A stretch of DNA of 64,000 bases. Source: Mytilus edulis (lineage: Eukaryota). The position numbers and the translations under genes are program-made. The DNA is taken from positions 50,592,001-50,656,000 of the forward strand of contig NC_092353.1 in NCBI RefSeq assembly GCF_963676685.1, written 5' to 3'. Position 1 is the first letter of the stretch; every line of letters starts with the position of its first letter. The notes beneath the pieces are model-generated. The model was given only the letters and a program-made list of their open reading frames with translations. It had not been told where the DNA came from and did not search any database. Positions 1-64,000 of this stretch are shown one piece after another.

Positions 1-1040
1 GAAATCCCATACCGCATAGTCAGCTATAAACAGTTCGAAATGCCAATTATAAAACAATTCAAACGAGAAAAGTAAATGATTTATGTACAAAATAAATGAA
101 GGAAAAACAAATATGCAACACAGCATAAAACGACAACCACTGGGTAACAGGCCAATAAACTTCCTGTGTCAAAACAATCAACACAGAAAATTCAACACCA
201 TTATATATTCAAAGATGTCCTGTTTTTTAACTTGTGGACAAAAGATGTATACAGAAGAAGATATAAAAGCCTTAAGGAAGTGATTACAAGAACCTTTACT
301 TATACATTGACCTACATCCGAATCAATTTAGACATTTTAATAAATACTTTTTATAGATATATAAAAATCAGGGTTTCCCAGTGTCATGTAAACATAAATA
401 CATACAAAAACTTCCTGTTTACATGGAGGTTGGAGAGCCATTAATTTAATGAGATGCTGCTTAAAAGGTTATCGTCATAGGGTAAGCATGAAAATCACAG
501 AACAACTTTTTTTTCAATTTAAGATTGTGTAGTCTTGATACATAATAAAACACAGTCTGAAAGCTGTTAATATTCGATCGGAGCTTAGAAGTTCGAAACG
601 GTTCACAATAAATATAACTTCGAAAGGAAAATCTAGATTCGTACAGGTTTAAGCCACAATTTCACACAAAACTTAGATAAACTACAATCCTACTTAACTT
701 TTGTAACTCTTATATTAACGTTCAAAATTGCATCTTGTAAATAACCGTATAATGTATGTGAACAAAATGTTTGTTTGTTTGTGTTTAAGCGTTATGTCAT
801 ATATATATTTACGGACTTTATAATTTGAGGAAGCCAGAGTACCTGATGGTAAAAAGGGGCGGCAAATTGCCAATGCTTTTCATTCAAGATAGAACTTCCA
901 ACCATAGAGTTGACAGTTTAGTAAACCACCAAGACTAGTCAGTATATCGCTAAGGGTCGAAGAACAATTGCGCTTTGCTTATACATGTACATTAATTTAA
1001 AAGATATGTTCCCATTTCCTTTTAGATTAAATGACATTAA

Positions 1041-4000
1041 ATGGTAATGGACGTAAGCGGTAACTTTACCATTTATTTGTCTGACGGTGGAGATGAAGAC
1101 GAAAGAAATAAATCGAAACGAATCATCGAACGCTTGGAAGATTCTAATATTGGAATTATATACGGAGACAGAGATTTTATACCCGGATGTATGATACTAG
1201 ACAACAAAAGAAATGCGGTTCTAAAGTCAGACTTAGTGGTGGTACTTTTGTCCGATAGCTTTATAGACTCGACTGAATGTGTTTATGATGTTGCTTTGGC
1301 AATTTGTCTAGAAAGACACATTATTATAATAGACAACAGAAAACTAAGAAGAATGCCACCATTATTAAATGAATTGCCAAAGATAAAAGGACGTACAAAC
1401 TTTGTCAAAGTGTTACAAAAGCTGAAACGAATGGTTGATGGGTATTATGCAGAAGGTAAGTTCTGTTTTAGACTTGTACCTTCTCTTTTAAAAAGGCTGT
1501 TTCAATTCCGAAAGGTTTTTAGATTTTTGTCTTTTCATAGTTTTGTGTATGCTTTTTATTGATTTTTCATCAATATATGCGACGATGTTGCTTGGAATGG
1601 ATTTGGATTACTTTTGTTTATGTCTATGTCTTGTTAAAAAACGCTTTTATTTTTGAATGGGTATATAGAATACACCTTATCGCTATTTATCGTAATTAAG
1701 ACAACTTCCTGTTTGGTTCAAACATTGCAACAACAAACGTCAACTGTTTCAAGTTAAGGAAAGAAATTGTATAGAAAGCAAACAATATATATATATATTA
1801 AAATCATAACAGTTTTTTGAAGCTTTTTATGATTGTTTAAAAATATTTTTTTATAAATAAAAAGGTCTATGCGTAATACATTGTTTAAACTGGGCCCCAG
1901 ATAGATGTCAAATGGGTGTAAAAGTTGTGTAATTTCAGATCTTATTCGGATTGGAGTAAAAAGCGATATGGTGTATTAGTTTAAATTCTTCGTATATTTT
2001 ATTCCGGCATGAAATATTTGCCACTGAACGTTAAGTACTATAGTAACCAACAATCAATCGTGTATTTTGTTCAAAATTTTAACAGAAAAAAAACAATCAA
2101 GGAATAGGAAAGACGATGCACAGGTATATATCAGGGAAGTGGAACGAACAGCTACTTTAGAAAATGAACAAGAATTTCAAAACCAGATTCTCAGACTCCA
2201 GGCTCAACTGACGCAAACTCAAAGAGACAAGAAAATAGCTAAACACATTGCGATTGTAGATGGAGATAGAGCATTTAACAACTATCACCATGAACAAACA
2301 ATACGATACCAGTTGGAGAAAAGAATCAGAGAAATGGAGAACCATATACAGACACTCAGCAGAGAAAACGTTATGCTGAAGCAGCCAGTGGTAAGTTCCC
2401 AACACAGGTCACAGAAATAAATTCTTAAATTTCATGATAAACCATTATATTAAGAATTGCATGCTTCTTTTTGTAAATTTATTGGGGTGTCAAAACGTTG
2501 ACCGAAGTACTAAAAATGTACGCACGGTCAACGCTTTTACAACCCTATAAAGTTACAAAAAGAAGCATTCAATACTTATAATTACATTTTTTAGCTATGA
2601 TCGTGAAAACACGAATTTTATTATTTAATTCACCTGTGCACTTTATTGTTGGAGCACGTGTTATCATGAGTGAAAAGTTGTATTGAGCAATGCAACTGCT
2701 TACGGAATAACACGTGATGTGCAGTTAGCCAATCAGAATAAAATATTATAATGAAACATACATCTAATGTAATTTTTGAGGTATATAGGAAAACATTTCT
2801 GAGACGAAGTCTTCTCGTTTGTATTTTGTTATGTTATGTCATAGCTTTGTTTGCTTTACTTCAATTGCATATACAAAAAGAAGGCACACGTTTAATGTAT
2901 TGGTGTGTTTTACTTCTAGGTTTCTGTCAGTCCAATGGTTGAGAGAAATTCACAGCAAACTCCATTTCAAGAAATTCAAAAACAGATAAATCAGGTTTTG
3001 ATTGAAATATCAAATCTGAGTCATAAGAATGTAGACAACGTGGATACGAATACTACATTCTACAGAATGCCGACTGAATTGAAATGTTTTTGTCAAAAAT
3101 ATGAGGAAATGATTGGTATGTATACAAATTTATAAACCGTTTAAGGCCTGAGGGACGCCGATTTGATTTTTTGAGCGTGAGCCTCAGAGGGGAGAGGCAG
3201 GATGATTTTGTAAATGAATGTTTGGCCTGGTAAGAACTGAAATAGATGAATAATCAATTGGAAGATAAAAAATGCCTAGTAACTTTAGTTTAGAGGTTTT
3301 ATTTGAGATGTCGTAGTGATGATGTTAAGGACAAGGAACAATATATGGGCTATGTTGCAGATTTTGAAAAAAATTGCACACATCCTTTGCTCATTGAACT
3401 GCCTGAAAATCGAAAGAAAAAGTTGCATTAATCTAGTTTACTTTCTGAACATGACTGAGTACTCTCAGATCTGTTCATTGTGGCTTTTTGTGTCGGGATG
3501 TATAAGTACCCGGCCACGTCCACTTATATTTTTGTCCATCTGATGAGTAAAGCCCTTTTTAACTGATTTTTATAGTTCGTTCTTATGTTGTACTGTTATG
3601 CCACTGTCCCAGGTTAGGGAGAGGGTTGGGATCCCGCTAACATGTTTAACCCCGCCACATTATTTATGTATGTGCCTGTCCCAAGTCAGGAGCCTGTATA
3701 TTCAGTGGTTGTCGTTTGTTTATGTGTTACATATTTGTTTTTCGTTCATTTATTTACATAAATAAGGCCGTTGGTTTTCTCGTTTGAATTGTTTTACATT
3801 GTCTTATCGGGGCCTTTTATAGCTAACTATGCGGTATGGGCTTTGCTCATTGTTGAAGGCCGTACGGTGACCTATAGTTGTTAATGTCTGTGTCATTTTG
3901 GTCTTTTGTGGATAGTTGTCTCATTGGCAATCATACCACATCTTCTTTTTTATATGATTGAAATCTTTCAAAATAGGTGAACATTTGTAAAGAAATCACA

Positions 4001-5609
4001 TAAAATCTTCGAAAAGAGTTCTTTAATTTGTATTTAAATCATCAAATACATGTATCCAATTTCAAATCCATTGTTGTTTTTTTTTTTGTTTTTTTTTTTT
4101 TTTTTAAGCTGTAATAAATGATCTAAATAAACTTTGTCACCCAGGTCCAAATATTTGTCGACTGGGACGATTACTGCATTTATCAAATCACCAGATAGAA
4201 AAGGTAGAAGAATGCAGGGAGAATGGTTATGTTGAAATGTTTTGGCAGACGATAAAGTTTTGGCAGTCAAATGAAAACTCAGACGAAAGCTTTGTGACGT
4301 TACTGAATGTATTAGAAGACATTGGTGTTGATATCGGAGGTAACTTTAATACTTATATGAATTATTGAGGCTGCACAAGAACGCAAAAAAGACTGCAACT
4401 ACCTTTGCAGAAAAAGTCCAACAACAGTTACAGACAATATAGTTTATAGTGCTTATATAAAATCAATCACTGATAAAAGAAAACTAAAAGAAATAAAGTA
4501 AATTCTACAAAGTTAGTGATGAGTATGACAATTTCAAACACGTTTGATGATACAATTTAAAAGCTTAACAACTTTTTCAGAAATTAAATAATATACACGA
4601 CTGTTTGATATCTATTTAGGAAAGCCAATGTCAAAGACTGAAGTGAGAATACTCCATGAGAAGATTCCTTTCATCTTGAACAATATTTACCAAGTAAATG
4701 ATTTGATACCATACCTGATATCTCAGCACGTGTTAACACACGTGACTGAGATGTTTATCAGAGAACCAAGGAATAAGGAGGAAAGACTATTGCGTTTAAT
4801 CAATGTTCTCACAACAAAACACTATGGAATTAAGGCCCTTTGTAATGCCCTTACCCATACAAACCAGGAATTTATAGCAGACGAGATATCACGTGAGTAT
4901 ATATTGACACATGACAAAGTAGGCAAATGTAGGTCTGCTTTTACTACCTCAGTTATACTTCGGAGTAAGCTGGTCCCCCGTTCCAATTAAACTCCGCACC
5001 GAAGCGTAGCAATAAGTGAATACAACATGGGACCAGTATGCTTATGTGCTCTTACATTTAGGGATGGATCTAGGATTTTTTATAAGGGGGCGTAATTCCA
5101 TTAAATCGGGACGAAGAAAAAAAACGACAAGCGTAGCGAGTTTAAATTTGTTTTGAAGATTTTATGCTGAAAAACATTACGACCTCTTCCCCCTTTGAAT
5201 CATCTCTTAAACTGAGAATGTTTTCGATAAGATAATTTATAAGCTATAACCGTGAAGAAATATTGATAACATTAATAATAATATTGCATGTGAGCTTAAA
5301 AGATCTTAAAGTTATCATTTTATTGTAGGTTCTATGCCAAATATACCGACAAGCCGTTTCCCTGTTGAATTAACTGATGAAAGCTGCGATTCTCAATGGA
5401 GTTCAGATGAATCTAGACTACAAGTAGCACGTGTTGCACCAATTACCGCTACAGTAAATTCAGTAAAAGCATATGCGCACCTTGAAGAAAAACATCAGTG
5501 TCAGAATGAAGACTTAAATAACACATGTGTCGATGGAATTGAGCAATTAATTAAAAAGGTCTCTAAGGAAAAAACTATAAAATCCCGTAGGGGTTGTAGT
5601 ATTCAATAG
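1041..5609 (+). CDS. TIR - coiled-coil - Death domain - CARD protein with C-terminal CaaX box; 6 coding exons: 1041-1455, 2086-2390, 2920-3115, 4109-4339, 4620-4892, 5329-5609 (1701 nt, 566 aa)
   Basis: All five introns are GT..AG with matching phases (1,0,1,1,1), and the joined length is a multiple of 3. Exon 1 is a TIR (FTIYLS, GDRDFIPG BB loop, VVVLLSDSFIDSTECVYD). Exon 2 is a Q/E/K-rich coiled coil. Exon 4 translates to AVINDLNKLCHPGPNICRLGRLLHLSNHQIEKVEECRENGYVEMFWQTIKFWQSNENSDESFVTLLNVLEDIG (Death-domain pattern). Exon 5 is CARD-like (LIPYLISQHVLT..ERLLRLINVLTTKHYGIKALCNAL..NQEFIADEI). The protein ends KSRRGCSIQ*. Confidence 0.88.
3476..3955 (+). repeat. Abundant dispersed repeat; relatives at 1-140(-), 17222-17365, 37755-37935, 57223-57500, 58555-58660(-), 60050-60310(-)
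   Basis: Shared GTGCCTGTCCCAAGTCAGGAGCC and GAAGGCCGTACGGTGACCTATA blocks. A sister family lies at about 9530-9800 and 21990-22270. Confidence 0.75.
4109..4339 (+). CDS. Death-domain exon (exon 4 of the TIR gene), absent from the supplied ORF track
   Basis: Poly-T tract followed by AG at 4107-4108, 77 open codons, GGAG|GTAACT donor. Motifs RLGRLL-L---QIE-VE and W---E----SF-TLL-VLEDIG are typical of Death domains. Confidence 0.85.
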
Positions 5610-7119
5610 TACAAGTACCAACCACAAATATTGTACATAGTAGTCAGAGAGCTCATTGAGGTCTTGCATTTTAAAGGACAAATTTCAAACAGTTGAGAAA
5701 CTGTTTAGCCTGCCAAAGCCAAAGATAACACAAAAAAAGTGAGAAAAAAAACTTTAGAAAACTTTTATGTTTTTCTTTTGCATACATATGGAATAAGTTG
5801 ACTTAAGGAGTGAAAGATTGCAAATTAATACAGTTAAATGATAAATACTTTTATATGAGTAGTCTTGAAAACATGAAGCATTTGTTGTAAATGATATGTT
5901 TTTGTATAAATTATTATGTGCTGTAATTGTGATATTTACTTGACTTTTTGAGGGTTACCGTGAATTAAGATAAAGTTATTGTATACAAAAATACAGGTTT
6001 TTTTATATATTTATTGCAAGTATGAGTGTTTATGAATATTTTGGGATGCGGGATATATATAAAAAGTTGGATGTCGGTTATTAGAGTAAATAGAAACAGG
6101 GATCTGGGAAAGAAAGGGAGAACGTGTGTAGTATACTGTTGTTTTTACTTTTTAACTGTTCTCTTTCATTTGCGTTGTAAGTTTAATTTATTTTTGACTT
6201 GAGTCACTGCCTAGCTGCCTTGTCTGGCAAAACAGTTGTTAGACGTCAGAACAAACGCGGACTACTTCGACTTGTGAGTTTGAAAGCCCGTTTGTCTTCT
6301 TTCTGCTCCCCATGTAAGTTAGTCTACAGCGAAGAACTATTTTCGCCGGGTTGCTTATATTTATAAACATTTTTTTTTCTGAAGAAAAATGTCACAATCA
6401 CTATTTGTTTACTGACTATTTCAAGAAGTGTAATTTTTCACTGGCGTCTTATAGGTATTCAACAATTGACCCCAAATCTTAAAAAAATAACCTTGAAGAA
6501 GTGACAGTTGTGGGTACGATCGTAAACTTCATACACTAGTCTATGGATTTATGATTATTGCCCAATTTCACATAAGAAAATTACACTTTAAAAGAAATCA
6601 TTGATCACTAAAACTGATATTACACCCTTGACTCGATTTCACTTCCCTTTTTAAAAAAAGTTCAAGTATTAAAAGTGAATGGAGTGTAAGTAAATATAGA
6701 ATAACTGTCCTACTGTTTAAATTTTTATGATGTTGTATAATTTATAAAGTTGGTATACATACTTTGATTTATATTAACGCTTCGTGTGGGTGTCATAGAA
6801 CAAATATTGGTCTCTCCTGTTCGTTAATATAATAATAAAAATGCACAAGGAAACTTGAAACGTATACTCCACGTCTATCGATACACACTAAATAATATTT
6901 GGTCCGTTTTAAATCATATTCCCAACTTATGGATCTTCCCTGAAATATTTGCCAATGGACGTCAAGCAACAAACAATCAGTCAATAATATTATATTTCTT
7001 ATCCATATCGCGGCGTGTCATAACAAATTATGTTTTATTATATTGGTTTGTCTGTCATATGCTCCACGAAAACATTAAATGAAAGTTTCTATATTTAATG
7101 CCAGCAATGAAAACCCCTC

Positions 7120-7350
7120 CTCTAAATTAATGTGAAACTTCTTCACTCTAAGGAAGGTGGGGATTAGATATACATTGTAGGTACTAAGACTCGTTAGAGC
7201 TACATACAACATGTAAGGCCATCTCCTCGTAATGCAAGTAAAATTTACAACAAAAGAAAAATTTATATTTCCTATCGTGAACTCACCATTTCTATCCAAA
7301 AAAATAAATAAATCAAACAATATCTTCTAATGGAGTAAAATCAACCGCAG
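7120..7350 (-). mobile_element. Highly degraded Penelope-like RT fragment
   Basis: FDLFIFLDRNG...NFSFVVNF resembles the LDL..G....DFNFPIVNF segment of the fragment at 47835-48300. Confidence 0.35.
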
Positions 7351-7967
7351 TTCATACAATATTGTAAATTGTATGTATCTTATCATGATTGCCTTCAAGG
7401 GAGGTTGTTGTTGTCACCTTTGAACCAATTTGGTTCATGATGGTAAAGTCGAGGTCAGCTCTTCAAAAGTTAAACAGATGCCAGCATGATTGGGTTGAAA
7501 ATTATGGAATATCAGTGTCAAAGATGGCCCGCACAATTAAGGCTACTATCTTATCCTCTTTGTGTCGTTTATGACTCGAAAAAAAACTAGCTGATCTACG
7601 GATTTTTAATCGCCATGAGGAAATCTACAGGTGTCGCTCGTTAATCAGGAATTGTTTACCCTTCCGGAGCACTAAACTATAGATGTTGTATTTAGTGGAC
7701 TTTCGGATTTGTATGTTTTTCTTTGGCAGTGTCTGTCTTTCTTCAACTAATCGTTTTGTATTTTTTTTTATGTCTTTTCTCCTTTCATACGGATCATGCT
7801 GATTCCATTTTTAGTTGTTTGATACACATCACGGTCTGGTCGTCAAAAGTCTGAGCAATCTCGGACTATTATGCCCTTACAAAAAGAAATCCCAAATTCT
7901 TTATCCGCAACCTAGATTTTAACTTTCAATGGGATTACTGTGGCCTTTTTAACATTTTTATATTCGA

Positions 7968-8011
7968 GCGTCACTGATGAGTCTTTTGTAAACGAAACGC
8001 GCGTCTGGCGC
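7968..8011 (+). ncRNA. Minimal type I hammerhead ribozyme (Penelope/retrozyme type)
   Basis: Stem I GCGUCA(7968-73)/UGGCGC(8006-11); core CUGAUGA 7974-80; stem II 7981-93 with one C-A mismatch; GAAA 7994-97; palindromic mini stem III CGCGCG; GUC cleavage triplet 8003-05. Confidence 0.8.
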
Positions 8012-8818
8012 AAATATAAAATTTCAATCCTGGTATCTATGATGAGTTTATTTGTTTCATCCCAAATTTTCTTAATATGTATTTTTATCACTCTACTTAA
8101 AGATGCACGCATACAATAACTATAGAAATAAATTAGGAAAGCTTATGAAAATATACGCAAGTTATACACTGTCCACACTAGGGAATATATTTGTGTGTAG
8201 ACAATGAACGATAACTGTGTACTCGGAATTCAGAATTTCTTCCGAGTTATATCCCTTATGCCGTTCATGCAAACATAATCATGATCTAAAACGCCTTTAA
8301 AATAAATCGGGAAACTATCCAAATGGACTCGGTTACTGGACAATTTATTTTTAACAATCGTTTATTATCTTATTTCCAGTCGATAAATTGTCATAAAAAA
8401 ACTACTGCTAGCACCAAGATTTATAAGGTTATATTTAGTACAAGATTCATTACGGTCTTATGTATACTAGTACTGAAATATCCCATTCAGTATACGCATA
8501 CGGATATAAATTACTCACCAACGAGGCTTTATTCAGTTTTGACCATTACAAATATGGATGTTTTCGATGATTGCTATTATATACAAATGTGTGCATCAAT
8601 AATTTACAACTATACTGAAAAGAAATGAGAAAAACAAAACACGTCTTTACTTACTCAATATATATATCTTAAATTCGTATATTAAGAATTTTGTGTACTG
8701 TGGATTATATTATTTTCGTGGGTACCAATTTTCGTGGATACCGATATATGATATTATTATATGATGAGCAACATATAAGACGAACTAGTCTTCGAACTGC
8801 TATGACATTGTTGTTGTC

Positions 8819-9307
8819 TTATTCATAGTATAACATGTAGCAAGTTGCCACGATCACACTATCCTCGAATGGTACAGTCACAGATGTATGTGTATCTGTA
8901 GAATCATTCCATAGACATCTACTTCCAACAGAAATTGTAGCGTTTTCTTGAACAATAGTTACGTGTACAATTATTCTAAAACGACTGTTAAAATACTCCG
9001 CTTTGATTCGTTGTCTGATAGCATCACTCAGTCGCGTGCAGAGAAAACCACGCCCCTCTTTATCCAAGAAATCTTCCTCCTCTCCGGAAACCACCTCCAG
9101 TATTGTATTGTTCATGATACTGTTGACAATTTTGGTTGCGATAGTGTCATCTGGTGCTATCCTATATGTATTCTCATAACGAATTTTAGGTTCTTCGCTC
9201 GTTTCAGTTCGGCTGCTGTCATCTTCTCGCTTAAAGATGTGAGGAGACTTGATAACGTTTCTCACTAAATTAGAAAATCTACTAAGTCTTGGGAGACGCG
9301 TTTCCAT
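8819..9307 (-). CDS. Tctex-1 domain dynein light chain (TCTEX1D/DYNLT5-like), copy 1, intronless CDS, 162 aa
   Basis: YENTYRIAP motif, RFRIIVHVTIVQ, GSRCLWNDSTDTH, C-terminal ATCYMLYYE. Confidence 0.9.
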   Translation of the reverse strand: METRLPRLSRFSNLVRNVIKSPHIFKREDDSSRTETSEEPKIRYENTYRIAPDDTIATKIVNSIMNNTILEVVSGEEEDFLDKEGRGFLCTRLSDAIRQRIKAEYFNSRFRIIVHVTIVQENATISVGSRCLWNDSTDTHTSVTVPFEDSVIVATCYMLYYE

Positions 9308-9961
9308 TTTGTCTTGTTAAGATATACACACATAATGTACTTGGGTTAAACGTACTAAGTAATTAACGATTAACAGACAATTAAATCTTTTGTTTTTAGT
9401 GTGAAAGTTTAATGTTTCAAAGGATAGAACAGTGACAAGTCAATCCATGAATTTAGTTTGTGTTTCGTTACTAAAATAGAAAACAATCAAATATCGTAGC
9501 TGACAATAGACTATGCATGAATTCTTCTTAACCTAGTTTACTGTGCGTATTGCTGTGTGTTTTTTCAACATTGGCTAGAGGTATAGGGGGAGTGTTGAGA
9601 TTTCAAAAAACATGTTTAGCCCCGCCGCATTTTGCTCCTGTCCCAAGTCAGGAGCCTTTGTTAGTCTTGTATGATTTTTCAATTTTAGTTCATTTATATA
9701 TTTTGGAGTTAGGTATGACGTCCATTGTCACTGAACTAGTACACATTTTTGTTTAGGGAGCCGCTGATGCACGCCTTCGTGTGCGGGATTTTCTGGCTAT
9801 CATTTAACAGTCTTTAGAACTGAGGGAGTCAGACCCGTGTCAGGCAAGGTTATCATGGTTATGATGGTGTTTTTAATATACATTTATAATTGAACTCTTA
9901 ATGTTCTATTATTCTATAAATTGTATTGTATTATATTGAATTTCATTGTATTGCATTTTAT

Positions 9962-10255
9962 TGTATAGCAATATAATATTTCCCACAGAAAGTAACCAAA
10001 AGTTAGCGTGCAATAAATTCTAATATTGCACTAGTACAATAAATCGTAAACATTCATGACGTCATCAACGACAAAATCTTAGTTTAAACCAATTTTTACT
10101 TTGAAATATTATATTGCTATACAATAAAAGGGTTATTGCATGAATATTGGGGAATATTGTCCCTCGTAGAACATATATTGCACTCGCAAGCTCGTGCAAT
10201 ATAAAAGTCTACTCGGGACAATATTCCCCAATATTCATACAATAACCCTATAGTA
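9962..10255. mobile_element. Hairpin-ended non-autonomous element within (ATTGT)n-like low-complexity DNA
   Basis: GGGTTATTGCATGAATATTGGGGAATATTGTCCC ... GGGACAATATTCCCCAATATTCATACAATAACCC inverted repeat. Confidence 0.6.
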
Positions 10256-11984
10256 TTACATTGTATTTCACTGTATTGCATTGTATTGTATAAAATTATT
10301 GCTTGATTGTATTGCTTGACCCTTATGGGTGTAATTTTGCAATAAAGATTTATGTATTGAAGACTCGTTGGTGGACTTCGGCTGTTATCAGCTCTTTGGT
10401 CGGGTTGTTGTCTCTGACACATTCCCCCTTTCCATTCTTAATTTTATAAATGTAAAGAAAGCATGTTTTCTTCTGCAGTGGCAATTATAAAAGACTTTTT
10501 TGTAATATTGTATGTTTGGGTACAAAAAGGGGGTCCATATCCTAAGCAACTAAGCTAAATAATGCATGTCTCATCTGACATAAACTTTTGTTTGCTTGGT
10601 AACGTGGTAATGGCTTAATCTTTTTAATCTTATGAATTGCTGATGAAGCATGTTTTAATATTTGACAAGAAGAATGACACATTATAAATGAAAGATTTAT
10701 TATCCAAATAACATGCCGATTGTACATAGCATTACATGTTACAAACTATTTGGTAATTTAGTATCTTTTTAGTTTATCCGATTATATAATATATTTGTTT
10801 TAAAAAAACCTGCAAGGGGTATGAATGAAATAAATGTGTTACCCCCACAAAAAGGTTAATAAGGTCATCGTTAAAATTTTCAAGTTGAGTTATATAGTTA
10901 CGTGCACAATGGACCAACTCACATTTTATGTAAAGCTATTGCACTGACGATGGTGTTTTCAATTCAACATATACGACGGAATCTGCTTCGATGAAAAACT
11001 GTCCAACCTTTGAAGAAATCCGATAAAGCAAATGTGAAATGATTTTCTTTTTTTTTTCTTTTTCTATAAGATTCGATCAAAGTTTTTTTTATAAATAATA
11101 CCTATGCATTAAGATATAAAAGATGGGTTTTTTTTTCTAACATTTGGCACTGTCTTCTCAAGAGATTAAGCATATTTCTTTTATATTCAAAAATGTTTGA
11201 TAAATGAATATCTTTACCCTCACGGGAAACCCCAATAACACTGAAGGAGAGAGCATGTGTATTTATTCATTCTAACAACTACAATTGTCAATCCTCCTTT
11301 GAAGCAGGGATCTTAAAACCTTCTTTTGATCGAATTCGAAACAAATTGCGTATCTTAAAAAAAATTTTTTTTTTTAGCATCTTTATGTCTAAGTCTTGCA
11401 CTATCAAGATGTTTGATCGTTTTTTTGACAAAAGAGACGTCTCCAATTTTCATAAAGACCTTTCCTTTTTTTTGCAGGAACATTCCAGCAGCACTTTCAA
11501 TGCGAAGTAATGATCCCCCTCCACTTGTTTCGAAATTCCAATTTATCAGTTTCCTTGACGGATGATTTTTTTTCAAGGAACATATCGAACTTAAAAGTTT
11601 TTACAGACCCTACCATGATTTGATTCAATTTTCGCAATAGCTTTGCCACAAATTAATAACGTGTGCTATTATATTGTTTAAGCTAATTTACTTCCCTATT
11701 TTTATCGAATGCGTCTCACCAATGGATTTCTTTATTGTCATGAGTAGTAAATCGATTTCCACCAGTCGACTGTTGACTGATTTATTCTTAATCGCATCCA
11801 CTATCTATTTTTTATACCGGTGGTCAAATGTTTTCAAGCGAGAAAAATAGTTATTGAGGCTGCCATTGATGAACGATTTAATAGTATGAATTCCGATTTA
11901 AAGCTCTCCGAATAAAAGGAAATGTGGTTTGTGTCAAAAGGATAGCAACATTGAACAACACTTTCAAAAAAATCAAGAATGTAA

Positions 11985-12280
11985 GGGAGCTACCATTTGA
12001 TTTTTATGGGGGGGCTAGAATGAAATTTGAAATAAATAGGCAGGACAGGAGTTTTGAGTAAAAAAAAAGGCTGGATGAGACACTTGCAAAAAAAAAAGTC
12101 AGGACGACAATTTAGGTAAAAAAAAGTCAGGATAAACTAAAAAAAAAAAAAGGCAGGACCGAACAGAGTGAAAAATAAAAAGGCAGGACAGAGATTACAG
12201 CTAAAAAAAATTGCAGGACAAAATTTTTCATTCTACCCCCCCCCCCCCCCCCCCCCCATAAAAATCAAATGGTAGCTCCC
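11985..12280. mobile_element. PIF/Harbinger-type (Tourist-like) MITE, TAA TSD
   Basis: TIR GGGAGCTACCATTTGATTTTTATGGGGG, flanked by TAA/TAA. Near-identical copy at 59033-59327; partial copy at about 51588-51770. Confidence 0.85.
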
Positions 12281-12350
12281 TAATACAACAATAAACAAGT
12301 TCTTAATTGCAAAGAGTCAAGCAAAGTTGTAAAAGACGTCTAGCACCAAA

Positions 12351-12765
12351 ATCTATCGTCAATACCAAACTCACATAAAGAGTAAAAACATAAAAGTGTC
12401 TACCGTCAATACCAAACTCACATAACCAGTAAAAACATATAAGTGTCTACCGTCAATACCAAACTCGCATTAAGAGTGAACACATAAAAGTGTCTACCGT
12501 CAATACCAAACTCCCATAAGGAGTAAAAACATAAAAGTGTCTTCCGTCAATACCAAACTCACATTAAGAGTAAAAACATATAAGTGTTTACCGTCAATAC
12601 CAAACTCACATAAGGAGTAAAAAACATAAAAGTGTCTACCGTCAATACCAAACTCACATAAGGAGAAAAAGCATAAAAGTGTCTTCCGTCAATACCAAAC
12701 TCACATTAAGAGTAAAAACATATAAGTGTCTACCGTCAATAACAGACTCGCATAAAGAGTAAAAA
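12351..12765. repeat. Minisatellite, about 47-bp unit, about 9 copies
   Basis: CCGTCAATACCAAACTCACATA..AGTAAAAACATA.AAGTGTCT recurs at about 47-bp spacing. Confidence 0.92.
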
Positions 12766-13796
12766 GTTTTATACGAAATGCCGAAAGTGAGTCACATTCC
12801 CTGTTTACATTTTCAATACTTTATTTTTCTGAAGTCACTTTCATTTCGTATAAATTTTCAAAAACATAGCGTTGTGTTTCCAGATCTTATAAATATAATT
12901 GATATTTATAATACAGTCAAACGTTTCCATCCCTCACAATTGTGTCTGTCTCAATTTTACTAAAAATAACAAAAGTCAGAAGGACTTCTATGTAAAGTTA
13001 GATCTTCATTTTACACGTCAAAAACATCTAGAGAAATTGTTTTTAATCCTTATAATTCTGAAACCATTTTAAATTTCAATTTCAACTTTTTTTTGGACCC
13101 CAGTATTCCATTTATATGTATAGTGGGGGGGGGGGGGGTGTTAGTTGTCACAGTGACAACATGGTTTACCGAATTTACAACAAGGGAAATATCCTAACGA
13201 CCCAATCAAATTCAATTAAGTTGTAATATGCATATAAAAATATTTCAAAAGGGTTATTTCTATAGGTTTTATCATACTTTTGTAATAAATGTGGACCAAG
13301 GCAGTATCTAAGCTTTTCATGTTTGTAATGTTTTTCGTGTGGAACCACTTAACCAAGTTCAAATCAAACTAAATGAATAGCAATTTAGTAATGCCAAATT
13401 AATGATTAACAATTTTCAATGATTCCAATTAAAAGACAGAACGCACTATAAACCAAGAGTCAAAAATAAATATGTAGTTGTCCCACTCACGTGCACTCAA
13501 GTATTAAAAAAGAAAACTTGAGTTCTAGATAAAGTATCGTCATGGCCCAAGGTTTCTTCAATAGTTCTGTCTGTCCATTAGAATTGACAAGAATAAAACC
13601 TATTCTAGACTTTAAACAAACCTTCAATATAGATGCAGTTAGTCCTTTATAGAAAAGTAAACAATCAAGACGTCGTTCGAGACGACCGAGATTGTCGAGC
13701 ACTCGATTTTCAAATAACTTATTTGCAAAAAATAGACACAATAAATATTAGGCAACATTCAAAAACTTGTCTCTTACTTAAAATTCAGAATAATAT

Positions 13797-14022
13797 AAAC
13801 ACGACGGGTGTCAAACACATGTGGAGCAGGATCTGCTTACCCTTCCGGAGCGCCTGAGATCACCCCACTTTTTGGTTGGGTTCGTGTTACTTCGTCTTTA
13901 GTTTTCTATGTTGTGTCGTGTGTACTTTCGTCTGTTTGTCTTTTTCTTTTTTAACCATGGCGTTGTCATTTTATTTTCGATCTATATGTTTGAATATACC
14001 TCTAATATCTTTCGCCTCTCTT
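13797..14022 (+). repeat. Dispersed repeat (CCCTTCCGGAGCACCTGAG family); copies at about 20905-21135, 39695-39915(-), 50053-50235, 37010-37125(-)
   Basis: Direct sequence similarity among the copies. Confidence 0.75.
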
Positions 14023-14083
14023 TCAGAATAGTGTTCAAAATGTGACTACCAAATAAGAACACAATATTGATTTTATGATTCAC

Positions 14084-14584
14084 TTATTCAAAATAAACAG
14101 CATAACAAGTTGATACAATATAACTATCACCAAAAGGTATGGAAACTGTCATGTGATTGTCTGTGTTATCGTTCCATAAACATCTACTTCCGATGGAAAA
14201 AGTGGCAAAATCTTGAACAATAGTTACATGAATTATAAATCTGTACCTAGTATTAGCATATTCCGTTTTTATTCGATGCTTGATGTCGTCTGTTAGTTTC
14301 GCACACAAATGACCCCTGCCCTCTGACTCGAGAAAATCGTCGTCTTCACCGGCGATGAGTTCTTTAATTGCCTGTCTCATAGTGCCTTGGATAGTATTTT
14401 CCGAGAGTAAATTGTCAGGATCCATTTTGTATGTATTTTCCCATTTGAATTTATTAAGTTCGTCCGTAGTTTCAGATCGACAGTTGCTTTCATCGTCTCG
14501 ACGTCCTGACGGTGTTTGACTCTTGGTGGCAGCACGAAGCTGAGCTGCTCTAGCTGTTGGTCTCTGTAGATATGCTTTATCCAT
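14084..14584 (-). CDS. Tctex-1 domain dynein light chain, copy 2, intronless CDS, 166 aa
   Basis: WENTYKMDP, RYRFIIHVTIVQ, GSRCLWNDNTDN, TCYAVYFE; closest to copy 1. Confidence 0.9.
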   Translation of the reverse strand: MDKAYLQRPTARAAQLRAATKSQTPSGRRDDESNCRSETTDELNKFKWENTYKMDPDNLLSENTIQGTMRQAIKELIAGEDDDFLESEGRGHLCAKLTDDIKHRIKTEYANTRYRFIIHVTIVQDFATFSIGSRCLWNDNTDNHMTVSIPFGDSYIVSTCYAVYFE

Positions 14585-15314
14585 TGCTTATTTTATAAAA
14601 TCCACAAATTTCTGTTTACAATGTCTCTCAACAAGAATAAATATTACAGAATGTTAAATAAAGTCAAAAATGAATTTGCAAGTTTTGAATTAATGGAACC
14701 AGTGAATCGAATTAAAGACTTTCTAAAATGATTTAGATTTTTCTATTGTTTAATTGAACTTGCTTGACAACCAATACATGACAGATGAATGAACACAATT
14801 GCTTATAGTTAATTAAATCTTGTTCAATGCTATACATACCTAAATTATAATGGCGGATGTATCATTGACTAATGTCTGCATTCAATTCAACTGTATTATT
14901 AATAGTGAGAAGATCCAAAGTCTCGATTAATTTTCAATAAAATGCATATTATGTTTTGTTATCACTGCCAAATTGCAATTATCCTTAGTTATAATGGAAT
15001 CATTATTTTCAGTGCTTATTGAAATTATTTACATTTTTATTAATTATATTTTGTGCCATTTATTTTGAAGCGAAAATTCTTCTTGTTCGTGAAATTGATT
15101 TAACTTTTGGAATTATTAAAATCGATTTTTAATTGCTTTTAATAAAGATAAATGTCTGTACGTAATTTAACTAACTACATGATTGACTATACTTTTTACT
15201 GCACTATAAAGTTGCTGAGAACACAACTCAGACGTTACCTACGAAGCGTGCATGTAAGCTGGTTCTCGGCTGACTACTTAACAATTAAAACCAACAAAAA
15301 ATGTTATTTACAAC

Positions 15315-16490
15315 TTTTGTCGCAGAAAGATTGACATAGGGATAGTGATCCGGCGACGGCGTTTGTGAATTTCTTTTAAAAAAAGCTTTATATTTAAGAT
15401 GGTGGAAGACCTGGATGTTTTATACTTTGTATATAGATTTCTAATGTTACAAAGTTTCCGTCTGTCCCATGTCCATTGTCCTTGACCTCCTTTTCATGGG
15501 TCAGTAACTACTGGAAAAAGGTCCGATTTTATGTAATGTTAATTTCTCTCTTATTATGAGTAATAGGATAACTATAATTCGTATGTTCGTACCTTGCAAG
15601 GTCCTCGTGCCTGTCAGACAGTTTTTACTTGACATCGACCTCATATCAGTGAACAAGGTTAAATTTTGGTGGTCAAGTTCAAAACTCAGATAATATAAGC
15701 AATAGGTCTAGTATATTTGGTGTATGAAAGGATTGTAATGTGTACATGTTCAACCGGCAGATGTCATCTGACCTTGACCTCATTTTCATGGTTCAGTGGT
15801 TATACTTCAGGTTTTTGTGTTTTGATCTGTTTTTCTTGTACTGTTAGCAATATAGGTCAACTTTATTTGGTTTATGGAATAATTTTTATTTGCGCATGTC
15901 CAACTGACTGGTATCATCTGACCTTGACATCATTTTCATGGTTCAGAGGTTATAGTTAAGTTTTTGAGTTTTTTGGTGTTTTTTTTCTAATACATTATGC
16001 AATTGGTCAACTATATTTGGTGTATGGAAATATTTTATGAAGTTCATGTCAGTCTCACAGGTTTATTTGACCTTAATCTCATTTTCACGATTCATTGCTC
16101 AGTATTAAGTTTTGTGTTTTAGTCGGCTTTCTTAAACTATGAGCAAAAGGTCAACTATATGTGTTGAATGCAGGATTGTAAGCGGTGCATGTTTGCCTGG
16201 CATGGTTCATCTGACCTTGACCTCATTTTCATGGTTCATTGGTCAATGTTTAGTTTTCTTGGTAAAGTTTGATTCTTACAAAATTAAGCAATCGGTCAAG
16301 TACATTTATTGTATTAAATGCTGGTAAGTTGCACATGTATTTCTCGTTTTGTATGTATAACTTTGACCTCATTTTCTTGGATCATATTAAGTTTATGTGA
16401 TAGTTGTAGTAAAGCTTTATATTAAGGAATATCAATATCATATCAAAAGTAAGTAAAGAAGGCGAGACATTTCAGCGTGTGGACTCTTGT
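15315..16490 (+). mobile_element. HINE/pearl-like element with internal tandem repeats
   Basis: CGGCG microsatellite head, repeated TGACCTTGACCTCATTTTCATGG cores, 3' short palindrome. Similar layout at about 43305-43760 (GTCC microsatellite). Confidence 0.55.
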
Positions 16491-18993
16491 CCTTTGAAGT
16501 TCGGTGATTTTCTTCGGGTACTCTGATCTCCTCAACAAAAAGATTTGACAAAAAGGATATATAATAGTAACAAGAAAAGAAATGATTTAGAAATTGTAAA
16601 TTCTTGGAAAAGTTTTTTGGGACTCACAAAAGCAAAGTAAAAAACAGAAACGCAATCGCGTGACAAACATTGCTTGGGTTGCTTTGATATTGATTCAGAA
16701 AATTTTGTATTGCTGAAGCATTACTATGCGAAAAAAATCAATTTTCGGTGTAAGAGTTGAAGGTTAAGATATCAATGTTTGTTATTTGATAAGCCGATGA
16801 ATACAAGTATATCATTGTTCTTTTAACTGATTGTTAAAACTATCAAGTGATTTTTTATCTAAAATAGGAGACCAATTTGGAAGTCAAATCTAATTAAAAC
16901 GGCGTTTATGCTTTTTTATGAGTCTTCTTTTTTATATACTTAAGTTTGCAGTGTAAAGGAGGTTCGAGATGACGGAGTCGCTGCATAAAACATACACAAA
17001 AATAATCATAAAATCAAGAGGATTATATGATCTTACATAACTCTCTCAAGAAGGAAAAAACCTTCAATTCCAATTTTTATGATACAAAAATACCAGCAGT
17101 TAAAATTATATAACTTTTGAAAAAGATTTATTGCTGTTAATAAAAATACTTTAAAATTTTTAAATTTGTAAGACATCCAAATAGAATATAGACATAAATA
17201 TACAGTTAATATACACTTGGGATCCTTTATAGCTTTGCTGTTCGGTGTGAGCCGAGGCTTCGTGTTGTAGACCGTACTTTGACCTATAATGGTTTACTTT
17301 TACAAATTATGACTTGGATAGAGAGTTGTTTCATTGGCACTTATACAACATCTTCTTATTATCTACTTTTAAATAGTATAGACATAAATGTACGGAATAT
17401 GTGTGTCGTCAAAGGGACTCGGTGCCCCTATCCCTATTGCGACCCTCTGTTATGTCAATTTTTTACACGTAACCACATGAGGTGAAAATGCATATTATAC
17501 TGTTTGCTTTTTATCACACTTACATTTTTCCATCGCTAAGCAAATTGATTCATTTTTTCAACATGGTTTTTGTATTATCATTTTATATTATAGAATAACT
17601 TGAATATGTACATTAAACTTAATTCATTTGTCAATCTGCATGCATATGAAAACTTGTCACATCAATAGACATAATTTAACTACTAGGCAAGAAGTTCATA
17701 ACACAAACATACATGTAATACCAACGTTTGTCTTGTATAAAAGATCCATTATATATGAAGATTTTAACTGTCAGACGAATTTTACTTCAAAGAAATAAAA
17801 ACATGTCAATAATTTTAAATACAAAGTTTATTTCATGTTTCATTTCTTTGGATAAAAGATTTAGAACGCAGCAAAAAAGTGCATTACAATTGTGATTTAT
17901 AAAGAATTGGTGGCCTTCGGCTGTTCTATGCTCTTTGGTCGCGGGTTGTTGTCTCTTTGACATATTCCCCATATCCATTCTCAATTTTAATTTTAATTAA
18001 AGCATTCAACAACTTATATCTTTTTTTATATATACATTGTAGGTATACATGCTTTTCCCCTATCGTGAATGACAGTTGTATATTTTTAATTAAATCAACT
18101 TTTATTTGTATTACTTCATAATGAAAAGAAACAACAACAGTCTTTAAGAAACCTACTTAAAAATTCGTTTAAATGTTAGTTCTATTATATATTAACAACA
18201 CCATAGACAAAGGCAATTGTAAAACAAAACATTGGGTTTATAAATCATATTGTTCCTTGCGGTTCAAAGGTATGTAATTTCAAAAATCCATAAAATTTAT
18301 CAAAGAAAACAAAGACAATACTACAAAACGGCAATATAAATTTCATTACGACAATTATTTACCATGAATTCTTTAATTTTCTCTTTGTGTCTGTTATGTT
18401 TAAAATTTGCCATGGACACATCAAACAATAATAAAGTAACACGGTTTCATATATGTGTACATGCAATCTATGAACAATTTAAATAAATCTGCATATAATT
18501 ATCTATTTCATGAATTGAATTTATATTGTTTTATAGACCATGCGAAACAATGTTTTATATTTGCATGGGAAAAATTCTTTCACTCACTCAAATATATTTA
18601 TTAGTATTATAAAACTGATGATTTAAATCAATTATTTGTATCACCATTAATAACGTTATTTAAATTGTTTACAAAAAGCTAAATACATTTTAAATTTTAA
18701 TTGTTCCTAGATTCAGTCATCGATTTTAAGTACTAACAATTAACTTTCATTAATTGGTCTACTCGTCTATATCTGCCATCTACTCTAGACATAAAATGAA
18801 TGAATTTTAAATCTGAAGTGTTTCGTCCGAATTAAAGTATAATTGTAAAATTGCCTGAAGTCAACTAGCTAACTACCAGATGAAACTGACAAATAATCGA
18901 AGACGTTCAGAATACAATATTCAACAAAATCAGGTGTATAGTGACTATATTCTATCTGTCAGGCCCGAAATCGCCCGGGGTCTAGAACAGTTG

Positions 18994-19112
18994 CAGTGGC
19001 GGATCCAGCCATTCTAAAAGTGGATTCCAATCATATGTCCCCATTAAAAAGCATTGATCGTTAAAATGGGGTATATTACCTAGCCCCCCCCCCCCCCCTG
19101 GATCCGCTACTG
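18994..19112. mobile_element. CAG..CTG MITE with 5-bp TSD (AGTTG), hAT5-like
   Basis: TIR CAGTGGCGGATCCAG; identical 5-mers on both flanks. Confidence 0.8.
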
Positions 19113-19602
19113 AGTTGGAAATGAATTTTACAGAGAATTTAAAAGATATTCCATAAAACCAAAATAACAAATTAACAAAAATCAAAGACACATGATAAAA
19201 ACAACCATTGAAAAGGTTCTTTCCATACATACACACATAGTACATTTGCGTCATACATGTACCTGTTCTCTGCAATATGTTCTTGAAATAAGACCTTGAG
19301 GATGCAACTTTTGGCTTTTCGGAGGGGGGATTATATGTCTTGTATTCCCTATTTCTGCTTGCTGTTTGAAAGGTTGAATAAAATCAAAAGAAAAGAAAAA
19401 CGTACATTTTCACCATCTTGAATAAGAATTTAAAATTAAATTAAAGATCTGAAACATGAAACTGTGTATATTTGATAAGAGTTTCGTTACAGAAAATATA
19501 AACAAACCGTTTCCATAGAAACTGAAAATACTGCAAACTTTTAAATCCCGTAGAATCCTTTATTACTAATAATAACAAATTAACAAATGTTCCGAAATGA
19601 AA

Positions 19603-20157
19603 TCATTCTAAATAAATCCCATAACATGCAGCTACGGCAAACACAGTTTTATTTTTAAAAGTAACACATGCAAAATTATCGTTCTTTTCATCCCATATAC
19701 AGCGGCTACCTATCTGTACTGCTTGCTCAGAATTCTCTCCAACTACAACTTGTACAACATATCTGTACCGTTTCCATGGAAACTCCTTAGCTCGTTCTTT
19801 TATTAAGGATGACAAGTTTGCGGCAACTGTCGGGCATATTTTCCCGTTATAGTCCGTCTCGGTTAACTGTTTGTCTAATATTTCTTTCATTGCTCTTTCC
19901 ATCTGTTTGCTAGAAAACTTATAATCCTCACATGGATTCAGTTGGAATGTATTTTCAAGTCTGACATGTTCATGAAAATATTTCCCTCTGTCATGATCAG
20001 AGCTTTCAGATTTACTATCGTTTCCTTTGTGATCCCTTAAAGTATGCCCATGGGCTTTTGTAAGCCTGCCCGGCACAGTCAGGTTCTGTCCATGCCCAGG
20101 TATATGACCACCGCCATGTCCGTGTGTTCTCCGTATCCTCCTAGAATCCATCGCCAT
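19603..20157 (-). CDS. Tctex-1 domain dynein light chain, copy 3, intronless CDS, 184 aa from the first ATG, His/Gly-rich N-terminus
   Basis: LENTFQLNP, FPWKRYRYVVQVVVGE, GSRCIWDEKNDNFA, AACYGIYLE. The first ATG is at 20157; the track start is a TTG. Confidence 0.9.
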   Translation of the reverse strand: MAMDSRRIRRTHGHGGGHIPGHGQNLTVPGRLTKAHGHTLRDHKGNDSKSESSDHDRGKYFHEHVRLENTFQLNPCEDYKFSSKQMERAMKEILDKQLTETDYNGKICPTVAANLSSLIKERAKEFPWKRYRYVVQVVVGENSEQAVQIGSRCIWDEKNDNFACVTFKNKTVFAVAACYGIYLE

Positions 20158-21448
20158 GCTTTTCCGCAATAAACAAATACTTAGTCAATATTCACTTTAT
20201 AACGGAAACCAGAATGAACTTCACAATTAGATAATTTTATCTAAAAGCGTGTCAAACATTGATTAAATCCATCCATTCACCGTACCTACGTTATAAATAT
20301 CTGTGGATTACTGAGAATTCTACCCGATAAATATCCTATGGAAAAGCTGGCGTACAATCATCGATTCTGATCCTCAATTCGTGATCACAGCCTTCTATTT
20401 GACGATACAAATGGGTTTTATGAAGTATTTATGAATGACAGCCTTAATTATATTGACTTAGTTGAAATGTATACATTATCTTATTTTACAGATTGTTTCT
20501 TACTGTTAAATCTCATTTTCTACTCAGGTAAAGAGATAATTATAAGAATATAGATTTTTTTCGTGTGTGTACAATGACAATTGTTATTTTCTGAATTGGC
20601 TAGTAATTAATAAACACGACTTTTTCTGCTTTTTTTCATTGCAATACGTCATTCAACTACATTTGTATTAAAGTTTCATAAATATGTGGGTTTTGTTGAT
20701 TAAATGGTTCAATAATGCACATTTCCGTTTATAGTGTGTAATGGTTCGCTTGAAGCTGCATGCATGCCTGAAACAAATACTTTGAACTTATTGCAGACTA
20801 AGGTCTCTTATCATTGCACAAAAAATGACACCAAGGTCTTCTCTCTTTTCTTCCAGTTTTCTATGCACTGATGCATTTAGACTTATTTCCAGGTTTGTAC
20901 TGACATGAGCAACACCGGATGGTGCCCCATATGGAGCAGGATCTGTCTACCCTTCCGGAACTCCTAGCTGAGATCACCTCCCGTTTTGGCGGGATTCGTG
21001 TTGCTTAGTATTTAATTTTGTATGTTGTGTTTTATGTACTTCTGTTTGTCTGTTTCTTTTTTAAACAATTGCGTTGTCAGTTTGTTTTCTCGACTTTTTC
21101 TTTTGAATGTCCCTCTGGTATCTTCGTCTCTCTTTTATAAATAATATCATACTTCTTTAATACTGTCACGTGATGTAACCAGATCAGTTTGATGAAATCG
21201 ACACGTATTTAATAGGTGTTCAATAGGGGTGAATCTAATAACTTCAAATTTTGACAGAAGGGATCTAGGAGCTTAGAGAGTTTATCCTTTTTTATCGATC
21301 ATCATTTTATTAATATTTTACGTTATTAAAGTAGCTTAAAGAAAAATGGATGTGTTGCGACAACCACTAGTACACGGCCTTTAATCTACCACTGTCGAAA
21401 CTGCAACATCATGCTGTTTCTGTCATACGATTGGACCATTGAACCAGT

Positions 21449-21610
21449 CAGGCGCGGATCCAGAGGGGGGGGGGGGGGGTTCTGGGGGTTGGAACCCCCC
21501 TTTTTTTTGGATGATCAATGCATTTGAATGGGGACATGTAATTGGAACCCCCCCCCCTTTTTGTCCTGGGTTAGGAACCCCCCTTTTTAAAATGGCTGGA
21601 TCCGCCCCTG
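21449..21610. mobile_element. CAG..CTG MITE, same family
   Basis: CAGGCGCGGATCCAG ... CTGGATCCGCCCCTG; flanks CCAGT/CTAGT (4/5 match). Confidence 0.75.
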
Positions 21611-22734
21611 CTAGTGATATCTTAACACAAATAATCGAAGAAATGCATGTATATGCAACAACAGTGGCGGATCAAGAATTTTTCATAAGACGTGGCATAC
21701 TGACTGTCTAAGAGAGGTCTCGCCCCAGTCATGCTCCAGTGAATCCCTATATAATCAACCATTTTTTCCCTGAAAAGGGGACTCGGGCCCCGAGCCTCTT
21801 ACGACATAAAGATCAGGCAGGGCGTGTATGTGTACATTAACACATATTAATTGTTAGTGAATAAAATCCTATTTTGGGGTTTATATCAGTAAACTAATTC
21901 TGCCATCTGGATAAAAAATATGTAATCCCTAATTCTTGATAAAACACATCTTAATTATCCTTACATAGTTGTTTCATCGAATCCATACATGACGCATTTT
22001 TGCGTCTGTCCCAAGTCAGGAATCTCTGGCCTTTGTTAGTCTTTGTTAGTATGATTTCTTAATTTTAGTTTCTTTGATTGATTCCGGATTTTAGTATGAC
22101 GTTCATTTTCACTTCTCTGGTACATATTTTTGTTAAGGGGCCAGGTGAAGCATGCCTCCGGGTGCGGGATTTTCTTGGTGTATTGAAGACCCATGTGTGG
22201 CCTTCGGCTGTTGTCTGCTCTTTGGTTGAGGTGTGGTCTGTTTGACACATTCCCCATTCCATTCTCAATTTTTTAAATATGACTATTTTTGTATCTCGAG
22301 GAAATTCATCTAGACCAAAATTCATTAAAACATTAAAATCATTGAACACTTATGCCTATTAGTTATTTCTATTTTAGGTAAATTAGATTTAATTGTTTTG
22401 TAATACTGTGTCTATATTAATGAATTCTGAATGTATTCAAATAACAATGATCATAGTCTCTATAGTGAAATTGATTTTTACCCCCTGCTTCGAACTTTTG
22501 ATTTGAGATTCCTCTATTCCGTAGTTATTATTAATTAAGTTTTATTTCATGCCTCAAATATTATTGACAGGTTAAATGCAGTATTGTCCTCGGGTATAAT
22601 AACAAAATACGTCTTAGGACTATAACGGATGACGTCGTTTCACATTGTATAAATATACCATTGAAAGCAGATTATTTAGATCACACACTTGTAGTTTTCC
22701 TTACTCGCCCAATGATACACAGGCAAAATTTGCC

Positions 22735-23145
22735 CACGTGAATTTCACATGAAATTTCATGTGAGATTCACCTCAAACGAGCTTATACATGAAACTCACA
22801 TGCATCTCCATGTGAATTTCACGTGAATTGAGATTCACATGAATGTCACGCGAAAATTTTCACATGAATTTCACGTGAACTTTTTTTTTATCATGATTTC
22901 CCTTTGTTTGAAAATTCAGATGTTATTTGAAATACTTTATTTTAGATATTCACGTGAATTTCATGTGAAAAAACAATAATGTGATTTTCACGTAGAATTC
23001 GTGTTAGTTTCACATGGTATTCACATGAAACTCACATGAACTGATTTCATGTGAGTTTCACGTATAAGCTCGTTTGTGGTGAAATTCATGTGAATTTCAC
23101 GTGAATTGCACGTGAGATTCACATGAATTGAAATTCACATGAAAT
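22735..23145. repeat. Fold-back element built from TTCACGTGAA/TTCACATGAA units
   Basis: Inverted arms (CAAACGAGCTTATAC / GTATAAGCTCGTTTG) and more than 20 CAYRTG palindromic units. Confidence 0.75.
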
Positions 23146-23897
23146 TGATGTAACTTAAAAAATGCGTAAAAGGGAAAAAGAGTTACTTTTAACTTATGAG
23201 TGTTCGAATACAGGGGCGGATCCAGCAATTTTGTAAGGGGTTGCAAACCCAAGATAAGGGAGAGGGAAACATATGTACCCATTCATATCCATGGATCGTA
23301 AAACTAAAAAAAAAGAACCTTTTATCCAGAACACCATGACAGAATTCTTAAATTATATTGGTTGCATTACGTTGGTGTAGTGATTTGGTTAGAAAGGTTC
23401 ATTTGTATATACGCAGATGATTGTCAATGACTGTGAATATCAAAATGATCATATGTTATATGACATAAGTCAGAGTAAAGTAAATTATAGAGTAGGCTAT
23501 TTCAGTGAAGAACTAACTGTATCTATAATATCTATTGTACATATGCGGATCGAGGGTGCTGGGGCCCGCGCCCCCTCTCCCTTTCGTGGGAAAAAATTGT
23601 TGATTTTATAGGGAATCACTGAAGCATGACTGGAGCGCCCCCCTCCGCTTAGGTTAGTCAGCGCCCCCTTTTTTTAATGAAAAGTTCTTGATCCGCCACT
23701 GTAGCAAGGTCACAATATAAGGCCATTACTCTATTTTAAGTAGTAAGTAGACCGGGTTAGTTCAGTGAAGAACTGACTGTATATAGGAAGTCGTGGCAAG
23801 GTCACAATATAAGGCCATAACTTTGAGCATTGGCATAAGATTGTGGTACATGTATGTGGCATAAGTCAGCAGACTGATTATATTAAGTAGTAAGTAG

Positions 23898-24290
23898 ACA
23901 AGGTTATTTCAGTGATGAACTGACTGTATATAGAAAGTCGTGGCAAGGTCACAAGGTTATTTCATTAAGGAACTGACTGTATACAGAAAGTCGTGGCAAG
24001 GTCACAAGGTTATTTCATTAAAAAACTGACTGTATATAGAAAGTCGTGGCAAGGTCACAAGGTTATTTCATTAAAGAACTGACTGTACATAGAAACTTTC
24101 AAAGTCGTTGCAAGGTCACAAGTTTATTTCATTAAAGAACTGACTGTATATAGAAAGTCGTGGCAAGGTCACAAGGTTATTTCATTAAAGAACTGACTGT
24201 ATATAGAAAGTCGTGGCAAGGTCACAAGGTAATTTCATTAAAGAACTGACTGTATATAGAAAGCCGTGGCAAGGTCACAATATAAGGCCA
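23898..24290. repeat. Minisatellite, about 53-bp unit, about 7 copies (degenerate copies back to about 23490)
   Basis: CAAGGTTATTTCATTAAAGAACTGACTGTATATAGAAAGTCGTGGCAAGGTCA repeated. Confidence 0.92.
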
Positions 24291-25591
24291 TTTGACAATT
24301 GACATATGATTTTAAATGTCCTCTATCCGACAGTTACATTTTAAATGTCAGTATTATCAATATGAGATTTCTTGATAAAATGTTGAAGACACCTTCATGA
24401 GAACTGTAATAAAAGTAAAGGTCTAATTATTATACTTTCACAAAAATGTTACTTTTGAACGTCCAAGAACAGATCTCGTGAATGTCGTTAAAAACCGATC
24501 TCTCATCGCACCCGTTTTCTCATATGTTGCGTGGCGCGTGGTACGCGACATATCAGAAAACAGGAGCGATGAGAGATCGGGTTTTAATTTAGATTGGTCT
24601 TATTTGAATGTATGTTTAATATGAAAAGTTAGAAAGGATATTAAAATAAGGTTTAATGTAGGTATAGAACATTCCAATTGAAATTTCTGAATGGTTGAAG
24701 AGAATATAGTTCAGTCACTCGCCATTTGTTTATGAAATTTTTAAAAACATATCAGAGCTGCATGTTTGGTATAATTTAACAACATAAAATTCTCTAATCA
24801 GTTTGCCAACTGTCGATTTGCAAATAATCTAAAAACCCGAACTGAGAAGACAAATTCATTTCTTTTTAGATGTAATGGATAATCTGAATATTGAATTGAT
24901 TGTTAGTCCAGTGGCATATATTTCATTAATTTTGTTGACACTTTCATCTTTTAACAGACTATCAAAAAAAAAAATCAACAAAATTGATGAAAATATGCCA
25001 CTGGACTAACAATCAATCCAATATTTAGTGTTACATACGAAATTTGTGATCCATTTTGACTGACAAATGTCGGATGTAACTTAGTCTTAGGTGTGTGGGG
25101 TCACTACAACACCACAGAATTGGGTATTCATTTTAATTTGATAAAGTATGCTTATGACAGTTCTAAGCTCATAACAATATCATTATATTTACATATTTCA
25201 AAACATACATTTTTCCAATAACGTTGAGCGTATCGTCTTATTTCGGTATTTGTTTTTTCTTCTTTCTTTTAGTTTTGGTTTACAGCAATTGTTACAAAAA
25301 AGGTCTATCGCTCTGATGTGAGCATCAAGACCCGAAAACTTTTGAAACTGATGAGTACATTCTCCATTTTAAAGAAAATTCGATACATCTCTGTTTTTAG
25401 TAATAATACAACAAGAAAAATATGAACGAATATGTCTCTGATACTACCATAGTCTACAGTCGCACAGCCATTCTTTTGTCAGGGTATCAACGTGAAAAAA
25501 AATGAATTTGACCAATCCAAATAAGCTGGCAAATTCAACAGCCGCGGTGCCATTTTCTGTCAAGGTTTAACACGTGGAAAAATTGAAATAA

Positions 25592-26170
25592 TCAATCCAA
25601 ATACACTGCAAAGCATGTTGCCATGGCAAATATTGTTTTGTTCTCATATGAGGCAGTAGCAAAAGTGTCCCGATGTTCATCCCATATACATCTGCTGCCA
25701 ACCTTTATTGATGTATTCGTGTTCTGTCCTAGGATAACATGAACTATGAACCTATACCGTTTCCATGGGAATATTTTGGCTCTATCTTTGATCTGATTGG
25801 ATACGGTATGAACGAGAGTATTGCACGTGACGGAGTCGTAAGGTGCGTCGCCGATTACTTCTTCCATAATCTCTTGCATTGCTTTTTCCATCTTAGAACA
25901 TGAAAATAGTTCGTCGTCCTTTGGTTCTAGACGGAAAGTATTTTCGTACTTAACTCCACGCTTGATTGACCTCAGCATGTCCATACTATCTAGGTCAGAC
26001 GACATTGACCTTTCTCTTGTCTGTGCATGGATACTCAGTTTGCTTCCTGTCCCTCTTGCTCTCGAGTTTTTACCAGTAGACTTTTTCCAGTCTGATTTTG
26101 CTACAGATTTTGATCCTCTCCGTTCTAAAACGGTGTCCATTATATTGTCTAGTACTTTGTGATTCGACAT
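25592..26170 (-). CDS. Tctex-1 domain dynein light chain, copy 4, intronless CDS, probably 192 aa (start MSNHKV)
   Basis: YENTFRLEP, FPWKRYRFIVHVILGQ, GSRCIWDEHRDTFA, ATCFAVYLD. The ATG at 26170 has AAAAAAATG context and gives a length similar to the paralogues. Confidence 0.88.
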   Translation of the reverse strand: MSNHKVLDNIMDTVLERRGSKSVAKSDWKKSTGKNSRARGTGSKLSIHAQTRERSMSSDLDSMDMLRSIKRGVKYENTFRLEPKDDELFSCSKMEKAMQEIMEEVIGDAPYDSVTCNTLVHTVSNQIKDRAKIFPWKRYRFIVHVILGQNTNTSIKVGSRCIWDEHRDTFATASYENKTIFAMATCFAVYLD

Positions 26171-27132
26171 TTTTTTCTCACTTTTCAATATTTTAAAACT
26201 TACTAGTATGTGGAAGAGACTAAATCCTAGTAAAATCTCCACAAAGGGATAGAATTCAGTGTGATCCAACAAATAAAAAATATAATCTACACTAAAACGA
26301 ACATGACTATAATGACGCACAAAATCGCAGATAAAAAGTTGACCAAAAGTGTTTATTTGTTGTCTAAACAATATTAGAAGAATATGCATTGATCCATTCC
26401 AGTAAGTTTGACTTGTGTTTTAAATTAGTTACCAATACAGATGTAATCTGAAACCGTGCCATTTTGTTTTTTCCTGTAAACAATTTTAAGGTCTTTTTAT
26501 AGTAACCAATTACACAAGCAGTTTCTTGTAACAGAGCATCATCAAGTTCATATTTAATTATATAATGATATCATAAGAAACAGAAAAATATCGTCTGGTC
26601 AATAACCAACAAGTATTTTCAGGAACGAAAGATGTTCTTGGGAAAAACAGTTCTGATAAAAATTAGAAATTATGATTTCGATCGATAGAAGTACTGATAG
26701 ATTTTCTTAAGTTACAAAGAGGTAACATTGAGCCATACAAATTATGTTTCAATTTTTAAAGTGAGAATTTAACATTTCTAGTAACATTATCTTGGATGGA
26801 ATGATCCACGTTTGCGATCAATATGATCAAACCATAGTATGTCTCCCTTATGTTTTTCATACACAATGTTTCTCTTAGTTTCTCACGTAAGGGTTAAAAA
26901 AAAATGATTATTGTCACATTGTTATCAACGTTTCACTAAGGAAGAGGTAGAGAGGAGTACTCAATCCGCGGCAGCTCACGAGACTTGGATTACTGAGTCA
27001 AAGATTTTGTATTCATGAGCTCAATGAATATTTCAGCACCTCACTAACTATAATTTGGGAGATAAATATGAATCATTTAGCATACTGAAATATTTGTGAA
27101 CCTGCACAACGCATTTGAGGATATAATTTACA

Positions 27133-27500
27133 ATAATTACATAAGATGTATGTTTCATTATAATACTTTATTCTGATTGGCTAACTGCACACCACTTGTT
27201 ATTCCGTAAGCAGTTGCATTGCTCAATACAACTTTTCATTCATGATAACACGTGGTCCAACAATAAAGTGCACAGGTGAATTTAATAAAAAAAATATATA
27301 AAATTCATGTTTTCATGATCATAGCTAAAAAATGTAATTATAAGTATTGAATGCTTCTTTTTGTAACTTTATAGGGTTGTAAAAGCGTTGACCGTGCGCA
27401 CATTTTTAGAATGAAGCGCTTCCGCGCTTCATACAAAATGTACTTCGGTCAACGCTTTTACACCCCAATAAATTTACAAAAAGAAGCATTCAATTCTTAA
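27133..27500. mobile_element. Dispersed non-autonomous element with a long subterminal hairpin; inverted copies at about 2448-2775 and about 39228-39553
   Basis: Three highly similar copies; internal inverted repeat AAAAGCGTTGACCG..CGGTCAACGCTTTT. Superfamily not assignable with confidence. Confidence 0.75.
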
Positions 27501-28189
27501 ATAAATCAATTGTGGAATTCCTTAACATTTGCGAACCTCCACTGACATTTAGGGATATCTTGAAATAAATTAATAGAGGTCTTGAAGTATATAATTATGA
27601 TTGTGGAGCTCCATAAATATTAATAAGATCCTAATATATTTAAAAACCTCCTGAAATTAAATAATGAAGGTCCTAACATATTTCAGGATATCCTTAAACT
27701 GAATTGGTGTGGTGCCGCTGAAATAGAAATTTAGAGCCTTATTCAGTTCTTGTCATCTTTCTAGCTTACATTGTAAATCAACTATATTTCACCGTGACAA
27801 ATCATTTAGTATAGCTTGTTTTATTACATATTACTGTGACTAGTCTACATTCATATCTACCTCTTCCTCGACGGTTACTTTTCAGTAAAAACCGTTGATA
27901 ACGATATCACAGTCGGTTTTACCCTGTTAATATAAGCAATTATTTGAATAAAAAATGCCGGAGTTAAATTTATAATCGATCGAAATAACACAAAGGTTTC
28001 ACCTCATAAATGATTATATTATTCTAAATGCTTTTCGTGACACTGAATGTATTATTTAATTAAGAAAGTTAACGGATGGTTTAGAAAAGGCCAATGGTCA
28101 AAGCATCTAACAGTAGTCTATTCTCTACAACAATTACTCCAAATATACAAATATCATAAGTCTTCAATAAACCGCAAGCCATTGAAGAG

Positions 28190-28348
28190 CAGTGGCGGAT
28201 CCAGAAATTTTCATAAGTGGGGGCCCACTGACTGACCTAAGAGGGGGCCCGCTTCAGTCACGCTTCAGTGATTCCCTATATAAGCAACCAAATTTTTTCC
28301 CAAAAAGGGGGGCGCGGGCCCCCTGGGCCCCCTCTAAATCCGCCTCTG
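28190..28348. mobile_element. CAG..CTG MITE with 5-bp TSD (AAGAG), nested in the end of another MITE
   Basis: TSD at 28185-89 and 28349-53. Relatives at about 21662, 23545-23700, 50904-51051 and 61838-61985. Confidence 0.8.
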
Positions 28349-28842
28349 AAGAGGGTCTGGATTTGGAGGGGGTCTGTTATTCTGTAAACATTTAATTTTC
28401 ACCCCTTTTTTCTCTAATCTTCAAAAAATTAACCCCTTTTTTCTCTAATCTTCAAAAAATAAGACCACGCATTTCTCTAATCTTCATTTTTTTTGCCCGT
28501 TATTCTCTAACCTTCATTTTTTAAGGGCATTATTCTTTAATCATTTAACCCCATCCAAACCCTCATTGAAAATTTAATAAAAACTTCAGTATTATGAAAT
28601 TTGAAATAACAGAATAATGAAATTCACTTTAAAAGACAAATTAATTCGCTTTAATAAAAAGTATAAAGTCACTTTTATATACGCATAAATGAACTTTAGC
28701 TGTGAGCATAACTTTTTTAACGATAGAGTCAGAGAAATCAAAGAAAACGTAACCGCCATAACAAAGTTTATTTTATGGCGGGAGAAAGGAGTTATCTATC
28801 TTATATTTGTACCGGAAGTTGTAATCTCCAAGGAAAACAGTC

Positions 28843-31800
28843 ATGGCGGGCATCGTACCTCAAAAATTAGAAGTTTATGGTTTAATCAACGATGTTAACT
28901 TCCAAAGAGCCCGTTACTGTGCAGAGGTGTGTATTCAATAAGAGTTGTGAGACTGCATTAATAAAACAAACACAAAATGCTGGCGTCGTGAAAAATTCAG
29001 TGGAAATCTACCGTTTGTTTAATATGAGGCAGGCATTACCTGTAAATGGGGACGAAGTCTGTATGAATTATTTTTTTGTAACTTAAATATTTGTTAAAAA
29101 AAGAAACGGAAATACCGTAACGTTTCCGATTTTGGTTCTGTTGTTAGGGATTTTAGTTGTGACGTTATTTAAATTATGACGTCATATGCAATGTAAACAA
29201 AGAAACGCTATCAGGTAACGTTTTTTCATATCAAGGAATTATTAAAAATGAAATTGGTATTGCGCGTTCCTTCCTATTTTATACTAGACTGATAAATATA
29301 TATTTTACTCAAAGTTTCATACAAACGACTCCGGAAAAAGGAAGTACATTGTACATTTCTGCGCAGGTCCGGGATTTCAAAACACGACATAAAAAAAATT
29401 GAACGATTTTGAGTTCATTAGTACAATGAAAAATTCGGGAAATTTTCCCGAATTTTTTTTTTTATTGAATTTTCTACTGTTATTGGGGACTTCGTCCCCA
29501 TATAATGTTTCTTTAACGAAAATTATGAAAACACTTCAAACAGTGTAAGATACTTGTCTTATATAAGGTTGGCTGGACCAGGTACATATGTAGATATACT
29601 GTTCACAAGCTGGATGGTCGTATAGACCTGTGCATAGTTTTACCAGACAGATGTAATTACTGGAATTGACAATCAAAAGCACCCCACTGGCAAATTGCCC
29701 TAGTCCTATAATATATGATCTCGGGGGCATTATTTTCTATTTCTATTTTCTTTTTACTGATAATGCAATTTTTTTTATTATCAATGTGCATGAAATATTA
29801 GCATCAAAACTTTAAATAGTGAATATATATATAATGTGAAGGCATATACTATAGGACTTCAACTCACCCCACTTGTTATTTAATCGCCCCACTGTAGTTT
29901 CCCAATTTGCCCCACTAAAAAGAAAACTGCTTCACACTAGTTAACCAACCTGTCTGAGTGTCTAGTTGAAGGATAAGGCCACTTTTTTTTTATTTGTTGG
30001 TTTAAGGATCCGCCGACCCTGTTTTTCACGATTTTAAAATAAAAATAAAGATGATTTTGAAGATTTTTTTTAATTCCGCCGACCCTTTTCTGTTTGAAGA
30101 AGTACAAATAAAAATAAAAACATGATAAAAAAGATCGGTCTTTCTTCTTCCAGTCGGAATACCCTCGGAGTGGATTCGAAAATACCGTGCGGTTCCCTGT
30201 TCAGTCAACGTTTCATCATGATCTAATGTGGTGAAAAGGAACCAGTTGAAAGGCGGTTCCCTGTTCAGTCAACGTTTCATCATGATCTAATGTGGTGAAA
30301 AGGAACCAGTTGAAAATGGAGGACCAGATACGATTTTACAAATACTTACTTATACTTACTTAGATTTACACATTAATTGTTGGAGATTTTCGGTGTAAAT
30401 CTAGTGGTTGAACAAAATGAACATCGCAGTCATGAATTATAAAAATGAAAATTATTTTTGAGATCGTTTGGGAATTTTGGTTTAAAAGGTCGGACCACCG
30501 CTAATTTAAACCCCTGTTTCAGACAGTCAGTGAGGTTGACGGCGGGTCAACTTTGGTTCAAGTATTGATCAGAAAGTCTGAAACCCGTTGAAAGGGACTG
30601 TTTTAGTTCCATTACACATATGAGGTATTTGTCCAAATAATTATGACGTCTGGCAAGGCTTCCTGTCATCCCAGATTTGTTTTTAAATAGCCTTGCCAGA
30701 CGTCACTAAAGGTAAGGATCTTTTAACTTGCTGCCAGGGATGGGTGTCTGATTAATTGGCCTTATTATATAAATACCTTAATACCATCCCACAGTACCTA
30801 TTAAGATTTAATGGAACAGAGATGAGATATGGTGAACAAGATCCCAACACAAAATTAGAACATGTATTTCTGTCATAGAATGGCTGACAATTAAAATCAC
30901 TTCAACATTTATAAAAAGGGACAATCACAGGACACTTCGAGATATAAGCTAATACTTAGCAGTGTAAAATAGCATAAAAAGCCTAAAAAGGACATGTTTT
31001 TATGTACCACATATGATGGGATATGAGATGCAGAGCGCATATGGTATTTCCTCAATAAGATTGTATTGTGTTATGAGGAATTTTGTCACTCCCTGATTTA
31101 AATTTGATAAATAAATGCACAGAATAAAGAGAAATGCAATTGGAAAAGACACTTCCCTTTCATTAGGGACATATATATATCTGCTTTCATCAATCTACAT
31201 TAACATTGGACTCCTTGTAACACATTTAATTTAAATTAAAACACTTTAACAGCAAGAATTAATACCAAATTATGAAACGATCTGCGTACATGGTTAGTAT
31301 AATACTATTATATAGAGTAAAGTCATTGTTTGTTTCTCTCCATTTTTGGTTACAAAAAACAGTATTAATTCCAATTTTTATTTTTAATTTTTTTTTCGAC
31401 CTCCTACCCTATATTTTTTCATTTTTTTTTTTTTTTTTTCGACCTCCTACCCTTCCTTTTTTAAGAAGAATCCTGTAAATCAACTAATAAAAAAAAAAGT
31501 GGCCTAAGGACTAAAATCAGAAATTTTCTTATTTAATTTATTTCTTGGTAGCATCAGTTTTCTTTTCTGAACCATCTTAAAAAGAAAAAATAGAGGCGTA
31601 AAACTATGCTTGAAACACTAGCACCCACTTCAATTCAATTAGTTTTATCAAAGTTACAGGAAAAAGCTTATACAGTAAGATTTTTCTTGCTTTTGAGCAG
31701 ATTTAAAAAAAAACTTTGTCATAACCACAAAAGTTTTAAATAAATCCATTAGGTGACATGTGACACCATTTTACCACATCATTTTGTAAAATGATACAAT

Positions 31801-34800
31801 CAACACCTTTATCAATAGACAATAATGTTAAACTACATTTTGTACATGTATGTTGTTTGTATTTCAGGACTTGTGGAAGAAAGATCCAAATACTTTCCCA
31901 GATCCAGTGGTCAATGGAATGTTAGAATTTGAATGGGATTTATTCATTGATGCTAAAAGAAAGGTATACTTTTTTTATCCCTGAACTTAGTTCAAATTAA
32001 TTTTTATGTTGATTAACAATTTTTTTTTCAGTTCAAACTTGCTTAAATCTAGATATATACATGTATGTGATATACAAATGTATCAGAAATTTAAAAAAAC
32101 TAATATGTGACAGTGTTAAAGCTTTACTTTATAATCACAATTGAGTCCAAAGTCATATGTTCTGAGAATTGCATTGTCATGCAAATAAATGTTGAAGGCA
32201 AAACACATATGTAATCTAAATATAACGTTTTGAAACCATTTGATTTCAGTAGCTGCATATTTGTCTGATGTAAAGTTTGAAAATTGGTGTTAAAGCAAAG
32301 TCATTCTGCACCAAAAACTTTTTCATCTACTACATTTAGTACAGATTCTAAATATCAAAACTTGTCCGTTTGGCGTTTATGACTAGCTATATATATATAT
32401 ATATATATATATAGTTATATAAAGTTGAAACAAATTTACTAGCCGGGGGCATTAGACTAGTGGCTAACTGTGCAGACTATAAAGTTCAACAATAGTTGCT
32501 CAAGGGAGTTAAGAAGTAATGCCAGACCATTGGTGCTGAAAACAAAATGAAGAAAAGGAAGGAAAACATGAATGAATATTATACTCAAGATATGTATCAC
32601 AACAGCTTAATTTTCAAGGTTGGACTACACTGGAGTTTATAACATTATAAAATTTAAAAAAAAAAGTAACATTTAAGATTCATGTACATGTAGGTACTGA
32701 AGATGAAGAGTAGTGTTGGAAAGTGTAAGAATGGAAAAACACCTGTTGTGATTCCTAAAATAAATTCCATATTTAAATTCTCTGAAAAAGTACATTCATT
32801 AGTTTTGACATGATTATCTTAACATATTGGGATAATAATTTGTTTCAATTGGCTAGTCAGAGTTATATACCCTACCACTTCTATTTTTTTTCTCATTAAT
32901 TTCTAATTCTATTATTGTTTATTTAATAGGATCTAAGAGGTGAAACCTGGTCATTTGAAGAGAAAGCCATTTGTTTTACCAATGGTCAGCTGATAGGTGG
33001 ACCAGACAACTTTGTAGTATGGGCCGAAGATAATTATGGATTTGAAGAGTTTAGACCATTGCCATTATATTTAACATTAACAGATGAAGCTTATATATCA
33101 CATTTGAATTCCAAAAATGTAAGTATATACATAGTTAACTTATGTTCTTGATCATTCCATAGAAACATCAATTAAAGTTTTTAAACCAAAATTTTATGCA
33201 GAATATTTATGTGCAAATGTGGAATTCAAAATTTTAAATTACAAAAGTACAATATGATAACGTGAAATGTGATATGGGCAAAATATGACAATACTGAATA
33301 AAGTTGTATTTTTTTATATGAAATTACTTTAATATATTTATGTACAGCAAAAGTTTATAATGCAGATATTGTAAGAAGAATCATATCAAACATATTGTAG
33401 CAACATGATCCAGAGTAAATTTTACATTAAATGAGATTAATGATAACTGAAATATTTTTAATGATTATGTTTGTAAATATATAGATAAATGAAAATAATT
33501 GTACCATCAATTTTATTTTCAGCATCAGTATGTCTTCATGGATGTTTCTATTGGTGGTGAATCAGCAGGTCGTCTAGTAATAGAGGTATTTATTTATTTT
33601 AAAATACTAAATTTAATATGAGTTCATCTTTTAAAATTATTGTTTTTGTTTGTTTGCATGGTTCAAAGCCTACCATGAAATCAAAGCTTGGTTCAATGAT
33701 AAATTGTAAGGTTGATGCTAAAGGCTAAAATTTGAAATTTCTTTGTAGTTTTAGAACACATGAATATTAATAAAAATAAAAGTAGTGACATTTCTGTATC
33801 ACTTTTATGCATACAAATTTTGTTTGAAATGATCTTCAGATACTGTTAATTCAGATATTATAATTTATTGTGAGTTTTTAAGTTAGAACCTAAATGTGAG
33901 ACTAATATTGCAAATTCAGAATGTGATTTCTTATATTGTGATACTCACCAATTCACATTATTTGCAATATGAAAAACCTTGCAATAGTTTCTTAATTTAC
34001 AGTTTTGTCTATTGACTAGAGTTATTTCCCATTTGTTAAAATGTTTTATCTTTTATGTTTATTTCAGCTTTTTTCAGACGTGGTACCCAGAACATGTGAA
34101 AACTTCAAAGCTTTATGTACAGGAAGTATGGGGAAATCTAAAGAAACAGATTATAACCTACATTATAAAAACTCAATGTTTCACAGAATAGTAAGAAATG
34201 GATGGATACAAGGGGGAGGTAATTTTCCTTCACAAATTTTTTCAACCACATTTTAAAATTATACCTCACATTCATAACTGTTATCAGTCTTTCACAATAA
34301 TAAATGCACACATGAATTTCTGAATTTACAGTTTTAAACATGAGTAGAAGTATGTGATAACTTATATGTTATCTGATGCTTTACTTATAGAGATAGAATC
34401 ATATTCAAAACAGTGTAGCTGTGGCCATTGATTGACAACCTTAAATTATCCCATTGACTGGGGCAGATTAGGTGAACGTGTGTCTGTAACGACAACTGCT
34501 CACTACTTACTTATTATAGAATTTAAACTGTGGGGTCACCAAAGGTTCTTAACGCCTTTAATATTAAAATAGTTCGAAAAATTAATCAGGAATAACTTTA
34601 TGTTTTGATTTATATTATTGATATAAATCAAAACATCGTGTTATTCCTGATTAGTTTTTCTAATTTCTTTATTTAGGTGTTGAGAACCTTTTGTGACCCC
34701 ACAGTTTAAGTGCCTTTAACAAGTACATAGTGAGCAGCGGTTGTTACAGACAAACGTTCACATAATCTGCCCCAGTCAATGGGATAATTTAAGGTTGTCA

Positions 34801-37800
34801 ATCAATGGCCACAGCTACACTGTTTTGAATATGATTCTACAATTGTACAAGAAATATAGTATTCTGAGTAGTTGACTTTGACATTTGATTTATTTTACAA
34901 ATTTAAGATATTGAACATTCATAATACATGTATATCATATACAATTATGTTAAATTGAGTCCAAGAAAGTTTGTATTTTTTAAGAGGTCGAATATCTAAG
35001 ATTGCCTGAAATTGGAGAGATGCTCTCTTAATAAATCTTCCTTCTGTATTTTTTATATACAGTTCAGTTGCCTTCTTTAATGACCAGCCAACCTGCAGAA
35101 TAATTTGAATCCCAATTATTTTCCTTTTTATCAGACTATTAATCTTCACAAAGATGCACTTTAAACTGTGTTTTTTTTATTTAACAGTTCTCCCCAAACA
35201 TTTCATTAAGCATCATAACCAACAGGGAAATTTGAAAAACTCTCTTGCTTCTAAAATTCATAGCATCACATCAATAACAAAATCTATAAGAAAACTAATA
35301 CAGATATCATCAGATTCAAGAAATATAGCATCACATTAACATGATGCTAAAATGCCCTGGGGAGAACATTGAGTTTTACTTTTCATTTGCCTTCATTGAT
35401 CATCCATTTTATATTTAGAGTTGACATTATTGAGCACCATATACATTTGTAGATATATTTTTCACTGGTAGTGGTCAGGGTAAGTTGTCCATTATTGGGT
35501 ATATTTTGAATGACATTTTTGTGCATGCTAATTGTTTGAAGAAAATACTACTGTTGATTCATTTATTTTCGTAAGTACCAATTTTCGTGGTTAATTTCAT
35601 GATTTTGCCAAAGTTTGCATACAAGCCTATAGAAAATTTGTCATTTGTTGAACAATTAATTTTTGTGGTTCACCTGTACCCACTAAATGCACGAAAATTG
35701 GTATCCAATGAATAATAGTGAATCCACAGTATTGCATACATTAATATTTGTATTGTTTTTAAAAAGGCTTTACTCACAAGAACTAAAGGAATGTATTTGA
35801 TATGTACTGTAGTATTATAGAGTGGATCTAGTTTTAACAAATTTAAATCTGATAGGAGAAATTATATATTTTTTTCTAAGGTGTTTCTTAAATTTACATT
35901 TTATAATTCTTTTTTTAAAACAACACCAACATTTATTTTGATTTGGGCATAATTATAAATTAGCTTTTTACAAAACTCTGAATTGTCGGAAGTTACTCGG
36001 TTTTACTTTTGTACCTAAGCTGTATTTGACAAAACCCTTGGAATTTTTAGGTCATTAGTGCCCTTTAACCTTATACTTGATTTTGCCTGTTTCCTTTCTT
36101 GATTGAGAAATTGAGAAATGAAAAGAAATTAAACTTTCTATACTAGAACATATTAGGACCATTTAAAGTGAATTATAGTTATTAAATGCATGCTGTTTCT
36201 TAAACTTGATTGTTTTTGGTTTTCATTTTACAAGAAACATGTCTTACTATTGAAGGATAAAAGTCTAGCAATGTTTATCTTCGGCTAAGAATTCTACAAC
36301 ATTTACATTTAAGTTAAAAAATAGTTGAAAATTATAAACATGTATCAGAATTAGACAGAGAATGATTTTTTTGTTAGAAAAATATTTGTTCTTCAAGTAA
36401 AAAATTAAATATATAAGTGAAATCCAATTTGTATAAAGTCTCTGTCATGTCTGTCCGAAGTGTCAAAAACCATTTTTTTTGCATCCTTAGCATATAGGAC
36501 AAAGAAAGTCAATGGGATTTAAAAGACATTTTAGAAACTACGATATTGGTATAAATTTTTACCCAAAACTTCATATGCAATGAATAAATAAATGTTCACC
36601 TTTTACAGATATTTACCATAGCAGAGGAAATGGTGGAGAATCAATTTATGGGGCAGCATTTGAAGGTAAGTTCTTAAACTTTAGTTCCAAGCATGTTTCA
36701 CAGCATAGAAAGAGTGGCCTGTAGAAAATATCTGCTGAAATTGATATTGAGATTTTCTAAATAAAATGACATCCAGTTTTGGAGAAATAAATTAGGGATG
36801 AACATGCTTGAAAAATATCCTATGTAAATATAGGAAATAACTATTAAATCAAAGGCAGGGTGGTTTTATTGCTGTTCTTCCGTTTTAAAGTTACTGGAAG
36901 GTTATCAATGGTGAGCTCAAAATTCTATACCCCTCAAGTGAAATTCAGATGGGCTGTAGCCTGTAGGAGTCTTTAACCATGTTTTCTATTTGCATCTTCA
37001 AAATGTAAAAGAGGGGCGAAAGATACCAGAGGGATAGTCAAACTCATAAATCGAAAATAAACTGACAACAACATGGCTAAAAATGAAAAAGACAAACATA
37101 CAAACAATAGTACACATGACACAACATGTAACCTTCTTATTAATTAGGTTATGTATAAAAAAAAATTACTTAAAAATATTAAAATTTTTGTCTTCAGATG
37201 AGAATTTTGCGGTATCACATGACAGACGTGGAATAGTTGGAATGGCAAACAAAGATCGTCACACGAATGGTTCACAATTCTACATCACATTACAGCCTGC
37301 TAAATGGATGGATACAAAATATGTTGCATTTGGGTAAATATATTACATTTAATCATGTTAATATCAATGATTAAAATGGATGGTTTTACTTGGCTTTCAA
37401 CAGTAAATAAATATTGAAGAAATAGTTTGTAGAGGAAAAATTCACATAAGTCTATTCCAATCCTGTATTATGTCTGTTATTGATATTCAACATAGCATTT
37501 TTTTCTTTTTTTTACTTTAAATAAATAATAAATAGTATATTTTAAATTATGGATGGCCCATGTGCTTCCTCTTTTTCAGCATTTGAAAAACATGATTTTT
37601 CAACAATAAACTTGTCTTTTGATTTGCACATGATGCAATCATCATACATATATCTCAGTATTTGATAGCATTTAAAATTGATAAGAAAACAAATTAAACT
37701 AGTTTGGAAGTGTAGTTGTTGTTCTTAAGTATTTCTTAATTGTCTTATTTTCATAGATGAGACTGTTGGTTTTCCCTATCAAATGGTTTTACACTAGTCA

Positions 37801-38480
37801 TTTTTGGGGCCCTGTATAGCTTGCTGTTCAGTGAGAGCCAAGGCTCCCTGTTGAAGACCTTACTTTGACCTATAATGGTTTGCTTTTATAATGGAGAGTT
37901 GTCTCATCGGCACTCATACCATATCTTCTCATATCTATAAAGTAGCTGCCAAAGTCACAAAGTATTCATACCCAATACTTCTTTCAATCTTAAGTGCCAG
38001 TCTTTGTAAGAATCAGGCAATTTAAGTAAAAATTAAAACATGATTAGAAAAAACCCACCGAGCTAATCATGCTATTTAATACTAACCATCATCCTGAGTT
38101 AAAAATAATTGGTCTTTTGTTTGTGTGTGTCTGGTAATATCAAATAACTTAGTTAGAAAATTGGTTAGAATGATAGCAAATTACAGAGTTATCTCCCCTT
38201 TTTTGTTAATTTCTGGTACATTTCAACCAAATTGTATCTTCTATTACCAGAACAGAAAATGGAAATGAATGTTATTAAAAACATTGTCAACTGGTAAAAT
38301 AACTATAATAGCTAAAAATAAAACAAGCAAACCAAAGTAAAATCTTTTTATTTTCATTTCAGACAAGTCATAGAAGGTACAAAGACACTGAAAATGATGG
38401 AAGAACAAGAAACAATGAATCAAAGACCAATGAAAGAAATCAGAATTTTGGACTGTGGTGTGTGCAAATACGAATTCTAA
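28843..38480 (+). CDS. PPIL6: Cyclophilin-type PPIase-like 6; 8 exons: 28843-28926, 31868-31963, 32930-33118, 33523-33585, 34068-34218, 36609-36665, 37198-37333, 38363-38480 (894 nt, 297 aa)
   Basis: All GT-AG with consistent phases. PPIL6-specific N-terminus (LEVYGLINDVNFQRARYCAE..EFEWDLFIDAKRKDLRGETWSF..FTNGQLIG) is followed by a cyclophilin domain (LFSDVVPRTCENFKALCTG, HYKNSMFHRIVRNGWIQGGD, GESIYG..FEDENF, GMANKDRHTNGSQFYITL, VAFGQVIEG). Confidence 0.93.
29977..31504. mobile_element. 1.5-kb non-autonomous DNA transposon in PPIL6 intron 1, TAA TSD
   Basis: GGCCACTTTTTTTTTATT ... AATAAAAAAAAAAGTGGCC termini flanked by TAA; subterminal CCGACC motifs; internal about 62-bp direct duplication at 30190-30315. 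Confidence 0.7.
34394..34839. mobile_element. Fold-back (near-perfect palindromic) MITE with TA ends in PPIL6 intron 5
   Basis: TAGAATCATATTCAAAACAGTGTAGCTGTGGCC ... GGCCACAGCTACACTGTTTTGAATATGATTCTA; related copy at 53036-53482. Confidence 0.9.
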
Positions 38481-40459
38481 ATGTTTTTAAATAATATACA
38501 TTTGTTGTTACTTAAATGCAGGCTGGTAAAATACCTGTATAAAAAGAAATCTAAGTATTAATTTGCATCTGTGACATTTAGAATACATATTGCCTTAAAA
38601 TGTTAGGAATCGTATATCAGGGCTAAAGATAAACGCACTGCTGAATTTTTAGAATATGACAAAATATTTTTTTTTACTTTTGTCTTTTGTTAAATACATA
38701 TTTATATTATATGTTTCAAGAAAAAAGATGCAAACTTTGTGTAAATCTTCAAATCTGCCTTAAATCTATCCACTTTTTTTTGAAAGTTGAAGATGGCCTT
38801 GTATTTTGTCTTATTTACACATTTTTAAAACAATGTACATGCTTATTCATTATATATTATTGCCTGATATTTAACTACTTCTTTGTTGACTTTATGTACT
38901 TATATGACTTTAAATATTTTATTTACTATTTTAAAAAACCAAAAGATTTTTTCATTTATATATGTTAAAAGTGATATAATTTTGAAGAAAAAGTTATCAA
39001 TTTTATAGTGTGCCTTTAATTGGGACAAAATATGTACTATATGAATTTTTATTTTATCTGATTTGTTATAACAGGTTTAATATCTGTTTGATAAAATCTA
39101 AAGTTTTCATAGAAATAAAACTTTTTAAATATTAAGTATTTGTCTGTTATCTATAATGGTCTGTAACAAAGCTTTCACTGGCTAAGTCTATAGGAAATTG
39201 TAAAAAGATGGATTTACAATTACTAATTAAGAATTAAATGCTTCTTTTTATAACTTCATTGGGGAATAAAAGCATTGACTGAAGTACATTTTGTATAAAG
39301 CGCGGAAGCACTTCATACTAAAAATGTGCGCACGGACTTATACTTATAATTACATTTTTTAGTTAGGATCATGAAAACACAATTTTTATCAAGTTTTTAT
39401 TTAATTCACCTGTGCACTTTATTGTGGAACCTCATGTCATCATGAATGATAAATTTTATTGTGTAATGCAATTGATTAAGGAATAACGTGAGATGTGCAG
39501 TCAGCCAATCGGAATAACGTATTATAATGAAACATACATCTAATGTAATTATTAGGTGATATTGCTGTTGTTACATATTTGGTACATTTCTGTGGAATGA
39601 TAGTAATTTGAGTAGTCTCCCCTTGACCGTTGATTTACAATGATTGCATTATTCTGTGGGTCCAAGGAGCTTTTCTGAAATAAACTTAATGAAGGTGGGG
39701 CAAAAGATACCAGAGGGACAGTCAAACTCATAGATCAAAAAATAAACTGACAATGCCATGGCTACAAAAGAAAAAGACAAACAGACAAATAATAGTACAT
39801 AAAACACAACATAGAAAAGTAAAGACTTAGCAACAGGAATCCCACCAAAAACGGGGTGAGCTTAGGTGCTCCAGAAGAGTAAGCAGATCTTGCTCCAAAT
39901 ATGGCACCTGTCATAACTAAACATTTGAGGTCAATGATTAATATATAGGTATGAAAGTATTTATTCTGTGAAATGAAATATAAATTGACATATTTCTGCA
40001 AGCTGCCAGATTATGAATTCAGTTTATTAAAGTATTTATGCAGTTAAAAAGAGAATTTGTAATTAGCAAAAATGTTAAGTGAAATGAGAAATACAAATTA
40101 GTCAGCATGGCCTGAATGTCAACTGACTCCTTTTGAGAGTAATGGCCCCTGAATGACCATTTTTACTAATTTTATGAAATTTTTGTAGAAATAAAGATAG
40201 AGAGCAATTATACGTAGCAAAAATTATAGTTTTTCGAATAAGTCAACATGATTTAAAGTATCAACTGACAGGAGTTTTTGACTTTATGAGATTATATTTC
40301 TACTTCTACTTCTACCAATACGCTGCCACCACCCATTAGTTGATTATTTTGCCACTTTTGGATGCACAATTAAAATTTAGACAAGAAATAAGTATTTAAT
40401 TGATTTGAATTTGTGCTATACATCATATATATACAGTGAATTTAAAAACATCTTGGCGT

Positions 40460-40985
40460 TGATCTAGTTCATCTCATGTAGGTAAGTCTTGAAGCATTCA
40501 AGACTACCTGCATTGGTGGCAGTATGTGGTAGGGCATTCCAGTCTCTTGTCTCTTGTCCTTGGGTAAACAGATTCCTTCCGCACTTCGGTCCTATAAGAT
40601 GGTACTTGGTACCCATTAGTGTTGATGTTTCTGGATAGCCTATCTGGTGGAATGAGAGTATAAGTGATGTCAACTTTCACCATACCGTTGGCAAGTTTAT
40701 ACATCATCGTAAGCCTTGATGTCCTCCTAAGGTCTTCAAAGGGTTTTCCATTCTAGTTGATTAAGCGTGTCACTAACAGATAATGTGTTATGATATCTTT
40801 TAGTGACACATCTGGCTGCTCAACTCTGTACCTTTTCCAGTCGGTTTTTGTTGTTTTGTTGATAGGGAACCCAGACTGTACATGCATATTCTAGAGTCGG
40901 TCTTACAAGTGATTTGTATGCAGGTTCTTTTATTGTGTTGTTATTAGTGTTCAAGTTACGTTTGAAGAAGCCTATGGTCCCCACT
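40460..40985 (-). mobile_element. 5'-truncated, degraded LINE (CR1-group) RT C-terminus
   Basis: YKSLVRPTLEYACTVW..RLEKVQ, MMYKLANG, RDWNALP split across frames with stops. Confidence 0.8.
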
Positions 40986-43035
40986 TTGCTTTTTGTGTAC
41001 AAATCATAATAGAGAGAAACAGAAACAAGAAAAAAATGTGTAGTACAATTAGAAGATCTACAATCAGTTATCTTTGCCAAAATTGTCAACCATGTAGAAG
41101 TTATGTCCCCTAATTGATGATTTTTTTTATAAAAACTTAAGGAGTTACAGATAAACTTTTACAAGCAAAATAAGATCAATTGGCAAACAGCATGGCCAAA
41201 TTAGTTTTAGGATTTATTGCCATTAAAATCAGCAAATATCGCAATAAAGGAATATAGACATCAAATTCCATAAAAAGTGAGCGATTCAGTGGAGCCTCTT
41301 GTTTAAAAAGGTAAAATTTTATTGCATTTACAAGCAAATTTAGGTCTTCTGATGATGCACAATTAGAGCAGCCCAATTAATACCTTTTTTTGCCCTTTTT
41401 ACAAAGTCAATACCTACATTTGTTAAGACTAAAAAATAGATTGAAAAAATGCCCAGGTGGCTTACATTTTTTTAGAAGCACAAGCAGACAGAAATTCAAC
41501 AGCACAAGAAAATGAATGTAAACAAGATAGTTTTTATTTTTATCGGTATTTTTGTAATATTTTTTACTGGATGGTAGTCAGTTCCTCTCAATCACTGACT
41601 TACAGTAGTTTTCGAATCATGACACCGGCTATAACGTATGCTAATTACATAGGTATTCATTTGAATTTTCCAAAAGCGAAATGGAACACTTCTAGTTACT
41701 TAAAATTCCAAAGCATGACTTTCATGTATATAGACCATTATAAAACGACAACAGCAGAGTCATACATAAAATCGCCCCCATGGTGAGATGTACCTCAATC
41801 ATTTTTTTTATGTTGCCTACCCACATAAAAAGCAGCCTACGGTCCTCGAAAAAAAAATTAATGACACAAATTGTTTATTTTTTTTCTCTCTTTCTTCTCT
41901 ATCATTTTTTAAAAATATGTAATGTATACTATTGGCAAAAAATAAACAAAGCCCTACCTATCTAACCATGCAAGTCATGGGTAGGCAACATCAGACAACG
42001 ATTTTTCTTCACCTTGTGATATACAGGTACTCAAATACTTGGGGGGGGGGGGGGGGGGGGGGGGAATGAGCAATGTCTCCATTTAAGTTACATAATTTGC
42101 AAAGAATAGCTATTTCTTTATCAAGTTCACTTGTTTTCATATATTAAACGTTTTACTTCAAATGAAGGGACATGCTGGTTAAACGCCAATCATAAGACAG
42201 CAACCCAACGACTCAATTAACAAAAAGACGTCTCAAGGCACTTACTTAGGATTTCAACAGCAGACTGTATAAGCAACAAGTCAGTCTCTAATTCGCACGA
42301 GTTTAAAAAAGTGAATGAATTGATCAGAGACATCAAGTTTTACAAAGGTTAAATAAAAAATAAATACTTTGTAATATAAACAATATGTACAGGAAAAGCA
42401 CTTTACTTTATTTAGAAATATTGGCGGTCACGTGAGAGCAATCAGCAGTTTTTATGAGAAAAGAAAATAACAATGATCAATATCCGACAAAAGTACATAG
42501 AGTATTCTTCACGTCCTCCGCATTTCAGCGAAAATCTCGATTAAAGTCACGATATTTCTTATTTAAGCTGCCTCCCAGTAGATATTTTCGCCTTTCATAG
42601 ACAACTTTCCTGCACGTTCGTTTAAACTTACATCTAGTGTTCGCTGTGAAGGTTTTTTTGCCATAAAAGTATAATCAAACTATACAAAACAAGATTACGG
42701 GTGTCGCATGATTAGCATGATCTGCTGATCTTTCCAGAGCACACGAGCTCACTCCCGGTATATGGGGCTTTTGTGTTTGGCATTTTTAATCTAATATGCA
42801 GTGTTTTGTATAGACTTTCTACTTAAATAGTAAAAAAAACCTTTGGTATCTTCAGCATCAAAAAGAATTATTTTATCGGCACTCCAGCATATTACATTCC
42901 CTCCAATTCGAAACATTTGGCCCAAAACAAAGTTTTTATATGCACCAACAAATCTTATTGCGGCATATTTAGGAAGAGTATAAAGATAATCTTTGTGCAA
43001 CTGGAATATGTGTGTGGCAGGGTTTTTTAAACCAT

Positions 43036-43190
43036 CTAATAAAAAGTGTATTGCTTTTGTTTATTATAATAAAAAGTGTATTACTTTTGTTTATTATAAT
43101 AAAAAGTGTATTGCTTTTGTTTATTATAATAAAAAGTGTATTGCTTTTGCTTATTATATGTTGAAGTGTATTGCTTTTGTTTATTATATG
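43036..43190. repeat. 30-bp tandem repeat, about 5 copies
   Basis: TAATAAAAAGTGTATTGCTTTTGTTTATTA repeated. Confidence 0.9.
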
Positions 43191-43797
43191 TTTGATGCCC
43201 AAGTTAATATTTAAATCAGTTCCTTGGTCTATATTTTCACTAGGAGTTGTCTCACCTGCAATACTAGGCCACTAAAACAAAAAAATGATTTGTGTATTCT
43301 CTGTTTGTTAGGGCCCCGCCTCGTGCCGGGTTGCCCTATAGTGATCAGTCTGTCCGTCCGTCCGTAACAAATTGTGTCCGCTCTATGCTTAGAGAACATG
43401 TTTAGAGAACCGTTCTACTTTCATATTTTTTACTTGATATGTATACTAACCAACACCAGAAGGTATGTCAAAATGCTCTACAACTCTCTAGGTAAAAATT
43501 CAAGGTCAAAAACTTTGGTTTTAGTTGACAACCCCATGTCCTATGGTAAAGACCGAGTCCACTCTATATCTTGAGAACCGTTATGATTTAAAGATTATAC
43601 TCGACACGTATTTTAACCATCACGATAGAGGTGTGTCAGAATGTATGTTCAACTTCCAAGGTCAAACGTCTGTACTTCTGTCGGTCGGTCCGGTTGTCCG
43701 TGCCTGACATAATGCGTTCGCTCTATATCTAGAGAATCGTTATGATTTCATACTTCATACATATGTAATAACTGTAAAAAGTGCTTCATATCAGCTT

Positions 43798-43942
43798 CAG
43801 TGGCGGATCCAGGGGGTTCCGGGTGTTGGAACCCTCCATTTTTGGGGCCGATCAATGCATTTGAATGGGGACATATAGTTGGAACCCCACCTTTATTCAA
43901 TGTTGGGAATACCCCCTTTTAAAATGACTGGATCCGCCCCTG
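43798..43942. mobile_element. CAG..CTG MITE with 5-bp TSD (AGCTT)
   Basis: TIRs and identical flanking 5-mers. Confidence 0.8.
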
Positions 43943-46900
43943 AGCTTATCCATTCAATTTTTTGTTATCATACTTCATTTATAACGGGGCGCACAGAGAT
44001 GGCTCCCATCTCAATGATGTCGAGTTCCATTTTAATTTTGGGTGAACTATGAATGCTATCCCATGATTCTATAATGATTGTTTAACCATTTCATTCACTA
44101 TAGTATATGATGAAAATGGTAGGACAGACATTCTCCTAAATCATATTTAAATTAAAGTAGTTTATAGTGATAGTTATTAAAAATAATAACAATCCACAAA
44201 CAAAATCAAATATTTTCCCGATTATTGCCTTTATTTTCTTTTATTGACTAAATCAGTATTTTGCAGTGATGATTAGATTCTAACATCTAAAAATTTTAAA
44301 ACGAAATTAAAGACGGCTGCCATCGGTGGAAATTATAATTCCTAGCCCTGAGAAATACAGATATAATTCTATAAAATGTACTTAATGTGTATGCTTTTCT
44401 ATATAAATGATTAATTTACTATGTTTCTTCAAAACACTTGTGATCTGTTAAGTAGAATATACGTACGTCTCATAATAACACACAGTAACGAGCCTCCTCC
44501 TGGGGTTTTTGTTCATGTGATTTCTTTGCCATATTTATTTATAGTGATTATTTGATTTTAAGACCCATCGTTTCATATGATTATTTGATAATTTAGGAGT
44601 GTTTTTTTTATTATTTGATTATCTTGATTATCTATAATAATTAATGATTATGTGATAATTTTGGCAAAATATTTGTGATTATATGATTATTTGGACACCC
44701 GCATCAGCTAGGGGCCTCAGTAACAAAGAATTATCAGGATAAGTTCAATCGAGGGTCCAAGCTCTTGTCGACACGTCAAGGCGAAACCATGGTAACGGAA
44801 GGATGTTGAACATTAGTAAACTATAAAGAGAAAACATTTTATATTAAATTTAACAAGCTAAACTCATTACCTGATTTAGACAGCAATAAGGAAGGAAACT
44901 TTTAATCTCTATACAAACAGCTCAATATTGACTTCTTATAGGGAAGTATAAGTGCATACAGATTATCTCTTGAAAGCAGACATATATTTACAGCTACATG
45001 TAGTCTATCACATTTGCATTAATACGGTTAGGCAGATCCGCAGTCTAATCAAAATATAGAACTCTGATGCCGTTAAACTCATATGGAGTATAACGAAATC
45101 AGAATAAGGAGTATAACGAAATCAAAGTTCTGTATTTTGATTAGACTGAAGCTATACGTTATAAGTAATGACCGTTGAGAAAATGTTGACTAAAAAAATG
45201 TCCAACTTTGATTTTATATATCATGGACTCTTCTCTTTATTCAGATGAATACAAGGGTATCCACAAAATTCCTTCCTGTATAAACTCTTCAAATATACAG
45301 CACACTTTTTTTCATCGGGAGTTTCTGGACATGATATTTAAAAAAAAAAAAAGGCTTCGACTTTTACATTGCAGTGAAATAATTCTGTAATAGGTATCAT
45401 GTATCATGGCTACCTTACTGCTTGGTAAAGAGCGAACATTGGCCAGGGATATAAAATGACCAGAGTTTTTGTCTATCTTCTAGTTCTGTTATCAGCGATG
45501 TACTTTTTGATTTCAGTTGCTAAAATAACCCTGACGATTTAAATGGGTTTATTTGCTTTTATGAAATCATTATCAACATGTCGTCAAGTTGTGCAATGTC
45601 ATTTTTCTTTATCATTATGTCAAGCGTAGACTACTCCTTCGAGAGGACTTTTACACGGATGTTAACAATCTTTTATTTATCAAATATACAATTTATCTAA
45701 TTTAATGATAAATGAACGAAATACTATTCACCTTGATAATCAGTATCATATAGGATGAACAAATCCTGTCGAAATTCAGACTGTAAACTGTATTCAGGTG
45801 TAGTCCGGTTGTGAAATTTCCATTTATGATACCCAAATTAAATTGCTTTAACATTACAGACGCGTTTTAACATGCAGTTATATTCTATATACAGTAACAT
45901 ACTAGTATGTACTTCCTGAATTGTATGTATCCGTCATAAAATTGTTTTCTAATCTCAATCAGTGAGAAATATTAAGCCCCACCCCACGCCAACCGAATCC
46001 TCCATTGCTGAGTGAAGCGGTTGTAGTGACACATATATTTTTTACAATGACGGTTGCTAGTGATAAGATTTATTCTAATTGGCACTGGATCGATTGAGAG
46101 AAAACTAATCACGGTTACAAACTCAAACCGAGGTATACACATAAACCATAAGAGGAAAACAACGAACAAAATATCACTGGAGTGCAACATAAACAAACGA
46201 CAATGCAACGTTCATAGAAAAGAACTATTTAGATAACAACTGACATATTCTTGACTTACAGGTCATTTTATGAAAAAATGGTGGGTTGCCAAATTGAGCC
46301 TGGTTTTGTGGCTAGCCAAACCTCGCGCTTAAGGGCAATGTTGAATATATAGCGAAAATGACAACATTGCATGGCGGGGTTAAACTATAAATAAATGCAA
46401 CCACGTTCTCTTTCAAACGTGTTGTCAGTTTTGAATAATTAGCTAGTTCGTCGTGAGTGGTCGGTTTTTGAGGAAGGAAGGTCTCCAACTAACCTCACTT
46501 TAATGTTTGTCAAAACTTATATACTTCTCTTCCTCTTAAATACAAGTACTTGTTGACTTTATTGCCATCCCCTCGTTTTATTTTAATTAACTAGTTTTCC
46601 GGCACTTTATTACATGTTCTTTTGAAAATAAACTGTTAACAATTGTTAATGTTTCAGTAAAGATAATAGAGAACCTTTGAAAACTTTGAAAAATTATAAT
46701 AAAAAATCACTCTTCTGTTGGTGTTTAAAAAAAATTTGCTAGACACCTGGTATTGACTTGTTTTAATGAACATGCATGAATATTTGATAAAAGTGGTGGA
46801 AAAGAAAGCTTACTAAAATTTAAAAAGGGGGAGGGCAATGAAATCAATTTAGTAAAATATTGATGAAGTAAAACCGACTGGTTTCAGCCACACATGCACT

Positions 46901-47263
46901 CAGTCATAGAGTATAGCAAGCAAAAGATCGTCTAACCATGGAAGTATTACATTCGATATAATATTTCCATGGCCTGGCTTATATTAAATCATTAAAGTGT
47001 TCTAATAATTTTAACTTTAATTGACCCACTTCGCGGACAACCGATCCTTCAAGTTGAGGGTCCTATTTGATTTTCCGATTGATACTTGACGTCATCCGTT
47101 ATTGGAATGTGATAGTTATTCATATACCTCACATATGATAAGCTCATGTGACCTTGGTAAAACACTTAAATAGCTATGTATATCTCTTCCGTCTTCACAA
47201 GCTTTTGTAGTTTTCAGAAAATAGCAGTTTAATATTTTCATCCTGTAATCTTTAAGATCGACG

Positions 47264-49210
47264 ATGGACGTTACATATAGGAGCACCATATTGCTAGTGG
47301 TTATATTCTTTGCAGCAGTAAATTCTAAACCTGGAATTGGTAGGTCATATTTGAACATTTTAAAAAATTCATATGATTGTGCAAAACGCTATTTTTATTC
47401 TTCCTGGCTATAATTTTATTTGATTACTTCCTTATTTGAAGGTTATCGTTTTAAATTTACCATATCAATTTCAAACTGTTAAAATAATATACTGCTATTC
47501 GTTTAATTTCTATATGTAAACTTGGATACAACATATTTTGTATGCGGTTAAAAGGGTGTATTTCCAACAAGAATACTATTTGAATATTGATCTTAAACAA
47601 ATAAATAACATACCAATTCTCTTAAAATTCAGTTGTTAACTCGTTTTTGGAATTTCAACAACTCTGGTTCGTTTAAAAAGATAATTTCATGTGATTTTTA
47701 TCAGTAAAATTTAAAATCGCAGAAATAGAATTCTGTTTTAATAGAGCATGGATAAATAAAATTATGGGGAAATAAATGCCTATGTTTTTAAAATACAAGT
47801 TTATGATAAAAAAAAATCCGGAGGAAAAGGGAAGGTTAACAACATTTCCGTAAAAACGAGGATGTGCTATCCCGTTTGAAATAAGTTTTCTACAGGTACA
47901 ACCAAACTTCATAACAAAATCTTTATATCTATGGAAAAATCTAGTAAAGGTTTTAAGTAATTTATGGTCACGATATCCCTGGTTTAATAATTTACCAGTA
48001 ATACAAAGATTGCGTTCGTTAAAATCAAAAACGTCACAACAGACACGGGCATATAGCGAACGAGCTGTGAAATATAAACACCGTAAGATGGTGCCAATGG
48101 AACATCACCATCTAAAAATGGAAAATTAACAATAGGTAACGAAAAATCGTCTCTTTTGTCGTAAATTTTAGTGTGGAGTTTCCCGTTTAAAACCGAAATA
48201 TCTAAATCCAGGAAAGGATAGTTATTTCCGAATAAATTTGATTTAAGTATAACTGTTGATGTAAATGTCCTTTGGTTTTGTGAGTCTTTGATTGCTCCTT
48301 GTTTTTGTTTATTATTGTCTTATCATAAAACAAATAGATAAAAAATGAGTGTGTATAGGTCAGAAAAGTATATAAAAAATAACAAATATGTAGACATGTT
48401 TAGTGAAAGTGTTTTTGGTACTATTTTTATGCATTGAAAAATATAAAGATTGAAATATTTTAATGTAAAGACTTAAACAAAACTAGAGTAATAAAATACT
48501 TGTATAAAGAAGGGACAAAAAGACACAGCGATCACTGCTTAAGACTTGTTTTATCGATTTTCGGTTAACCAATCTGTTGAGATTACAATCATCTTCAGTA
48601 TATTTTGTATTTTTCAGTGCCGAGGAATGTCAATGCATTTGAAGCAGCAACTGTCAGTCAGACAACAACCGACCAAAACACATCAGCTAGTTCTGCAACA
48701 ACTACAAGAAACTCAAACATTACTGGTCAGACAACCGAACGCTCTAATGTTACCATCCAAACAACGATAACTCCAAATATCACGAAAGGACCGACAACGG
48801 AACATTCTAACATTACTGTTGAGCCAACAACTCAAAATTCAAATATTACGATGGAACCCGTAACTAAGGCATCAAACGTGACACTGGAACCAACAACGAA
48901 AAACCCAAATGTTACAGTGGAACCAACAACTACAAACCCTAATGTTACAGTAGAACCAACAACGAAAAACCCAAATATTACAGTAGAAACATCAACTCAC
49001 CCAAGTAATATGACTACACCAATGTCAACTCCAAAAACGAAACCACATCCAACAACACATGCAATGCCGACCACTACAAAGAAGTATAAATTTAATGGTG
49101 CAAGTTTTGTAGGAGGAATAGTTTTGGGAGTCGGAGTATCAGTTGTTATAATAATGATTGTTTACTTTTTGAAATGCAGAAAAAGTGATGCCGGTTACGA
49201 TAGAATGTGA
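47264..49210 (+). CDS. CD164/porimin (MGC-24 family)-like type I sialomucin, copy A; exons 47264-47339 and 48618-49210 (222 aa)
   Basis: Signal-peptide exon MDVTYRSTILLVVIFFAAVNS, phase-1 intron, Thr/Pro/Asn mucin stalk, family signature FNGASFVGGIVLG (CD164 has FDAASFIGGIVL), TM helix, tail GYDRM (YxxPhi). Confidence 0.88.
47835..48300 (-). mobile_element. Penelope-like element RT fragment in the mucin A intron
   Basis: Minus strand reads YDKRDDFSLPIVNFPFLDGDVPLAPSYGVYISQLVRYARVC..KLLNQGY; absent from paralogue B. Confidence 0.75.
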
Positions 49211-49939
49211 ACCTAACAATTGCTTATAATAGTACTTTTGGTAATCTCATTTGCTTAATACTGATTTTACATATAAGACCACTATAGTTTATCCTAATGT
49301 CATCGTCTCGTACTATGTGAATTCCAATGATCATTATATATGTATGTAAAAGAAGGAGTTCATTACTAGTATACAAAACTCACAGGAATGGAAGAGTGCT
49401 TTTATTTTGTGCTTTATATTAAAGTCAAAATGAGACATCCAACACATGATCATAGTTCACACATCAATGCAAGTTCAAGATGGAACATCAATTTTGGGAA
49501 CACAAGTGAAAGATTACATTTTCAATGTATTTGTTTTTGTATGATTTACAATTTGTTTTTGTTATATAAAATATTTCTTAAACAGAGTTTTGTTAGCTTT
49601 TTTGTCAATTACTATATACTATAGTTGTTTGATGATTTTGTGTGCTTTACTTGTCTTCCAATGGCAAATATCTCATACATGTTAGGACGAGAACAATTTA
49701 ACAATAAATGTAATAGGTATAAGTCCTGCTGTAAGGGATCAGCCGAAATTATGGGCTGTAAATAGTAATGCCACTGAAAAATTAGGCTATACTACATAAG
49801 AACAGAAACCCAGTCTTACAACAGGCCAATTACCGGACTTTCAAAGAGTCGCAAGTGTTTTTGACGTGCAGAGAGCGAGACACGAGTTCACAAGTAACAG
49901 TCCACAGGGAGACACACCACCTAATCCCGCCCAAAGGGA

Positions 49940-50332
49940 GACATGTCACATAATCTGACACATACTTCTGACTCAAAGTCGACTAGTTTTTGCGCACACT
50001 CCTTAATCAATGCTGCGTGCTTAGCGGAGAAGCAGCAAATACTAATTTTAATCTGCCTACCCTTCCGGAGCACCTGGTATCACCCTCAGTTTTTGGTGGG
50101 TTCCGTGTTGCTCAGTCTTTAGTCTTTATGTTGTTTCTTGTGTACTATAAATATTAGTTTTGTCTGTTTGTCTTTTCCATTTTTAGCCTTTTTTCGAGTT
50201 TTACTGTTCCTCTGGTATCTTTCGCCCCTCTTTTAAGATCTTTTAAGTCTTTAGTTTTACCAGGCCGGGGTTCAAACCTACAACCTCTCGCACTCGAGGC
50301 AAATACGCTACCACGACACCATTGAGGCGGTT
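49940..50332 (-). mobile_element. tRNA-derived SINE, interrupted by another repeat (about 50053-50235)
   Basis: Minus-strand head ACCGCCTCAATGGTGTCGTGGTAGCG (A box) ... GGTTTGAACCCCGG (B box), followed by a SINE-like body. Confidence 0.65.
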
Positions 50333-52864
50333 ATATGAAAGTTATAATGTTATTTCACCCTTTATATAGTTTTCCTTCATAACGTTATCAACATTTGATC
50401 ATAATTTGCTTTGCTTTTTCGCAGTAATCAGTGTCCTTTAATTTATCATGCAATTCTGTAACAGATCTATAATGACAGTTCATTCTAATACCTTAATACT
50501 AAATTTTGATCGAATATGTGAACAATCAGATGTCCGTCGGTCTGTTGTCTGTTATTATATTTTTCCTTCAAAATTTTGTTTACTTTCAAAGCCAGTACCG
50601 ATATATCAAACCAATTAAACATCAAGATTGATTCTCACAGTATTTAGATTATAGTTTCAAAGGAGAAGGTCCGGTAAAAGTTAATTTTGGCCTAAAATTT
50701 GAAGTGCACCTGATTAAAGATTTCTGACAATTTGATACACTTACTTGTTTGTGTCTACTTCAGTCGATTAAATTACTTTTAATTAAAAAAATTGAACTGA
50801 TTCTAGAATTGAATATTAGATATCAATCAAATATGCAATATAACGTAATTTTTCAAATGTTTTTTTTTTGGTTTAAAATGCAATAGGCTTCCTTCGTACA
50901 GTACAGATGCGGATCCAGAAATTTTCATAAGTGTGGGTCCACTGACTGCCTAAGAGGGGACCCGCTCCGGTTATGCTCTATAGTGTTTCCCTATATAATT
51001 AACCAATATTTTCCATAAAAGGGTGGGCCTGGCCACTTATAATCCGCCTCTGATACTAATATAAACGAATACTAGTACTGAAAGTACTCCCAATGTACTA
51101 CACATGTGCGGTCCTGGATTAATTACTTAATTAATATACATGTGTAGATCTTGGAGATAGGGCACGTATCTTACAACGAGTGGTACTGGGGTGATCTCTA
51201 GTCTGAAATTGGTCATTATTTTAAGCTGAATTGTGTATGATAAGGTCGAACCATATAAGATGAAATGTATGAAAAGGTTGCTGATTGATTCATAAGTACA
51301 ATGTATATCCAACTATTCAGATGTCGCTTTTTTCAAACCTCAAAGTCGTTAAACACCCCTGTTGAAGCTCCTCACTTATACAACAGATAATTGAAGTGCC
51401 CAATTTCTCTCTTTTTGAGCAGGGATCGAACCAGGATGTTTGACAGAGGGAGTAGGCAAACGTCTGTTTGACGATCAAATGCTAAAACAAAATCCTCTAC
51501 GCTCCAAGACACCCCTCCCACCACCATTACTGAGGGCAGATGCACATATATCTTTTACAATGGTGGTTGTTAGAGACTTGGTTTCTAAGGGAGCTACCAT
51601 TTGATTTTAAAAATGTTTAAAAAAAAAAGGGCAGGATGAAAATTTATGTAACAAAAGCCAAGATAAACTAATAAAAAAAGGCAGGACCGAATGGAGTGAG
51701 AAAAAAGGCAGGACAGAGATTACAACTAAAAAAACAAACAATGCAGGACAAAGTTTTTCATCCTAAATACAATTTCCCTAATTGAAAATGAAAATCAATC
51801 ACAAGCAACGTTGTCTATAATTTTGTCGGTTTGAATGCATCTGATAAAAAAATCAAACGTTCTCTTTCAAACGTGTTTCAGTTTTAAATAATTAGCCAGT
51901 AAGTCAAGTCGTGAGTGGTCGTTTTTTTTGGGGAAATAGATTTTCCAACTAATCCCACTTTAATGTTTGTCAAAACTTATACGTCTCTTCCTCTTCAACA
52001 CAGGTACTTGTTGACTTGATTTCCATCCCCTCGTTTTTATTTGATTAATTCTTTTTCCGGCATTCCGAGAACAATCAAATTATGTTTTCATCAAAATTTA
52101 ACACTTTAATGTATGGCGGAAATTTCATCTGCTTGACCAGAATATTTTTTTTCTTCATCAAATTGGGGATAAGAATTATTTAAAAAAAATAATACTCCCC
52201 CTCCCCCCCCCCCTTTCCTACCCCTTGAAATTTTAAAATTTTGAATGGTCGTTTTCTTACATGGCCTGTTGAAAATCAACTTTGCTAGGCTAACCATGGG
52301 TCACGACCCACTCTCCTCCTCTACACCTCTAACGCCAATAATAACGATACAGGTGTAGAGCAGGAAAGTGGATCGAAAGCTTTGGCTTCCGAAGATGGTT
52401 GAAAATAAACGTTTAAAACAATTGTCAATGTTTCAGTAAAGATATTAGAGAACCTTTGATATATTTGAAAAATGATAATCATAATCACTCTTTTTCCCTG
52501 GTCTCCCGGTACTGTTTTTATCAGGAACATGGATGCACACTAAAAAAAAGGATGGAAATTCAAAAGAAAAATTATTTAAAATTTAAAAAAAGGGGGAGGG
52601 CAATCAAATCAAATTAGTCAAATATTGATGAAGCAAAACCGGACAATCGATCCTTCAAATTGATGGTCCTGTTTGATTTTCGATCGATACTTGAAGTCAT
52701 CCGTTATTGGTATATGATAGTTATTCATATACATATGTATATCTCACGTGACCATGGTAAAACACTTAAATAACTATGTATATCTCCCCCGTCTTCACAA
52801 GCTTTTGTAGTTTTCAGAAAATAGCAGTTTAATATTTTTCATCCTGAAATCTATAAGATCGACA

Positions 52865-55800
52865 ATGGACGTTACATATAGGAGCACCATATTGCTAGTG
52901 GTTGTCTGCTTTGCAGCAGTAAACTCTAAACCTGGAATTGGTAGGTCAGTTTTAAACAGATTCAAATTTCAAGTCATTGTGCAACTCACTATTTTTTTAT
53001 TTTTCTTGACTAAAAGTTGTTACTTTTATTGCGTATAGCATGAAATTTAAAACAGTGTGGCTGTGGCCATTGATTGACACATTAAATTCATCCATTGACT
53101 GGGACAATTTACGTGAACGTTTGTCTGTAACGACCACTGTTCACGACGTACCTACGATAGCCATTTAAACAGTGGGGTCACCAAAGGTTTCTTAACACCT
53201 TTAATTATAAAATAATTCGAAAAATTAATCAGGAATAACCTTTATGTTTTGATTTATATAATTGATATAAATCAAAACATCGTGTTATTTCTGATTAATT
53301 TTTCGAATTACTTTATTAAGGTGTTGAGAACCTTTGGTGATCCCATAGTTTAAGTGTCTTTAAAAAGTACATAGTGAGCAGTGGTCGTTACATACAAACG
53401 TTCACCTAAATTGTCCCAGTCAATGGGTGAATTTAATGTGTCAATCAATGGCCATAGCCACACTGTTTTGAATTTCATTCTATTAACGATCTTGTTGTTA
53501 TTTTTTATTTTCATTTTGTTATGTTGTGTCACATACTATAAATATGTAGTTTTATGGCAATACAGATTTGAATTGAATTGTTAAAATGAAATACTGCTAT
53601 TCGTTTATGTTCTATAATATATGAATTGGATACAGCATGTTTTGTATGCGGTTAAAACGGTGTATTTCTACATTTGTAACACGAATACCATGGTAATATA
53701 CTTTTTATTAGACCCCAAACAAATTAATAACGTACCAATTCTCTTAAAATGCAGTTGATTAATTGATTTGAAATTTAAATAATACTGGGTTTTTTTTAAG
53801 ATAATTTCATGTGGTTTTTATCAGTAAAAGCAGTAGGTTCAGTAAGACCCCTTTTTTGCCTCAAAATATAGCAGTTTTACAAAATTGTGAAAATGTAATC
53901 TTTTATCTATTTATTGGAAAGTAGAATGCTTCTGCTACATAAATATGGACTGTTTTTGACAATGCAATGCACATATATCGGGAACTAGCATCATTAAGTC
54001 GTGCTAAATTACTGAAATCTTCACAATTTTAGCATTTTCGTTAAATTTTAGACGGTTTCCGTGTTAAATGAGAGTGACCGCATTCGTGTTCATTCATAAT
54101 ATTGAAATATAAGTTGTATTTGATGATAATACATAGCATATATAAAAGTTGAGGATGAACACGGATGCGGCCACTTTCATTTTTGACAAAAAACATCTGA
54201 AAAGTGACGTTTTTTGACATATTTGATAGATTTTTTATGTTTAAGCTTGAATCGGAGCGTTTTTAATGACTACATCAGTTAAAATCTTTCATATAAACTA
54301 ATTGAATCAATTGAAATAGACACTAAAGTGTTTAAAAAGTGTCCAAAATCTTTCGTTAGATGAACCTGAAATTTGAGGCCAATATCGGTCCTTACCGGAC
54401 CTACTCCTTTAAAATCGCATTATATTCATAAATAGAATTATGTTTTGATAGAGCATGGATGAATAAAATTATGGGGAAATATAAGTGTCCATGTTTTTAA
54501 AATACAAGTTTATGAAAAAAAACTAAAGGGAGTAGGTCCGGTAAGGGCCGATTTTGGCCTAAAATTTTAGGCTCATCTGACGAAAGACTTGGGACACTTT
54601 TTTAACACTTGATGCTAGTACCCGATATATGTGCATTGTATTGTCAAAAACAGCCCATATTTATGTAGCAGAAGCATTTTACTTTCCAATATATAACTAA
54701 AAGCTTACATTTTAACAATTTTGTAAAACTGCTATATTTTTCGGCCAAAAGCGGGGTTTACTTGACCTACTCCTTTCCGGAGTAAAAGGGAAGTCGTTGA
54801 TTTATCATAAAACAAATAGATACAAAAATGAGTGTGTATAGGTGAGAAAAATATATTAAAAATAACAAATATGTAGAAATATTTAGTGAAAGTGTTTTGA
54901 TACTGATACACAGATTGATTTTTTTGATATTATGCATAGACTAGAAAAAATATAGTAATAGGTGTAACACCACTAATTCGGGCCCGACCAGAAAGCACAT
55001 ACCAGAAAGTAGTTCATATTTAACACAAAATAGTTCCTACGTATGAGTGTAAATTTCACAATATGCAGAATATTTATGTATTTTTGGCATCAAATGAAAG
55101 CTGAAGGACTGGTGATTATTGTAGAACACTTTTGAACTTATAGTTTTGAATATTAAATAAACTGCACCAAATTTTAAAAAGAGGGTACATTTTGCCTGTT
55201 TGTCAGATCTGAAGCACCTTCTTTGGTACATCCGATGTTCCGGGAACCAGTTCTTTCTAATATGCCATTAAAGGTATGTAGATTTTTTCAGTACAAGACA
55301 CCATAAAGTATTGCTTTGACATGCAATGATTGCCACTTTATTTGAACTTAAATCAAAAGAGGTGTGCCTGCTTTAAATGGAGGAATTTAACATAGAAAGC
55401 AAAGGGACCATGAATTAGTGGTGTAATTCCAATACAGTACATGTATTAAAGAAGGGATGAAAAGACACAGCGAATATGCTTTAGACTTTAAAAATGTTTT
55501 AAAAAGATTTTCGGTTAATCAATCACTTGAGATTTCAATTATTTTAATTAAGGTGGTACCCAACACTTTAACTAAAATTAATTTGGCTCGTTTAATTTTC
55601 TTAAAATTTTGACAAAGTATTTACTTTAATCCTTTTACAAAAATATAAAAAATTCAAAAAATTTGAACCAACCGTTTTATCAGAAAAGTTACACTGGTTA
55701 TATAGCAGTTTGACAAACACTTATTTTGATCATTGAGAAGCTTGATATTCCCTTAACAACACAACGTAATTAAAACGTTTAGCTGATTTTACAGAGTTAT

Positions 55801-56826
55801 CTCCCTGTAGTGTTAGGTACCACCTTAAGGTATATTTTGTATCTTTCAGCAACGAAGCATGTCAATGACATTGGAGCCACAGCTGTTAGTCAGACAATAA
55901 CCGACCAAAACACATCAGCTAGTTCTATAGCGACTACAAGAGATTCAAACGTTACTGGTCAGACAACCGAACACTCCAATGTTACCATTCAAACAACGAT
56001 AACTCCAAATATTACGAAAGAACCGACAACGGAACATTCTAACATTACTGTAGAGCCAACAACTCCAAATTCAAATATTACAATGGAACCCGTAACAAAA
56101 GCATCAAACGTGACACTGAAACCAACAACGAAAACCCCAAATGTTACAGTAGAACCAACAACCACAAATCAAAATGCTACGGTAGAACCAACAACCACAC
56201 ACCCAAATGTGACAGTAGAACCAACAACCACACACCCAAATGTTACTGTAGAACCAACTACTAAAAACCCCAATGTGACAGTAGAACCAACAACCACAAA
56301 CCCAAATGTTACAGTAGAACCAACAACTAAAAACCCAAATGTTACAGTAGAACCAACAACCACACACCCAAATGTTACTGTAGAACCAACAACTACAAAC
56401 CCAAATGTTACAGTAGAACCAACAACGAAAAACCCAAATGTTACAGTAGAACCAACAACGAAAAACCCAAATGTTACAGTAGAACCAACAACGAAAAACC
56501 CAAATGTAACGGTAGAACCATCAACCACACACCCAAATGTTACTGTAGAACCAACAACCACAAACCCTAATGTTACAGTAGAACCAACAACTACAAAACC
56601 AAATATTACAGTAGAACCGTCAACTCACCCAAGTAATATGTCTACACCAATGACGAAACCACATCCAACAACACATGCAATATCGACCACTACAAAAAAG
56701 TATAAATTTAATGGTGCAAGTTTTGTAGGAGGAATAGTTTTGGGAGTCGGAGTATCAGTTGTTATACTAATGATTGTTTACTTTTTGAAATGCAGAAAAA
56801 AGGCTGCCGGTTACGATAGATTGTGA
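52865..56826 (+). CDS. CD164/porimin-like sialomucin, copy B; exons 52865-52940 and 55850-56826 (350 aa)
   Basis: Near-identical paralogue of copy A with an expanded 33-bp repeat; same TM signature; tail GYDRL. Confidence 0.88.
53036..53482. mobile_element. Fold-back MITE (same family as 34394-34839) in the mucin B intron
   Basis: About 220-bp inverted arms; absent from the paralogous mucin A intron. Confidence 0.88.
53829..54408. mobile_element. Kolobok-like non-autonomous element (AG..CT termini, TTAA-like target)
   Basis: TAAA|AGCAGTAGGT ... ACCTACTCCT|TTAA. Empty site in copy A (TCAGTAAAATTTAAAATCGC at about 47701). An internally deleted inverted copy is at about 54528-54775 and a partial copy at about 50660-50880. 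Confidence 0.7.
55552..55824. mobile_element. Kolobok-like MITE, TTAA TSD
   Basis: TTAA|GGTGGTACCCAACAC ... GTGTTAGGTACCACC|TTAA; inverted partial copy at about 58680-58871. Confidence 0.8.
56107..56634 (+). repeat. Coding minisatellite, 33-bp unit (NVTVEPTTxxP), about 16 units
   Basis: Read directly from the translated ORF; every unit starts with an N-x-T sequon. Confidence 0.95.
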
Positions 56827-59032
56827 ACCTAACAATTGCTTATAAGTATAGTTTTGGTAATCTCATTTGCTTAAATTAAATACTGATTTTTATATATAAG
56901 ACTACTATAGTTTATCCTAATGTCATCGTCTCGTACTATGTGAATTCCAATGATCATTATATATGTATGTAAAAGAAGGAGTTCATTATACTAGTATAGA
57001 TCAGTATACAAATCCTTTGAGCAGACTGACAAAATTTAAAAGGAAAGGAACAATTCTTTTATTCTTTTGCTTTATGTTAAAGTGAAATTGAGATTTTCAG
57101 CACATGAACAGTCACACATCAATGCAAGTTCATACGGATCATCAATTTAGGGAACACAAGTGAAACATTTCATTTTTCAATATATTTATTTTTGTATGAT
57201 TTACAATTTGAGTTTGTTATATAACCCCGTCGCATTATGTATGCATGTGCCTGTCCCAAGTCAGGAGCCTGTAATTCAGTCAGGTTGTCGTTTGTTTATG
57301 CGTTACATATTTGTTTTTCGTTCATTTTTTGTACATAGATAAGGCCGTTAGTTTTCCCGTTTGAATTGTTTTGCATTGTCATATCAGGGCCTTTTATAGC
57401 TGACTATGCTGTATGAGCTTTGCTCATTGTTGAAGACCGTACGGTGACCTATAGTTGTTAATTTCTGTGTCATTTTGGTCTCTTGTGGAGAGTTGTTCGA
57501 GACTTCCAACTTCAAGTTTACATTTTTAACAACTTCATATAAATACTATATGTTGGGGCCATTAAGGCTAAACATAAATAAGTGTGGTAAAATTCAAGTG
57601 TGGTCTTGTATCTTGAAAATCTTAATAGATTGAGAAAATCTGACAGGTGCCTACAATTTAAGAAAATCAAGATCTGAAGACTTTTGTCTGACACTCCGAG
57701 CGACACGTTATATTTTGATAAAAAATTAGTTTTAAAACCAATACATTTTAACTAAAAAGCTGTTATTTGATAAAATTCCATGATAGGAATTAAATTTTTA
57801 TATAAATCATTCTGGGGAATTTCGTCAAAAGTAGTTTATTTATTCAGATATTTGTATATGAAGCCTCCAAATCTGCTACACGGAAAAATAAGGAGAGGTG
57901 TTCGAGAAAACAGAGCACTGAAAACGTCTACTTCTGCTTGCAGGAAATAGATCATGCTTTGGTTCCTTCCGTGCAATACATTATATGGTACTAACAATTC
58001 TCAAAACAGACATTTGGATACTTAAACTTATCTTGATCGTTTTTCTTCACTTCAAAACCGCCACTCCATGTCAAACATAGCCGACACCCCGGCCACAAGG
58101 TGTTTATGTTTAGAATTATAATTGACAGACAGAAACTACAAAGAGCAAAAACAATCAGCAATACGTGTTCTACAAAACTAACAAAATGATGAATTAATCA
58201 AAATATAAATTTCAAATGTACATGGTGCATATTTTTTTTAAAAGAGAGGGAATGTGTCACGTGCACCGCGCTACCACCCCCGGATCCCGTTCTCTGTTTT
58301 TAAAATTCACTTTGCAAAAAGTAATATTTAAACTACATCAAGTACAATTCAATGGCAACAATAAATTCAAACAGACAATACATACGTGTAATGTTGTATG
58401 CAGGGGACGGATTCTGGACGTTTGAAGGGTTGGAGCATAATTTCCTCAAACTGAGCGTAATTTCCTTAAGCTGAGCGTAGAGAGGCGAATTGAATGCAAG
58501 CAAAATATTTTCCGATCAAACGGGGTGTAATTTGTCACTGATATGGTTAAGTATAAAAAAAAAAGAAGATGTGGTATGATTGTCAATGAGACAACTCTCC
58601 ACAAGAGACCAAAATGACACAGAAATTAACAACTATAGGTCACCGTACGGCCTTCAACGTTCTCTAACATTTATGTCGCTTCTCAATTATCAAAATTGGC
58701 GTTTGTCAAACTGCTATATAACCAGTGTAATTTTTCTGACAAAACAGTTGGTTCAAAAATTTTGAAATTTGTATATTTTTGTTAAAGGGTCAAAGTAAGT
58801 ACTTTGAGAAAATTTTATGAAAATTAAACGAGCCAAATTAATTTTAGTGCAAGTGTTGGGTACCACCTTAAAAGTGGAAAACAAATAAATACTAGATATA
58901 AGAAGATGTGGTGTGAGTGTCAATTAGAAAACTCATCCAAGTCCCAATTTGAACAAGTAACCCATGATAGGTAAAAATACGGTCTTCAAAACGGACCTTT
59001 TACCTCAATCTTTTGCACAACAACTTTGGTTA

Positions 59033-59327
59033 GGGAGCTACCATTTGATTTTTATGGGGGGGCTAGGATGAAATTTGAAAAAAATAGGCAGGACAGGAGT
59101 TATGAGTAAAACAAAAAGGCAGGATGAGACATTTGCAAAAAAAAAAAGTCAGGACGACAATTTAGGTAAACAAAAGTCAGGATAAACTAAAAAAAAAAAA
59201 AGCAGGACCGAACAGAGTGAAAAATAAAAAGGCAGGACAGAGATTACAGCTAAAAAAAAATGCAGGACAAAATTTTTCATCCTAGCCCCCCCCCCCCCCC
59301 CCCCATAAAAATCAAATGGTAGCTCCC
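59033..59327. mobile_element. PIF/Harbinger-type MITE, TTA TSD (same family as 11985-12280)
   Basis: Same TIRs and internal GCAGGAC repeats, flanked by TTA/TTA. Confidence 0.85.
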
Positions 59328-60855
59328 TTAATTGAAACCAATATGACAAGTATTTTCATTGGAAGATACAGACAAAGTTTAAACTTTTGGTGTATATCAG
59401 AAAGTCCTTCATCGACTTTGAGTTGGCTTCCAAATTTACATATCCGAATTACCATCAACAAGGAACAAAGTGCAATATACAACCTTGTTACAACAATAGA
59501 CTGAATAGAAAGACGGTCAGTTTTAGAGTCCTAAAGTGCTTTAATTCTTTTACATACTTTTCGTACAAATCCAGAAAGTTTTAACTGTAGTATACTTGCA
59601 AACATATTGACAATGTAAAAACTGAATTTATCATTATGGATGATCGCTTGTCATGTTTTTTTCGAAATTATTACAGGTTTTTCTGAATCCTCTGATTTTC
59701 AATGATCCCACTGACCCCAATTTGTTTTTATAAAACTTAAACTTGTTCTATAATAAAGCCTAGAAAAAATCAAGAGAGAACATTTCCCGCCAAGATTTCA
59801 ATGGTTAATATCTCGAAAACAAATAGAGAAAGAAGGAAATCATCATCGTGTGTGTTCAAAAAATTTATCTTATTCAAATATGCTACTAAATAAAACTGAC
59901 ACACTTGCGAAATGAGATCTAGAGTAAATCGTTTTTAATTCATTTTACAAGAAAATCCCAGGTCTACGCTCGTAAAGGACTTATACATGCAACAGAGAGA
60001 AAAACCCGTACAGGACACTTCATAAAAATAAAAAAGACATTCATAATTGTATGATTACCAATGAGACAAATATCAAAAAAAGTTCAAAAGAAGTGGATGT
60101 AAGCAATAGGCAACCGCACGGCCTTTGACAATGAAACATACCATATAGTCGGCTATAATAGGCCCCGACATGAAAAATGAGAAACAACTGAAAAAAGTAA
60201 TGGCCTCATTTCTAACGAAACAATTTACGAAAAAAACAAAGGAGAGACATGAACCAACAATACTAACCGAACCAAAGGCTCCAGATTCGGGACAAGCACA
60301 AACATAATGTTGTTTTTCTTATTTTTCTATTGTGATTTATATATACATAAAAAATCAATGAAATAAATCAGTAAGTACATAAATACTAAGTTTTAGCACA
60401 AAGAACACTCGTTTTGTTTTCATTCTACAAATCACATGAAAAAAAAGTGAGCCCAGTGAAATATGCTTATATATACATCGAATAATGGCAACCGGACGCC
60501 TCTATTTAGCATTATTTCACTTTTTGACGGGGTGATTATATTTTGTACCCAGCGACGCATGTACATAATATTGTATTTGAAAAAAAAGCCAATTAATGCC
60601 AATTGTGAATATTAAGTTGGTGCGTTCGAAGAAGCGCGTTCATTGAATTTCTTTGTTGCGTTAAATACAATGTCAAAGCTCTCTGTACGAAATGAATCTT
60701 TTGCAACCATATCAACGTTGAAGTTCTTGTTTTTCGTGTCAATAGAGCCTCTGCACAGAACATATAAATTCTGTTGATGGAATATAGTCCCTAGTGTGGA
60801 CGGTGTGTTACTTTTTGTATACCCTTTTAAATGTATTTCTTCATGTTGTATGTCT

Positions 60856-61082
60856 GAGAGTCTGGATGGGGGGGGGGGGGGGGGGGGGGGTGTCTATTAT
60901 TCTGTAAACATTTAATTTTCACCCCTTTTTTCTCTAATCTTTAAAGAATTAACCCCTTTTTTCTCTAATCTTCAAAAAATTAACCCCTTTTTTCTCTAAT
61001 CTTCATTTTTTTTGCCCGTTATTCTCTAATCTTCATTTTTAAGGGCATTATTCTTTAATTATTTAACCCCATTCAAACCCTC
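60856..61082. mobile_element. GAG..CTC MITE with 6-bp TSD (ATGTCT); second copy at 28187-28564 (TSD ATTGAA)
   Basis: Shared body with TTCTCTAATCTTCA repeats; both copies have 6-bp duplicated flanks. Confidence 0.75.
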
Positions 61083-62187
61083 ATGTCTCAAATAGCAAGT
61101 TAGGGGATGAAATTACACTGTAAAACAATTTGGGTAATGAATTTTAAAGTAAAATAGGTATTTGGTCCAGTTGAAAAAGGTTATAAATTAGCACTTCAGA
61201 AGCTGTCGAAAGATTTCAAGACCTCCTTTACGTATTTTAATTGTCCATATTTTGAGTTAGAGCCGATGAAGTTTTCTATAATTTTGATGTAATGATGTCC
61301 TAAAACTTTTAAAAGTGGTACAACACACTGTAAAAATATTATTGAGAAAGTGCAGGTGGGATTTTGTTTATTTTCATTTATTGTCTAAAAGAAATCATGG
61401 AAGTAATATATTGACAATATAATACTTCTATGAAGAAATGCACTACGAAATAACTGTGTACTCGAATCAGTTGATTGGTCATTTAGTGTTTGAATTCGCT
61501 TCCTACATGTTTACACACAAACAACGAAGTTTAATAACCAGTCCAAATCGGAAATGCATGGTTATAAAAAACAAATACGAAAGCGGCCTCGAAATTTATG
61601 AAACCATTGGAAGAAAAAATAAAACGCACCGAAACAAAACAGCAAACTCGAACTTTAAGTGAGTTTAAGAAAAAGGAACTGGTAAATAGAAAGCTGTTGT
61701 CTTTATAAGTCATCTGATACTCAATGATGGGAAACAGGGGAAGGGGGAAGGGGGAAGGGGCGTAAATGGCGGATCCCTATGATTGAAATATATATTTTGT
61801 AGCATAAAGTTGTGCCCTACATTCTGCTTACGGCATTCAGTGGCGGATACAGAACTTTTTGTAAAGCGGGGGGGGGGGGGGGGGGGGGGGGTTCCAGTTA
61901 TGCTTCTGTGATGCCCTATAATCAACCAATTTTTTCCCACAAAAGGGGGGAACCCGGGCACTCAGACACCCCCTGGATCCGCCTATAGCAGTATATGTAT
62001 CGTTTCCTGCAATTACACCATCCTTTCAAAAATCTTGGATCCGTCACTGATACTGAATAGAACCCGTAAAGTGGAAAGGGATTAATATAAGTTGCAAAAC
62101 TTGTTTCCCGATCCACTATAAATAAATATGTTTAAACTAAACTGAATAGAACATGTAAGTCATTCTGATCTTCATGACAGAACTATA

Positions 62188-62530
62188 CATGCTATACTAG
62201 TACAGCATGTAGAACATTAGCCATCGGGTGCAGTCTTCATTAGGATAATACTACAGAAGCTCTTCAAGGCCATGTACTATACTAGTACAGCATGTAGACC
62301 ATTAGCCGTCAGGTGCAGTCTCCATTAGGATAATACTACAGAAGCTCTTCAAGGCCATGTACTATACTAGTATAACATGTAGACCATTAGCCGTCGGGTG
62401 CAGTCTCCATTAGGATAATACTACAGAAGCTCTTCAAGGCCATGTACTATACTAGTACAGCATGTAGACCATTAGCCGTCAGGTGCAGTCTCCATTAGGA
62501 TAATACTACAGATGCTCTTCAGGGTCATGA
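62188..62530. repeat. 85-bp tandem repeat, 4 copies
   Basis: CATG anchor at 62271, 62356 and 62441; units nearly identical. Confidence 0.92.
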
Positions 62531-62841
62531 AGATATTTCGTTATCATTAAATAGATAAGTCTATAAAACTGTCTGTCAAATCCTTTATCACATATTAAAT
62601 TAGTCACTTGCTCGATTTTTGTTCTTACGTACATTAACTCGCTGATAGGACTTTTTTCCATATCTAAATGCGTCTGATGAATTACACACACTAGATGTGT
62701 ACATACGATTTTATCATCATTATCTATCAAAATCACGAGATACTCTCTTCAAACTTTAACCTTACTAGTGACTGCAGGTGGATATAAGTCGGGATATTTT
62801 ACAAACTAGTAGAAGAATTTTCAGTTGTAAAAATTAACATC

Positions 62842-64000
62842 ATGATGAAAGTGTGTGTCGTAGTAGCCTTTTTTATTGTGTCTGGTTGTGTGGCATTTCC
62901 AACACTTGGTAAGATAAAGGACTAACTAATATAGCATACGATTTATCATACCGTTTTCCCTTCTCCTTCCTTTATCCTCCAATCTTTGAACGCTCTACCC
63001 TCAATGTCATTGACGGACATTATTCTTCTTAAATTTATAGATTATTTTTCTGCCAATTGACATTCGAAAAGCAAACTGACTCTATTTCTATTGAAAATCG
63101 GGTCGACTACGCAAAACGATTTTTTTTACTTCGGGACTTTTTATAGCCGACTGTACTTACAAGTTTTAATTTTCTAATAAGTCAATGTATCAACATCAAA
63201 TGAAAGATCTTACGGTATGAAGGGGAAAATACAATATGTTATTCCAGCACAGGCGTTTTTGGAATGTACTCCCCTTTTTCTAAATGTTTTGTTAATTTTT
63301 CAAGTTGATATTTCTTTATATTTAATATTTATTTACTCTTCAAAATGTTCCTATAGATATTCATAAGATTTCACAATAACATGGTATTTATGATGACCCC
63401 ACCCCCTGTTCTCATTTTCACGGCAAGTCTTATTTTCCATGTGAAAAATCAGCCGTAAAAAGAGGAGCATTTCAAACCCTACTTTTATAGCAAAATCGTA
63501 TGGATAGCATGTAGCAAGAACATATCAAATATGTAAAATTAAGCTTAAAAATGTAAAATACATATTTATTTGCATATAACAAATTATATATCCATATCTT
63601 GATGAGTAAAGCAACGCAAGGTTGCCTTTGTTGACTGCTGTACCCCATTTTTTTTAAATTTTACCTATTGTGTCTGTTTGTTTTGTTCACGCGTTTTGAC
63701 CAATATAATGGAATTTGATGCGACTGTCATACAATTGAGAGGTTTAGCTAGCTATAAAACCAGGTTCAATCCACAATTTTCTACATAAGAAAATGCCTGT
63801 ACCAAGTCAAGAATATGACAGTTGTTATCCATTCGTTTGAAGTGTTTGAGCTTTTGATTAAAGAGCCTTTCCTTTTTGAATTTTCCTCGGAGTTCAGTAT
63901 TTTTGTGATTTTACTTTTTTTGGACATTATTTTGCTCATTTACTCTTATCTTTCAGAAGTAACTGCAGATATGAAAACAAAAGCAACGGTAGTATCGTCT
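62842..64000 (+). CDS. 5' part of a secreted or membrane protein gene; exon 62842-62908 (signal peptide) and exon 63957 to the window end
   Basis: MMKVCVVVAFFIVSGCVAFPTL with a G|GTAAG phase-1 donor. Acceptor TTTCAG at 63951-56 continues in frame (EVTADMKTKATVVSS). TATA-like TATAAG about 60 bp upstream. Confidence 0.65.

Follow-up and report, generated by a model that had tools for sequence, protein, structure and literature searches.

A 64,000-nucleotide stretch of Mytilus edulis DNA (GCF_963676685.1 NC_092353.1:50592001-50656000; hereafter the window) raises the question of whether one gene encodes, in a single chain, a TIR domain, a coiled coil, a Death domain (DD) and a CARD, and what such a protein would do. 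A sequence-only reading of the window had spliced five open reading frames and one unlisted exon into a 566-residue protein and proposed it as a candidate new platform for innate immunity or cell death. By sequence inspection, the gene occupies positions 1041-5609 of the plus strand and comprises six coding exons with compatible phases, in which every exon border has a GT donor or an AG acceptor. The exon translations match exactly a 554-residue M. edulis RefSeq entry annotated as "uncharacterized protein" (XP_071135203.1, P0020). Searches of the window were run exon by exon, while the full-length product was taken from this database protein. The neighbouring genes are a Tctex-1 array and a CD164-like gene, and neither gives a functional context.

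The TIR–DD–CARD gene is expressed in Mytilus edulis. The joints 1455/2086, 2390/2920, 4339/4620 and 4892/5329 are present in transcript contigs from three public runs of three studies, 3115/4145 is the sole joint between exons 3 and 4 among the joints listed, and all five junctions are represented in spliced contigs across the three studies. In particular, exons 1-2-3-4 lie together on a single contig of 1053 nt (X3, record 15), and overlapping contigs join exons 4-5 and exons 5-6, arguing against the assignment of the exons to separate transcripts. The three informative runs are only presumed to be RNA, for which their spliced contigs argue. Read depth is 50-170 over exons versus 0-4 over non-repeat intron bins. 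In eleven further runs the fraction of words present is ~0.33, near the exon share of 0.36. A true RNA-seq run labelled as a sister species (X21) yielded no exon reads in the 6% of the run sampled and is uninformative.

The transcripts also define the ends of the gene and the start of exon 4. The first coding exon begins with a 5′ UTR (1026-1040, plus strand) preceded by an acceptor AG at 1024-1025, and an in-frame TAA at 1038-1040 lies directly 5′ of the ATG at 1041. Contig matches begin at 1025 or 1033, with 79-211 extra letters that map outside the locus (records 2 and 9); the gene has one or more non-coding exons upstream of 1026. The 3′ UTR (5610-5793, plus strand) is covered by a contig that extends from 5329 to 5793 (X3, record 19). 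The exon 4 acceptor used in transcripts is cacccag/G at 4145. The site proposed earlier, ttaag/C at 4109, was rejected: it is a weak AAG acceptor, lies 36 nt too far upstream, and is missing from both the listed transcript joint and RefSeq. By exact substring comparison, P0020 contains the translation of 4147-4338, not that of 4111-4338. The unlisted exon of the sequence-only reading therefore exists and is in phase, but it starts at 4145, so that the product has 554 rather than 566 residues; since the 36-nt shift keeps the frame, the domains are read as before.

Coding exon 1 (1041-1455, plus strand) contains the start codon and a complete TIR domain at residues ~9-134. Pfam TIR (PF01582) scores 32.2 bits in a scan of exon 1, against a cut-off of 21.3, and a phmmer search of the PDB with exon 1 retrieves the TLR15/TLR2 TIR at E 3.5e-7 and MyD88 at E 6e-3. 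The AF2 model of the domain is a five-strand alpha/beta fold (strands 9-15, 37-41, 65-70, 93-98 and 114-116) with five helices, and VIA aligns it over 121-125 residues to the Hydra TRR-2 TIR (Z 14.3) and the MyD88 TIR (Z 14.0). Specifically, the box 2 motif of the BB loop is present as RDFIPG, with its conserved proline, and aligns position by position with RDFIPG in the TLR2 TIR and with RDFKPG in the TIR chain of TLR15/TLR2 (PDB 7ylf). The profile, the predicted fold and the structural comparison all bear out the TIR assignment, and the domain classes, by sequence, with the TLR/MyD88 type. The RDFIPG motif is missing in the oyster relatives, whose TIR domains show 14-22% identity and match Pfam TIR_2 (PF13676) at E 1e-4; because these domains are so divergent, a TIR function common to the whole mussel-oyster family is uncertain.

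Coding exon 2 (2086-2390, plus strand) encodes a heptad-repeat coiled coil at residues 140-240, which AF2 models as long helices at 145-196 and 201-234; Pfam gives weak leucine-zipper-type matches and nothing else. The coiled coil is predicted to form a parallel, in-register homodimer with an ipSAE of 0.50, against 0.00 for the best of three controls, with partner pLDDT of 85-86 and 100% agreement of contacts between runs. Among solved structures, 21 of 30 homo-pairs and none of 23 single-chain proteins reach this ipSAE mark; the calibration is drawn mostly from microbial proteins, and in silico pairing may be predicted for any amphipathic helix. Oligomerization through the coiled coil, as had been proposed, is thus supported as a predicted self-pairing. 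The region is gapped in oyster orthologues, and the coiled coil appears to be a Mytilus-specific insertion; as it is missing from those orthologues, it does not define the family.

The Death domain is shared between coding exon 3 (2920-3115, plus strand; joints 2390/2920 and 3115/4145), which encodes a linker helix and helix 1 of the domain, and coding exon 4 (4145-4339, plus strand), which encodes the remainder. In the full-length model the domain lies at residues ~292-366, with helices across 292-364, and the helix at 292-315 bridges the junction of exons 3 and 4. Exon 4 alone scores 27.9 bits with Pfam Death (PF00531; cut-off 22.6), and the M. trossulus ortholog (P0002) scores 25.6 bits. 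A family profile searched against the PDB retrieves the Death domains of FADD (E 1.3e-7) and RIPK1 (E 2.6e-7), and no MyD88 or IRAK Death domain at E up to 10. These searches bear out the Death domain and place it, by profile, closest to FADD/RIPK1 and not to MyD88/IRAK; the IRAK link inferred in the sequence-only reading is accordingly not one that the sequence suggests.

The CARD is encoded entirely by coding exon 5 (4620-4892, plus strand), a 273-nt cassette of phase 1-1. Pfam CARD (PF00619) gives 20.5 bits for the M. edulis protein (E 4.9e-4), under the cut-off of 23.9, and 24.2-31.4 bits, above the cut-off, for four relatives (P0003, P0005, P0007 and P0012). The AF2 model of exon 5 alone has a pLDDT of 96.4 and six helices, including a kinked helix 1 split into 5-13 and 15-21. 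Foldseek superposes this model on the Apaf-1 CARD with a TM score of 0.85 and an rmsd of 1.6 Å, nearly all of its best 50 rows being CARDs and the exceptions a few designed proteins modelled on one; VIA gives Z 15.3 to the same domain. The CARD profile matches mainly CARDs in the PDB (BCL10, NOD1, Apaf-1 and CED-4), with BCL10 and NOD1 at about E 1e-3, together with a few designed proteins and chance rows. The structural matches and the four relatives bear out the CARD call, and exons 4 and 5 both encode death-fold domains, as judged from the Pfam score of the former and the six-helix model of the latter. Furthermore, VIA aligns residues 297-469 to the tandem death-fold of MDA5 (Z 13.2).

Within Mytilus, the CARD (91-98%) and the TIR domain (93-95%) are the best-conserved parts. 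The CARD is under strong purifying selection, and its exon differs from that of an inverted paralogue by eight synonymous and no non-synonymous changes. The exon is skipped in RefSeq and GenBank models: the M. edulis RefSeq isoform X2 (P0031, 463 aa) lacks it, and one M. galloprovincialis model has no CARD. The skipping joint 4339/5329 was not found among the transcript joints listed.

Coding exon 6 (5329-5609, plus strand; joint 4892/5329 found in three runs) encodes a Ser/Thr-rich tail that includes a polybasic stretch, and it carries the stop codon TAG. The tail (residues 467-554) is modelled by AF2 as disordered, with pLDDT <31. At its end, KKVSKEKTIKSRRG precedes the CaaX box Cys-Ser-Ile-Gln (5595-5606, plus strand), a predicted prenylation (farnesylation) signal by its sequence motif. 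Tails are otherwise only 15-21% identical between relatives, yet the CaaX box is conserved over two bivalve orders: it reads CSIQ in four Mytilus sequences, CSLS, CVIL, CVLS and CMIS in oysters, and CVLM in Saccostrea cucullata, and the cysteine at −4 is kept in ten aligned sequences from Mytilus, Crassostrea and Saccostrea that end in such a box.

Taken together, the contigs, profiles and folds support one transcript and one protein in the order TIR, coiled coil, Death domain, CARD, and Pfam scans of the protein find no enzymatic domain. AF2 models the full-length protein poorly on the whole (pLDDT 59); with this model, Foldseek returns only TIR and nucleoside deoxyribosyltransferase-fold matches, and VIA returns TIR and CARD matches. 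The gene is not new as such. A product of 552-554 residues is predicted independently in four Mytilus species. Database entries for M. edulis, M. trossulus, M. californianus and M. galloprovincialis call it "uncharacterized protein" or "TIR domain-containing protein", and relatives are present in oysters and the pearl oyster. The TIR–DD–CARD–CaaX layout recurs in oysters without the coiled coil, and, within M. edulis, the oyster protein matches the window gene and the inverted copy of it best. In the pearl oyster, model P0010 can be aligned across TIR, DD and CARD, but it gives no Pfam hit and has no CaaX box at its end. On this distribution, the unit dates back at least to the pteriomorph bivalves. 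A search of 1.84 billion representatives with the CARD exon gave 19 matches, of which all traced ones are pteriomorph bivalves, while a homologue search with the family alignment found nothing beyond Mytilus sequences.

A near-identical inverted paralogue (at least 28 kb, 95-100% identical) lies 380 kb away; transposons inserted in introns 3 and 4 distinguish the two copies. Paralogues with a coiled coil, DD and CARD but no TIR occur on another chromosome (contig C8), in M. coruscus and in a scallop. These paralogues, the inverted copy, the CaaX box and the CARD cassette exon are additions to the earlier reading of the gene, of which the single spliced gene itself stands, on its splice borders, phases, contigs and RefSeq match.

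Comparison with known systems shows both likenesses and differences. Like MyD88, it combines one TIR with one Death domain, keeps the BB-loop proline and would be a soluble adaptor without enzymatic parts, and the nearest ESM-Atlas cluster for the whole mussel protein is MyD88 (score 0.75, a lead only). However, MyD88 has an N-terminal Death domain, an intermediate domain and a C-terminal TIR, whereas the mussel TIR (9-134) precedes the Death domain (~292-366), which matches FADD/RIPK1, and the protein adds a CARD, a coiled coil and a CaaX signal; it is not a MyD88. With CRADD/RAIDD, the caspase-2 adaptor, it shares one Death domain adjoining one CARD, but CRADD has the CARD first and no other domains in ~200 residues, whereas the 554-residue mussel protein has the Death domain first and also a TIR, a coil and a tail with a lipid-anchor signal. 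It is therefore not classed as CRADD. TRAM is myristoylated, MAL/TIRAP binds PIP2 and MAVS is a tail-anchored CARD adaptor. By analogy with them, the mussel protein may hold a homotypic signalling domain at the membrane so that receptor clustering can seed assembly, although its predicted anchor, like that of Ras, combines a polybasic stretch with a prenyl group at the C-terminus. One combined CaaX/prenylation/TIR query of the open literature found no prenylated TIR adaptor.

Among bivalve and other invertebrate proteins, the ecTIR-DC families of Gerdol et al. 2017 are described as numerous and, in bivalves, uncharacterised (PMC6836662; PMC10279657), and family 6, for example, as having ARM repeats, a Death domain and two TIRs. 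As far as these second-hand descriptions go, they resemble the mussel protein in being cytosolic, in carrying TIR domains without belonging to the adaptors of vertebrates and, for some of them, in having a Death domain; the mussel protein differs in having no ARM repeats, a single N-terminal TIR, a CARD and a CaaX box, and no TIR–DD–CARD class appears in the descriptions. Likewise, the architecture was not found described in the open-access literature, and the compound names tried for it are absent from 8.4 million open papers, a scope outside which the Gerdol et al. 2017 inventory falls. Placozoan "MyD88-like" proteins with TIR and CARD (PMC6321704) and shuffled TIR/death-fold adaptors of amphioxus (PMC2575513) are comparable as independent invertebrate fusions of TIR to a CARD or other death-fold domain, but they belong to other phyla and have two-domain layouts, and the CARD-exon search of 1.84 billion representatives found no sequence relationship to them.

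The most likely function, which we infer with moderate confidence from domain homology, is that of a prenyl-anchored TLR adaptor that seeds death-fold assemblies. The CaaX cysteine would be farnesylated and, together with the basic residues, would tether the protein to the cytosolic face of a membrane. The TIR domain would dock, through the BB loop used by TLRs and MyD88, on activated TLRs, of which bivalves have very many, or on adaptor TIR assemblies. The coiled coil would pre-pair two chains, and the clustered Death domain and CARD would nucleate homotypic death-fold oligomers, recruiting FADD/RIPK-like partners through the former and, through the latter, proteins with a CARD of their own, for example CARD-caspases or BCL10-like proteins. 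If the CARD cassette is skipped, the resulting isoform would keep TIR, coil and DD but lose the CARD output. The coupling to both NF-kB and caspases that the sequence-only reading envisaged is inference only, from the domains present.

MyD88s, SARM and CARD-only proteins act as dampers of signalling, and the protein might likewise be a negative regulator or decoy, tethered to the membrane, that occupies TLR/MyD88 TIR sites or caps DD/CARD filaments. We consider this unlikely, while noting that the tested lineage-specific TIR adaptors of amphioxus (bbtTIRA/bbtTIRC) inhibit MyD88/TICAM signalling (PMC6043800), that an isoform without one output domain exists and that an enzymatic domain is absent. 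Two intact, well-conserved death-fold outputs and a dimerizing coil exceed what a decoy needs, and the strong purifying selection on the CARD also speaks against it, but the sequence data do not separate a decoy from an activator.

Somewhat less probable is a TLR-independent cell-death adaptor, in which a CRADD/RAIDD-like DD–CARD core would activate CARD-caspases at the membrane and the TIR would serve for self-assembly only. In the ESM-Atlas, residues 285-470 lie nearest to clusters of CRADD families (score 0.85-0.86, a lead only), the TIR-less paralogues have just such a core with a coiled coil, the CARD model is nearest to the CARDs of Apaf-1, CED-4 and caspase-9, and molluscs lack Apaf-1, with CRADD reported as their sole CARD activator (PMC11463336). 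Against this, the order of DD and CARD is the reverse of that in CRADD, the TIR sequence is nearest to receptor-type TLR TIRs and retains the BB loop for receptor-adaptor contacts, and the CARD profile is equally near to BCL10 and NOD1, which signal to NF-kB.

It is improbable that the TIR cleaves NAD+ in the manner of SARM1, plant or bacterial TIRs and that the protein executes cell death itself. The TIR model superposes on those of SARM1 (Z 13.6), plants (RPS4/RRS1, Z 14.3) and bacteria about as well as on that of MyD88, but its significant sequence matches are only TLR, MyD88 and Hydra TRR TIRs; a TIR-STING fusion reaches E 0.64, and SARM1 is absent among the matches listed. At the candidate NADase position, assigned by sequence alignment only, the Mytilus residue is Asp (VYDV), whereas TLR TIRs and the relatives from oysters and the pearl oyster carry Glu ("YEL"). 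TLR TIRs with that Glu are not known to cleave NAD+, so its presence or absence is no diagnostic sign. Finally, an annotation or assembly artefact merging neighbouring genes or haplotypes is largely refuted and has a very small probability, since, although the inverted copy could be a retained haplotig, contigs connect all six exons, the same product is predicted independently in four species and the copies differ in their intronic insertions.

Returning to the prenyl-anchored adaptor, a more far-reaching version, which we hold to be doubtful, is that in pteriomorph bivalves, which lack Apaf-1 and reportedly have no CARD activator but CRADD, the farnesyl-anchored TIR–DD–CARD protein is a direct "TLR-to-caspase" platform, in which clustering of receptor TIRs at the membrane would seed a DD/CARD filament and activate CARD-caspases, the FADD/RIPK1-like Death domain would lead to NF-kB or extrinsic death, and CARD splicing would pick the output. 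If true, one protein would be a shortcut for tasks of vertebrate MyD88, FADD, RIPK and ASC or Apaf-1.

No TLR repertoires are known to be larger than those of bivalves, which also have TIR proteins in the cytosol by the hundreds, and to our knowledge almost none of these has an established function. The TIR–DD–CARD gene offers a tractable entry point, being conserved from mussel to oyster and expressed, and combining a splice switch and a predicted lipid anchor with three well-defined homotypic modules. Should it connect TLRs directly with death-fold partners, it would reveal how pathogen sensing is wired to cell death in an animal without Apaf-1 or inflammasome NLRs, and a prenyl anchor, if real, would join the known ways of positioning innate adaptors. 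Even as one more shuffled adaptor of minor effect, it would remain a clean and verified case of shuffled domains in a farmed species.

The gene lies on the + strand and is composed of six coding exons: E1 (1041–1455), E2 (2086–2390), E3 (2920–3115), E5 (4620–4892) and E6 (5329–5609), placed by reading the sequence, and E4 (4145–4339), placed by the joints 3115/4145 and 4339/4620. E1 carries the TIR, E2 the coiled coil, E3 and E4 the Death domain, E5 the CARD, and E6 the tail. The donors of E1–E5 read, in order, GTAAGT, GTAAGT, GTATGT, GTAACT and GTGAGT, the acceptors are AG throughout, and the exon end phases (1, 0, 1, 1, 1) are mutually compatible. An in-frame TAA stands directly 5′ of the ATG at 1041. 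The acceptor AG at 1024–1025 implies that E1 follows an intron and that one or more untranslated exons lie upstream.

Sequencing contigs place all six exons in one transcript. In each of 14 small public runs, a fraction of 0.33–0.44 of the words sampled from 1000–5700 was found, the exon share of this interval being 0.36. Three of these runs, from three studies, were mapped onto window positions 1–5950; their RNA nature is a guess, and we take them as RNA because spliced contigs can arise from RNA alone. The three mapped runs show the joints 1455/2086, 2390/2920, 4339/4620 and 4892/5329, with GT..AG ends throughout, and the E3–E4 joint observed in the mapped contigs is 3115/4145. Depth is 50–170 on exons versus 0–4 in repeat-free intron bins. 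A single 1053-nt contig of run X3 spans E1–E2–E3–E4, while in run X2 one contig joins E4 and E5 and another joins E5 and E6, so that overlapping spliced contigs connect E1 through E6 and the exons do not belong to separate transcripts. Run X1 contains a transcript variant with six clustered changed letters at 1100–1107, in an acidic stretch just past the first TIR strand; it stems from either an allele or another copy. Two intronic segments, 2389–2786 (intron 2) and 3384–3980 (intron 3), are highly repeated, with a summed contig depth of up to ~390,000 in the mapped runs, and are probably SINE- or MITE-like transposons.

The sequence-only reading had proposed a six-exon, in-phase model for a protein of 566 aa, with E4 starting at 4109; exon order, phases and splice borders hold, but E4 starts at 4145. 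The 4145 acceptor (cacccag/G), whose pyrimidine tract is the long T-run 4068–4106, fits the consensus better than the 4109 site (ttaag/C), and the 12 extra residues of the 4109 start have no counterpart in any orthologue in the alignment. Furthermore, the translated exons are exact substrings of the RefSeq protein XP_071135203.1 (P0020, 554 aa) solely with the 4145 start, and the protein is therefore 554 aa long.

The TIR, predicted coiled coil, Death domain and CARD follow each other in the order claimed from sequence; the three domains are backed by Pfam, PDB profiles, AF2 models and a structural match of the CARD, with window searches run on one exon at a time. The TIR scores 32.2 bits in Pfam, and its closest solved relatives in a PDB search are receptor TIRs (TLR15/TLR2, E 3.5e-7; TLR1/6), followed by MyD88 (E 6e-3), with the BB-loop RDFIPG aligning exactly with the solved relatives. 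The AF2 model of the TIR (residues 9–134, pLDDT 70–87) superposes on the TIRs of Hydra TRR-2 (Z 14.3) and MyD88 (Z 14.0). AF2 models E2 as two long helices. For two copies of the E2 peptide, the predicted complex is a pair in parallel and in-register arrangement with a/d-type contacts, with an ipSAE of 0.50 (best of three controls, 0.00), partner pLDDT of 85–86 and 100% contact agreement between runs. In calibration, 21 of 30 solved homo-pairs attain the ipSAE mark, against none of 23 proteins whose solved structures are single chains; the complex prediction supports a putative pairing through the coiled coil.

The Death domain scores 27.9 bits in Pfam, and the family profile matches the Death domains of FADD (E 1.3e-7) and RIPK1 (E 2.6e-7) in PDB, where it found no MyD88 or IRAK Death domain. 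The CARD falls slightly under the Pfam cut-off in the window protein and exceeds it in four relatives, and the profile matches mainly CARDs in PDB. Modelled alone, E5 (pLDDT 96.4) shows a helix 1 broken in two, as is usual in CARDs, and resembles the Apaf-1 CARD (TM 0.85, rmsd 1.6 Å, Z 15.3). The tail, residues 467–554, is predicted to be disordered. Two short motifs lie in E6, at 5361–5378 and 5418–5462: PVELTD, a match to the TRAF6-binding consensus PxExx(acidic/aromatic) seen in Mytilus alone, and (Q/K)(V/I)A..(A/S)P, also discernible in oyster relatives; at this length, either motif may be a chance match.

Orthologues of 552–554 aa with 87–90% identity are found in M. trossulus, M. californianus and M. 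galloprovincialis, and within Mytilus the CARD (91–98%) and the TIR (93–95%) are the most conserved parts. Distant relatives occur in Crassostrea virginica (LOC111104650), Saccostrea echinata (LOC133185094), S. cucullata and Pinctada imbricata, with an identity of ~24% overall and 32–38% in the Death domain and CARD. In the M. edulis genome, the oyster protein is matched best by the window gene and its inverted copy. The family alignment shows the coiled-coil exon as an insertion confined to Mytilus. A CaaX box (CSIQ, CSLS, CVIL, CVLS, CMIS or CVLM) ends all full-length Mytilus and oyster members, despite a tail identity of only 15–21%. Ahead of the box stand basic residues in Mytilus and additional cysteines in oysters. 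Among TIR-bearing relatives, the exception is the Pinctada model P0010; the TIR-less relatives P0012 and P0015 likewise have no box. Coiled-coil–Death domain–CARD proteins without TIR are present in M. coruscus and the scallop Mizuhopecten, and contig C8 of M. edulis has two small groups of such paralogues, at 40894586–40935656 and 43169589–43181634, with about three and two copies. Exon by exon, these paralogues are 45–91% identical to M. coruscus CAC5355864.1, with stop codons in some matches. Beyond Pteriomorphia, family members were sought with a single 90-aa query.

The CARD is encoded as a cassette. E5 is 273 nt long with phases 1-1, so that skipping it keeps the frame; RefSeq isoform X2 (P0031, 463 aa) is the window protein minus E5, and the M. 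galloprovincialis model P0024 also has no CARD. The skipping joint 4339/5329 was not seen among the joints listed for the three mapped runs.

A second, inverted gene copy (P0030, 555 aa) lies at C10:50.21 Mb, 380 kb from the window gene, the window itself being C10:50592001–50656000. The copies are at least 99.7% identical in E1–E3 and 97–98% identical in E4–E6, with 8 synonymous and no non-synonymous differences in the CARD exon and 3 non-synonymous differences in E4, and introns 3 and 4 set them apart through insertions of transposon size. The stretch 3459–4108, in which the intron-3 repeat lies, exceeds its counterpart in the inverted copy by ~520 bp, while intron 4 of the inverted copy has ~490 bp extra. 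The duplication covers at least window 1–28189, which matches C10:50190001–50229999 on the same chromosome, inverted, over at least 28 kb at 95–100% identity and ~380 kb apart; either a true segmental duplication or haplotype retention could account for it. Besides the second TIR–DD–CARD gene, it carries a second Tctex-1 array. The array in the window comprises four tandem intronless ORFs on the − strand (8819–9307, 14084–14584, 19603–20169 and 25592–26389), each with a C-terminal Tctex-1 (dynein light chain) domain (E 1e-13 to 1e-25) and an N-terminal extension of varying length. A minisatellite with a period of ~47 bp occupies 12352–12765 and is matched by the inverted copy at many shifted offsets. 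Farther along the + strand are an ORF of the MGC-24/CD164 sialomucin family (48605–49210; PF05283, E 1.7e-10) and a 338-aa ORF with no Pfam match (55810–56826), overlapped by an opposite-strand 130-aa ORF.

Architecture, expression, conservation and the prediction of coil pairing come from the data; the most likely mechanism is extrapolated from the established roles of TIR, DD, CARD and CaaX modules elsewhere. The protein would be farnesylated and positioned at a membrane, its TLR-like TIR would enter receptor or adaptor TIR assemblies, and the coil would pair two chains beforehand. The clustered DD and CARD would then nucleate homotypic oligomers and recruit FADD/RIPK-like and CARD-bearing partners, and skipping of the CARD exon would take away one output. 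Alternatively, the protein may act as a damping decoy, in line with the inhibitory action of the lineage-specific amphioxus TIR adaptors tested so far (PMC6043800). It may also serve as a TLR-independent, CRADD-like death adaptor, molluscs having no Apaf-1 and CRADD being said to be the sole CARD activator there (PMC11463336). An NADase activity of the TIR is unlikely, because the domain is related in sequence to scaffolding TIRs and, in Mytilus, carries Asp where the ‘YEL’ glutamate stands.

The window protein is neither MyD88, from which it differs in its reversed domain order, its other type of Death domain and its added CARD, nor CRADD, from which it differs in its reversed order and extra parts. 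The names TIR-DD-CARD, TIR-DEATH-CARD, TIR-CARD and CARD-TIR are absent from 8.4 million open papers, a scope outside which the inventory of Gerdol et al. 2017 falls, and the papers listed by one search on CaaX, prenylation and TIR domains include none on a prenylated TIR adaptor. Cytosolic bivalve TIR proteins have repeatedly been called numerous and uncharacterised (PMC10279657; PMC4346834), and at least one other Death-plus-TIR class is catalogued, ecTIR-DC 6, which combines two TIRs with a Death domain and ARM repeats (PMC6836662). The window protein belongs with the TIR/death-fold adaptors and is not categorically new, and another shuffled adaptor in a bivalve is no great surprise for a specialist. 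Its conservation across orders, its predicted lipid anchor and its cassette CARD nevertheless make the gene a good experimental target.

What the first reader, a model, noticed from the sequence alone, without database searches (positions are those of the whole stretch)
5553..5609. K-Ras-like polybasic + CaaX tail (KKVSKEKTIKSRRG-CSIQ*) on the TIR-DD-CARD protein
Seen: the protein ends in C-S-I-Q after 7 basic residues. Established: CaaX with X=Q favours farnesylation, and polybasic plus prenyl targets the plasma membrane. Known TIR sorting adaptors use PIP2 binding (TIRAP) or myristoylation (TRAM). Inference: this is a prenyl-anchored TIR/death-fold adaptor, an unusual way to pre-position a signalling platform at the membrane.
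Basis: partly seen in the sequence, partly recalled or inferred. Interest (0 to 1): 0.8.

Follow-up and report, generated by a model that had tools for sequence, protein, structure and literature searches.

The report
Predicted farnesyl anchor on mussel TIR adaptor
A mussel-specific immune-type adaptor protein (TIR, death domain, CARD-like domain) really does end in a positively charged stretch followed by a lipid-attachment signal (CSIQ), kept in all five Mytilus species on record, so it is probably tethered to membranes by a farnesyl lipid, though nobody has tested this.

Summary
Window 5553-5609 (+) encodes KKVSKEKTIKSRRG-CSIQ-stop, the end of a six-exon Mytilus edulis gene (1041-5609). Its exon translations match RefSeq XP_071135203.1 (554 aa) exactly. 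Spliced contigs from three runs show every intron, including the last junction (4892>5329), and two contigs run through the stop codon.

The domains are TIR, coiled coil, Death and a sub-threshold CARD-like domain. Then comes an acidic 72-residue linker with no domain match, and then the tail.

GCSIQ is unchanged in all 13 complete C-termini. These cover M. edulis (two near-identical gene copies), galloprovincialis, trossulus, coruscus and californianus, and the CARD-skipping isoform. Seven of the 15 columns before GCSIQ vary, yet K+R stays at 7-8.

Published FTase rules favour I at a2 and Q at X. The genome encodes prenyltransferase beta subunits and ICMT.

Limits:
- Conservation is only genus-deep and not statistically decisive (p about 0.17).
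- No full-length orthologue outside Mytilus is on record.
- The structure model was poor.
- "K-Ras-like" overstates the charge: the usual allele has D, not V, so net charge is +5.
- There is no biochemical evidence.

Verdict: a credible, untested farnesyl plus polybasic anchor, and a new variant of a known targeting device. The scan had also noted the same tail on the second gene copy.

The parts
1041..1455 (+). Coding exon 1 (the exon starts at 1025; ATG at 1041): TIR domain, residues 1-138
   Evidence: Pfam TIR 2e-7, 31.4 bits against cut-off 21.3. Best solved relatives are the TLR15/2/6/1 and MyD88 TIR domains. Junction 1455>2086 seen in spliced contigs.
2086..2390 (+). Exon 2: helical, coiled-coil-like region, residues 139-240
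   Evidence: Only weak coiled-coil-type Pfam hits. Long helices in the low-confidence model. Junctions seen.
2920..3115 (+). Exon 3: linker and start of the death domain, residues 241-306
   Evidence: Junction 2390>2920 and loose ends joining 3115 to 4145. On the whole protein the Pfam Death match begins at residue 303.
4145..4339 (+). Exon 4: Death domain core, residues 306-371
   Evidence: Pfam Death 3.7e-5, 24.2 bits against cut-off 22.6 on the exon alone; 28.5 bits on the whole protein. Junction 4339>4620.
4620..4892 (+). Exon 5: CARD-like death-fold domain, residues 371-462. It is skipped in isoform X2.
   Evidence: Pfam CARD 6.5e-4, 20.1 bits, below the 23.9 cut-off. No match by sequence among solved structures. 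Isoform X2 proteins P0076 and P0086 lack exactly this exon.
5329..5552 (+). Exon 6, first part: acidic linker with no domain match (net charge -7), residues 462-536. It contains the conserved PVELTD at 5361-5378.
   Evidence: No Pfam family. Charge. Coil in the low-confidence model. PVELTD is kept in all species.
5553..5594 (+). Polybasic stretch KK(V/D)SKEKTIKSRRG, residues 537-550
   Evidence: Seven K/R here. K+R is 7-8 in the 16 residues before CSIQ in every species, although 7 of 15 columns vary. It ties for the most positive 16-mer of the protein.
5595..5606 (+). CaaX box C551-S-I-Q554, the predicted farnesylation site
   Evidence: Invariant in 13 complete C-termini from 5 Mytilus species. 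Fits FTase rules.
5607..5609 (+). Stop codon TAG
   Evidence: Transcript contigs pass through it unspliced.
5610..5950 (+). 3' UTR. Depth in two runs falls by about 5950. One contig continues past 6700, to about 7990 by its length.
   Evidence: Depth table and contig records 8, 13 and 19. The end points are approximate.

Best explanation
The tail is a working bipartite membrane anchor. After translation, cytosolic farnesyltransferase attaches a C15 farnesyl to Cys551 of the CSIQ box. Because a2 is Ile, the SIQ tripeptide is probably then removed and the Cys carboxyl-methylated. The farnesyl, together with the neighbouring cluster of 7 Lys/Arg (net +5/+6), holds the C-terminus on the acidic inner leaflet of the plasma membrane and/or endocytic membranes. 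A flexible acidic linker of about 70 residues lets the TIR, Death and CARD-like domains reach receptor tails. The protein would thus be a membrane-resident adaptor that joins the 'sorting' function (like TIRAP, TRAM and dMyD88) and the 'signalling' function (death-fold oligomerisation) in one chain. Shown here: the gene model, the stop codon, the motif, its conservation within Mytilus, its fit to published FTase specificity, and the presence of prenyltransferase beta-type and ICMT genes. Inferred: the modification itself, aaX processing, which membrane is targeted, and the role in TLR-type signalling.
For: The motif and stop are confirmed in DNA and in spliced transcripts of three runs. The exon translations match RefSeq XP_071135203.1. 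GCSIQ is invariant in M. edulis (two copies), galloprovincialis, trossulus, coruscus and californianus, and in the CARD-less isoform, although the tail exon is the most divergent part of the protein (77% edulis-californianus identity; 7 of the 15 columns just before GCSIQ vary). K+R stays at 7-8, with one loss (K>N) offset by one gain (I>R) in M. californianus. Q at X and I at a2 are the positive FTase patterns in the all-CXXX yeast screen and a1 is tolerant (PMC10320760). X=Q sequences such as CAHQ are farnesylated and are not GGTase-I substrates (PMC11152559). There is no transmembrane segment (max KD19 1.45) and no other obvious targeting device. The tail follows a linker with no domain match. 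The genome has three prenyltransferase-beta loci and an ICMT locus. The TIR is of the TLR/MyD88 signalling type. Known TLR sorting adaptors use an equivalent lipid anchor plus polybasic logic, as in TRAM's myristoyl plus polybasic motif (PMC6901815). Joint chance of such a tail is about 3e-6 per protein.
Against: There is no biochemical or localisation evidence. Conservation is only genus-deep: with 71% of tail-exon columns invariant, five invariant end columns have p of about 0.17. The two M. edulis copies are 98-99.5% identical in DNA and add no independent evidence. No full-length orthologue outside Mytilus is on record, so deep conservation could not be tested. The basic cluster is interrupted by acidic residues and is weaker than in K-Ras4B. 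Yeast FTase accepts most CXXX sequences, so a good motif fit is not very discriminating. The AlphaFold model was poor (mean pLDDT 35), so accessibility of the tail is not shown. An Rce1-like gene was not detected by the exon-wise search (uninformative). The one raw-read RNA run laid showed no reads on the exons.
Confidence: 0.6

Rival explanations
1. Fortuitous C-terminus. The CXXX end and the basic residues are a lineage-specific accident in a young, fast-evolving tail. The protein is cytosolic and is recruited only through TIR and death-fold contacts. Any farnesylation is absent or has no functional effect.
For: The family is restricted to Mytilus plus two exon-sized fragments of unknown origin. 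The tail exon is the least conserved part. Invariance of five residues within one genus is not significant (p about 0.17). About 0.2 such tails are expected by chance per proteome, so one case is not impossible in a genome-wide scan.
Against: The joint probability per protein is about 3e-6. The basic count is maintained despite turnover of neighbouring residues. The tail is kept in both isoforms and both copies. An accessible CSIQ would be expected to be farnesylated given FTase's breadth.
Confidence: 0.25
2. The protein is farnesylated, but the lipid does not serve plasma-membrane pre-positioning. The basic stretch would act as a nuclear or endomembrane signal (lamin-like nuclear-envelope targeting), or the farnesyl would mediate a protein-protein contact, as in Spindly.
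For: KK..K.K..K.RR could also pass as a nuclear localisation signal (inference). Farnesyl-dependent protein-protein interaction has a precedent in Spindly (PMC4384735, title and abstract). From general knowledge of charge-dependent targeting, an intermediate net charge of +5 tends to give mixed plasma-membrane and endomembrane localisation.
Against: The basic residues abut the CaaX box directly, as in the classical bipartite membrane signals. A TLR/MyD88-type TIR is expected to work at receptor-bearing membranes.
Confidence: 0.1
3. Cys551 has another use, such as S-palmitoylation alone or a redox or disulfide role, rather than prenylation.
For: M. coruscus carries a second Cys four residues upstream (KCRKGCSIQ), a layout reminiscent of palmitoylation sites. 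The tail exon holds several other conserved Cys (C481, C528).
Against: The Cys sits exactly at -4 with favourable a2 and X residues. Palmitoylation of C-terminal cysteines in such contexts normally follows prenylation (general knowledge).
Confidence: 0.05

Closest known systems
K-Ras4B-type C-terminal signal (polybasic region plus farnesylated CaaX)
   Same: A Cys at -4 with an FTase-type box, directly preceded by a Lys/Arg-rich stretch. No upstream palmitoylatable Cys in four of the five species.
   Different: It is carried by a TIR/death-fold adaptor, not a GTPase. The basic residues are scattered and interrupted by D/E (net +5/+6) rather than forming a contiguous lysine run. X is Q rather than M. 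It is untested.
TRAM (TICAM-2) bipartite localisation motif
   Same: A TIR adaptor without a transmembrane segment whose membrane residence comes from a lipid anchor next to a short polybasic region (PMC6901815).
   Different: TRAM's anchor is an N-terminal myristate. Here it is a predicted C-terminal farnesyl. There is no sequence relationship beyond the TIR fold, and TRAM has no death-fold domains.
TIRAP/Mal and Drosophila MyD88 (phosphoinositide-binding sorting adaptors)
   Same: TIR adaptors that are pre-positioned on membranes through electrostatic lipid binding. dMyD88 combines DD and TIR with a lipid-binding region in one chain.
   Different: They have no covalent lipid. The domain order differs: MyD88 is DD then TIR, whereas this protein is TIR, coiled coil, DD, CARD-like. 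No orthology was found.
Prenylated innate-immune proteins (ZAP-L, GBP1)
   Same: Immune proteins whose function or localisation depends on a C-terminal CaaX farnesylation (PMC8568172 and PMC2903825, titles and abstracts).
   Different: Those are an RNA-binding restriction factor and a dynamin-like GTPase, not TIR or death-fold signalling adaptors.

Membership tests
CaaX-type farnesyltransferase substrates | Cys exactly four residues from the translated C-terminus | tested here: met
   (stop confirmed in transcripts); 13 of 13 complete homologues.
CaaX-type farnesyltransferase substrates | a2 and X residues permissive for FTase (a2 not D/E/K/R; X not K/P/R), with X favouring FTase over GGTase-I | tested here: met
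   CSIQ has a2 = I and X = Q, both positive patterns in PMC10320760. X=Q sequences are not modified by GGTase-I (PMC11152559). CSIQ itself was not found in the held supplements.
CaaX-type farnesyltransferase substrates | Flexible, solvent-exposed C-terminal segment | tested here: inconclusive
   No Pfam domain in the last exon and coil in the model, but the model is poor (mean pLDDT 35).
CaaX-type farnesyltransferase substrates | Modifying enzymes present in the organism | tested here: met
   Prenyltransferase beta family at three loci and ICMT at one locus. The Rce1-like search was blank, which is uninformative for a short intron-split domain.
CaaX-type farnesyltransferase substrates | Thioether-linked farnesyl on the Cys | not testable with these tools
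   Needs metabolic labelling, a gel shift or mass spectrometry.
Polybasic plus prenyl (K-Ras4B-type) plasma-membrane signal | Cluster of Lys/Arg immediately upstream of the CaaX box with high net positive charge | tested here: met
   7-8 K/R in the 16 preceding residues in every species; net +6 for the window allele and +5 for the common allele. This is weaker and less contiguous than in K-Ras4B.
Polybasic plus prenyl (K-Ras4B-type) plasma-membrane signal | Charge-dependent and prenyl-dependent plasma-membrane localisation | not testable with these tools
   Needs imaging of tail fusions with C>S and K/R>Q mutants.
TLR sorting adaptors (TIRAP, TRAM, dMyD88) | Signalling-type TIR domain | tested here: met
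   Pfam TIR is above its cut-off. The nearest solved TIRs are TLR15/2/6/1 and MyD88.
TLR sorting adaptors (TIRAP, TRAM, dMyD88) | Orthology or close sequence relationship to TIRAP, TRAM or MyD88 | tested here: not met
   A search of 1.84 billion representatives with the TIR exon found only Mytilus proteins and two fragments below E 1e-10. This protein may work like a sorting adaptor but is not a member of those families.
TLR sorting adaptors (TIRAP, TRAM, dMyD88) | Binds activated receptor TIRs and nucleates a signalling complex at the membrane | not testable with these tools
   Functional assay needed.
CARD-containing proteins | Match to the CARD profile above the curated threshold | tested here: not met
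   17.7-20.1 bits against a cut-off of 23.9, and no match among solved structures by sequence. The region is helical with 6-7 helices in a low-confidence model, so it is called 'CARD-like' only.

The most novel reading that the evidence does not exclude
A farnesyl-anchored, single-chain TIR, coiled-coil, Death, CARD-like protein is a permanently membrane-resident seed for a TLR-type signalling complex in mussels. It would merge the sorting-adaptor and signalling-adaptor roles that vertebrates and flies split or achieve by phosphoinositide binding. Alternative splicing (CARD exon skipped, anchor kept) would switch its output, and Ser/Thr residues inside the basic stretch would allow a phospho-electrostatic release switch.
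Probability: 0.3. Interest if true: 0.7.

Novelty: new variant of a known kind. Interest (0 to 1): 0.42.

Why it matters
Where TIR adaptors sit in the cell decides which receptors they serve. The known solutions are phosphoinositide binding (TIRAP, dMyD88) and N-myristoylation plus a basic patch (TRAM). A C-terminal farnesyl plus basic patch on a TIR/death-fold protein would be a third, independently evolved solution. It would also be an example of how the greatly expanded bivalve TIR repertoire is wired to membranes. The idea is cheap to test with tail-GFP fusions, a C>S mutant, farnesyltransferase inhibitors or a yeast Ydj1-CaaX reporter. The tail could also serve as a compact membrane-targeting tag for mollusc cells. 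The gene is confined to one genus as far as the databases show, and nothing is known of its function, so the wider impact is moderate.

Tried and rejected
- A word search with the tail exon alone found only one 91-aa fragment cluster, because of the tool's length window.
It showed that no full-length relative exists outside Mytilus, so deep conservation of the Cys could not be tested.
I therefore could not fetch the contigs of fragments P0003 and P0004 or the coding DNA of the other species, and no dN/dS analysis of the tail was possible.
- The second M. edulis copy is 98-99.5% identical in DNA including its introns, so I rejected it as independent evidence.
- AlphaFold2 on the 14-sequence alignment gave mean pLDDT 35. 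I therefore ran no fold search and make no claim about disorder from it.
- No paper in the library holds both 'CSIQ' and 'farnesyl', and the held supplements of the all-CXXX screen do not contain CSIQ. The motif was judged by the paper's position rules instead.
- The Rce1-like Pfam search of the genome was blank. This is uninformative for a 93-position domain split by introns.
- The raw-read RNA run X21 had no reads on the exons, so there is no information on transcript ends or expression level.
- A PDB sequence search with the CARD-like exon was blank.
- Weak CARD paralogues on contig C8 (24-33% identity) were glanced at and dropped as uninformative for the tail.
Whole-protein work used natural database proteins only.

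Full report
**The observation**

Window 5553-5609 on the + strand reads AAA AAG GTC TCT AAG GAA AAA ACT ATA AAA TCC CGT AGG GGT TGT AGT ATT CAA TAG. This translates to KKVSKEKTIKSRRG-CSIQ-stop. The 14 residues before the Cys hold seven Lys/Arg and one Glu.

**Gene model and transcripts**

The tail belongs to a six-exon gene on the + strand. The coding parts are 1041-1455, 2086-2390, 2920-3115, 4145-4339, 4620-4892 and 5329-5609.

I laid Logan contigs of three runs on window 800-6700. The runs are labelled 'RNA?' and come from three coded organisms. They show the GT..AG joints 1455>2086, 2390>2920, 4339>4620 and 4892>5329. Loose ends join 3115 to 4145.

The joined forms show that these contigs derive from spliced RNA. 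The last junction has depth 209/149/228. One contig (record 13) spans exon 5 through the stop to 5678. Another (record 8, 2665 nt) starts at 5329 and runs unspliced past 6700. TAG 5607-5609 is therefore the real stop in the real last exon.

A minor contig retains the last intron (4865-5358) at roughly a tenth of the depth or less. It most likely comes from unspliced precursor RNA. The raw-read RNA run X21 showed no reads on the exons.

Instead, the exon-by-exon TIR search led to natural database proteins. The six exon translations lie at positions 1, 140, 241, 307, 372 and 463 of RefSeq XP_071135203.1 (P0069, 554 aa, Mytilus edulis). Its contig length of 84,842,022 equals that of the window's contig. 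The genome is therefore M. edulis.

**What the protein is**

| Exon | Residues | Assignment | Evidence |
|---|---|---|---|
| 1 | 1-138 | TIR domain | Pfam 31.4 bits against cut-off 21.3; nearest solved relatives are TLR15/2/6/1 and MyD88 TIRs, so it is a signalling-type animal TIR |
| 2 | 139-240 | Helical, coiled-coil-like | |
| 3-4 | 241-371 | Death domain | 24.2 bits on exon 4 alone and 28.5 bits on the whole protein, against cut-off 22.6 |
| 5 | 371-462 | CARD-like only | 17.7-20.1 bits against cut-off 23.9; no match among solved structures by sequence |
| 6 | 462-554 | Acidic linker, then the basic stretch and CSIQ | No family match; linker net charge -7 |

There is no transmembrane-grade hydrophobic segment (maximum KD19 of 1.45). 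There is also no Gly2 for myristoylation. The tail is therefore the only visible membrane-targeting device.

**Relatives**

A HMMER search of 1.84 billion representatives with the TIR exon gave one full-length protein (M. trossulus, 95%). It also gave two exon-sized fragments (P0003 and P0004, 51-52% identity, origin unknown). The next hit was at E = 1e-7.

A word search with the natural M. trossulus protein found only Mytilus proteins: edulis, californianus, galloprovincialis and a Logan mRNA cluster that also holds M. coruscus.

In the M. edulis genome the TIR, Death, CARD-like and tail exons each hit only this gene and one second copy. That copy lies 377 kb upstream and is inverted. It is 98-99.5% identical in DNA including its introns. 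It is therefore a very recent duplicate or an uncollapsed haplotype, not independent evidence.

The family is genus-restricted as far as the databases show. P0003 and P0004 could come from other mytilid genera or from dispensable genes of other Mytilus individuals.

**Conservation of the tail**

All 13 complete C-termini end in GCSIQ. They comprise:
- the two M. edulis RefSeq copies, two older M. edulis models and the M. edulis isoform X2;
- M. galloprovincialis isoforms X1 and X2;
- M. trossulus;
- M. coruscus plus three mRNA-derived Logan proteins;
- M. californianus.

The last exon is the most divergent part of the protein. Edulis-californianus identity is 77% there, against 91-96% for TIR, Death and CARD-like. 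Seven of the 15 columns just before GCSIQ vary.

Even so, K+R in the 16 residues before CSIQ is 7 in every species and 8 in copy 2, which has an extra Arg. M. californianus loses one Lys (K>N) and gains one Arg (I>R).

This fits constraint on charge and on the CaaX box, but it is not statistically decisive. With 71% of tail-exon columns invariant, five invariant end columns have p of about 0.17.

Isoform X2 skips exactly the CARD-like exon and keeps the tail. The anchor is thus the constant part and the CARD-like domain the optional part.

The window's Val539 (5560 T) is unusual. The three RNA assemblies, copy 2 and all other species have Asp. The common tail therefore has net charge +5.

**Fit to enzyme specificity**

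In the all-CXXX screen of yeast FTase, a1 is tolerant. The main exclusions are D/E/K/R at a2 and K/P/R at X. Q at X (Ydj1 reporter) and I at a2 (Ras reporter, which also needs cleavage and methylation) are the positive patterns (PMC10320760).

Human FTase modifies X=Q sequences such as CAHQ, while GGTase-I does not modify sequences outside CaaL/I/M (PMC11152559).

CSIQ therefore predicts farnesylation rather than geranylgeranylation, probably followed by aaX cleavage and methylation. CSIQ itself was not found in any paper or held supplement.

The genome has three prenyltransferase-beta loci and one ICMT locus. The Rce1-like search was blank, which proves nothing for a short domain split by introns.

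Because FTase is broad, motif fit alone is weak evidence. The stronger argument is the combination with the adjacent basic cluster. The joint chance is about 3e-6 per protein, or about 0.2 expected per 65,000-gene proteome (rough estimate).

**Mechanism proposed**

Farnesyl on Cys551 together with the basic patch would tether the C-terminus to acidic inner-leaflet membranes, at the plasma membrane and/or endocytic compartments. The acidic linker of about 70 residues would let the TIR and death-fold modules reach receptors.

This mirrors TRAM's myristate plus polybasic motif at the opposite end of the chain. It does by covalent lipid what TIRAP and Drosophila MyD88 do by phosphoinositide binding (PMC6901815).

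I put this at about 0.6. The rivals are:
- a fortuitous, unused tail (0.25);
- farnesylation serving another location or a protein contact (0.1);
- another use of the Cys (0.05).

**Comparison and novelty**

The device itself, CaaX plus a polybasic stretch, is classical. Text searches of the paper library found nothing that links prenylation with TIR sorting adaptors, within the limits of word matching.

The protein is not an orthologue of TIRAP, TRAM or MyD88. Its domain order differs from MyD88's.

I rate it a new variant of a known kind. It is a credible and cheap-to-test prediction in a lineage-restricted, uncharacterised gene.

Other first-stage notes in this genome flag CaaX tails on other immune-type proteins. 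I did not test those and use them only as leads.

**Limits**

- The AlphaFold2 model was poor (mean pLDDT 35). No fold search was run and no disorder claim rests on it.
- Read laying and the look-up of sequencing runs were each used once, without refusals.

Noticed in passing
G000:C10:50214882-50219426 (- strand); L012, L002: A second copy of the whole gene lies 377 kb upstream and is inverted. It is 98-99.5% identical in DNA including introns and flanks. Its tail has one extra Arg (KSRRRGCSIQ) and it is RefSeq XP_071135180.1 (555 aa). It is either a very recent segmental duplication or an uncollapsed haplotype.
   Followed up: partly
window 4620-4892 (exon 5): RefSeq isoform X2 in M. edulis (P0076, 463 aa) and in M. 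galloprovincialis (P0086, 462 aa) skips exactly the CARD-like exon. The phase is preserved and the CaaX tail is kept. I did not see this joint among the 15 listed joints (180 more were not shown).
   Followed up: partly
window 5361-5378 (residues 473-478): PVELTD (PVEVTD in M. californianus) fits the TRAF6-binding consensus P-x-E-x-x-(acidic/aromatic). It is the only such match in the protein and is kept in all species. About 0.3 matches are expected by chance per protein, so this is only a lead.
   Followed up: partly
P0083, P0070, P0084, P0085 (M. coruscus and related mRNA contigs), C-terminus: The M. coruscus tail reads KCRKGCSIQ. The extra Cys four residues upstream of the CaaX Cys could be a palmitoylation site of the H-Ras or N-Ras type.
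   Followed up: no
window 5560: The reference has T (Val539). Contigs of all three runs laid, the second copy and all other species have A (Asp). The window therefore carries a rare or derived allele that raises the tail's net charge by one.
   Followed up: yes
window 2376-2770 and 3361-3960 (introns 2 and 3): These are interspersed repeats with very high summed contig depth in the RNA-like runs (up to about 430,000), many internal joints and many loose ends. They look like abundant SINE- or MITE-like mussel elements, possibly transcribed elsewhere in the genome.
   Followed up: no
window 4865-5358: Low-depth contigs retain the last intron (3-20 against 150-230 for the spliced form). If translated, they would end the protein at a stop at 4988-4990 without the tail. 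They most likely come from precursor RNA.
   Followed up: partly
window 8819-9307 (- strand): A single-exon 162-aa ORF holds a Tctex-1 family domain (dynein light chain type; Pfam 1.5e-14), about 3 kb downstream of the gene and convergent with it.
   Followed up: partly
window 7985-8010: The long 3' contig of run X1 ends, by its length, about where a sequence begins that I recall as a common bivalve repeat (from memory, not tested). The contig's end is thus probably an assembly break, not a poly(A) site.
   Followed up: no
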